NCBI GenBank assembly: GCA_951406725.2
Contig: OX597834.1
Span: 45,756,001 to 45,820,000 of the forward strand
Reading direction: 5' to 3'
Length of the DNA stretch: 64,000 nt
Source of the DNA: Octopus vulgaris
Lineage: Eukaryota
The position numbers and the translations under genes are program-made. Within the stretch, counting starts at the first letter, position 1, and every line of letters starts with the position of its first letter. Below the pieces are notes generated by a model, which was given only the letters and a program-made list of their open reading frames with translations, did no database searches and had not been told where the DNA came from. Positions 1-64,000 of this stretch are shown here, piece after piece.

Positions 1-69
1 ATGTTTGCAGTTGTTCACACATACACGAAACGGAAGCTACGTAGAGGTATACGTACGAAGGATGCCAGT

Positions 70-113
<44 letters not shown>

Positions 114-222
114 GAGGATAATATCGATGTTTAAGTGTCGAAATTATCAAGTGGCCAGCATGTATATGTAAGTATATCGTTTGCTGTGCGTATATATATC
201 TGTATTTATGTACCCTTGATAT

Positions 223-282
223 ATTCAATTGATGACGGTAAAGCTTATCTAAAGCAGAACCAGAAATCCTTGGATCTTGAAT
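223..282 (+). ncRNA. Type I hammerhead ribozyme motif, copy 1 (C3U core variant)
   Basis: ATTCAA-TTGATGA-C-GGT AAA GCTT ATCTA AAGC AGA ACC-A-GAAA-TCC TT GGA-TC-TTGAAT. Stem I ATTCAA/TTGAAT, bipartite stem II, stem III ATCC/GGAT, AUC triplet with C at 276. Confidence 0.65.
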
Positions 283-706
283 TATTCAATAATTTTTGCT
301 TGTATGTTCTGTCCCTCCGCTTTACCTCATGGTGCGATATGAACATTTAACGTGGTTTTATAGTCAGAGTTTCGACTGCTATTTCGGCATGTTGGTGTCT
401 TTTTGAGACACCCTCATTTTTAATTGTTAAAAATTGTTTTACCTTTGTAAGGTATTTCTTTCATGCTGGCCACTTGATAATTTCGACACTTAAACATCGA
501 TATTATCCTCATATATAAATTTATATAATTCGTTATTATATTCACTGCAGTGCTTATTTTAACCATATCGTACTTATGCGGTGATTTGGCGGGCGATTCA
601 GACTGGCTGTGTCCATACGTGCATATGTATGTATGTACGACGCTCGTATATGTAAGTATATCGTTTGCTGTGCGTATATATATCTGTATTTATGTACCCT
701 TGATAT

Positions 707-766
707 ATTCAATTGATGACGGTAAAGCTTATCTAAAGCAGAACCAGAAATCCTTGGATCTTGAAT
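707..766 (+). ncRNA. Type I hammerhead ribozyme motif, copy 2 (identical to copy 1)
   Basis: Same sequence as 223-282 shifted by 484 nt; predicted cleavage after C760. Confidence 0.65.
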
Positions 767-906
767 TATTCAATAATTTTTGCTTGTACGTTCTGTCCCT
801 CCGCTTTACCTCATGGTGCGATATGAACATTTAACGTGGTTTTATAGTCAGAGTTTCGACTGCTATTTCGGCATGTTGGTGTCTTTTAGACACCCTCATT
901 TTTAAT

Positions 907-942
<36 letters not shown>

Positions 943-1025
943 GCTACAAGCACACACATATACACATACATGCATATATCTACCTATCTATCGATATATA
1001 TATATATATTTGTAAATAAATATAG

Positions 1026-1068
<43 letters not shown>

Positions 1069-1150
1069 CTAGGGATGTATGAAAAGTTTTGAGTTTTGAG
1101 CCTTCAAGGCCTTTGAGCCTTGAAGTCCTGTACCTTTTCATACACCCCTC

Positions 1151-1151
<1 letters not shown>
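1069..1151. mobile_element. ~83-bp mariner-type MITE (MADE-like)
   Basis: Imperfect TIRs CTAGGGATGTATGAAAAG / CTTTTCATACACCCCTCG, TA on both flanks, internal hairpin CTTCAAGGC..GCCTTGAAG. Confidence 0.6.
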
Positions 1152-1208
<57 letters not shown>

Positions 1209-1989
1209 GTTATCTTTTACTTGTTTTAGTAATTTGACTGCGGCCAAGCTAGGGTACCGCCTTGAAGGGTTTTTATGAAATACATTCATATTCTTAGATG
1301 TATACACGAATGAAATATACGAATATTTACCTGCATACTCTTTACACTGCATATATTTAAGAAACAAATTATTAACAAATAGTTACAAGTATATACACAC
1401 TTAGATATAAATCTCTCCGAGCAATTACCATCCTATGATATCACAATAAATGTAACAGTAAGATATTGAAATAAAAGTATATCGACTATATAAGGAAACA
1501 CAAGCATTTCATACATGAAGACGTATGCTGGAAGTAAGTATTAATGTCAAAAAGAAGAAACCGTGCTGTAAAGAAATCAGAGTGAAATGAGACAGATGCA
1601 CAAATTTACAGGTATAATTATAGAGGCACAAATTCATACGTACAAAAATGCATGCAGACACACACATGCGTATGTTTAAGGTCTTTGGGCTTATAGAAAA
1701 ACAACAATGAAAATATATAGGTAGTAAGAGCTAGGATGTAACATGGCACCCAAGGGAATTGTAAAGGAACCGAAGTAATAAGTTCACTGTCAGGAGTGTA
1801 ATGTGTGGGATGTGTACTAATCTCAGTGCGGCCTCCTAAGCCGAATAATTTCCAACAACACAGTCGTATGTACCAGATGTCAAAAGTACACTGGACGGCT
1901 ACAAGTGGTTCGTAATACTACGTAATATACACGTGATGTGCTTATAAAACAGCTGCAGTACTCGAGTACCTCCTTCATCCCCTTTATTT

Positions 1990-2570
<581 letters not shown>

Positions 2571-4390
2571 AGATGTTAATAATAGTCATTTCATATTTTA
2601 CATTTATTAGAGTAAATTCGGCTTACAGCTGTTTCCAGTAGTAAAAATATTAATGCTACTTTCGTCAACCCCTACGATAAAAATACTTTGAGTTCGTCAG
2701 TAATCTTAGCAATACTGTTAGTTTGGTGTACCAACAGAGAGCTTGTGAAGTATTCTGCCCGGATTGATAACCACTCACTATTAGCTATGTATGTATGCAT
2801 GTATGTATACTGTTAATGCAGAATTATGTAGCTTGATAGAATGATGTATAGACCGATGCGTTTATAAATAAAACTCAAAACATGAATATAGACCTATGTT
2901 TTTAATCCACAGTTGTTACAAAGTGACTTAAATGTCAAAGAATTTCGTACATTGACACCTATCAATATAATAAAGATGAATGGGTGGAGCTGTCTGCCTT
3001 TTTGACACTTTGTAACTCCTTCTGATTACAGTGAAATAATGAATGAATTAATGAAAATATAACTGATAGAGATACTTACAAATGATATATGTAAATATAT
3101 GTATCTCTATATCTGTATGTATGTGTATATTTGTACGTATTTGCTTAGTTAAATTTTATTATTTTTACTTAGAATTGTGAGTGTTAATATTTAGTTAACT
3201 CATACCTACGTACATCTTATTAGCAAACAGTTCCCAACAGAACATAAATAGAACAAACTATACACCAGAAACAATACAAAAGTCACCAACAGATGCGCAA
3301 GTAGTATAAATATATCATCCTTGTACTAAACAAAATCATACCAAGGAAACGCAAGATATAAACATACTCTGATGTGCCTGCATTATTACAAAACCAAAGT
3401 ATCACATTTTGGACAAACCGGAATAAAACATAGGCGTCACTACAGGAACATTCAATGATAGATAGTCTGAACACAAGTTGCTAAACTTATCCAAATGTGT
3501 GGCTGGCAATTCCCTGTAAAGCAAAAACTAAATGACATCAGATTATTTTAATAAGGTATCATCTCCTTCTAAGCAGTCTCTTATCATTATTTTAGATTCT
3601 ACTCACCGATAATATAAAGATCTACATATGTCCCAAATGCGTGAAAACATTTCATTTTTGTAAACATGTTTACCGTTTAAGAATTCTTTAGAATTTTGAA
3701 TACCGTAATTTTAAGAAAAATCTAAACAACTCTAAATATTAACCGTCTTCCGCCATAGCGTTTCATTTGTCAGTGCTGCCATGTTGACGGGTCTAATCAA
3801 ACTAAGAAGGCGCAGCTACACTGGTTAAAATAACAGGTGTAAATGAGGTGGTATGCAATTTCTCAAGCTGGTCTCTGAACAAAGACATTCAAGTTTTGAC
3901 CATCTTCTTTGGTTCTTGTAACAGTTGGCCATGTAGTTTAGTATTTTTTAAACATTTATTGTGTCCATTTGTACGATCAGAGTCAAGCCCATGCTGTAGC
4001 CTTTCATTTTCATGCGCGCCAAGTTTGTTACTGGATAAGGAAATGGTTACTAATTTTAGAAGATCACGTAGCTATGCAAACATGCAATATTTGTTCGTAT
4101 TGATGAAAGAGATAGTGAAAACATAGGAATATGAAAAATAATATAATATAAAAGAACGTATACGGAGAGAACTGGCTTATTATATGTTTGATATAAAACA
4201 GAAGAACAAATAAATGTATGTATACATGTATGTATACATGTATGTATACATGTATGTATGCGAGTATGTCTGCTGGTATATGTGAATAACAGAATGCTTA
4301 TGCACCTATAAATGTTCATCCGTATTATTGGAGGCATGCCAATATGTAGATATGTACATCAAGGTGGATGTATGTGCTTGTTCTAAACTA

Positions 4391-4421
<31 letters not shown>

Positions 4422-4448
4422 CTCTCTCTCTCTCTCTCTATCTATATA

Positions 4449-4491
<43 letters not shown>

Positions 4492-4754
4492 TATATACAC
4501 TAATATGTACTATATACTAATATGGTACGACAATCATACGTAAATACTACCCACACGATTATACAAAATCACGTACACATACACGCACATTCACTCACAA
4601 ACATGCACACTCACACGCACACACACACACACAAACACACAAAAACGTACACACATACACACACACTTGCATAAATATTGAGCCTTACCAAAATATACTG
4701 CATATAAATATCCTAATTTATCTGTGCACTTTTTTCGAGAGTAATAATATGTGT

Positions 4755-4803
<49 letters not shown>

Positions 4804-5374
4804 CGTGTATGAAGCTATATTTGTGTGCGTGCCTGTATCTGTCTATGCGTGTGACCTTGTGTGTAAATTCAGCTGTGTCAATTATATTTCTTGCCAAGAA
4901 ATAGGTTATAGGCGCAACCCGGCTCCCTTTTTTTTTTTTTTTTGCCACTTTATCACGATCAGAAATTTTTCCACATTGATTTTTTTGTTGTTATTGTACC
5001 TTCTGTCATCATTATTGTTGTTGTCGTTGTCGATCCTATATCTGTTACAGTTATAGATCTCATTTTCCCCGACGTGGTCGTCGTCGTTGTTGTTGTTATT
5101 CTTGGTGGTTCTTGTAAACTGCTTGTTAGAACAGCTGTCGTCATTCTGTGATTTTAATTGATTGTTAAATAAATAAATTTCGATATATTTATACGAGGGT
5201 GAAAAGTGCATCTGCTTTTCCTTTTTAATTTCAGCTCCTCCGTGTACTTGATAAGTAGGATTCGATGAATGGATCACCGTATCTTACTGGTATCGACAAT
5301 TCATTTACATCAAATCTTGACTCGTTAAAAGCAAGATGATTCCAAAGGTTTCAACTCAGGACATAAGCTTCAAA

Positions 5375-5598
5375 TTTTAGCACAATACCATCAATTTCTG
5401 GGTTGTGGTAACACGATAACATATACACCCTTCCGCCGCCCTGCACTCAGCAGGTACTTATTTCCCCGACCCCGAAAGAATGAAAGGAAAATTCGCCCTC
5501 GGCGGAATTCGAAATCAGCAGAAATTAGAACGTAAAGACGAACGAAATACCACTAAGCAATTTTTCCGGCATACTACCGATTCTGCCAGTTCACCGCC
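5375..5598 (-). mobile_element. tRNA-derived SINE family B (Meta-like central domain), diverged copy
   Basis: Reverse complement matches 37170-37400 (GGCGGTGAACTGGCAGAATCG...TTCCGCCGAGG...CTTTCATTCTTTCGGGGTCG...AAGTACC). Confidence 0.75.
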
Positions 5599-5689
5599 TT
5601 ATACAACCATATAACATTGTAGGCTTTGCAGACGGTCTCTCCTGCAGAGGGACTCGCCAACAGAGGGGCTTATCTGCAGATGGTTCGTG

Positions 5690-6122
5690 AACCAGCCTCA
5701 CTGCAGGATCTACACAGTTGATATCTCAGCGAAGTGTAGAAAGAAGGGCATCAAGTTGGTTACAGAAGTAAGTGAGGTTTGTGGATGAGGTGGTGTGAAC
5801 CCTGTTGGGTTAATGCAATCCGGGGTAGTGTTATGTGGGCTAATACTTTCTGGAATAGAACAATCTAGGATAATACTAAATCAATGCAATTTGTGGCTTG
5901 ACCAGCTTCGATAGCTGACCAGTATGAGGGTGCGTGATTGCAGAAAAACACGGAGTACCTAATGACACGAGGTACCCAAGTGCATCGCAAGATGTTCGGG
6001 ACCAAAAGAACGCATTTAAAGGAAAATGTGTAAGAATGAGTTTCAAGCTTCCTTTTGAAAGGTGAAGCAGATATGTTGAAGAGTTGAATAGGGAAGAGAA
6101 AGAAACGCAGTTCCTACGGCGC
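5690..6122 (-). mobile_element. Heavily decayed retroelement coding remnant (possibly the N-terminal region of a Penelope-like ORF)
   Basis: Non-microsatellite, higher-GC block with no intact frame; resemblance judged by eye only. Confidence 0.2.
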
Positions 6123-6200
6123 CTTAGTTATACGTGATACCATATCACTTCTTTGCCCTTTATGGTAATTTAATCACAAAGGAATCAAATTATATAGGCT

Positions 6201-6302
<102 letters not shown>

Positions 6303-7789
6303 TACGTACGTACACAAACATGTAAACACACACAAACACACATACATATATATATAAATGCATGTGCGTATATATGCATGTATGTATGATTTCTTTTTCA
6401 TTTCTTAATTTAGAGCTGATATTGACTGGGCACCTGCTTAATAGCAAGTTTGCGAGGAATGCACTTTGTTTTATTCATCACATGCCTTGCAGACGTTTAC
6501 AATTGTACGTATGCAGGTATATATATATATATTCTGTATCACCTTTATTAATTAAACTTAATCTTGTCCGGCTGCCTGCTTGGAAGAAAGGTTATTAATG
6601 AAACCATTTTCTTTTCTTCTTCAACCTCCAAATTCTAATGTCTAGCAGAAGGCATTGCCATAGATATCGTGATTAAACGTAGCTTTTTAATTAAGGATTT
6701 ACATTTTACCCAAGAGAAATGTGAAATTTGGTTTAATGGGATTCGAAACTTTGATTCATTCCATAGAGAATCGCACTGCATGATGGGAACATTGCTAATT
6801 ACAAGTCTGGAAAGAACTACATAAAGTGAAATGTGCAGTCTGTCAGTTTAATGTATAACATGCTAATTATAGTGATATATAGATGTGTAATTGTATGTGT
6901 ATATATATATATATGTGTGTGTGTGTGTATGTGTATGTGTGTGTGTATGTGTGTGTGTGTGTATGTGTGTGTGTGTGTTTGTGTATAAACATATGTATGT
7001 ATAAATACATTTATATAGATCTTTGTGTATATGTGTGCGTGTGGATGAGTGTGTATCTGTGTATATATATTTATGTAAATACACGGACATGAATATATAT
7101 TAATACGCATTCACACAACCATACAATCTCACACGCACACAAACAAACACAGATACACAAACACACGAGCACACATAACATGCGCACACATGCGCACACG
7201 TACGCGAAACAACATGCACACAACAATTGCGCACACACACCGCACACACATATGCACATATATATATACACCAGGTGGTGTTAATTATATCTGTTTCGCA
7301 TTCCTGTAATCTAATAAAAGAAAAAAGTGTAGACCGCTTCCAAAGAACATCGATATTAAGTGACACCTTTCTTCCTCCATCATTTTGTTTGATTTATATA
7401 TTTTATTCGATAGATGTTCAATTACGAACATCGGGACAATTCTCTTTCTATTTTGTGTCAGTAAATTAAATGGGAATGTGGCACCGTTGCAATATCGATA
7501 TATTTATAGACTTATGATGTCTAAATATGTAATAATATAATAGTTATGTCTTCATATCTGTGACAAGACACAAAACGTTCGAATCGATAATGCAGTGTCG
7601 TTCTGGGTTCGCAAATCGCTAGTTCTGTTACGAACTTGCCATACGTAATCTTAAAGAGTTGCGTTGAACCAAACTCTGTAACACTTCAGAGTTTTGCTTA
7701 AATAGAGACGAAAACCATGTCTAATGCCGTAAGATGGAGCACTCTCTTCACAGTTAGGCTTCATAGACGGAACCGGCTACACTGTTTAA

Positions 7790-8310
7790 ACGGCGTGAAT
7801 CTTACCGATGCCATAACGTTCATCCTGAATGGGATAGAGTCTACGCAGCGTTAACCATTCACAGTTGCGTGGACAGGAGCAACGTAAGAAATAATATTGC
7901 TTAACCAGAAGCGAAAAGTATGTTTAATTTCTTCAAAAGTATTAAGTAGAGTCTCGAGTCTTAAAACCCATAGAGCGACCCGTTACTCATGCAGGTTTCC
8001 CGGAACAGAAATTGAAACCACTTTCGTACGATCCTAGCCACTACGTTACGCGCCCCATTTCCTGGGCAATACACTCTTCACGCTTACGACTCATGGAGCT
8101 GGTTGCCCGGTTTCCGTGATCTATAAGTGACCAAGATTTCAACATACCTTCTGAAGCGACACCTGTCAATGCAGATTTACATTTACAACTAAGTGGATCG
8201 GAGCAACATCAACGGAGGTGTTTTACTCAAGAACACAATAGACTGCCAGTCTGGGAGTCGAAAATAAAATTTGGGGGCCTTAGTGCAACACCCTATCCAC
8301 AAGTCCCCAT
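7790..8310 (-). mobile_element. Two or more degenerate SINE family C (CORE-like) fragments
   Basis: AACTAAGTGGATCGGAGCAAC...GTGTTTTACTCAAGAACACAA (8187-8240) and GTTGCGTGGACAGGAGCAACGT (7864-7885) match the reverse complement of 50570-50830. Confidence 0.55.
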
Positions 8311-9370
8311 GACTTTAATAATATAGTTTTCCCATTCTAGATTAAGAGATTTTAGTAAGAGCAAATTTTGTCACCACTGTGAAGGCATTAAGTAGCAAAG
8401 CTAGCCTCTTAAATACTCAGAATGTAAAGAACCGGAGGAAATACTGCGAAGAATTCTTTCCGACGCTCTAATGTCTTTTCCAGTTCGCCGTCTTCTGCTA
8501 GCTTGACGGCTTAAAGAAATGAGTAGCATTACTTAAATGCTAGTAACATTTGTCAAATACATAATACAGATTATATTCATTAGACATGGGATTATAATAA
8601 TTCCGTGCCCGTAACGAAAAATGCTGAAAAAACGCAGCATTTAAAATATTTGATAGAAATGTTAATAGCTTTGCCTGCATTGCGTAACATAAGTTACAAG
8701 GACATCTATTTATATAAATATGAGAGCAGTGAGGATTCTCTCATCATTTCGACACGTAAAAGTTCGGTAAGAAACATCTGCACAGTGGTCTTAGTTCAAT
8801 GTTTGAAGCAAAGGTGATGGTTTGCGCTTGAGTCTGCAAAATGAATATTATTTTAGGAGATATAAGTCTGTGTAGAGCCAGTCCACCTTTCTCTTCCTTG
8901 GAACTCACATTGATCTGGCACTAGAACCACGACCTAAGGATTTATCTAGATCCAGGTTTTGTATTGAGCTACCTTCCCCTAGCTTAAGAGCTAAAGAGCT
9001 GAAAGGCCTCATATAGGGTATCTGTGTGGGGGATTGTCCGGAGAGAATGCCGTATGCCATAACGGGGACACATACAGGTGCTACTCTTCTGGTTCGGAGT
9101 AAACCTGGGACACAATACTCACTAAGAGGTGTTTCCACACTCAGCAAAACCGAGGAATTCTCCAACCAAGTCCGAAATACCGGGAGCAGATTACAGTCAT
9201 AATATGAACTGAGTATAGCAGTCGTAGTCTATATCAGTAAATTACACGGGTGTGTGTGAGTGGGGGGGGTACCGACCCTCCTTTAAAGGATGAAAAGTAA
9301 ACGACTGGTGGTATTTAAAGAAAGATGGTTAAGGGACGCAGTTAAATTTTCTTTGTGTGTTATATTTTAG

Positions 9371-9435
9371 ACTTGCCCAAGGTGCCACGCAGTGGGACTG
9401 ATCCCAGAACCATGTGGTTGGTAAGCAACCTACTT
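9371..9435 (-). mobile_element. SINE family A head fragment, left part of a copy split by the ORF1-only element
   Basis: ACTTGCCCAAGGTGCCACGCAGTGGGACTGATCCCAGAACCATGTGGTTGGTAAGCAACCTACTT is the reverse complement of the SINE A head; it continues at 11681. Confidence 0.85.
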
Positions 9436-9611
9436 TATTTCAAAACATTTGCCATAAAGGCAGTACACAGATTAAGTTAGCTTTGCGGGCTGGACGAGGA
9501 CATTAATGAGGTGAATGATAATGAAAGAAAGATGATAAGGATGGGAGAAGACAGAAAGCGCCCGCCGACTTTTGCTTCTCTAAAACATTGTTCTTTTTAA
9601 AAAAGATTAAC

Positions 9612-9737
9612 ACAAAACGAGGTATTAAACCTCTTACAATTTTTCCAATTTTGGGCTTAGCAGTCCATTATTAATACAAAACGAGGTATTAATCCTCTTA
9701 CAATTTTTCAATTTTTGGACTTAAGTCCATTACTAAT
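9612..9737. repeat. Two-copy ~64-bp tandem duplication in the element's 3' UTR
   Basis: ACAAAACGAGGTATTAA(A/T)CCTCTTACAATTTTT...AGTCCATTA(T/C)TAAT at 9612 and 9676. Confidence 0.9.
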
Positions 9738-10977
9738 AATACATATCGTCCTCGAAATAGCTTGTGCCCGCGCCCTCCACCATCAACCACGCCTCCCTCA
9801 GAACGTAGTCAAGTTCCGAGTTCGCGTCGCCCGGGACCAAGTTATAGTCTTCATTGAGCTCCTTTAGCCCTAGCGTCACGTCGAACGCCACGGCCTCCAC
9901 AGCTACCTGCGGAGGCCATTCGGGGTCCTGTGTGAAGGCTAAAGGTGCTCCCTTGTAGTGCTCTTCCATCACTTTTTCAATTTCTCCTCCTCTATAGAAG
10001 AGGACCAATACATTCAGTTCTTTCGTTGGCGGCACAGTTTCCGCCAACGGTATTCCTTCTCTTGTCGGTGGCACAACCCCAACCGACGTAGTTCCGCGAC
10101 ATTCCGGTGCCACACTGACAGCCGTCAACGTCCCGTTTTTCTTCCTCTTTTTCTTTTTTTTTCCCTTTTCAACTGAGGGAAGGTGCGTCTCCTCCGTGGC
10201 TGGAAGATTCGCCCTCCTCTCCTCATCCCTATTATCCTTTGGTGAGCACCCATTGTTGCTCACCTTCCTCTTTCGGCCTCTGCTTGAGGAGTCCTCTGCT
10301 TTCTCGGCCGTTATCGTTCCCTCTTCTAGAGGGGTTTTACTTAACTGTTCCGGGATCCTATTTTGTTCCCGAGGACAGTTCTTCTTTATGTGGCCGGACT
10401 CCAAGCACCGATGACACTTAGGGGGGCGACCCTCAAGCATCACCGGGTACCTGCACCCGGCCATTTTCAAAAAATCTGGAAAAACCAGATTGGCTGATTG
10501 GGTCCACAGGGTCAAAACTGCTTTCGAGCCAACCCAAGCAGCCGCAGGAAGAACTTTTACATTGAGGAGCTTAGTTTCGCTGTCACCCAGACCCCGGCGG
10601 ATAGTCTCCTCTATCCACTCGGGTTCTATGTCGGGTGGCAGTCCGCAGATCCAAGCTTTCATCAATTTCTTTTTTTTGTAAGTGGGCAGGAATAAGATTT
10701 CCTTACCCTCCAAGGGTTCGCTAGCAAATTTGCAAGCCTCTTCAGGGGTGTCAAACAGCAACCACACCGTTCCATATTTGACACCCCTGGAAATGAATTT
10801 AATTGTTGGCAAATACTCCTCCAACTCCTCCTCAATTGCCGTCTTTTCGAATAGGGCGATGGTGTCAAGTGCCTTGGAGTAGGTTCTCAACACCACCGTC
10901 CTATCTTCACGGTCCTTCAACCACTTTTTGGGTGGTATGATTTCCCACTCCAAAACTTTGTTATTTTTCATTGCCAT
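9733..10977 (-). CDS. L1/Tx1-type ORF1 (gag-like) nucleic-acid-binding protein, 414 aa
   Basis: Uninterrupted, intronless, GC-elevated ORF starting at ATG. CX2CX4HX4C knuckle CHRCLESGHIKKNC (10375-10416) follows RRM-like segments (VWLLFDTPEEA; WICGLPPDIEPEWIEETI; YPVMLEGRPPKC). Basic NLS-like tracts (RGRKRK, KGKKKKKRKK). Confidence 0.85.
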   Translation of the reverse strand: MAMKNNKVLEWEIIPPKKWLKDREDRTVVLRTYSKALDTIALFEKTAIEEELEEYLPTIKFISRGVKYGTVWLLFDTPEEACKFASEPLEGKEILFLPTYKKKKLMKAWICGLPPDIEPEWIEETIRRGLGDSETKLLNVKVLPAAAWVGSKAVLTLWTQSANLVFPDFLKMAGCRYPVMLEGRPPKCHRCLESGHIKKNCPREQNRIPEQLSKTPLEEGTITAEKAEDSSSRGRKRKVSNNGCSPKDNRDEERRANLPATEETHLPSVEKGKKKKKRKKNGTLTAVSVAPECRGTTSVGVVPPTREGIPLAETVPPTKELNVLVLFYRGGEIEKVMEEHYKGAPLAFTQDPEWPPQVAVEAVAFDVTLGLKELNEDYNLVPGDANSELDYVLREAWLMVEGAGTSYFEDDMYY

Positions 10978-11680
10978 GTTTTTTAAAAAATATATTCAAA
11001 TTAGACTCAAAAGCAGGAAGAAAAAAGTTCAAAAGTCTAAATAAATTTGATAGATTTTTGAAAAAACAAAAAGGAGAAAGCACAACAGAAGGGAAGAAAT
11101 TAACGGAAAGTCGCAATAAAGAAAAAACAAAGGGGGGGGGGGAAATGAAGTTCAAAAGAAAGTTAATAAACAGAAAAAACACAGCAAAAATATTCTGGCC
11201 TTGCGGTACTCCCGGCCTGGGTTGAACCTGGAACACCGCAACTGCAACACAACCTCCACAAAAAGGTCCGAAAGGTAATCCAATAGTGGCTTATTTTTAT
11301 ACTTTTCTTGCGAAGTACTCTGATAAGGGAATAAATTCAACAAATCCAAACACAGCACTGGCTACCGCCAACGGTGATTTTAACAGTAACTGTATTGAAT
11401 TCTGAGGATACGCCCCTCCACTGTTTTTTCTTTTTTTTTTTTTTTTCAATGAACACAAAAACGGCAGCCGCCTAGCGCAGGCGAAATTGTCTCAGAGTTG
11501 GACACAACCTACTGAAATAATAATTGGCACGCAATAAATTATGCCCAACTCACAATAAACAAAATCACTTACCTCGACAACTTTCCGTTTTTGGTCTTTT
11601 TTCTTTAGTTGGAAGGAGCTTGTTACTCACGTCCACTCTAGCTCAACAGGAAGCAACCGACTAACTGCGCATGTGTGGTT

Positions 11681-11713
11681 AGCAACCTACTTACCACACA
11701 GCCACTCCTGCGC
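11681..11713 (-). mobile_element. SINE family A 5' end, right part of the split copy
   Basis: AGCAACCTACTTACCACACAGCCACTCCTGCGC is the reverse complement of the SINE A start (compare 23642). Confidence 0.85.
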
Positions 11714-11729
11714 ATGTTTATATGTATAC

Positions 11730-11778
<49 letters not shown>

Positions 11779-11829
11779 TGTATGTATGTATGTGTGTTTG
11801 TTTGTATGTATGTTTTTATATAGAACGAG

Positions 11830-11985
11830 CCTCTCCGCTTTCTGCCTATCAGATCCACTTACAAGCTTTCGATGCCCGTGGTTAAAGTAGAAGTCCACTG
11901 GCCAACGTGTCACGCTCCAGGACTGAATTGGGAACCATGGGGGTTGAGAAGCAAACTCCTTACCATACGCCCCCATCATGCGCCT
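11830..11985 (-). mobile_element. Degenerate SINE family A copy
   Basis: ATCCACTTACAAGCTTT...GGACTGAATTGGGAACCATGG...GCAAACTCCTTACCATAC matches the reverse complement of the family A 5' half. Confidence 0.6.
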
Positions 11986-12936
11986 AATATCATAATATCA
12001 TTTAATCCCGCATTCCAACAACAGGGACATCTTCTCGTTTTCCCGCTTTTCACTTTCGGATATTTGAAATAGTAAAAGATCATCTATCATTTGCTGGTAC
12101 CAATATAAGTTACAATGATCAATTTCCAATTTCCTCCTTCCTATATTTATAGATCCAGTTGCCCAGTGATCAGAGAGCAATATATAATTTATTAAACACG
12201 TGTGAAATAAATAATTTCGTTTCGAAATCACAAGGATTTATCGATCAGTAACTAAAATTTTATTGGCTTCGCAACCCAACTGAAATGGCTTCAGTTATAT
12301 TCGCCCGTTTTCCTGATATGCAATACTTGCTCAAAGTAAAGATGAATCGCACCAAAATGGAAATTAATTCAAGTAATATATTTTGCCATTTTGTTAGATG
12401 AGATCATACCCAGTAAACATTGTGATAGAGTATGCGTTTGCATAAAAGTTCTGCATAAATGGGCTTAATATTCCAAACCAAAATTGGTACAAGGTTGTGT
12501 ATTATCATTGGTAAAAGAGACATGTAGGTAGATTTTCATCGACTGATTAAATTTTATGAGCAACGAGAGTGGATCGATACGGTAATTACCAGTCAGTTTA
12601 AACGTCTCGTGTTACGAGCGAATTAGAAAGCAGCCTGTGCCAACAAGGGAGACAAAAGCGAAAAAGAATGGAATTCAATAATGCAATTTATTCGATTTTA
12701 GCAAACTTTCGTTTCCTCTTCTTCGTCCAATGAAATCGTGACATGGCGTTTATCAACCAGATTGATAAGTGTCATGCTTGCAACTCTTCGTCTTTGAATC
12801 ACTTCGATAACTTTTTGCGTATCTAAAATTATGAAATGATCTGTATATACGCATATATGCAAACGTGTATCGGGGTGGTATGACTATGTATGCATGTATA
12901 TGTGTGTATGTATGTCAGTGTTTGCCTATATGTATA

Positions 12937-13324
12937 CTGTGTGGTAAGTAGCTTGCTTACCAACCACATGGTTCGGGGTTCAGTCCCACTGCGTGGCACC
13001 TTGGGCAAGTGTCATCTACTATAGCTTCGGGCCGACCAAACCCTTGTGAGTGGATTTGGTAATCGGAAACTGAAAGAAGCCCGTCGCATATATGTCTATA
13101 TGTCTATGTATGTGTGTGTATATGTTTGTGTGTCTGTGTTTGTCCCCCCAACATCGCTTGACAACCGATGCTGGTGTGTTTACGTTCCCGTAACCTATTG
13201 GTTCGGCAAAAGAGACCGATAGCATTAGGCCTCGGCTGACAAAGAATAAGTCCTGGGATCGACTTGCTCCACTAAAGACGGTGCTTCAGCATGGCCACCG
13301 TCAAATGATTGAAACAAGTAAAAG
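12937..13324 (+). mobile_element. tRNA-derived SINE family A, near full length
   Basis: B-box-like GGTTCAGTCCC, CORE-like CCTTGGGCAAGTG, internal (TA/TG) microsatellite after AAGCCCGTCG, tail GAAACAAGTAAAAG. Homologous to the 24785 and 43689 copies. Confidence 0.9.
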
Positions 13325-13790
13325 AAAGTAAACAGAGAGAGTATTAAAGAAGAAAAGGGAGAGTTTTAACAGATAACATCAACTTATTAACATTTTGTCA
13401 ATTTGCATTGCCTACAATTGTTTCCATATTCAACTCATTGAAATTACAAATTTATAAATTAAAACAGCATTTTGAAAATTACGAGTTAAATATTTCTTCA
13501 GAGTGAAAATATGACACGAAAGTAATCACATCTCGATCGATTGAGTCTTCTCATATTAACATTCATATATTTATAAAAACGTTTTAAGGGTAAATGCATT
13601 TTGTTTTTATTTTTTCTGTGTGTACCTGGACTCCATAATGTGTCTAATAATTTTTTAAAATATTAAATAATAAACACCAATACTACAAAGTAAAACGTTA
13701 CTCAGGAGTATTTCATCGATTCATCGGATTAAACCAGGGAGACGTGGATGCTTTCTGTCCCCGCAATATCATATAACATGCACACACACT

Positions 13791-13822
<32 letters not shown>

Positions 13823-13859
13823 ATCCAAACAAGAAAACACAGAAAAAAAGAGAAAAAAG

Positions 13860-14030
13860 AGAGAAAAAAACACAGCAACGCAGGACGTGGAACAATTAAA
13901 GTATTATTGACGCTCAGGAAAGAAGGGAAGGAGTGTTTAACGTTTCGAGCGGAGCTCTTCGTCGGAAACAAGGAGAAGGAAAGATCCCGAGGAGGGAAGA
14001 CAGAGGAGAAAATATTTGAGCTGGTGGTGC
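13860..14030 (-). mobile_element. Penelope-like terminal repeat fragment carrying a hammerhead motif
   Basis: Homologous to 52650-52815 (CAACGC.AGGACGTGGAA...GCTCAGGAAAGAA...CGTTTCGAGCGGAGCTCTTC). Confidence 0.6.
13934..13970 (-). ncRNA. Minimal type I hammerhead motif (core variant CCGACGA)
   Basis: Minus strand: TGTTT-CCGACGA-A-GAGC TCC GCTC-GAAA-CG-T-T-AAACA. 5-bp stem I, 4-bp stem II, palindromic ACGT stem III. Confidence 0.65.
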
Positions 14031-14071
14031 TCAAGAGATCACATGTTGTATATATAAATACACAGATCGAT

Positions 14072-14430
<359 letters not shown>

Positions 14431-14515
14431 GTTGACAGCTTTCCTGTTTCAAAGCAAACAACGTCATAAAATAACTTTCTTTGATACACACACACACACA
14501 CACGCGCGCGATAAA

Positions 14516-15270
14516 TCTTGTATACGAGTTGTTATTTGTCTCTTTGTGCACGAGGTAAATTACGGCTCAAATTCAATTGAAATGACCTTTTTTCTATTCT
14601 GAAATGTATGTTTGTGATGAGCGTGTTTCAAAACCTGATGTTCGATATCAATTTAAAAGGAACACTAAAATTTCCTTCCCAAACGTTCAATAAGCACCTC
14701 ACCACTTTCAAAAAAAACTGCAAACTCCCAATGTTTCACATTCAGCGTTTGGGAAAGCGGGGAAGTTTCTTCAGACATAATGTTGTTTACGTGTTGTTTC
14801 TAGCTGTCGGGTTTTCCGGTGGTATTGTAGTATTTTTTACGTCTGCTAAGTCAGTACAGTTCTACGCATGCGTGAAGCAGCCCACGAATTTAAAACATTC
14901 GGAGATTTTAGATTTTTGAAAGCGGGTAGGTAATATGAAGGGGTTTTAAATGTTTCTTTAAGAAAAATTAAAATCTGGAAAAAAGCATTTCCCAGAAAAA
15001 ATATATAATTAAGAAATTTCGATGAGGATGAGGGGAAATTAAAACTTCGAAAATGTGATTTCTGGGCAAACTTTTATTAACCTCCATTTATAGGATGAAA
15101 CAAATTGTACCCCCCACCCTCACTTTAAATAACAAACAATAACTTTCTTTACGCCAGGAATCTAGCTAACTATATATCAGGTGTGTTGATTCTGCCCTTA
15201 AGAAAGGAACAAATAATACACTATGTCTGTAGGTAATAACACCCGGGCAACGCCGGGCTTGCATTACTAG
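14516..15270 (+). mobile_element. Non-autonomous Helitron (3' end confident, 5' boundary tentative)
   Basis: 3' hairpin CCCGGGCAACGCCGGG (15242-15257), then 9 nt, then CTAG (15267-15270) followed by T. Candidate A|TC start at 14515-14517. Confidence 0.65.
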
Positions 15271-15945
15271 TATGTATATATGTATGTATCTGTATGTATA
15301 TGGTGGTGTTTGTCTACTCCTTATGCAGAGTTTGACCGCCTCCTGTACCTACACCCTAGAAACATCATCATGACATCAGATGTGGCTTTTGAAACTAATG
15401 TTCTGAAAAGACATAGATTGCACCTTCCGATTTTGACCGTCAAGAGCTGCAGGTAAATTCTGGTCTTTGTGGATCTTAAAATCTCTTTTGACACCTCCGT
15501 TGGATTTGTAAACCTTCTGGCATACATATAAAAATATATAAGCATGTATATATAAATATGCGTGTGTGTCTGTGTGTCTGTGTGTGTGTGTGTATTTATT
15601 TATTCATTTAGATTTTACAGGGGAAAAAATTATATTTCTGTTCATGAATTCCACAAAAATATTTTAACTTCTTAAAAAGACAAAAAACATTGCTTCGGCA
15701 AAACCACCAACAACATAAATAACCTAAAAAGAAAAGAAGAACCACAAAAACAACTACCATAAATAAAGATAGAATACTTCTGTTGCAAAGTGGATGTTGT
15801 CCTTAATTGAGTTTAGGAAATAGCGTAAAAAAATAAATAAAAAATATACTTTTTATTTATAAATTGATAAATAAAGCTGAAAATCTATAAATGGTTGAAA
15901 TAAATTATAAACATAATTATGTTAACCAAATAAATAAAAAGATTA

Positions 15946-16010
<65 letters not shown>

Positions 16011-16097
16011 GTATGTATGTATGTATGTATGTATATGTATATATATATATGTATGTATATGTATATATATATGTATGTATGTATTGTGTATGATAAC

Positions 16098-16149
<52 letters not shown>

Positions 16150-16155
16150 TAGGTT

Positions 16156-16191
<36 letters not shown>

Positions 16192-16267
16192 CTAACATAC
16201 ATACATATAACAGAAATATATATGTTACATAAACACTTGAAAGAAATTTTTATATATATATATATAT

Positions 16268-16306
<39 letters not shown>

Positions 16307-16635
16307 AAAATATATACATATATATATACATTTTAAAATATATATATATATTTAAAGAAAAAAATATATATATATACATATATATATATATATGTATGTA
16401 TGTATAAACAGAAAGAGAAAAACAGGAAATAATGGAGAAATACTCATATACACTTAAATGGATAGAGAACGAGAGAGAGAGAGAGGAAATAGGTGGGTAA
16501 TTCACGGCATTGTTCTTATTTATTCTGTTCTTTCTTTTATCGAGAAAACTCCTTTTATAGAACTTTTAGCGCTGATTCAATATTTTCAATCTCGCCACCT
16601 AACTACACTTACATACATGTATACACACACACGCA

Positions 16636-16676
<41 letters not shown>

Positions 16677-17679
16677 TTACACACACACACACACACACAC
16701 AAACACATAAATATTTAAATTCTTACATATATATACATATATATTTATATACATACACACATAGATGTTTACATACACACACACAGAAACATACATACAC
16801 AAATATACGAACATTCACTCATAACACACATAGGCGCACAACCACACACACATACACTCACACACACAAACACTCACAAATACACACAAATCACAAAGAT
16901 ACATACATACATACATACATATATATATATATACACACACATATATATACACCATTACCAGCGTCGGAAAATATGAAATGGACAATGATTGGGAAACAGC
17001 TAGGAAAAGGAGAAGAAAGAGGGAAAAAAGGTTCACGCTGTAAATGATGACCCCTATCCGACACCCACTTTACCCAAACCACTCCCTATAGACACCAGCT
17101 CTCTCCGTGCCCCACCTAAAATCAAGACAAACACAAACGCACAGGATCCCCAAATTTCCCCACCCACGCCCTTGAAAAATCATGTTCTATTTTAAGGTTG
17201 AGAAAAGGAAGAACTGTATGTCAAAGATAGACTTGTGGGACAATGTTATAAAAGTGGAGGGATCAGAAGTGAAGGGGCGTGCCCGAGTACATTGGTTGTG
17301 TAGTGGCAGACCCAGGATATATGTTGGAATTGAAGGTCTATGAAGAAAATCATGACTGTCGGGGGTGGGTCAAGAAATCCGACAGCAGCTCAATTCCGAA
17401 ACAAGCAGCTTTCAGGATATTTCAAAAAATAAAACATAACGAAAACATTCTTCGGAAGGATGGAAATTGGCTGTCGCTAAAGAAAGAATTATAAACCAGT
17501 TTTTTTTTTTAAAAGGTTTGTATCAACAAGTTCAATGAAGTCGCTCAGAGGTGTGGCCGAGCGGCTTCATTTCATCTTTCATTATCTTTAATTCATCATT
17601 CTCATTCGTTTTGTGCTTTTCTTTTTTCTTTTGTCCCCACCTTGTCCCTTCTATGTATGGCTTCCATGGCCAATTTTAA

Positions 17680-17890
17680 AAAAATAGAGAAGCTTACTTC
17701 CGAACCACATGGTCCCAATTGCGTGGCACCTTGAGTGAGTGTCTTCAACCATAGATTCGAGGTGACCAAAGTCTTTTAAGTGGATTTTATCGCTATAAGG
17801 AACCGATAAAATAATTCCTAGGCTGACAAGAATAAGTAATGGGGTCGACTGAAGGTGGTGCTCCAGCATGACCGCAGTCAAAATAACCAA
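17680..17890 (+). mobile_element. Degenerate SINE family A copy
   Basis: AACCACATGGT..GCGTGGCACCTTGAG..GTGTCTTC..GGTGCTCCAGCATGACCGCAGTCAAA. Confidence 0.7.
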
Positions 17891-17955
17891 AATTTACAAT
17901 AGACCAAAAGCCATGTATATATATATATATTTATATACGTGAGTGTATGTGCGTG

Positions 17956-17992
<37 letters not shown>

Positions 17993-18385
17993 ATTCTGTT
18001 AGTAGTTACGTTTAAACTCATTTGGTTGCTATGTTCACTGTCCTAGCTAACACCGTTTATAGCCCACATATCCCAAATTTGATAACGCCTTCCTTTTCAT
18101 ATTGAACATTATATAATCTAACACGCCCTTCACTCAATTTTTTGAAAGACTAGAGTGAAACTTGAATAAACTTTACTGGTATTTCTAGCTAGAAGCTCTA
18201 CGTATTCATTTTAAAATGTTGGAGCCGAAATGACCTGAGTGTGTTAAGAGAGTGAAAACGTCCTTCGTAACATGATATATGAGATAATTTCAAATTTAAC
18301 AGAATACAAAAACCAACATATAACGCACTGTGTACATATATGCATACATACATCCATATATAATTATGTGTATGTACATATATAC

Positions 18386-18448
<63 letters not shown>

Positions 18449-18468
18449 AAAATACATACATACATACA

Positions 18469-18503
<35 letters not shown>

Positions 18504-19208
18504 TAAATGTAATATGATATATAACATGGTAAATTTAATGCAACCTTCACATAGTTATCGAATATCTCAGAGACAGATCTCTGGTGATTTACGTCGAGAA
18601 AATTCTTCATTGGAAAGAAACAAAGATCATTCTCGTAACGAGCCGCTGGATATTAACGCATGCGCGCAAGTATGTCTGTATGTATTTGTGTAGACATGTG
18701 TGCATATCTGAGAATGAATGCGTCTTTGATTAATGACTGCGTTCAGTGGAGGCGTCGCTGTCTTGAGGGATTGCTGCAAATATATGCGTCGGAAATCTGC
18801 ATTGTATGCACGGCTGGTATATAAACATGTTAAAAATCTATCAACACACACACACACACACACCCATTTATATACAAACGCATATATATATATAATTAAA
18901 TGCACGCATGTGCGCCTTTCAATACATGTGTTTGTGTATTTGTGTATGTGTTTCTGTAAAAGTTTATAAATGCGTCTTCATAATCTCTAAAGTATACCTA
19001 TATTCTCCAACGTTTGTCAAACGAGTTTCCTTGTGTGAATTCACTTCAATCTATATGTGTGTGTTAAGTATGCATTGTATTCATGTATAATGTACATAAA
19101 TATGCAGCGGTGTATATATGATACATGTGTGTATGCATGTATGTAAGACTGTATAAAAATATATATGATTTTTAACTACGTTCCTGTATGTGTGCGTTGA
19201 ATTTGTAT

Positions 19209-19393
<185 letters not shown>

Positions 19394-19567
19394 TAGTGTC
19401 GGCTTAGGGCTTGGATACACTGTAGAGTTTCCCATGGGCGTTACTCGTTCAGCGGACCAATTCTGATCTATGCATATTTTTGCTTGATGTTAATCAAGAA
19501 ATTCTACTGCGATTCGTGCAGTATTGTGCTCGGGGTTGGGGTCAAAATATTGATAATAATAACAATG

Positions 19568-19612
<45 letters not shown>

Positions 19613-19619
19613 AATGAGT

Positions 19620-20165
19620 AAACAATTCATGAAAAATTAGTTTGTAAAGATATCATTCCTTGTTATGATCCAATGTAACGATATAATAAATGATAACAGA
19701 ATCAATAATAATAATAAAACCATTAAATAGCTGAAAGGATTAAAATTAATCAAAGGATATACTAAGTATATGTCTCTGCTGAAAATAACAGTCAGAACTC
19801 TTATTTAAATCGCCAAAATACACTGATGATAACTACAGGAATTAACAGAAGACAAATCAGATTAAGACAATCTCCCAGGATGCATTTAAGTATTTGGACT
19901 CACGTGAACCGGTTTCTGCACGGGCAAAAATAGCCTTAGCTTCCTCAGCAGGCGTCACCAGGATAGACACTCCCAGCCTGTCGTTTTGAAGTCTGCGCTG
20001 CAATTGATTCGTTTTGCGCCGAAATCGTGGCAGCCACCAATGTGAAGATGATCTCGATATAGGAGCAAGCAATTCACGAGAAAAATAATTCACGAACATA
20101 ATATCATTAATTCTATTACTATCCAATGTAACTTTAAAAAATGATAATAACGGAATCAATAGTAT
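19620..20165 (-). mobile_element. Hammerhead-containing ~450-bp unit with diverged direct repeats (Penelope pLTR / retrozyme-like)
   Basis: CAATTCA..GAAAAAT..ATATCATT..ATCCAATGTAAC..ATAAC.GAATCAATA at about 19623-19710 and 20070-20162; hammerhead between them; (TA)n flanks. Confidence 0.5.
19902..19956 (-). ncRNA. Type I hammerhead motif with canonical CUGAGGA/GAAA core
   Basis: Minus strand: ACG(CC)TG-CTGAGGA-A-GC TAA GGC TATTTTT GCC CGT GC-A-GAAA-CCGG-T-T-CACGT. Palindromic ACCGGT stem III, bulged stem I. Confidence 0.55.
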
Positions 20166-20185
20166 AGGTGATTGCAGGCCCAACA

Positions 20186-20225
<40 letters not shown>

Positions 20226-20235
20226 TATATATATA

Positions 20236-20690
20236 TTCTTTTATTCTTTTATTCTCCAGCTGATGTAGTCCAGTCAAGTATTTCGATGGCACATCGGGTG
20301 CAGAAGAGAAGTTGACATCGCTGCCCTCAACTGTGTCTCATTTTGAGCCATCGGTTCATCTGGTATCGTGGGTAGGAAATTGTCGAGTTTTGCTTTGAAG
20401 ACCTCTATATCCATGCCTTTCAGTTCTCTCAATTGTTTTGGCAGGGCTTTAAAGAGCTGAGGTCCTCTGAAACCGAAGTTGTTGCAATACCTTGTTCTTA
20501 TGTGAGATGCAGTCGACGGCACCCTTCGTACTATGCAGTGGGGACTTGTGCGGGCATTCGTATAGTACTTGATGCCAAAGTTTGGTACCGGTCCTTCCAG
20601 CATTTTCTATATGTAAAATATTATATACCTCTCCCGCCTGATCTCCACGTAATAGAGGTTTCAGTGCATTGAGTCGCTCCCTGTAGTTCT
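20236..20690 (-). pseudogene. 3' fragment of a CR1/L2-group LINE ORF2 (C-terminus), 5'-truncated
   Basis: Frameshifted NYRERLNALK...RERYIIF..MLEGPVPNFG...FGFRGPQLFKALPKQLR...FKAKLDNFLPTIPDEP is a typical post-RT C-terminus; (GAATAAAA)n tail. Confidence 0.8.
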
Positions 20691-21500
20691 TATATATATA
20701 TATATACATATATATATATTATGAGTGTGTATGTGTGTGTGTGTGTGCATGTAGATAAATAATTGCATATGTAAACTGTAAGTACATATACGTATAAACC
20801 TACATAGAGACACTCAGACGCACAATGTCTGCCTATTCATGAATCTATATCCCGATATATGAATGTGTGTACCTATTTTTAGATGTATAGATATATGTGC
20901 GTATGCATTTGTGTCTCTGTGTCTCTATATTTATGTGCGTTTGCGTCTGTATATATATATATATATATATATATACATTTACATATATAGCATATTTATA
21001 TACATATGTACGCACCTATATATACATACACACAGGCATTAATATTTGCACGCACTTATATAATATTACATGGATAATTGATAAACGGAGGCTGTGTTTT
21101 ATTAGAGACTGTTTATCGTTCGATGTGAGATGATATCAATATGAAATGCAGGGCGCCCATTAAACCGAATTCGCTGGCTATTTAATTGACAGGCAGATTA
21201 TTCGAGTCCTGTAGTTATACATTCTTTATGGGAAATCATCAAATTTAACATAGAACAGTACACATTGACCTGCCATCCATTCGAATATGTGAGGATCACC
21301 CATGGTTTCCTGTTGATGGTGATTGCTGTCATGTTGAGTGGTTTCTTGCACATTAGACATCCTCATCTATTTGTTTCTGTACACACACACACACACACAC
21401 ACACTCACACACACACATATATATATATATATATGTGTGTGCATGTAAGTATGTATATGTGCATATATATATATACTTGCATATACGTATATACACACAC

Positions 21501-21547
<47 letters not shown>

Positions 21548-21657
21548 AATATATATGCATATACATATATTTATAAATGCATATATACACACACACATAT
21601 ATAAATATATATATATTTACAGATATACACATACATATATATATATGTATACATATA

Positions 21658-21715
<58 letters not shown>

Positions 21716-23328
21716 TTATACACATATATATATATACACGCACACACGTACATATATGTATTGTATTGTGGGTGATGTAAACTATATATTAAATATTTAC
21801 TGGGAAGCTACACAGGGGCGACTGTCAACAATTTATGTAAGAAACACGCACCCTCGTGCGCACCTGCATTTTGTATGAACACAAACACGACCACGCTCGT
21901 GCATACATAGGTACACACGCATGCGTACATGCATTGACACTTTGTTATAAATATGGTCCTATGATGGCATTCACTACATTTGTGATGGGGACGAGGAGGT
22001 GGAGAAGCATGAGAAGGAGGCGGAAAAGCAAGAAAAGGAGAAAGCAGAGGAGGAGGAGGAGGTCGATGGCGGTCGTAATGATGTGAAGCACGATGACGAT
22101 GACAATTATGATGATTATTTTAATAATGACAAAGAATAATACGAAGAGGAATAATGACGGTCATGTGACCGTCGTTGTTGCTACTTCTACGCTGAAGATG
22201 ATGATGATGGTTCTGTACACGATGAAGGTAGTGGTGAAGGTGACAATGATGTGGTGGACGAGGAGTAAGAGGAGAGGTGGAGGAAGAGAAGAAGAGAAGA
22301 TGGAAGAACATATGTAATTCTACTTCAAACAATTAGTTTCCGAGATCAAATCTCATCGCTGTGACTTTTGAATTTCAACCAATTGTATTTTCAATGAATC
22401 TTTGTCGTCTGCTTCGTTGGTGATGAACTTAAGGTATTCCAAGCTGAAGAAATAACAACTATATATTATATCACAACTATAACAACTATATATTATATTA
22501 TTTTGCCTGTTTAAATCCCTTACATAAATTTTCCCTAAACGTTCGTTCTTGTTCTCTGAGCTTTAGCCTTGTTTCGTATGTTCCCTGTGATACTAAGCTT
22601 TCCTTTCATAAGTCGTAGATTATTCTGGTAAATATGCCATGTGTATCACGTGGTATACATGTCAGGCAAAGTGTTAAAAAGCAAAGAATACATAATGCAA
22701 TACCTATATTATTCACTGATACGTATGAAAAACGTATTGGCGTGGCTGGAACGTCTTTGATTATAATGTCTGCTTGATCAAAAGATTAGTTTGAGTAAAG
22801 TACTACCACAATTACCACCACCGCCACTACTGCCACAAACTATAAACTCAGGAATTAATGCAAAATCTTTTTTGTTTTAATTAAATATTTATCAAGTTTT
22901 CTTAATTATTAAATAGAATAGATTAGAAATCGTTGGATGAATTTAATTATTCCTACTACCACCGACACTATGACTACTAACACAACATCCACCACTGCAT
23001 ACCGAACAAGAGAAACAGCAGCAACAACAGCAACCACACCACTATCACCACCTGGTAACAAAAAAGAAATGGAAAATTTTAAAAAATGTTTAAAAATATA
23101 AAAACATGAAAGTCCAAACGAAAAGAAAATGGCGGTTAGAGTGAGATGACGTAATTGCCAGAAATATTCCACCTCCCCGAATAAACGGGGAAATTAAAGC
23201 AAACGTCGCAATAAATGGTAACAAAACCAACGACAACAGCTGTTCAGTCGCGTAGCTGTAACCGCTGTTGCTTATGCTGCTGCTGCTACTGCTGCTACTG
23301 TAAGTACTACTACTAATGCTGCTACAAA

Positions 23329-23365
<37 letters not shown>

Positions 23366-23641
23366 GTTGCTGCTGCTGTTGCTGTCACCATATATCGAAA
23401 ACAAAACATACTTGGCACTGTTTATGAAAGATGTACTGCACTCTTCTGTGTTATTTCAAAATACGCTATTACGAGTAATTATTAATGTATGTATACATAT
23501 ATGTATACTCCCACATACCAGGTATACCCAGGCATACCTATGCATATTTAGGCGCTATTCAAAGCAGACATTCAGGTGATAATTCAACTTGAACACTAAG
23601 AGTATGTTAAATATAAATATATATATATATTTATATATATA

Positions 23642-23720
23642 GGCGCAGGAGTGGCTATGTGGTAAGTAGCTTGTTTACCAACCACATGGTTCCGGGTTCA
23701 GTCCCACTGCGTGGCACCTT
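23642..23720 (+). mobile_element. SINE family A tRNA-like head only
   Basis: GGCGCAGGAGTGGCTATGTGGTAAG (A box)...CCGGGTTCAGTCCCACTGCGTGGCACCTT (B box). Confidence 0.85.
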
Positions 23721-23748
23721 AAGAAGCCAGGTTCGAAATTTCCCCCAA

Positions 23749-23794
23749 GACACCTGATGAAGACTGGAGAGTATATCAGCAGAAACATTGTGTT
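23749..23794 (+). ncRNA. Decayed minimal hammerhead motif in a Penelope-like repeat (~23721-23890)
   Basis: GACAC-CTGATGA-AGA-CTG GAGAGTATAT CAG-CA-GAAA-CA-T-T-GTGTT. Stem I intact; stem III reads ACAT rather than palindromic ACGT. Confidence 0.5.
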
Positions 23795-24784
23795 AACAAC
23801 AAACAAGATGAGGACAAATATTCGCCAAATTTAAATAATGTATATAATATAAATAACGTACATAATTCCTCATCTCTTAAATACAGAACATTCGTTTATA
23901 ATTCTTTTGCTTCCTCGTCACTTGTCGATCGACAATCCACAGATAGAATGATTCAAAGCTTTAAATGTTTAGTACTGGTGTCCGTTTGTACGACTAAGCA
24001 CTTGCAGGCAGCGAACCAACTTGGCTGGGCGTGAAATTTCTACAGTAATTTCTAGTAACATCAAATGATGTTCTACTTTTCATATACATGGAAACGTGAA
24101 ATAGCTGAATGCGGAATACTTACTGAACTCTGATTATCTTTTGACAATGCATACACAAACGCACGCGAACGCTCGTGTGTATGCATGTATACACAACCAC
24201 ATAGTCATACCTACGAAGTATACCGAAAAGTTGCTGGCTTTAAGGGTGTCGCGATGGGACTCGACAGAGTTATTTTACAAAACTTAGAGACACTGAAGGT
24301 CCGCTGAATTGAGTTTGTGTATCTGAGAGTGGAACATGTTGAATAAAATCATAATTAACTGATCTCTATTTTCTTTTACCCGAAGCCGGTAACTATTGAG
24401 CACCAATTCGTATATGTATTCCCTTCGTATATAGGCATACACATTCATACAAACACTATATATATATATATATATATATTCATCATACAAGCACATACAT
24501 CCACATATATCAACATATAGATATATAGATAGATAGATAGATATGGAAATAATAATAATAATGATTATGAAGGAATTGTTAATTAGATTTATTATATACT
24601 TCTATTGAATGTCTTTAAATTTTCCACGAAAATGAAATAGAATGGATTGAATCGAAATCCAATAAAATAAACGAAAATAAAGTATATTTAATACAGTTAA
24701 GAATTATGTGCGTATATACATATGCACACACATACACACACTCATATATGTGAATATATATATTTATAAATATATATATATAAA

Positions 24785-24932
24785 GGCGCAGGAGTTGCTG
24801 AGTGGTAAGTAGCTTGCTTACCAACCACATGGTTCGGGTTCAGTCCCTCGGCCTGGCACATTTGTCATGTGTCTTCTACTGTGGCCTCGGGCCGACCAAA
24901 CCTTAAAAAGAAGCTGAAAGAAGCCTGTCGTA

Positions 24933-25002
<70 letters not shown>

Positions 25003-25125
25003 AAGAGCGATAGAATAAGTACTAGGCTTACAAAGAGTAAGACCTGTGGTCGATTTGCTCGACTAAATGCGGTGCTCCAGCATGGCCAAGGTGAAATGAC
25101 TGAAACAAGTAAAAGATTAAAAGAG
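24785..25125 (+). mobile_element. SINE family A with internal deletions and a (TA)n centre
   Basis: Head GGCGCAGGAGTTGCTGAGTGG; tail GGTGCTCCAGCATGGCC..GACTGAAACAAGTAAAAG. Confidence 0.85.
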
Positions 25126-25141
25126 TATACGCAAGCACACG

Positions 25142-25210
<69 letters not shown>

Positions 25211-26098
25211 GTATATATACGTGCGTATACATTTCTGTTTGTGTATATACATGTATACGTATTTGTGTGTATGTGTGTATGTCAATTTGCCCCCGCGTAT
25301 GCGTGTATATGTGAATGAACACTTAAGTGAGTGTGTAGGTGTATATTTGTATGGCTTAATGATTATCGGTGAATAACATCTTTTTTTCCTCTCTCTTTCT
25401 TTCTCCGTCTTATTTAACGCCGAGAAACAGATTTGCTTTGCGTCCGCCATATTTGTTGGTAGAATTAACAGCAGTTTTGCTATCGTGCAGTCATTATTTT
25501 AACCAGTCTTCTGGGTAACATTTCTACATTATTCCGTATCATTATTTGGATCTTAATTATTTTGGTTATATTGATTCTTTTAATCAGATTATCGATAGCA
25601 AATATTGAAAGAACCCTGGCAAAACATAAGGAAAAATTAGAAAGAAATAAAAAGAAGAATAACAATTAACAAAGTAAGAAATAAAAAAAAAATCCGTAAT
25701 ATTTTTCTCATCTGTTTTACACATTCTCGGTTATAGCTGTTTGCCCAGCTTACCCGAAAATAGTTGCTAATCCTGTTATATTAAGATGGGTGTTTGATTG
25801 ATTAAGGTACGGTTGCATTTCTCTAGAGGGTACGTTGCTCATTTTCTCTGATTAAGAATCCCACTTTGCAATCGATAACTATTTTCGCGTTATCTACGTT
25901 AACTGTGTCGTGCCCGTATGTGTGTGTGAGCGCGCATGTGTGTGTGTGTGTGATCTTTGCGTTTGTGTTTGTCATACACACCACTTGGAAATCGGGTGTT
26001 GGTTTGTCTACATTCCCATAATTCAGTGGTTTGGCATAAAACATCTTTGGAATAAATCCTGTCAGTGTTTGCCATGTGAGCGATTAGGTAGACGGAAA

Positions 26099-26144
<46 letters not shown>

Positions 26145-26145
<1 letters not shown>

Positions 26146-26500
26146 ATCATTAGACTGCGGCCATACTGGAACACCGCCTTAGATTTTTACTCGAATGAAT
26201 CGACAACAGTACTTAATTTTTATGCTTGGTACTTATTCTATCGGTTCCTTTTGCCGAGCCGCTTGATTACGGGGACATAGAGACATTAACACCAGTTGTC
26301 ATGTGGTGATGGGGGAACAAACAAAGACACACACACATAAATATATATACATACATATATATATACTATATATACAACGGGTATTTTTCCATCTACCAAA
26401 TCCACTGACAACCATTTCGTCAACCTGAGGCTATAGGAGGGGACAGGTGCCCAAGGAGCCTCGCAGTAGGACAACCTGGGCCCATGTGGCTGGGACTTAA
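26145..26500 (-). mobile_element. SINE family A, diverged minus-strand copy
   Basis: GACTGCGGCCATACTGGAACACCGCC...TACTTATTCTATCGGT..TTTGCCGA...ATCTACCAAATCCACT...TGCCCAAGG. Confidence 0.75.
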
Positions 26501-26618
26501 AACGCATGGTCACAAAGCGACCAATTTATGCATATTGAGGAGGTACATGCATATACCAATATTTATTTATCTCCCGCTCTCTCTCTCTTTTTCTCTCTTT
26601 ATACATACATACATATAT

Positions 26619-26690
<72 letters not shown>

Positions 26691-27639
26691 CAGACCAAAT
26701 GTATGTGAGTGTGTGCGTGCGTACGCAAACTCACATGTCCATGAATGTATGTCCGCGTGCACTTGTGTGTATATGTATGCGTATGTGTGTTCTTCAGAGT
26801 TTTTATCGCACAATATGTCCACTAAGATAATTGCTTTCTAGAAAGTTATTAAAACAGCATGGGGAAAATATGGCCGACTGTACATCGGAACACGTGATTA
26901 AATCTATTTAAATTAGCCAGCAACATGGAGAATACTATGTGTTAACTTGTTGGTTGATAACGTGCATCTGTTCACAGAGGGTTATATAAGGGTTGGACGT
27001 ATGTGTGTGTTTTGCTGTATGTGCATTCGTACTGCAACGGACAAATGAGTTGAAAAATTTATATATATATATATATATAGGTATATATATATATATATAT
27101 AGGTATATGTGTGTGCATCCGTGTGTATTTATATGTATGTATATATATATATATATATGTATATGTATATGCATGTATACATATATATACCCACACATAT
27201 ATGTATGTATAGAGAGAGAGAGACAGAGCAAGAGCCAAATGGATAGATAGATAAATACATAAGTACATACATACATGCATACATGCATGCATTGATGCAT
27301 ACATACGTAATACGCATATACATAGACCGATAGATATATTTGTCACCCAACATATAGGAAGAGTGGAATGAGATATGTGTTTATCTTGCTGTGTATTGGA
27401 ATCTATGAGTATATGTGATTATGTGCTGGTTATATGGTGTGTGTGTGTATGTATTCATGTGCGTGCTTGTGTGTGTATGGGTTTGAGTGTGCTTGTGTCC
27501 GAATATGTATAATTAATTCTGTGTAAGTATGTGTATCTACTGTTTTGTGGTCAGGTTTTTTTTTATGAACGTGTCCATGGTTTTGTCAATACTCAGGAGT
27601 ATATTTGTGTGTTGACATAACCCGAATGTGCCTGCTTGT

Positions 27640-27730
27640 ATGGTGTATAGATATACGAAAAGACGAAGATATATATATATACATAAATATATATATATAT
27701 AAACGAAAAAGACGAGGATACATATATACA

Positions 27731-27821
<91 letters not shown>

Positions 27822-27855
27822 CTATTCGCATGTATGTATGTATTTATGTCAATAT

Positions 27856-27899
<44 letters not shown>

Positions 27900-27980
27900 C
27901 ATTATATTGACATAAGTCCATACATACATGCTAACACTCATATATATATATATCCTCGTCTTTTTCGTATATCTACACAC

Positions 27981-27985
<5 letters not shown>
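27640..27985. repeat. Imperfect fold-back palindrome centred on a (TA)n run
   Basis: GCATGTATGTATG..TTATGTCAATATAA pairs with TTATATTGACATAA..CATACATACATGC; CGAAAAAGACGAGGATA (27704) pairs with TATCCTCGTCTTTTTCG (27951). Confidence 0.8.
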
Positions 27986-28017
<32 letters not shown>

Positions 28018-29204
28018 TATATATAGACACCCACAATCATTATCAGTTTTCTGTATGATAGTGGTGTTTTTTGTGTTGTTTAAATTTGCGTAGATGCGTG
28101 CGTGTACTTGTACGTGTTGCTACTGGGCAGTTAATCTCTCATGCATCTGATACTCTGTGTGTGTGCGTGTGTGTCTCTTTGCATGTGTGTGTGTTAATGC
28201 TGTGTTCTTAGTAGTGTTGTGTGTTTCTTATTAATGCTCTGTGTATCTGTGTATGCATATGTGTGCGTGTTTGTTCGAATTTGTGTATATTTAAGTGTAA
28301 ACGGAAAGTAAATATGCGCCAGTATAGATCTCCGCGCTCTATGCACACTGTGTGTGTGTGTGTTTATAAGAATGGTGGATGGAGCACGTGTATGTGCATA
28401 TATTAATGCATGTCATGTATATTCACGACATTCTTACGCATGTGTGAATGAGAATATGCGTGTAAATGTGTGGCGTAGAGCGTGTCAAAAATTGGGGTCC
28501 GTGATTATGTATGTCTGTTCGTGGACGTTGAGCGTATCTGTACGATGGGCATAAAAGTGTGGAGGTATGTGCGAGTGTATATATATGGAGGTCAGGATTT
28601 CGCGTTGCGCCTGAGTGAGCACAAGCGAGTATGTTCGTGCGAGTTGTGTAGTCGTTTCGAATTACTTAAGTATGTGTATATACATTTATATTATGTGCAT
28701 AGGCGTATGTGTATGCGTGTAGTTGTGAGTGCATTGTATGTATGTGTGTGTACGTGCAAGCATATGTATCTGTGTGTGTGTATGTGTGTGTGTGTAGTTT
28801 TTGAGCGGTATGTGTGAATAAGTGTGTATAAACACTTAGTCGTGAGGTTGTATGTTTGCAGATCACACGTGGTGTACACATGCGTCGTGCGTATATAACT
28901 GTGAGTTCGTGTCCGATACGTGTAAGGCATGTGGTGTGTATGATTGTGGAGATGAAATGATGGAAGGTGTTAAAAACTTATATCGCGCATTAAGAGGAGG
29001 GAATACAAGAAATGAGAAAAATTTAAAGAATAATAAAATGATGATAATAATAATCCCTTGTATTATAAGCAAAAGGCCTGAAACTTAGGGGGAGGGAGAT
29101 AAAAGGTAAAGTCGACTTCGATGGAATTTGAACTTAGAAGCTTCAGACCGATGAAATGTATCTAAGCATTTTGGTCGGTGAGCTAACTATTCTGTCAACT
29201 CACC

Positions 29205-29240
<36 letters not shown>

Positions 29241-29316
29241 CCTTTCTACTAAAGACACGAGGTCTCAAATTTGGGGGACGGGGATAGTTGATTCCATTGA
29301 ACCCAGTGTTCAGCTC

Positions 29317-30420
29317 TATACACAAGAAGGTGACAAAATACAAAGCAGAAACAACATAGCAGAAATAATTACATAATTAGAAAAGACTCTGAAGGTAAAG
29401 GGAGATCAAAATGACTCCAAGGTCAGAACCCAGCAAGACTTGACCGAGAGGAAGTGAGTCTAGGTAAAAGCGAACAATGGCTCAAATGATCCAGACTAAA
29501 AGCTGAACCGGAGGGACTGACTCTCGCTGCACAAGGCCGAAGCCTGAGTACAAACAATTGCAAAAGTAAAATAATGAAAACAAGCCCCAACACCCAACTG
29601 CAGAATGTGCAACCAGAACATTGCAACAGTTGAACACGTCATATCTGACTGCCCACTCCTTGCCAAATCTGAAGATATATATATATATATACATACACAT
29701 TCACGACCGAGTAAGCAGTTATATCCACTGGACAGTAAGCCAACTTTACAACATTAAAACTGACAAGCATGTTCCAGACAAAGTACAACACAACAACCAG
29801 GCCACAATCATCTGGGATAATCCGGTTCAAACCGACAAAGAAATAAAAGCTAATCGCCCAGACATAATAATGAAGGATTGGGAAAAACATCTGCTTATTG
29901 ATAGACATTGCAGCACCTTCTGATCAAATTATTATCCAAAAAGAAGTGTAGAAATTGCCTAAATACAAAGACCTTCAAATTGTAGTATTCAAGATGTAGG
30001 GCGTGAGAATAAGTGGAACATTGGACATGATAAAAAAGAACATATGAACAAAAATGTAGAACCTATATCTGGATCCTCGGTACTACACGCTATCCAGTAA
30101 ATATCCCTGTTAGGAAGGGCCGATATTTTACGCAAGACACTATTAATTCAATAATACAACCTAAACAAAACAACTCACAAACACAAGACTCTATACAACA
30201 ATTAGCTAATGACATAAACTTCCAAGTTAGATAACTGACGCATTACACACTCAAAACACAATAGAAGCAGGAATGCACCAAAAGACTGCACCACACTTCA
30301 AGGGAAAAGAAACTAAGCAATACAATACCGAGAAGAATTTGCGCATTCTCAACAACAGGAAAGAACATTCAATGCTGCACAGACCAGAGCAATAAGGAGG
30401 TGTAGCAGGAGATGTTGATA
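29317..30420 (+). pseudogene. Decayed 3' part of an R4/Dong-like non-LTR retrotransposon (zinc knuckle plus restriction-like endonuclease)
   Basis: WLK*SRLKAEPEGLTLAAQ...CRMC...VEHVISDCPLLAK...HDRVSSYIHW...IIWDNPVQTDKEIKANRPDII..LLID...KYKDL...ILRKTLLIQ* (stop 30152-30154), with frameshifts and stops; ends at (AAG)n(TAG)n. Confidence 0.85.
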
Positions 30421-30460
30421 GAAGAAGAAGAAGAAGAAGAGAAGAAGAAGAAGAAGAAGA

Positions 30461-30516
<56 letters not shown>

Positions 30517-30519
30517 AAC

Positions 30520-30676
30520 AAGGCCCAAGGCGTGAAATTGTAGCGGGGGCGGCTAGTTGACGACATCGATCCCAGTATTGAACTTATTTCCGAAAGGACG
30601 AAAGGTGAAGTTGATGTCGGCGGACTTTGAACTCAGGACGTAAAGATGTACTAACGATTCTGTCAACTCGCCGCTT
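30520..30676 (-). mobile_element. Degenerate SINE family B fragment
   Basis: GAAAGGACGAAAGGTGAAGTTGATGTCGGCGGACTTTGAACTCAGGACGTAAAG..CTAACGATTCTGTCAACTCGCCGC. A similar fragment lies at 29100-29205. Confidence 0.65.
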
Positions 30677-33600
30677 CAATATTAACAACAAGAACAACAA
30701 CAACAACATCTACAAGCGCCCCGACCACTAGGACAAGAGCCCTCTCTCCAACTTTCTCTCTCTCTCTCTCTCTCAGCAATGGAAACTCAAAAGCACTTTC
30801 TCAACGTATTTATAATAATAACGATAGCAACAACAATGTGAATTTAAAAAATGCAAAACAATGGCGCCATGTCTCAACTTGACACTAATCTAAAAAGCTC
30901 TCGTAAGTACATTCCCAAATCCATCGAAGGCATTTCCAAATTAGTTGGTAACCTCTCCGAACAATTCTCGTAAACACTACAATGAACATCCAATGAAATA
31001 ACAAAACTATAAATGAGCAATATACCACTTACAGTAGAGAATCGTTATCAAGCAATAAAACATGACACATTCTGTTCAATCAATGCCTGTTGATATATCG
31101 CCGAACAATCTTTTTCATAATCAATGTTCATCACTATAACATCCTTTACTCTCTCTCTCAACTCACATTATATGCAGTTTCCACTTGTTAATATAACACA
31201 TCTTACGCAACACAATCCTATGGAATCAAGACCCGAAAACGGATCACATTCAGTCAAATACACACAATATACGAAATGCAAACATCACCCAACATAATAT
31301 GATCAAAACTCGTTGCATATATATTGAAAAACAGAATTTCCACTTACACGGTGTTTAAAGGGCGTCAGATGTATATTGTTACCCCATGTTTGACTGTTAC
31401 ACCTTCTGCCGTGCACTGGTGGAATTATTGCCCATATTTCTACAGCAGCAGTGGAGCCAGATCTGGAAGGTCCTAGAAGGCTTCAAGGGACAAAACAATT
31501 TCTAAATATATGCTGATTTCCTCCCAATCCAACCATATGTAGTCCCATGTCAGCCTTAAACAATATCAAGACACCGGTCATATTGTGCAAGTAGGGTGAC
31601 TATGAGCTGGGTTCCAAAGTCGATTCCACGCTTTTTAGTGTCACTCCTGTGTTGCTCTGCACGATTTAGTACAGTACAACCCTCTGGATGAGTAATCTCA
31701 TTGTCTCTCTTGCCAGTCAGACACCACCGTATACCGTACCTATGCATAGATTAATATTCAGTTACTCATATCAACTAGGGCCTCCTTCAAATCAAAACAG
31801 AAAATACACATTCCCTGTTCGTGACAGATGGATATGTCCACTCAGTTTTCGTCCGTTCTTGGAAAGTTTCTTCTACATTTCTTCTTCTAACAGGATATTT
31901 ATTGCCTACAGCAAAGATACCACATTTATAAACAACGTCTGCAATCCGGAGGGTTTCTTGTTGTCGTTGTCATTGTAAATCAAATTGTTACAATCGCTCT
32001 CTTTCTTTTTCGGAGAAAACCCACCAAAATATTTTTTTTCCTATCAAAATATTTATATCTTTCGCATTATTTATATTCATTTTCTTTTTCTCTTGTGCGT
32101 TTTCAGTGAAACTGACAAGGTTTTAAGCTTGATGGAAAGTTTGTGGCTTGCGTTCAGTGACAGTTAACAAAACATTCTACGAAAATGTATTTTTGCCGAA
32201 ATTCTGCCACTACTAACAAACAAACACACACATACACAAACACAAGCGCACACACATATACACATATACATACACACACCAGTACCAAGTAGGGAGCAAG
32301 TTATCCAAATTTTTATGGTTCGTAATCCAAAAAATGGAGCGTTGCAACAAAATAAGGACCCACTTAACAATGGGGTCCACGGCATCAATCAACAGCTGAT
32401 TTTCAGAATAAATTACTACCATTATAATTGCTATTGTTGTTGTTATGGTGGTGGTGGTGGTGGTGGTGGTAGTTGGGGGGGGGGGGGTTATGGTGGTGGT
32501 GGTTCTAGGAACACTTCAACTTCGAGTCCTTTGCAAGTGTTGTTCATTTTTAACCGTCTTTTGTACACATATTGACAAAATTTCTGCTCCGTGTTTGACA
32601 CAAGGACACTGAGACAAGTAAAAGGAAAAGAAAAGGATAATAAATATTCATAAAAACAGACGGTGACTTAAAGCAAATATTGTTCTGCAGAGAGAAAGAT
32701 GGTTAATGTAAAAAAAAAAAAAATGCTAAAATACAAGGAAGACAGGCGGAGATTGAAAGACAATATTTGCGGAATAAAAAGGAAGTCGATGATTCAAAGA
32801 CAATTGAAGAACATAGAAATGTAGTCAAAGAAGGAATCAATATTTTTGTCTGAAGAATAACATGAAAGAAATTCGTAGAATCAGAAAAGACAGATTTCGG
32901 ATGAAGGGGAAAATGCTTACCAGTAGAAAAGGGAGATTTAGAAGAAACTATTGGGATCAAGGAAATACTAGAATCAAGAGAGACAGGAATGGAATGACAG
33001 AAAGTATTAGAAAGCAGAAATTTAGGAATATATTGGAAGAAAAAGATTCGATAAAGTAAGACAAGGAAAAGAAATGGAAGAAAATTGTAGTATGAAAAAT
33101 GACAAATGCAAACGAGAAATATAATGCCAGAATGATAAAATAGAAGAGAACGAATGGAAGAAAGTCGGAACAAAGAATTTTGGCATACTAAGAGACAGAC
33201 ATGAAGCAAACCAAGAGCTGAAAGAGTTTGTCATTGAAAAAGCTAAGAATGGTGACGAAAACAATTGATAGATGAAATACAGCTGATTGACTAAATAAGC
33301 AAATTATTAATCAAACAATGTGTTAGTTGATTAAATATCTGAACAATTGACAAGTAATAAACAAGTGGAATTGAATCAATGCGTGTGATTATTATTGGCG
33401 TTGTGACCCTTCCGCGAGAAAATAAAATCTGCTTCAGCGGAGGAATACACATCAAAAACCTTGCAAACCAATAAAAAAAACTAAATAATACTTAAATGAT
33501 AAAATGTACGGAAACAGGAAACAAAACTAATTGAGAGTCGCCATTTTAAATAGAAGAGAGGAAAACCAAAATTTCGAGATGAAAAGAAGCGACGTGAGAT

Positions 33601-33844
33601 AAGAGCGAAATATTTATTGTTTTGCGGTGATGTTATGAGACAAAGAGGAGGAGTAACTAATAATTAATCAAACAACCATCTCCCAAGTCATTTCATAGCA
33701 GATACATTATCTCTCCATTATCGATATTGTAAATAAGGTTCACTTTGCGTATTGATTTTTCTTACAGTTGAATGTTTGCGATAGAGACGTTGGTGACATA
33801 CCTATATCTGTGCATGCGTTTCTGTGTGTTTTTGTACGTGTATG

Positions 33845-33921
<77 letters not shown>

Positions 33922-34063
33922 GGAGATACACAAAAAGGCATATATACATATATACTTACATAGTTGCATACATAAATACATGTTTGTATAATATATATAT
34001 GTATGCATATATATATATATGTATGTATGTATATATATATATACATATATATGTATATATATC

Positions 34064-34118
<55 letters not shown>

Positions 34119-34849
34119 CCATATGCACCGTGTGTGTGAGTGTGTGTAAATGGGAGTATATTTGTGTAAATGCAGTTATTGTATATTAAAATGAGGCTAC
34201 ATGAATGTGTGTTCAAATAGGAGAATCTTTGTGTGCATTTGTGGAAGCCGCTAGCATACACGCACGCACTCACACACACAAACAGACACACTCGCATACA
34301 CACACGCACACACACGCATACACACACCCGTGTATATATATATATATATATACACACACACAAACACAGCCGCTAGCATAATAGCACGCGCGCGTACATT
34401 CGTATATAGGATTTAATTTTCATCTCCATATTTTTACAAAAGTGGTGGAGAACTGCGTGCATCCAAGACAACAAAAATACATTTTGAACTATTTATATAT
34501 GCCTCAGGCTAAAGATTTCGATTCTATTTCGGAGAGAAACCAAGTACGCGGTGTTGATAAACAGAAAAAAACGGCATCTGCCGTTCCCAGCAGCACTAAC
34601 GTGGCGATTTCACTTCGTTTGGTTCACATGCCCGCAGTGTTTTTAAAACTATACCTTTTAAAGGCGTCCTTCACAGTAGAAATGTCGAGGTTTCTGTCGT
34701 TTATCGACACACATACGTGAAGTGTGTAGCGATTATATTTATATTTATTTTCATATTCTTATATTATTGTAATAATAATAATATAATATTGTTAATAAAT
34801 TAACATATGTCAATTTGAACTCTCCGTTTTCCTTTTGCATTCTATACAC

Positions 34850-34897
<48 letters not shown>

Positions 34898-35063
34898 TGT
34901 GCATATATATATATATATATGTATATATGAATGTGTATGCATATAAATGCATTTCTCGAAACATATGTTGGAAGTGCATGTTATTTGAATAACACCTGCG
35001 TTTCTTAATTTATCCATACACACATACACATATATATGTGTGTGTATGTATGTATGTATATAC

Positions 35064-35098
<35 letters not shown>

Positions 35099-35099
35099 T

Positions 35100-35327
35100 A
35101 TGTATATATAATTTAGAGAAAAACCACGATTAAATAATTCAATAAAGAAATATGTTATTCACACTATATAGAGAACATATACTATAAAAAAACCTTATTT
35201 ATATATGTATGTGTGTATGTATGTATGAATGTAAATATATATATATATATATGTAGATAGATAGATATAGATATATACATATATATATATATATCAGTAT
35301 GTATGTGTGTGTATATATGTATGCATG

Positions 35328-35383
<56 letters not shown>

Positions 35384-35740
35384 TATGTATATATAATTTA
35401 GAGAAAAACCACTATTAAACAATTCAATAAAGAAATATGTTATTCACACCATATAGAAAACATATACTATAAAAACATTATTTTAAATCAATAAATTATA
35501 ATAAATCATAAATAGAAGTAAATAGTATACTTGCCACAGTTCACCTTACATCATGTCCTTACGCACGTGGTGATCACATTTGTTTAAAATGGCTTATTGA
35601 GGTGATTTACTATTTGTTGTACTTTATTGATTTAAAATCAGGTTTTATTTTATGTTTTCTACATGAATTATATCTGTGAATTATATCTTTCTTTATTGAA
35701 TTGTTTAATAGTGGTTTTTCTCTAAATTATATACATATAT
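35100..35740. repeat. Direct (35105-35190, 35392-35475) and inverted (35688-35740) copies of an AT-rich terminal sequence
   Basis: TATAATTTAGAGAAAAACCAC(G/T)ATTAAA(T/C)AATTCAATAAAGAAA occurs twice forward and once as reverse complement. Related AATTAGAGATAAAACCACTATTA near 62482. Confidence 0.8.
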
Positions 35741-35854
35741 AATATATTGTGAAATTCGATTTAAAATTGTTAAATTGAACTTTTCTCTGTAAGTTTTGGA
35801 ATTATATTCTCTACTAATATCATATTATCATATATATATATATATATATATACG

Positions 35855-35889
<35 letters not shown>

Positions 35890-36225
35890 GTATGTATGTA
35901 TATATATGTATATTCTTTCATTGCTTCTATTTTCTTTTACGTGTTTCAGCCCAGACGCTGCGTGTAATCACCCGCCAGTGTAATCACTCTTTCTGTGGCC
36001 ATTTCTACACGATTGGCTTTTGGACAAAAGACGATGTTCAGTACAGTTCCCCTTTATTGAGCATCGTACCGTGATGAGGTCCACCTGGGACCCTGAAGAT
36101 CAGGAGTTGAATTCGTTTCTTGAAAACGCCTACACCTACCACAAGGAGATCCTCAGCAACGCTAGCCAGACACTAACTAGCTCTGAGCCCCTCAATATAT
36201 ATACATAAATATGCATGTAAGTATA

Positions 36226-36445
36226 TACTGGGTCATCCCATAAATAATAATGTGGTTTTTTATACTTCATTTATTTTTGAGAATGAAGATAAACAAATTT
36301 CTTTTTTTAATCTAAAATATTCTCTCCTTCATTTTCTGCAATGCTCTTCCATCTATCTTGTAGACGTGCAAGGCTCCTCTTTCAAAATTCAATTGTCCGT
36401 GACGAAAAATACTCCTCCAGTACTGTTCTGACCTCATCTACAGTA
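36226..36445 (-). mobile_element. Mariner transposon 3' end (transposase C-terminus and probable TIR)
   Basis: Minus-strand VDEVRTVLEEYFSSRTIEF*KRSLARLQDRWKSIAENEGENILD*; terminus TA|CTGGGTCATCCCATAAAT. Confidence 0.75.
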
Positions 36446-37050
36446 TCTTGGATCTGAACAGGATCTACGCTCTTTCACCTAAACGAAGCCTATATTCATT
36501 CGATCCTTTAACGTAAGGTATGGATTTCGCAATCATTTTCCATTTGGTCACATATGGTGTTTCCTGATCCCTTCAAAATCCATACGTAGCAGACATCTAA
36601 GTACCTTTGCTTTTGTCCGGTTCTCGGAAGGAGGCTATGTGACCGGCAAAGCGATTTTTAAATTCTCTTTCACATAATCCAATACAGGCTTATTTATCGG
36701 TTATATTTTTTTACAACGTTGCACAGGGGCCATCCGGTTTTCCGCCGTCGCCGTGTACAGGAATTGATCTTCTTTCGTCGTTCCTTTGCGCCACATGGGC
36801 TCAAATCCCCTCCCTCATCTCTCACCTCTTCTCTCACACCTATTTCCTCTCTTCATTCCCATCCACCTCTCCTCTCCTCTCTTGCCCTGACACCTACTTC
36901 CTCTCTTCACTCCTACACACCTTCTCCTTTCATCCTTCCCCTCCACCCCCACCCCACTCCCACATACCCCACCCTACAACCAAAACTCTAACCCAAACCC
37001 ACATCTCACCCTTTCATGCATATATATATGTGTGTGTGTGTGTGTGCGTG

Positions 37051-37085
<35 letters not shown>

Positions 37086-37169
37086 AGAATACATCTATAT
37101 ATATTTATAGTATACATACATATATATAGTATATATATTACATATATATGTATATATATAAATATATAA

Positions 37170-37400
37170 GGCGGCGAGCTGGTAGAAACGTTAGCGCGCC
37201 GGGCGAAATGCTTGGCGGTATTTCGTCTGTCGTTACGTTCTGAGTTCAAATTCCGCCGAGGTCGACTTTGCCTTTCATCATTTCGGGGTCGATAAATAAA
37301 GTACCAGTTTCGCACTGGGGTCGATGTAATTGTCTTAATCCTTTTGACTGTCCTTGTTTGTCTCCTCTCTGTTTAGCCCCTGGTGGGCAGTAAATAAATA
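37170..37400 (+). mobile_element. tRNA-derived SINE family B (Meta-like domain), full length
   Basis: A-box-like TGGTAGAAACG, B-box GTTCAAATTCC, central GCCTTTCATCATTTCGGGGTCGATAAATAAAGTACCAG; many copies in this window. Confidence 0.9.
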
Positions 37401-38242
37401 TATATGAATATATATAAATATATATATATGTATATATGTATATATATATATATATGTATGTATGTATGTATTTATATATGTATGTATATATCTGCTGCAT
37501 ATACTTGTATATACACTATATACTTGTAGAGTATATAATATGGCAATATATCGAGCTGTCAACATTGTCCTATTTGTATTGTTAACATCTTAAATACGCT
37601 AAAGAAAAACTAATAGTAAAGACAATACAGAATGTAAAAAAATAAAAACAAATAACTGCAATTATAAATCCTAGTAACTAAGCTTTTAAGACTACTTTAT
37701 TCTTTATATATTAATCTCTAATTCTTTTCTATATTTCTTCTCCCACCACCACCACCACCACCTATTTACACATTTTATTTATTTCATTGAAAACAAAAAT
37801 ATAAAATATAAATGTCGAATCAGATTTTATTTTCGAAACGGTAGCAGTTCTTTCCTCCTTCAATTTCGTCTTCATTTTACTGGAAGAAATGCGTTAGATA
37901 CCGAGATGCTTCATATAACAAAATAAGAGACATTAGACAATATATTTCCATTATGTGCAGCCAATATGTTTACCAATCTCTGGTCATAAATTGTTTTGCG
38001 TAAAACGACGTTGTTTTCTATCTTGCCTTGTAAGATTTCATTATGACAACATCTCATTGCAGTTTATGATTTTTATAATGGTAGACGTATTATTTATATG
38101 TCTATGTCTGTATGTATGTGTATTTCTTCTATAATATTCTTATACGTTTATTTTACGAACATATACGCTCATACATAGACACGGACAGACATAGATATAC
38201 AAGAACAAACTCAGACATACACATCCATCGATCCATCCATAC

Positions 38243-38351
<109 letters not shown>

Positions 38352-38428
38352 GATAGATGGATGGATAGATAGATAGATGGATACATAAATACATACATAC
38401 ATACAGAATGAGAGGTATAGATTTATAT

Positions 38429-38494
<66 letters not shown>

Positions 38495-38502
38495 TATGTA
38501 TG

Positions 38503-38577
<75 letters not shown>

Positions 38578-38691
38578 CTGCGGCAATGCTTTGGCAATGG
38601 CTTGAAGAGTTTTATTTGAACGAATCTACCCGACTAACTTTTTAAAGCCTGGTATTTATTCTGTCGGCTTCTTTACCAGAACCGCTGGTTT

Positions 38692-39153
38692 ATGGATGGG
38701 CTACAGCAAATATTCTGCTCAATACCACAGATTTGCTTGTCAGTTGTTTGAGCTTAACCAGTTGAGTATGTCCCGTAGTGGCTGACGATGTGTGCATCTC
38801 TGATCACGAGCAGAAGTAGTGGGGAAGCATCCTAGCCGTGTGTTGAAAGGAATTTTGGGGGGTTTGAATAGTTCACCTTTGGAAACATGTGCGTTTCATT
38901 CTACATCTTTAAATAACCGTTATTCAGGGACCTTTTGAGCGGGATGGGTTACTCGACCAGAAGAAAATTCTAACTGGGCCCCACCTGCAAGGTCATGTGC
39001 TGCTTATCTTGATATGAGATCACCATGTCGCGCACATATGGTTGTGATATGTGCTTAGTGTACCCTTATCAGACGGGTAGTCATGATGGGTATATTGGAC
39101 TTCGTATATTTTACCTCATTGTCACTTTGATGGCATGCACTGCTCTCTGACTC

Positions 39154-39229
<76 letters not shown>

Positions 39230-39240
39230 GTAATAATAAT
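38692..39240 (+). mobile_element. ~460-bp interspersed non-coding repeat ending in (AAT)n (probable non-autonomous retroposon)
   Basis: GC-elevated block running directly into (AAT)n at 39154; abuts a SINE A minus-strand fragment (38573-38692). Confidence 0.45.
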
Positions 39241-39550
<310 letters not shown>

Positions 39551-39659
39551 TATAAAAGATAAGTGGAATAACACTGTAAGTACGTAATTTGAGTAATTAC
39601 GCACATACTTGAGTGTCTACACAATCATAAATGAATTTTAATACCCATAGATCCAAACA

Positions 39660-40637
39660 TACATCCCAATGATTGCACAACTACGTAAAACCTACAAGAC
39701 ACAAATAGACGAATATGAAAGTACATTTTTTTTTATTTTTCAGACTAACACAGACAGAGTAAACAATCCATAAGTCTAAATCACCACAAAAAACCATGCC
39801 CGGACATGAATCCATCAACAAAAAAATACAGACGAATGCAGATGTTAGCCTTAAGAATCTACGTTACGAGCAATGTTTTCTTTCAAAGAACTCGGAGGCG
39901 GTGTTGTCTCCAAAAATTTACGCTAAACAGACTGATCCGTCCCCTAATGTCAACGTCCAAACTTGTCATGCTTTAGTGATAACAAAGCAAAATACAAAGC
40001 GGATCCGCCATCATCGGGATCACCAAGGGCCGCGTACACGTGTGAAGAACCAGATTGCGTACCAACAATCAGCTACTGGTTCAAATCTTCTCAAAACACA
40101 GGAGCTGGAAGTACCCACAACCGGAATATTCCAACAGATGGATATCCTTGCTCGTCATCAAATAACCAAACGAAAAGAATGAAAAACAGTCCAGGGACGA
40201 TAATAAACAAATTCTTAATGCCTTCTATCACGCCATCTATTTCCCTACAAATACTTCTAATACTGTACAAACCTACTTAAACTGGAAACAGAAACACCCT
40301 GAAGTAAGACTCTATGTAGACAGTAACAAACTTGCCAACGTCAGAGGAAACATTATGAAAAAAATTACTAACTGAAGTAGAGATTGACCAAATTAAGCAA
40401 TCTGTAAGGGACAAAAGGAACGAAGTTGCAGTTATAAACACTACTGAGGAAATAATTATAGACCAGCCCAGGGCTGATAAAAACGCAGTAAAGATTGGAA
40501 GAGTTAATTTAATTGATAGGCAAAGTGAAATACTCTCTGAACCAACCATAAACACTAAGACAGATGAAAATCAAATAGATGAAGAAAGTCAAACAAATAT
40601 TGACCCAACAGAACTACATGAGCTAAAACATCAAATC
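39660..40637 (+). pseudogene. Decayed 5' region of a non-LTR retrotransposon ORF (probably R4/Dong-like)
   Basis: Broken frames including VDSNKLANVRGNIM..LLTEVEIDQIKQSV; follows (AAT)n and ends at (GATA)n. Confidence 0.45.
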
Positions 40638-40640
40638 ATA

Positions 40641-40920
<280 letters not shown>

Positions 40921-41415
40921 GCTTCAATATGTGTATTCATATATATGAATATATAAAAACCGGTCTCCTGCGCAGTTACCCTGTGTAGTATTATCACCTC
41001 TTTCTATTTACCCATTTGTCTATATCTGAATCCATCCTATGTGAAACACCAAATCAATCCTATATATATATTATAAAAACAAATTGCGAATAATTTCCAA
41101 AAATAAAAACACGAAACTACGAAACTACAAACAATGTTATCTTACTACTCGTTATATATATATAAGACAATATTTCTTTAGAAAACACAAATTAGTTCGC
41201 CATTTTCTTTTCTTGTTGGTTTAAGAATGAATAAAACTAAAACATTGACAGCTTCTGAAAATATTTGATTAAGGTATCCACTGAAATTACAAAACATTGC
41301 TTAATTTTTGCAGAACAAGAGAATTAATTTTGACGTATGTCAAGAAGTCTTCACATCAAATTAGCGAAGCATTTTCTTATTTTTAGAGGTTTAAGATAAA
41401 TGAGTAGTTAACTTT

Positions 41416-41416
41416 G

Positions 41417-41453
<37 letters not shown>

Positions 41454-41635
41454 TAATAATAATAATAATAATAATAATATTAATAACGATGATGATGACG
41501 AAAATAATAATAATAATAATAACAACAACAACAACAACAATAATAATAATAATAATAATAATGATAATAATAATAATAATAATAATAAAGTTCATGATGA
41601 CGACGGCGATGATGATGATCATGATGATAATATTG

Positions 41636-41696
<61 letters not shown>

Positions 41697-41893
41697 TGTT
41701 GATGATTATTATTATTATTATCATTATGGGGATAATAATGATGATGCTGCTACCACTGCTGCTGCTGCTGCTGCCACTGATACCGCTGCTGCTGCTGATG
41801 ATGATTATAAAATTAATAATTATGGTAATGATAATGACAATAATGATGATGGCTACAACAACAACAACAATAACAACAACAACAACAATAATG

Positions 41894-41938
<45 letters not shown>
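41416..41938. repeat. Compound trinucleotide array (AAT/GAT/AAC, then ATT/AGT/GCT, then AAT)
   Basis: Direct reading. Confidence 0.95.
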
Positions 41939-42857
<919 letters not shown>

Positions 42858-43479
42858 TATGCCCTGATGCAGTACCAAGCACTAGCTCTCATGGCTACTG
42901 ATCTTAATTGGTTCGAATGCTTAGTTTTATTATTGTATGCTTGACTTTGCTTTGTATTCGTACAAGTTGGCTCCAAGTTTCACCCAGATAAATGGAAAAT
43001 TTTAACTAAGAAAACACCCAAACCAACTACGAACAACATCGTCAAGAGCAGCGAAAGCAAGAGAAATAAATTAGAAGCTGAACTGGAAATAAAAAAAAAT
43101 TATCAAATTAAACAATCAATCCAACTCCACCGTTGCCAACAAGTATAACAACAGCGACAACAACGCATCTTTTGGCAAAATTAATCAGCAGGGATAAGTG
43201 GAAGACTTTTAACTGTGATTTTGGGGAAATTTCAGAAAATGCTTGGTGAAACTGAATCTCCAGGCGAAAAAGATCAGATCTTACAATCAAACGAAAACTG
43301 TGATGAGTCATTTTCTTATCAAGAAGACTAGATTTGAAAATCCGAACTTAGCATAGGCAAGAAAATGCTTGAAACATGTCTGGGTATCGATTTCGCATGT
43401 AGGGAGAGGTAGGGAGTCTGGGTCTCTGGTAACCGTATACCATAGCAAGGAAGGAGAAAAAATGATAGATATCTGGAGG

Positions 43480-43680
43480 GGCGATGAGCTGGCAGAAACG
43501 TTAGCACGCCGGGTGATATACCTAGCGGTATTTCGTCTGCCGTTACGTTCTGAGTTCAAATTCCGCTGAGGTCGACTTTGCCTTTCATCGTTTCGAGGTC
43601 GATAAATTAAGTACCAGTTACGCACTGGGATCGATGTAATCGACTTAATCTCTTTGTCTGTCCCTGTTTGCCTCCTCTGT
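43480..43680 (+). mobile_element. SINE family B
   Basis: High similarity to 37170-37400. Confidence 0.9.
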
Positions 43681-43688
43681 GGTTGTGT

Positions 43689-44063
43689 GGCGTAGGAGTG
43701 GCTGTGTGGTAAGTAGCTTGCTTACCAACCACATGGTTCCAGGTTCAGTCCCACTGCGTGGCACCCTGGGCAAGTATCTTCTACTGTAGCCTCAGACCGA
43801 TCAAAGTCTTGTAAGGGGATTTGGTAGACGGAAACTGAAAGAAGCCCGTCGTATATATATATATGCATGTGTGTGTATATATTTGTGTGTCTGTGCTTGA
43901 CAACCGTCCCCTTAACTTAGCGGTTCGGCAAAAGAGACCGATAGAATAAGTACTAGGCTTACAAAGAATAAGTCCTGGGGTCGATTTGCTTGACTAAAGG
44001 TGGTGCTCCAGCATGGCCACAGTTAAATGACTGAAACAATTAAAAGAGTAAAGAGTAAAAGAG
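43689..44063 (+). mobile_element. SINE family A, full length, directly after a family B copy
   Basis: A box TGGCTGTGTGG, B box GGTTCAGTCCC, (AAAGAGT)n tail. Confidence 0.9.
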
Positions 44064-45189
44064 TATATATGAGTGTATAAAATGTATACACGCTGAGAAG
44101 ACCATTATTCCATCTCCACGGGAGATGGAATATTTTGCCCGAGAATAACTCACAACCCTGTCAAAGGATCGAAACCACGGTCCCGCGATCGTGAGTGCAA
44201 ATACCTTACCACTAGTCCATTTTTCCCTCACACGCACACACGCAGACGCACACATACACACACAAACGTATGTGTGTTTGTGTTAGTGTATGTGTGTGTG
44301 CGGTGTGTTTGTGCGCGTGTGTAAGTGTATATGTATTCATATACGCATATGCATCTGTGTCAACGCGTCTGTGAAAAATGTATGGCAGTCACTCACCAAC
44401 CCCTCCTCTCCCCGTCCCCCTTTATCCTATTTGTTGATGTCTCAGATATTCGTCGACGATGTCATGAACATCAGTAATAATGTGAAATATACGATTACTG
44501 CTATTGTTATTTTTACTTCTATTATAATTGCTTTGAAAACGTTAGCATCATGCAGTCCGTGCCGGTTCAAAGAAATATTTAGATATGCCAGTGGATATAT
44601 ATTAATACACCTTTGTATTAGCACGGCTGTCTCGATGTATGTTAACGTTTTGAAAACAATATAAGAAAGAGAAAAGCAGAACTGGGTCAACGAGAAATCT
44701 CTATGAACAAGGTTATCTGAGGCTGTCTAAAATATATCTTTATTTCCTGACCGGAAATTGAACAGGCCGGAAATATACCGAGGAAGCATCAAAGTTGAAA
44801 ATATCGCCGAGTTTGGTGTTCTCGGTGCGCATGGCGAGATCGAATATAACCTAATATCCATCTGCGACAGCAGCAACGGCAGCAACATCAACGACCAAAA
44901 TACCTGTCATATATAAATGGAGAATGAAGAGACAATTATAGAAAATCTATGATAGTTCTCAAGGGCAGTGTGCTTGTGTTTTTAGAGTGTGAATATATGT
45001 GTGTGTGTATGTGTGCGTTTCTGTATGTGTGTGTGTGTGTGCGTGTGTCTGCGTGTGTGTGTCTGCGCTCAAGTACTTTTAGCTTGAGTTCAGAGGACAG
45101 TTCTAAATACGTAGACACTCACAGACTTACACACACATGCACACACACACACACACATATATAAATATACACATGCGAATACGTGTCTA

Positions 45190-45242
<53 letters not shown>

Positions 45243-45699
45243 ATATATATATATACACATACATATATTGGCTAAGATCAAAGTGTATTTTATATATAAA
45301 TATATATATATGTGTGTATGGATGTATGTATCGATTATTTTAACCGATTTCTTGTCTGTTACTCCATTTATAAATGTGTACAGAATGAATACATCAAAAA
45401 ACGTACGTACCTTTGCTTTTTACAGACATTCGTCACTCAAGTTAGACTTTCGTGGGCACAATTAACCAAAAGTTGGCCCTCACGAACCCAAACAACTCGA
45501 ATGAAATATATCTAAAACTTTATTAACCTAAATTTACACCATTTGGTGCCCTTGGTGGCTTTTTCAGTGTTTGTGCGTGTGTGTGTTTTGTGCGAATGTA
45601 TATATTCGACTGAAACATGTAAAAAATAAAAGATTATATCACGTGACCGACCTGATTATCAGATATCAAATATCGGTGGGGGGGCCAATGCACTGTGCA

Positions 45700-45900
45700 C
45701 CGTTTTAGCTTACAAATAACGACACACTGCTGGCTTGGCGAGGGGGCCAAATTTCCCCCATTTGACGGAAAGAGGGGATGGAGCAACGGGAAATTAAATG
45801 CTTTGCTAAAGTAAACAAAACACCGCCCAGTTTAGGATTCGAGCCCATTATATAACGATCATGAATGGGTGCATGATCCTGACCGCTAAGACACGCACCT
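45700..45900 (-). mobile_element. Degenerate SINE family C copy
   Basis: GGAGCAACGGGAAATTAAATGCTTTGCTAAAG..GGATTCGAGCCC..ACGATCATGA..ACCGCTAAGACACGCACCT matches the reverse complement of family C. A weaker copy lies at 44100-44225. Confidence 0.6.
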
Positions 45901-45909
45901 TCACAGAAG

Positions 45910-45947
<38 letters not shown>

Positions 45948-46174
45948 CACACACACACACACTCACTCACACTCTCACACGTACACACACACACACACAC
46001 ACGCATATATGCACATATACTATCGATCTCTTTTGTCGAAACACGTTGTCAAGCGGTGATGAATGGACAAACACAAACACATACATGTGTGTGTATGTGC
46101 GTGTGTATATGTCTTTCTCTCTCTCTCTCTCTCACTCTTTGTTCTCGAGTGGTTCTACGCGGATCTTTCTCAAT

Positions 46175-46385
46175 GACAGTCATCGACGATAGGTGGGAGT
46201 CCATATTCTCACGATCTTCAAGTCTCTAGTCTCCACTGCGAAAACGTCTAAAACCTTTTTGAGCTGACCAATCACTGATCATTTCCTCAACAAACGTTTC
46301 TTTGGTCTCGCGAGCAGTTTCAGCTACTTCACGTCCTTCTTTGAAGTTGAATAAAAAAAATTGCTCGAATATCGCGCTTTGACAG
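46175..46385 (-). pseudogene. Mariner transposase N-terminal HTH remnant
   Basis: FLFNFKEGREVAETARETKETFVEEMISDWSAQKGFRRFRSGD*RLEDRE resembles the mariner pattern (AAEAARNI...TAQ.WF.RFRSG...LED). Confidence 0.7.
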
Positions 46386-46772
46386 TTCCATTTCAGATGA
46401 TTGTAACAACAGTGAATAAAAGAAATCAATGTTAATTTATTGATGCATTTGGGCAATTCTATGTCTGTATTATCCGACAATTTCAAAAATATGATTTGAA
46501 ATATTCAAAACTCTGCAAAAATAAACTGGTACAAATTCTTCATGTTTCAAAATATTGCTTACTTTTTACTCATTCTGATGATATATAGATATACACGGTC
46601 GCTCACACACACATATGCACTCACATACACACACACATGTACATATATATGTATGCAATCAGATATACAGATAGATATATATGTACGCGTGTGTGAGTGC
46701 GTGTGTGCGTGTTTATACACCCACATTTATGATGTTTTCCATATATTTCATAAGTAATATCAATATGCCGTG

Positions 46773-46827
<55 letters not shown>

Positions 46828-47698
46828 GATTATTTACACGCTATTAGTCAACTTCCGTTCCCGTAAGATTTCCGACATATTTGATAATATCTCTGCTCTT
46901 ATCCTACTCTATAACATTTTACACTGTACTCGAAAATTATTAATCGAAATCGAAATTATAGAAAATATATCAAATATTACCTATATAATTACCTATTTAC
47001 AATAATTCCCAATTTGCATTTTTTCCGGGAAAGGATTTAAATCAAAGATAGCTGAAAGAAATTTCAGTAATTAGTCGTTATAGATACATACACAATACAG
47101 AGCAGACATCGCAGCACCAAGACACCGGAAGAGTCGCCGTTACGTTTTGCTCTTATTTTATAATTATATTAATGTACTATTGTTAGAAATCAATATTATA
47201 TAAATACCTTAAATTAATATGTTGTACATCACGACCTGAATATAAATTTACTCATCTGATTTGTTTATCCTTCAGGTCGGCTATTTATTAAAGCAACCAC
47301 GTCTAGTGATAATTATATTATATTGTATATAATGATGTGTAGTAGTTTTTAGTGCTCAACGTCTGTCTGTCGATGTACTACTTATTCTGCCGAGTCATTG
47401 TTTCTCTCCTTCATTTTAAGTGTTAAAAGATACGCTACCGATTTTGTGATGGAGATGTTTACTCCGCTAACTACGGAGTAAACTTTTAAGCATTTGTCTT
47501 GTAGCACGAATGTATACACCCACTCATACACACACAGACACATATTCATTCACATACACATATGTATGCATATATATGTGTTCTAATACATGTATGCAAT
47601 CATTTATCTGCATGAATGTGTATATACATAAATATACAACGATACATATACAGGTATATGTAGATACACATATATATATATATATATATAAGAATATA

Positions 47699-47990
47699 TA
47701 CGAGGGGGTTCCCGAAAGAAAACAGAATTTTGCAATATCATTTTATTCATTTAATTTTATGTTTACATTTTTATCACCTTCAAAGTATTCTCCATTTGAA
47801 TCAGTGCGTGGTCCAAGGGGTTTTCCACTGTCCGAAGCAGTCCTAGAACTCTTGTGAAGTGACACCCTTTAAAGACTCCGTTGTTTTTCCTTGACCGCTT
47901 CCCCATCTGCAAAACGTTTTACTTTTAAGGACTATTTAGATTCCGAGAAATTAAAAAAGGTCGCAGGGAGCAAGACCGGGCAAATAGTTC
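47699..47990 (-). mobile_element. Mariner 3' end with TIR
   Basis: TA|CGAGGGGGTTCCCGAAAG terminus; minus-strand EF*DCFGQWK...DSNGEYFEGDK transposase C-terminus. Confidence 0.7.
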
Positions 47991-48167
47991 GCGAGTTCTT
48001 GTCAATTTTGCCTGTTACTGCATCAGGGCAATATTATTACTATCATCATCATCATCATCATCGTCGTTACTGAGTGACAGAGCAACATGTGCAATCGAAG
48101 TGAAGCCGCGCTGTAAATATACAAAACCCATTATACCCACCGTGGCTACCCGTTGCTATTACAATTA

Positions 48168-48365
48168 AGGCGGCTCGGTGGAGAATCGTTAGCGTTCCAG
48201 ACAAACTGAAAAACGGTATTTCGTCCGTCGTTACGTTCTGCGTTCTAATTCCGCCGAGATCGATGTTGCCTTTCATTCTCTCAGGGTCGATAAAGTAAGT
48301 ACCAGTTGGACACGTATCCCACTTCTCACAAAAGTTTGCTGACGTTGTGCCAAAATTTGAAACTA
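48168..48365 (+). mobile_element. Diverged SINE family B
   Basis: GGTATTTCGTCCGTCGTTACGTTCTG..TTCCGCCGAGATCG..GCCTTTCAT..GGGTCGATAAAGTAAGTACCAG. Confidence 0.75.
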
Positions 48366-49288
48366 ACGTCATCATCATCTTCCACATCCTCCTCCTCCTC
48401 CTCAACATCATCATTATCATCAACATTATCATCATCATTTTAATCTTCATTATTCAGTTGGTCAAGAGTAGCAAAAACCAACGATTGATATTATGAATAA
48501 TATATGAGGGAGTTTCGACTATTAGCTCGGGTGTGGTGGGCATTGATGCTTATCAAATCACAGCTGAGAGCCTTCAACGGAGAGGGGAAAAGAGCGGAAT
48601 CTGGTACCAATAATTACACATCAACTAATTGTAATGGATTTGCTCTCACTTGGCTGGAGAGATATTTGGAATGGAACCGACGAGAGAAATGTTTATTGAC
48701 GCATCATCATTCTTGTATGTACTTAATGGATGTTCTTGACAATTGAATGCTAATGAAAATTGATTCTGGTATCGTCCATTATTTAAGAGAGTGTTCTGCT
48801 ATAGTGCGAGGAAAATTTTTAATATGATGTGCTCACGCCATTAATATTCTCAACCCGTTTGTTTCTTTTCGGTTTTGTTTGTATTCTTTTCATTTTGGTA
48901 AACCGGAAGTCATGAGATTATCTCAAGCGGCTAGAGCGATGATCGGACAAACCAACGGGTTGCAATTAATAGACGATGTAGTTGTGCAATTAGTACAGTT
49001 GGCAGAGCGCAAGGTTTTCATTATATTATTTAATTATTTTTTTATGGCCTACAGTGGCACCGAAATGCAAGACCTGTGACCTTTCTGAGAATTACACAGA
49101 CAAGTTGAACGACCGAAGCGCGTGACCTTACCATAAACTGAACACCAGTAAATGAAACTTGTCCAAAGATCAATTACGTAACAGATAAAATCCACCACAC
49201 ATGATTATAAACTGATGTGAAGATTGGATTGATTCTCGAGTTCCCCGTGTCATCTATGATATTTATATATTACTATTATATGTTGCAG

Positions 49289-49625
49289 TGAAGACGCATG
49301 GCTCAGTGGTTATAGCGTAGATCTTACGACCGTGAGGTTGTGAGTTCGAATACCGGACCGGGCTGCGTGTTGCGTTCTTGAGCAAGACACTTTATTTCAC
49401 GTTGCTCCAGTTCACTCAGCTGTAGAAATGAGTTGCGACGTCACAGGTGCCAAGCTGTATCGGCCCCTTTGCTTTTCCCTTGGATAACAATAGTGGTGTG
49501 GAGAGGGGAGGTCGGCATGCTTGGGCGGCTGCTGGCCTTCCATAAACAACCTTGCCCGGACTTGTGCCAGGGAGGGTGACTTTCTAGATGCAATCCTATA
49601 GTCATTCGGAACCGAAGGGAGTCTC
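49289..49625 (+). mobile_element. tRNA-derived SINE family C (CORE-like domain)
   Basis: A box TGGCTCAGTGG, B box GTTCGAATACC, CORE-like GTTCTTGAGCAAGACACTT..CTCAGCTGTAGAAATGAG. Confidence 0.85.
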
Positions 49626-49644
49626 CGGATTATTCGTTACAACG

Positions 49645-50420
49645 CAGTGAGATGGCGGAATCCTTAACAAGCTGGGAAAATTACTTAGCGGCATTTCGTC
49701 CACCCTTACGCTCAAAGTTCAAATTCTACCGAGATCGACCTTGGTCAATAAATTAAGTACCAGCCATGTACTGCGGCCGAAGTACTTGACTCCCCCATCC
49801 CTTCATATTCCAAGCCTTCTGAGTATAGCTGAAAGAACTGTTATACGTTACAAATCGGTGAGTTAACAGAACTTAGTGGTATTTCGTCCGCCCTTACTTT
49901 TAAGTTCAAACTCCGTCACCGTCGATCCTTTCAATGAAATAAGTACCAGTTACGCACTGGGGTCGATGAAATTGACTAGCCCCCCCTCCACCAAAGTTTT
50001 AGGCATTTTGTTATAGTAAGTCTGTGAGCTGGCAGAATCGTTAACACACAGGCTTCACAGTCTGAGTTCAAATTCCACAGAGGTCGATTTTGCCTATCAT
50101 TATTTCGGGCCTCGATAAAATAAGCACCAGTTGAGCACTGGGGATCTATTTAATGAAATAGACCCCAGGGGTCTTGTTTCAAAATTTGTAGCTATTATTG
50201 TACGTTTCAAAGCTGGCAGACGCTTTACCATGCCACCATTATTATGCGTTTTAAAGAAGGGAGAAGAGTTAGCGCGCCGGAGAAATTGCATAGTAGTACT
50301 TCTTCCGGTTTTACGTTCTGAATTCAAATGTTGCTGAAGTCGACTTTGCCTTTCAGCTTTTCAGGCTCGAAATATACGTACTGGTTAAGCACCGAGGTCG
50401 ATATAACCGACTATCCCGCT
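49645..50420 (+). mobile_element. Four tandem degenerate SINE family B fragments
   Basis: GTTCAAA..GTCGA..AAGTACCAG-like units at about 49645, 49855, 50022 and 50260. Confidence 0.75.
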
Positions 50421-50569
50421 AGACTATCCGTAGCTCAGAGTATCTGATATAAGCTAATGGAAGGAAAACACTCAGTTCTTACATGAAATAATCCAGAAGG
50501 AATCTTGAGAGGCCACAAGACCAGAATTTTGCCTATGGGAGAAATTATGCTATGTTTCAATTTAGGAGT

Positions 50570-50832
50570 GGAGGCGCGTGGCTTAGTGGTTCAGGTGTCA
50601 GCATCATAATCGTAAGATTGTGGTTTCGATTCCTGGTCCGGGCGACGCGTTGTGTTCTTGAGCAAAACACGTCATTTCACGTTGCTCCAGTCCACTCAGC
50701 TGGCAAAAATGAGTAAAGCTGCGATGAACTGACGTCCCGTCCAGCTGGAAAACACACACGCCACAGAAACCGGGAAACAGAGCCCATGAGCCTGGCTAGG
50801 CTTTAAAAGGGCGCATTTATTTATTTTATTTT
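50570..50832 (+). mobile_element. SINE family C, second subfamily (different 3' half)
   Basis: GGAGGCGCGTGGCTTAGTGG...GTTTCGATTCC...TGTGTTCTTGAGCAAAACAC..CTCCAGTCCACTCAGCTG; T-rich tail. Confidence 0.85.
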
Positions 50833-51329
50833 AGTTTAATAGTAATTTTAGTGACGGCGCTCCTTCCATTTGTCACATTCAGTTACATTCTACTGCCGGG
50901 TTAAGGGTGAGATGTGCGAAGCTGTGTTACTGCCTGCTCTCCTCTACACGGGCATCTAGAACAATCTGTATGTATATGATTGATATGACACACTTTACCA
51001 AGCCGTGTGCGTTTGCGAATGACAGATGGATGTACAGTATGGCATTAAACTTTGCATATTGACGCATCAGACTTCAACGAAAACGAAGAGCATGTTACTC
51101 GATGAAACACACCATACTCATGTACTTAACCGGCTTAAAATTACAACGAGTAATGTCCCAACATTTTTTTAAAGAAAAAAGGCTTACTGCAAATAAGCTC
51201 GAAATGAATGACTAGGACACCAACAATTACTATACAACGCCAGGGGACTGTAGAACACCGTTGTTTAAGCTTAATTTCACCTCTTCAGTGAGCGATATAT
51301 ACTTCACACACGCACACACACACACAAAC

Positions 51330-51398
<69 letters not shown>

Positions 51399-52649
51399 TA
51401 CGCGTTGCACAGTTAAACTACGCAATTTCGAAAATGTTACCGTGACATTATTTACATTTACCGGAGCTATGAGAATTTTAACATATACAAATTTACGTCA
51501 GAATATATGCGTTTCGTTGATTATCCAAGTGTTATGGTCACTGCAAGCGAATTTTGGAAAGTGCATCGTTTGAGGAAACTTACCAAAACAAAGTGTATTG
51601 AATCATTAATTAACACCATTCTTATTGCCGTGTCGTTTAAAAAGAAGGTCTCTTGCAAATTGATTTTACAAAAACTTTGAATTTAATTAAGCATCTAGCC
51701 GATTTGTAATTAGAATTGGTCTGGCACGATTTAATGATCCGAGACTAAGCGTTTGCTAATGAAAATTTCCCCTGCTGTTAATATTCAAAACGATGGTAGT
51801 AACACAATTGTCACTATACAATATTTTTCGGATACACAGAAATTGCGATTTGCAACCTGACTGAGTTGTAATCGGGTGGAATATATTGCTTTGCTATAAT
51901 CGTTCCGGATTCCAAGACCCTATTTCAAATCTTGCCAACATTGGATCTGACAGTTATACTTTCGAGGTTGGTACATGAGGAGCGAGTTCTATACTGGAAT
52001 TGATCCTTCTTTTTATATGTCTCTTAGTCTGACTCTGTGTTCCCCGATTTCTGGAGAAAATCAATTATAATCAAAGAAAGAGGAGGACGCGTGCCGCCAA
52101 GCCGAAAGTGAGGAGACGTTGTGGTTTGCAATGACAAACTTTAGGCGTTACCAAAGGCTAAAGTTCACATGGTAGAGTGTGGTGTTGTGTATTCCCACCA
52201 CCGCAGTTCAAACCGAAGATAGCTCCATTACTACTAATAATATACCGGCTGGGAAAGACAATATATTCAGAGGCAGTAGTTTTAAATAAATTGCAAACAG
52301 CCAATTCAAAGAAATTAACTGCAATATCACAATCAAGAGGAAGGTGGAAAATGTTCTCTGCATTTCAGGAGATAAAAATAAAATGTAGAAGACTTGAAAC
52401 ACATCTCTGTGAGAATCACTTCTCTAATGCAAAGCTATTTACTGCATAATTGAACTTTAAAAATCAACCAAGCAAATAATAGTTTTCCCTTAAAATAGGA
52501 ATGCTTTAAGAATTTGTTCTGTTGATATTTCATAAATTGTTACGAATAAGACTAAAAGATGACGGGGAAAATATCCAATACCAAATGAAGCGCACTCGTA
52601 TTCTTGGATGAATACTTGTATATACATAGGTTCGCTAAAAGAAGCAAGA

Positions 52650-52815
52650 AAAAACAACAACGCGAGGACGTGGAATAGGTACAGTGTTTTTGGAGGCTCA
52701 GGAAAGAAAAGAAAGAGGATTTCACGTTTCGAGCGGAGCTCTTCATCAGAAATATAGAAAAAGTCCAAAGAAGGGAAGACGGAGAAAGAAAATCGCCAAC
52801 GATACTAACACGGTA
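52650..52815 (-). mobile_element. Penelope-like terminal repeat fragment, same family as 13860-14030
   Basis: Alignment by eye to 13860-14030. Confidence 0.6.
52719..52753 (-). ncRNA. Minimal type I hammerhead motif (canonical CUGAUGA core, non-canonical GUG triplet)
   Basis: Minus strand: ATTT-CTGATGA-A-GAGC TCC GCTC-GAAA-CG-T-G-AAAT. Confidence 0.7.
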
Positions 52816-52911
52816 GAAAAACAAAATATATATGTATGTATTTATATAAATACATATGAATACATATTTATATGCTTTATATACATATACATTTATGTAT
52901 ATACATACATA

Positions 52912-52974
<63 letters not shown>

Positions 52975-53200
52975 ATATGTTTCTGTGTCTGTGTTTGTCC
53001 CCCCAACATCGGTTCACAACTGATGCTGGTGTGTTTACGTCTACGTAACTTAGCGACTCGGCAAAAGTAAACCGATAAAATAAGTACCAGGCCTACAAAT
53101 AATAAGTCCTGGGGTCGATTTGCTCGACTATAGGCGGTGCTCCAGCATGGCCACAGTCACATGACTGAAACAATTAAAAGAGAAAAACAGTAAAGAGTAG
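52975..53200 (+). mobile_element. SINE family A 3' half
   Basis: TGTTTGTCCCCCCAACATCG...GGGGTCGATTTGCTCGACTA..GGTGCTCCAGCATGGCC..GACTGAAAC. Confidence 0.85.
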
Positions 53201-53419
53201 GCGTGTTGAAAAAAAACATGAAGCATGACGAATCAGCAAATGTGGTAAGGATAAAAATACCAAGTCCTTCAAGACATACACAAGAATTTCTATAATCGAA
53301 GAATCAGAAAGTTTCCTTAGAGAAGAATATCTTTCACATTGCATGGTATTGCATCATCATTCTTACTCTCTTGATGCGATTCCAAGCCTCTTAACGTTCA
53401 CGGAAGGAAGCATTTCCGG

Positions 53420-58740
<5,321 letters not shown>

Positions 58741-59194
58741 TTTTTCCAGCATAATGTATGGCAGATCAGTAGGGGTTTGCGTACATGCAAATCTTGATAT
58801 GTATTGTGTAGGAATTTTGTTAATTATATTACGTTAGCTTTCTGTTTTGCACTATTGAATTTGTCTTGTAATGGTTTATTTCACGTAAGAATTCTAAGTT
58901 TTCTCCCCACTCATCACATATAATGCACGTTTCTAATAAAGATCAACGGCGAAATTCAACCATGAGAATGGAACATCGAATTGCAGTACATTAAGTAAGA
59001 ACGGAATTGTTATGATAACTTGTAAAACGAGTCGGAACTAGTGTTTCCTGAAAAAATATTCATAGACATTGAGTACTTAACTGATATATTTGCCGAGGTT
59101 AGAAAATGGTGTTAAATTATGTGATGAGTGTTACCTTATATGGCATTAAATCTTTTATCGTCACAGTCTCGACTTTTCTGCACTGAGACCTATC

Positions 59195-60130
59195 AAACCC
59201 CAGGATACGCAATGTTGGTTGTTTTCCAGTCTGGGCATAAAACACTTAGATTATGACTTACATTCAACTGGACATCAGCCACGAAGCAGCAAACAAACAA
59301 CTGTCAATGTTTATGGTGGAATATATTGATTTCGAGGTCGAAGCTTAGATGGTCTAAAAACTGAAGACTCTCTATTAAATCGTAAGAGCACATCTGTAGA
59401 ATTCTAAAATGGCAAGTGTAGAATTCTAACAGGGATTACCGTGTTAGAGTAATAATCCCTGTGATAGGTAGCATGACATTTTTAATCATTAATCTTGTAT
59501 TATTAAAGAAATACAGATGTTGTAAAGTATGCGATTATTATTGGGAATCATTAGTTTTTAGATGGATTCTGTTTGCGGAGTGTATACCTGGGGGTTCGAA
59601 TGGATTACACAATCCTGCGGGTTAATAAGCTATTTCTTCCTGATCCAAAATATTCTGTATTGATTTTAAGTTATGATTATTTCCTAGAAACACCTGCAAC
59701 AACTGCCGATCGATGCTGTTGATACACTTATTTTTCTCTCACTGCCACTTGAGGAATACTTACTGCATCCATTCATCTGTTTGTTTAACCTCTGGGCGTA
59801 AAGGAGCTGGATCCTTGGCGTCATGAAGGCTGGAAGGAAAATTTTCCCTTGCATTTAATAGCAACGGTTTTGTAAGGAGGAAACCTGACAACCGATCTCC
59901 AAAAGAAGATTTACTCTCGATTTTGTAGACATTTTGAAGAACTGAAACATGGTCCAAAGTAATGACAATTTGAACAAGGCACAGATTTCATCGGCTCTTG
60001 ATCCATTTGGAATTACTACAACTTCAGGTACTGCAAATTCTCCTGTTGGCGATGTATTATTAGCACACAAATTCTGTTATGCCCTAACTAGAGCCTTCAG
60101 ATGCTGCTTGTGACCCAGTGTACATTTTCC
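59195..60130 (-). pseudogene. Helitron Rep/Hel Pif1-family helicase C-terminal remnant
   Basis: Minus-strand fragments in the expected order: VVIPNGSRADEICALFKLSLLW (cf. PVIPRGTRADE..ACLKSS.LW), NPFEPPGI..RIHLK, NTRLMIK (cf. NGTRL), DLEINIF.H..QLFV, and VLCPDWKTTNIAYPGV (cf. T.NIVY.EV). Confidence 0.75.
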
Positions 60131-60249
60131 CAGAATCTATAAATGTGGTTAAAAAAAGGGGCATAAAACACCAAGGGAAGCGCAGGATTGAATGAATTTG
60201 CTCAGTTCCCGAATGTGTGCCCGAATTTAGAGAAAATGCCCAAAACTTT

Positions 60250-60512
60250 GGAGGAGCGGGGCCAGTCGATTAGATCGACTTTAGTGTGCAACTGGTACTT
60301 AATTTATCGACCCCGAAAGGATGAAAGCCAAATTCGAAATCGGTGGAATCTGAACTCAGAACGTAAAGACAGACGAAATACTACTAAGCATTTCGCCCAG
60401 TGACTAACGTTTCTTGTTTATTGCCCACAACGGGCTAAACATAGAGGGGCCAAACAAGGAGAAACAAAGGGATTAAGCCGATTACATCGAACCCAGTGCG
60501 TAACTGATACTT
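60250..60512 (-). mobile_element. SINE family B minus-strand fragments (two pieces)
   Basis: ACTGGTACTTAATTTATCGACCCCGAAAGGATGAAAG..TGAACTCAGAACGTAA..GAAATAC..AAGCATTTCGCCC, followed by a 3'-tail piece. Confidence 0.8.
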
Positions 60513-60514
60513 AG

Positions 60515-60846
60515 TGCATGGCCTGCGAGATTCCCAGACTTCACCGTGTGTGATTAAAAAAAATTTTTTTTTTGGCTGGGATATGCGAAATATCATGTTT
60601 ATGCTCCACTGCTACTCACCAACTTCGATGACCTTAAGCATCGAATAACAACTGCGATCAACTCGGTGAATCTTGATATGCTTATACGCACCTGTTGCAG
60701 GTGGTGGCCACATTCAACACTTCCAAGACAGGAAATAAAAGTTGATAATGAGTAAATACTTATGACTTAGCTGGAGTTTTCTATTGATTTTCTTATTAAA
60801 ATATTGCGTAATGAAATCGGTTCCTTCTTTTTGAATTACCCTGTAT
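60515..60846 (+). mobile_element. Tc1/mariner-superfamily transposase C-terminal remnant with TIR
   Basis: AWPARFPDFTVCD*..GYAKYHVYAP...DDLKHRITTAINSVNLDML (cf. WPPRSPDLTPCDFFLWGY.K); terminus TTGAATTACCCTG|TA. Confidence 0.75.
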
Positions 60847-61547
60847 ATCTACATATAAATACGTACATACAAATGGAGGATTATATATAAAATGGAATAC
60901 ACTAATACAATCATCAAAGTCATCATTGCAGCTCCACCAACACATGCAAATAGATACAACACACACGCACAGAGACACTAAAAGAGTGTACCTTCATTCA
61001 CACGGCATTATGGCGTATCTGATCCGTTAGCTGACATCTGTTGGTTAAAAATATTTTCACTATCTTTAAGACAACCGGAGCACTCGATTTAATTATCTTG
61101 TTTTAAAGGGAAAAATTCAGCAAGTACATTTAATGTATTAAGTATCACTTCATCATTATCGACTTGTAAAGTGGAAAAGATCGATTGATAGGAAGAATAC
61201 ATGTTGTAGAGGAGATGGAAATGTTATTTGAGGTCAGATTTAACTGAAATCTCTCAGGCAATTTCAACGAGTGTACGGAGTAAATATAGCAACTCTATAT
61301 GTAGTATTTGATAATTATAAGATATGTATTTACATGTGTATATACATACAGGTATGTATATATATATATATATATATATACAGACACACATGAACTCATA
61401 CATACAGACACACACACACACTATTCTGTATCTAAATATGCTGCTACAATAGAAACGAGAATCAGTAATGTCGTTTGTAATCATCACTTTTCTGCATTCT
61501 ACATATGCATATATTTACATACACACAGGCACACACTCACACACACG

Positions 61548-61604
<57 letters not shown>

Positions 61605-61639
61605 ATATATATTATTGCTTTACCGTATGATACATAAAG

Positions 61640-62045
61640 TAACGAATCTTTGGCACGCAGATTGAAGCTGCTTGGCAGAGATTGTTCGTGACCTCTGCTG
61701 CGCATGTGCATTAAGTTTTATTAACGTCCTAAGACACTTCCGCTGTTTACAGCAGTCCGAAATAACGAGTAGAATGTGTGATCGTCGGTTTGACCATGAC
61801 AGAGAAACTTGTCATGGCGATGCCTGCTCAACGGTCTACACAATGTTGCTGAACATGTATGGAGAGGTGTATGAGCCTCACGCAAATGTACCAGTGCTTC
61901 ACACGTCTCTAAGATGGCCTAAAAAATATCGATGGTGATAAAAGCTCCGGGAGACCTGTAACCAACAGAACTGAGAAAGAATATCACAGATGTACGCGCA
62001 GCTGTGAGAGGAAATCGTCGGATCACCATCCGTCAGTTATCAGAT
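61640..62045 (+). pseudogene. Mariner transposase 5' remnant (HTH region)
   Basis: YTMLLNMYGE..MSLTQMYQCF...DGDKSSGRPVTNRTE.NITDVRAAVRGNRRITIRQLS, frameshifted. Confidence 0.75.
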
Positions 62046-62251
62046 TAGTTACGGTTCAATTGCAAACTAAACCATTGGACCTTACAGCTGTAGCAACAAA
62101 TCTTTGCTCCGTACTCTTATTAAATGTCTTTAAGAAGTTATATTACATAACACACACTAACCCCTTTCTCTCACTCGCTTTATACATATGCAAGCACAAA
62201 CGCATACAGGCAAGAATATATATACATATATATATATACACACACACACAC

Positions 62252-62286
<35 letters not shown>

Positions 62287-62695
62287 AAAACTACAAACTG
62301 GGACAGGTACGCAAAACATTTAGAAGACGATACAAAAAACACGGACGGGACATTCGAAGCCTTCAATCTTCAGTCAAGAACCGGATCATCTTCGCAATTG
62401 CGGCTGATTAATATATATATATAGATACATATACACACACATATATATATATTTGTATATATATATATACGTATCATATTAAATTAGAGATAAAACCACT
62501 ATTAGGCAATTGGAATTAATTTTAAATCTAATTTTTCCCTATAAGTTTGGATTTACTCCCTAATATTATTATTATATATATACATATATATATTTATACA
62601 TATATATACGTATATATTATATATATATAAGTGTATATATATATATATATATCATATATATATATATATTATATATATATATTATAAATATATAA

Positions 62696-62760
<65 letters not shown>

Positions 62761-62767
62761 CATATGC

Positions 62768-62837
<70 letters not shown>

Positions 62838-63465
62838 GTGGCTTCGGATGGAAAGTGTGTGGAGTGGGTGCAAGTGAGAGATGGGCAGTGGGACAGAAAG
62901 AAAGCAAGACCGGGTCTTTGCTAAGTGGAGCCAGATGCGGTTGGGGAATGTCTTAGAGTCGAAGTCAATCACAACATCTGTTTGTATGGTTGCTGAACAC
63001 AACTCCTGCTATTGTTATGACCTTTCACAAATGTCAGATCTTCTTATCGATGCGCCGAGAAAGAAACAGCGCCACCACCACCACCACCACCACCGACAAC
63101 AACAACAACAACAACAGCAACAATGACAACGAAAGCGACTGCAATGGCAACAACAACAACTGCAACAAGTATACCAACGAGAATGACAGCAACTGCAGCA
63201 AAGGCGGGAGCAGCATCGCATAGGAGATGTATGGAATTTTTTTGCGCTCGTTCTGCTTGAGTTATTTCGATTGTGTTCAGTGATATTTATTTGCCAGATG
63301 CCGCCAGCAGAAACGCTTCTTTCCACCATATTTGACATTTTATGGAGACTGCCACTGACTTTGAAGTACAAACCATTGTTTCCCATCTCTCTCTCTCTCT
63401 CTCTCTCTACCTCTCTCTCTCACTGCCTCTCCCTCCGAACCCATATCCTTATTTCTCACTCCTTT

Positions 63466-63508
<43 letters not shown>

Positions 63509-63648
63509 TCTCTCTCTCACTTTATATGTGTACGTGTGTGCAGGTGTGCCTGTGTGTGTGTGTGTGTGTGAGTGTGTGAAGTGTGTGTATTCCGTTCGTT
63601 TTTCACGCTTCCCTTTTGTCAATGTTTCACTCTGTCAGTCCTTCTCAG

Positions 63649-63681
<33 letters not shown>

Positions 63682-63694
63682 TTCTATCTCCCTC

Positions 63695-63882
63695 TCTATC
63701 TCTCCTTTCCTCTCGGCATATTTCTCTGTCTCTATGTCGCCCTCTCTCTCTCTCCTTCTCTCTCTCTCACCTTTCCTCTCTGCTTATTTCTCTGTCTCTA
63801 TGTCCCCCTCTCTCTCTCTCTCCTTCTCTATCTCTCCTTCCCTCTCTGCATATTTCTCTGTCTCTGTGTCCCTCTCTTTCTC
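63695..63882. repeat. Three-copy 66-bp pyrimidine-rich minisatellite within (CT)n
   Basis: TATTTCTCTGTCTCT at 63719, 63785 and 63851. Confidence 0.85.
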
Positions 63883-64000
63883 ATAGGCCCACAGTTTTTG
63901 TCCTGCTCCTTCCTCACTTTCTCACGCCTACGAACCTACCTGCACGCACTCGTACGCATTCGCACTCACACAGCAGGAAGAATTGACACACATGCACGCG

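Follow-up and report, generated by a model that had tools for sequence, protein, structure and literature searches.

Non-autonomous LINEs that have kept ORF1 form a described class, with HAL1 in mammals, HeT-A in Drosophila and Ag-Sponge in Anopheles as examples. HAL1 codes for ORF1p only and is derived from mammalian L1, whose ORF1 consists of a coiled coil, one RRM and a CTD (PMC5753468, PMC5786205). About 40% of the telomeric Jockey families in Drosophila are stated to have lost ORF2, and HeT-A and other ORF1-only telomeric Jockey elements are presented with an RRM/CCHC ORF1, containing three knuckles in HeT-A, with the chromosome end as single kind of target and with head-to-tail stacking (PMC13534243, PMC5786205). 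Ag-Sponge is CR1-derived and the portion of the source dealing with it makes no mention of a fixed target (PMC5786205). Elements of the Tx1 clade, as far as their description in PMC4494074 goes, insert into other transposons, with passengers piled up about a single duplication; Tx1L occupies a fixed site in the abundant Tx1D of Xenopus, and in crocodilians Tx1-Mar, Tx1-9_AMi and SINEU-3 have a site in common and are arranged in tandem at a single duplication. The targets given there are DNA transposons, LTR elements, RNA genes and microsatellites, and the passengers are non-coding. A further source deals with RTE and Dong elements (PMC9115989).

The element analysed here lies in a window of 64,000 nucleotides from Octopus vulgaris (contig OX597834.1), to which all coordinates refer, and represents one intact member of a repeated Octopus family of ORF1-only retroelements. 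ORF1-only LINEs and the transposon-targeting Tx1 elements are known separately and are here combined at the head of a SINE. HAL1 elements carry a poly(A) tail. The element resembles HAL1 in coding for ORF1p without ORF2 but differs in its two predicted RRMs and CCHC knuckle, the absence of an A tail and a landing site common to several copies, so that the label HAL1-like, given in a sequence-only reading of the locus, holds for the mode of working and not for membership. With HeT-A it shares the RRM/CCHC ORF1, the single kind of target and the apparent head-to-tail stacking, whereas its target is a dispersed SINE base, a target site duplication (TSD) is present, there is one knuckle and the unit is 2.2 kb long. 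A shared site in an abundant transposon and the apparent tandem arrangement of passengers are as in the Tx1 systems, but here a SINE head serves as target and a conserved ORF1p is encoded by the passenger. Like Ag-Sponge it is probably an invertebrate, ORF1-present non-autonomous LINE, and two traits of that class, several copies with shared ends and a conserved ORF1p, here of type I, were found.

Structure of the element

The features identified are collected in Table 1. The boundaries, the length and the exact 12-bp TSD proposed in the sequence-only reading were correct, the element being on the minus strand, and so were the single uninterrupted ORF, the 5' UTR, the 3' UTR of about 300 nt and an AATAAA-like junction, the AATAAA spanning the join between element and TSD. 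Missed at that stage were the insertion in a SINE head and the duplicated 64-nt unit at the end of the ORF and in the 3' UTR.

Table 1. Features of the ORF1-only element and its host SINE (window coordinates)
Feature	Position	Strand	Remarks
Whole ORF1-only element	9436..11680	minus	2,245 bp; repeat-level depth in all bins, 4/4 runs
TSD, 5' copy	11681..11692	minus	12-mer AGCAACCTACTT
TSD, 3' copy	9424..9435	minus	12-mer AGCAACCTACTT
5' UTR	10978..11680	minus	703 nt; one upstream ATG with a 3-codon frame
ORF1	9733..10977	minus	414 aa and stop, uninterrupted
RRM-fold domain 1 (predicted)	10672..10932	minus	aa about 16-102; AlphaFold2 pLDDT about 84-97
RRM-fold domain 2 (predicted)	10420..10671	minus	aa about 103-186; AlphaFold2 and fold searches
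Single CCHC zinc knuckle (predicted)	10372..10419	minus	aa 187-202; Pfam zf-CCHC E 0.0077, below the curated cut-off
3' UTR	9436..9732	minus	297 nt; poly(A) absent; 3' end shared with other copies
Tandem duplication of a 64-nt unit, overlapping the stop codon	9606..9738	minus	88.7% identical
AATAAA across the 3' junction	9434..9439	minus	two of its bases from the TSD
Candidate antisense motif to the 12-bp landing site	9474..9486	minus	38 nt before the 3' end
Possible resemblance of the first 11 bases to the target downstream of the TSD	11670..11680	minus	anchored alignment
Splice-donor-like motif in the 5' UTR, strong	11574-11567	minus	pyrimidine tracts precede the ATG
Host SINE head, first part	11693..11713	minus	like four other SINE heads in the window
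Host SINE head, remainder	9371..9423	minus	SINE copy breaks off at 9371

The 12-mer AGCAACCTACTT has two matches on the plus strand of the 64-kb window and none on the minus strand, both matches being the TSD copies. When the element was shuffled 300 times the longest ORF was 161 aa, as against 414 aa in the real sequence, and the 19 other ATG-started ORFs of at least 120 aa in the window are mostly frames in simple repeats. No second copy of the element or of ORF1 occurs in the 64-kb window.

Two contigs from runs guessed to be RNA (X8 record 27 and X18 record 16) terminate at 11648-11659, 21-32 nt short of the 5' end, a weak hint at the start region of a transcript. When comparing the 5' UTR with other contigs, a stretch of 12 nt (11613-11624) was found to be missing in contigs of X2, X8 and X18 and one of 6 nt (11196-11201) in X2 and in one X1 contig, so both are probably near-private insertions of this copy.

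The host SINE and the duplication

The sequence at 9371-9435 is 92-95% identical to four other SINE copies in the window, and 11681-11713 matches the first part of the same four heads. Removing the element and one 12-mer in silico gives a contiguous SINE head like the four intact ones, each of which contains the 12-mer once and is identical in the 14 bases downstream of it. Host SINE and element have the same sense. At 9429/11686 the TSD has a base found in none of the four intact heads and, in run X1, at odds with about 90% of the summed SINE depth; since both 12-mers carry this locus-specific base, the TSD was made at this locus. A duplication generated on insertion, one of the traits of membership in the Tx1 clade, is thus found here, with 12 bp and the locus-specific base twice.

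The insertion is flanked by an A-box-like motif in the first part of the host SINE head and a B-box-like motif in the remainder, which is how we take these two short sequences. A search of Rfam with the SINE copy at 43660-43900 gave no tRNA match; three tRNA-derived octopus SINEs are cited in the literature (PMC4824008). Other copies or fragments of the host SINE are situated at 11806-11968, 12937-13325, 17688-17882, 23642-23720, 24785-25119, 26147-26493, 43694-44050 and 52943-53182, and the one at 23642 breaks off shortly past its head and is followed by other sequence.

Loose contig ends at 9371 were seen in four of the four sequencing runs used, and the contigs of the flank stop within the SINE. 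The broken end of the host SINE adjoins a GC-richer stretch (8950-9370), single-copy at 85% likeness, one plus-strand frame of which ends in a motif that we presume to be of the kind found at the C-termini of L1/Tx1 ORF2. A decayed ORF2 end was considered for this stretch and was without Pfam support in six of six frames; because the stretch is single-copy at 85% likeness it would in any case not be the present partner.

Copies of the element in public sequencing runs

Further copies were sought in the contigs of public runs, among them X1, X2, X8 and X18, the latter three guessed to be RNA; the depths given are summed contig depths and not copy numbers. In run X1 the depth was 52-99 in the four flank bins at 8900-9279 and 12,886-266,278 in all 23 bins of the element. 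The same flank had a depth of 17-99 in four of four runs with the element bins far higher, and the lowest element bin of any run was 503, compared with 17-29 in the flank of that run. One contig of 2,083 nt (X2 record 17) spans 9609-11685, 2,077 bases, and is 99% identical to the element, from which it differs by 19 letters and 24 gap letters; it constitutes a second near-complete copy and has no ORF2 after ORF1. The repeat-level depth in 4/4 runs and this second copy bear out the earlier proposal of a family instead of a one-off, and the proposal that the family is young is moderately supported by the few differences between the two copies.

Several contigs pass from ORF1 into the 3' end, X8 record 21 bridging the stop codon (9649-9789) and X18 record 10 bridging 9488-9637 and thereby joining the repeat to the terminal segment. 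A second form, with the 64-nt unit once and a different stop region (9674-9740), is present in X1 and X8 and passes directly from the end of the ORF into the same 3' UTR. Among the listed contig comparisons (the best 21 out of 239 rows of loose ends and 27 out of 3,527 pieces, a selection favouring like flanks) no loose end leaves the stop codon into long unrelated sequence, and the one found at 9480 in X8 (255 letters) comes from a relative with its end out of view.

These contigs bear on the possibility that ORF1-only copies are dead-end by-products, through deletion or early termination, of an autonomous two-ORF LINE whose target they share, and thus form no lineage. Contig depth is compatible with that account, since ORF1 in two-ORF elements and ORF1 in short ones are not separable by depth and most of the DNA contigs are short, and purifying selection on ORF1 would be expected in an autonomous master. 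Against it stand at least two forms, with two units and with one, in which one and the same 3' UTR follows ORF1 directly, a diverged X8 contig with the same 3' end and site (see below) and the absence, among the listed loose ends, of any that exits the stop codon into long unrelated sequence. We therefore hold by-products to be an unlikely explanation and a family of ORF1-only elements to be the better one.

A shared landing site

Five of the listed contig records extend to an end of the element, in all of them the adjoining sequence is this SINE site, and they probably represent four other copies. Among the 3' junctions, X8 record 20 (9420-9559, with 8 differences) includes 16 bases of the target, and X18 record 9, aligned from 9430, includes 6 and stops beside the variable base with 71 further letters; six variants are common to both, so these two records are probably one copy. 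In both of them, as in the element itself, the 3' UTR abuts the TSD directly without poly(A). A diverged X8 contig (depth 21.9) has a side of 26 letters ending at 9443, which can be read as 9418-9443 and would then agree with the element in 3' end and site. Of the 5' junctions, one in an X1 contig passes into a SINE head carrying the majority base; in X2 record 17 the target site is present, preceded by an AT-rich stretch resembling the 3' end, which we read as a tandem neighbour.

The probability of a random insertion at this base and strand is about 4e-5 (5 sites in 128,000, in this window). Random flanks would be expected to give a cluster of loose ends at 9436 or 11680, and none was seen at the top of the X1 list, among its best rows. 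More than 20% of one flank type is the level at which a target preference is recognised for Tx1 elements in the description consulted (PMC4494074), and here the share was 5/5 of the listed junctions, in a flank-biased sample. A preference for one base of the SINE head is supported by these records, a junction sample that is small and biased to like flanks.

One old insertion multiplied together with its SINE flanks, by hitch-hiking, as a composite or by segmental duplication, would likewise place all visible junctions at the same SINE position, with no targeting involved. Under such an account the two 12-mers here would not be expected to carry a locus-specific base where the 5' junctions in X1 and X2 have the majority base; moreover the flank beyond 9370 is single-copy and a diverged subfamily is found at the same site. 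Joint multiplication with the flanks is for these reasons highly improbable, and repeated insertion at a preferred base is the reading followed below.

The ORF1 protein

When ORF1 was compared with Pfam, a weak CCHC knuckle at aa 187-202 was the only match, and a profile of 37 ORF1 relatives matches retroviral nucleocapsid knuckles with an E value of 4e-7. The AlphaFold2 model, built with 37 sequences, is confident for aa 11-210 and poor after about 240. With VIA-align, domain 1 matches the La RRM (Z 9.2, rmsd 2.5, 82 aligned) and domain 2 the PABPN1 RRM (Z 7.8, rmsd 2.4, 73 aligned), most other RRM matches having Z 7-8, and with Foldseek the tandem RRMs of hnRNP A1/A2B1 and HuR match ORF1 with E values of about 1e-4. 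Mammalian L1 ORF1 structures are absent among the listed fold matches, which alone excludes nothing; the model has no long N-terminal helix, the RRMs starting at residue 16. ORF1 thus models as two RRM domains and one CCHC knuckle, the outcome of a fold check that had been suggested for what was then called an RRM-like/CCHC ORF, and by this model it is a LINE-type ORF1 of the type I plan with the RRM upstream of the CCHC. Type I ORF1s (RRM and CCHC) are reported from I, Jockey, R1, Tad1, plant L1, L2 and CR1, with Tx1 unmentioned in the part of the source consulted (PMC4120745).

Relatives of ORF1 were found with HMMER (56 matches), and seven of the ten looked up come from Octopus or Argonauta. 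Pfam gave some match for 14 of 20 relatives scanned, a zinc knuckle in 13 of these, and no endonuclease or RT domain in any of the 20. No fused ORF1-ORF2 relative was found among relatives of 726-2,070 aa and 1,508-4,305 aa, in weak searches, and two scans of metagenomes gave no relatives. The closest relative is LOC115225585 of O. sinensis, a protein of 281 aa with three accessions, 64% identical over 282 aa. In a second O. sinensis model a short match to the N-terminus of ORF1 is joined to a PF00665 domain, and by their sequences both models look like copies of this element family.

Five distant relatives of 800-860 aa from ENA/JGI contigs (P0034, P0043, P0060-P0062) share the RRM/CCHC core and contain in addition, at the C-terminus, a conserved block of about 130 aa that the ORF1 of the element lacks. 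Look-alikes of ORF1 in the Atlas are eukaryotic CCHC and ZCCHC3-type clusters with scores of 0.91-0.93, a lead only.

The tandem RRM fold, the relative with 64% identity annotated as an O. sinensis gene and the splice-donor-like motif in the 5' UTR are all features that a processed retrocopy of a single-copy host RNA-binding gene, or a domesticated ZCCHC3-like gene, might show. The retrocopy, named in the sequence-only reading as an outcome that would overturn it, does not fit the depth, hundreds of times that of the flank along the whole element, and the single or low copy number expected of either kind of gene is not what is seen. Diverged relatives are also numerous in Octopus and Argonauta, the annotated one stops at 281 aa and poly(A) is lacking. 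As to the donor-like motif, it is retained and not spliced out in this copy, and no splice joint was found at it among the listed X2, X8 and X18 contigs covering it. The host-gene reading is largely refuted and scarcely credible, in contrast to that of a mobile family.

Selection on ORF1

Twenty of the 33 distinct ORF variants listed are synonymous, an excess over the expected share of 22-29% (p at most 0.0001), and stop codons are absent among them; the variants are the best-supported rows (the best 40 of 208 and the best 40 of 85) and are not independent events. Within aa 1-215 the synonymous share is 14/18 of the listed variants and in the tail of ORF1 6/15, the latter not significant. Judged by these variants ORF1 is under purifying selection, and the synonymous excess would look identical if ORF1 were purified in an autonomous master.

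Proposed mechanism and presumed partner

Taken together, the element is probably an ORF1-only, non-autonomous LINE derivative that codes for a predicted RNA-packaging protein and is moved in trans by a site-specific partner, likely of the Tx1 clade. The steps proposed rest on established target-primed reverse transcription. The unit would be transcribed by Pol II and the element's own RNA coated by ORF1p, after which ORF2p of the partner would introduce a nick into the SINE head, on its antisense strand and between TT and A, bordering the 12-mer. The freed TT end would prime on the A-rich 3' end of the RNA and a second nick 12 bases off would give rise to the TSD. The 5' junction, nearly recreated by the first 11 bases of the element, would stay a usable landing site and tandem stacks would therefore be explained.

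Since the element is without RT, assignment of the partner to the Tx1 clade, which we consider likely by analogy, rests on site specificity and duplication. A clean 12-bp duplication and a nick of the TT/A type are typical of Tx1, and the ZCCHC3-type clusters with RBD1, RBD2 and CCHC (Atlas, 0.91) are, we assume, Tx1-ORF1-like; both count against a parent or partner from another APE-type clade (CR1, L2, I/Nimb or R1) for an otherwise identical site-specific family. Such a clade could be argued for from type I ORF1s being widespread and swapped between clades, as the available text of PMC4120745 has it, and from CR1 having as many recently active families in O. vulgaris as L1-Tx1, for which 13 are given in the portion of PMC13282606 covered. 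Preference for another transposon is again typical of Tx1 (PMC4494074, as far as consulted), and another clade is in our view very unlikely. Tx1 is the likeliest partner because it often targets transposons, its passengers stack and L1-Tx1 has been recently active in O. vulgaris.

Two further signals, both post hoc, are weak. The anchored alignment score for the likeness of the 5' end to the target is reached by 0.2% of random 14-mers from the window, and 0.7-0.9% of random window 60-mers and 1.1% of shuffles of the tail score as high as the antisense motif. A scrambled SINE head was considered for the first 40 nt and rejected, an unanchored test of these 40 nt against the SINE head, in which the likeness of the 5' end disappears, being not significant (p 0.15-0.18). 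The RNA folds of both ends, the 3' one with or without the TSD, did not surpass those of shuffles (z -0.01 to 0.44), which lends no support to a hairpin of the antisense motif with the read-through site.

A more far-reaching version would have the half-LINE home to one base of the internal promoter of the SINE and rebuild that site with its own 5' end, leading to stacks, with an antisense stretch near the 3' end of its RNA pairing with the target DNA and helping to guide the borrowed enzyme. We regard this version as speculative and rather unlikely; if true, it would amount to a three-tier parasite with self-made landing pads and to an RNA-guided contribution in an APE-type LINE.

Relation to described elements and possible use

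In the literature searched, outside Repbase, Dfam and subscription journals, no ORF1-only LINE was reported in cephalopods, and the parts searched of the curated O. vulgaris repeat paper leave ORF1-only families unmentioned (PMC13282606). Nor was a LINE aimed at a SINE head found in a search of mostly titles and listings, outside subscription journals. Within the literature searched, each ingredient is published and the combination with a SINE target appears undescribed.

The SINE target is very abundant and presumably mostly harmless to hit, and each insertion would split the internal promoter of a host SINE copy. The family may serve as a natural system for studying what preserves a purified ORF1p in a passenger RNA and by what route an APE-type LINE acquires base specificity. 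Elements of this kind are annotated as octopus genes, LOC115225585 being one example.
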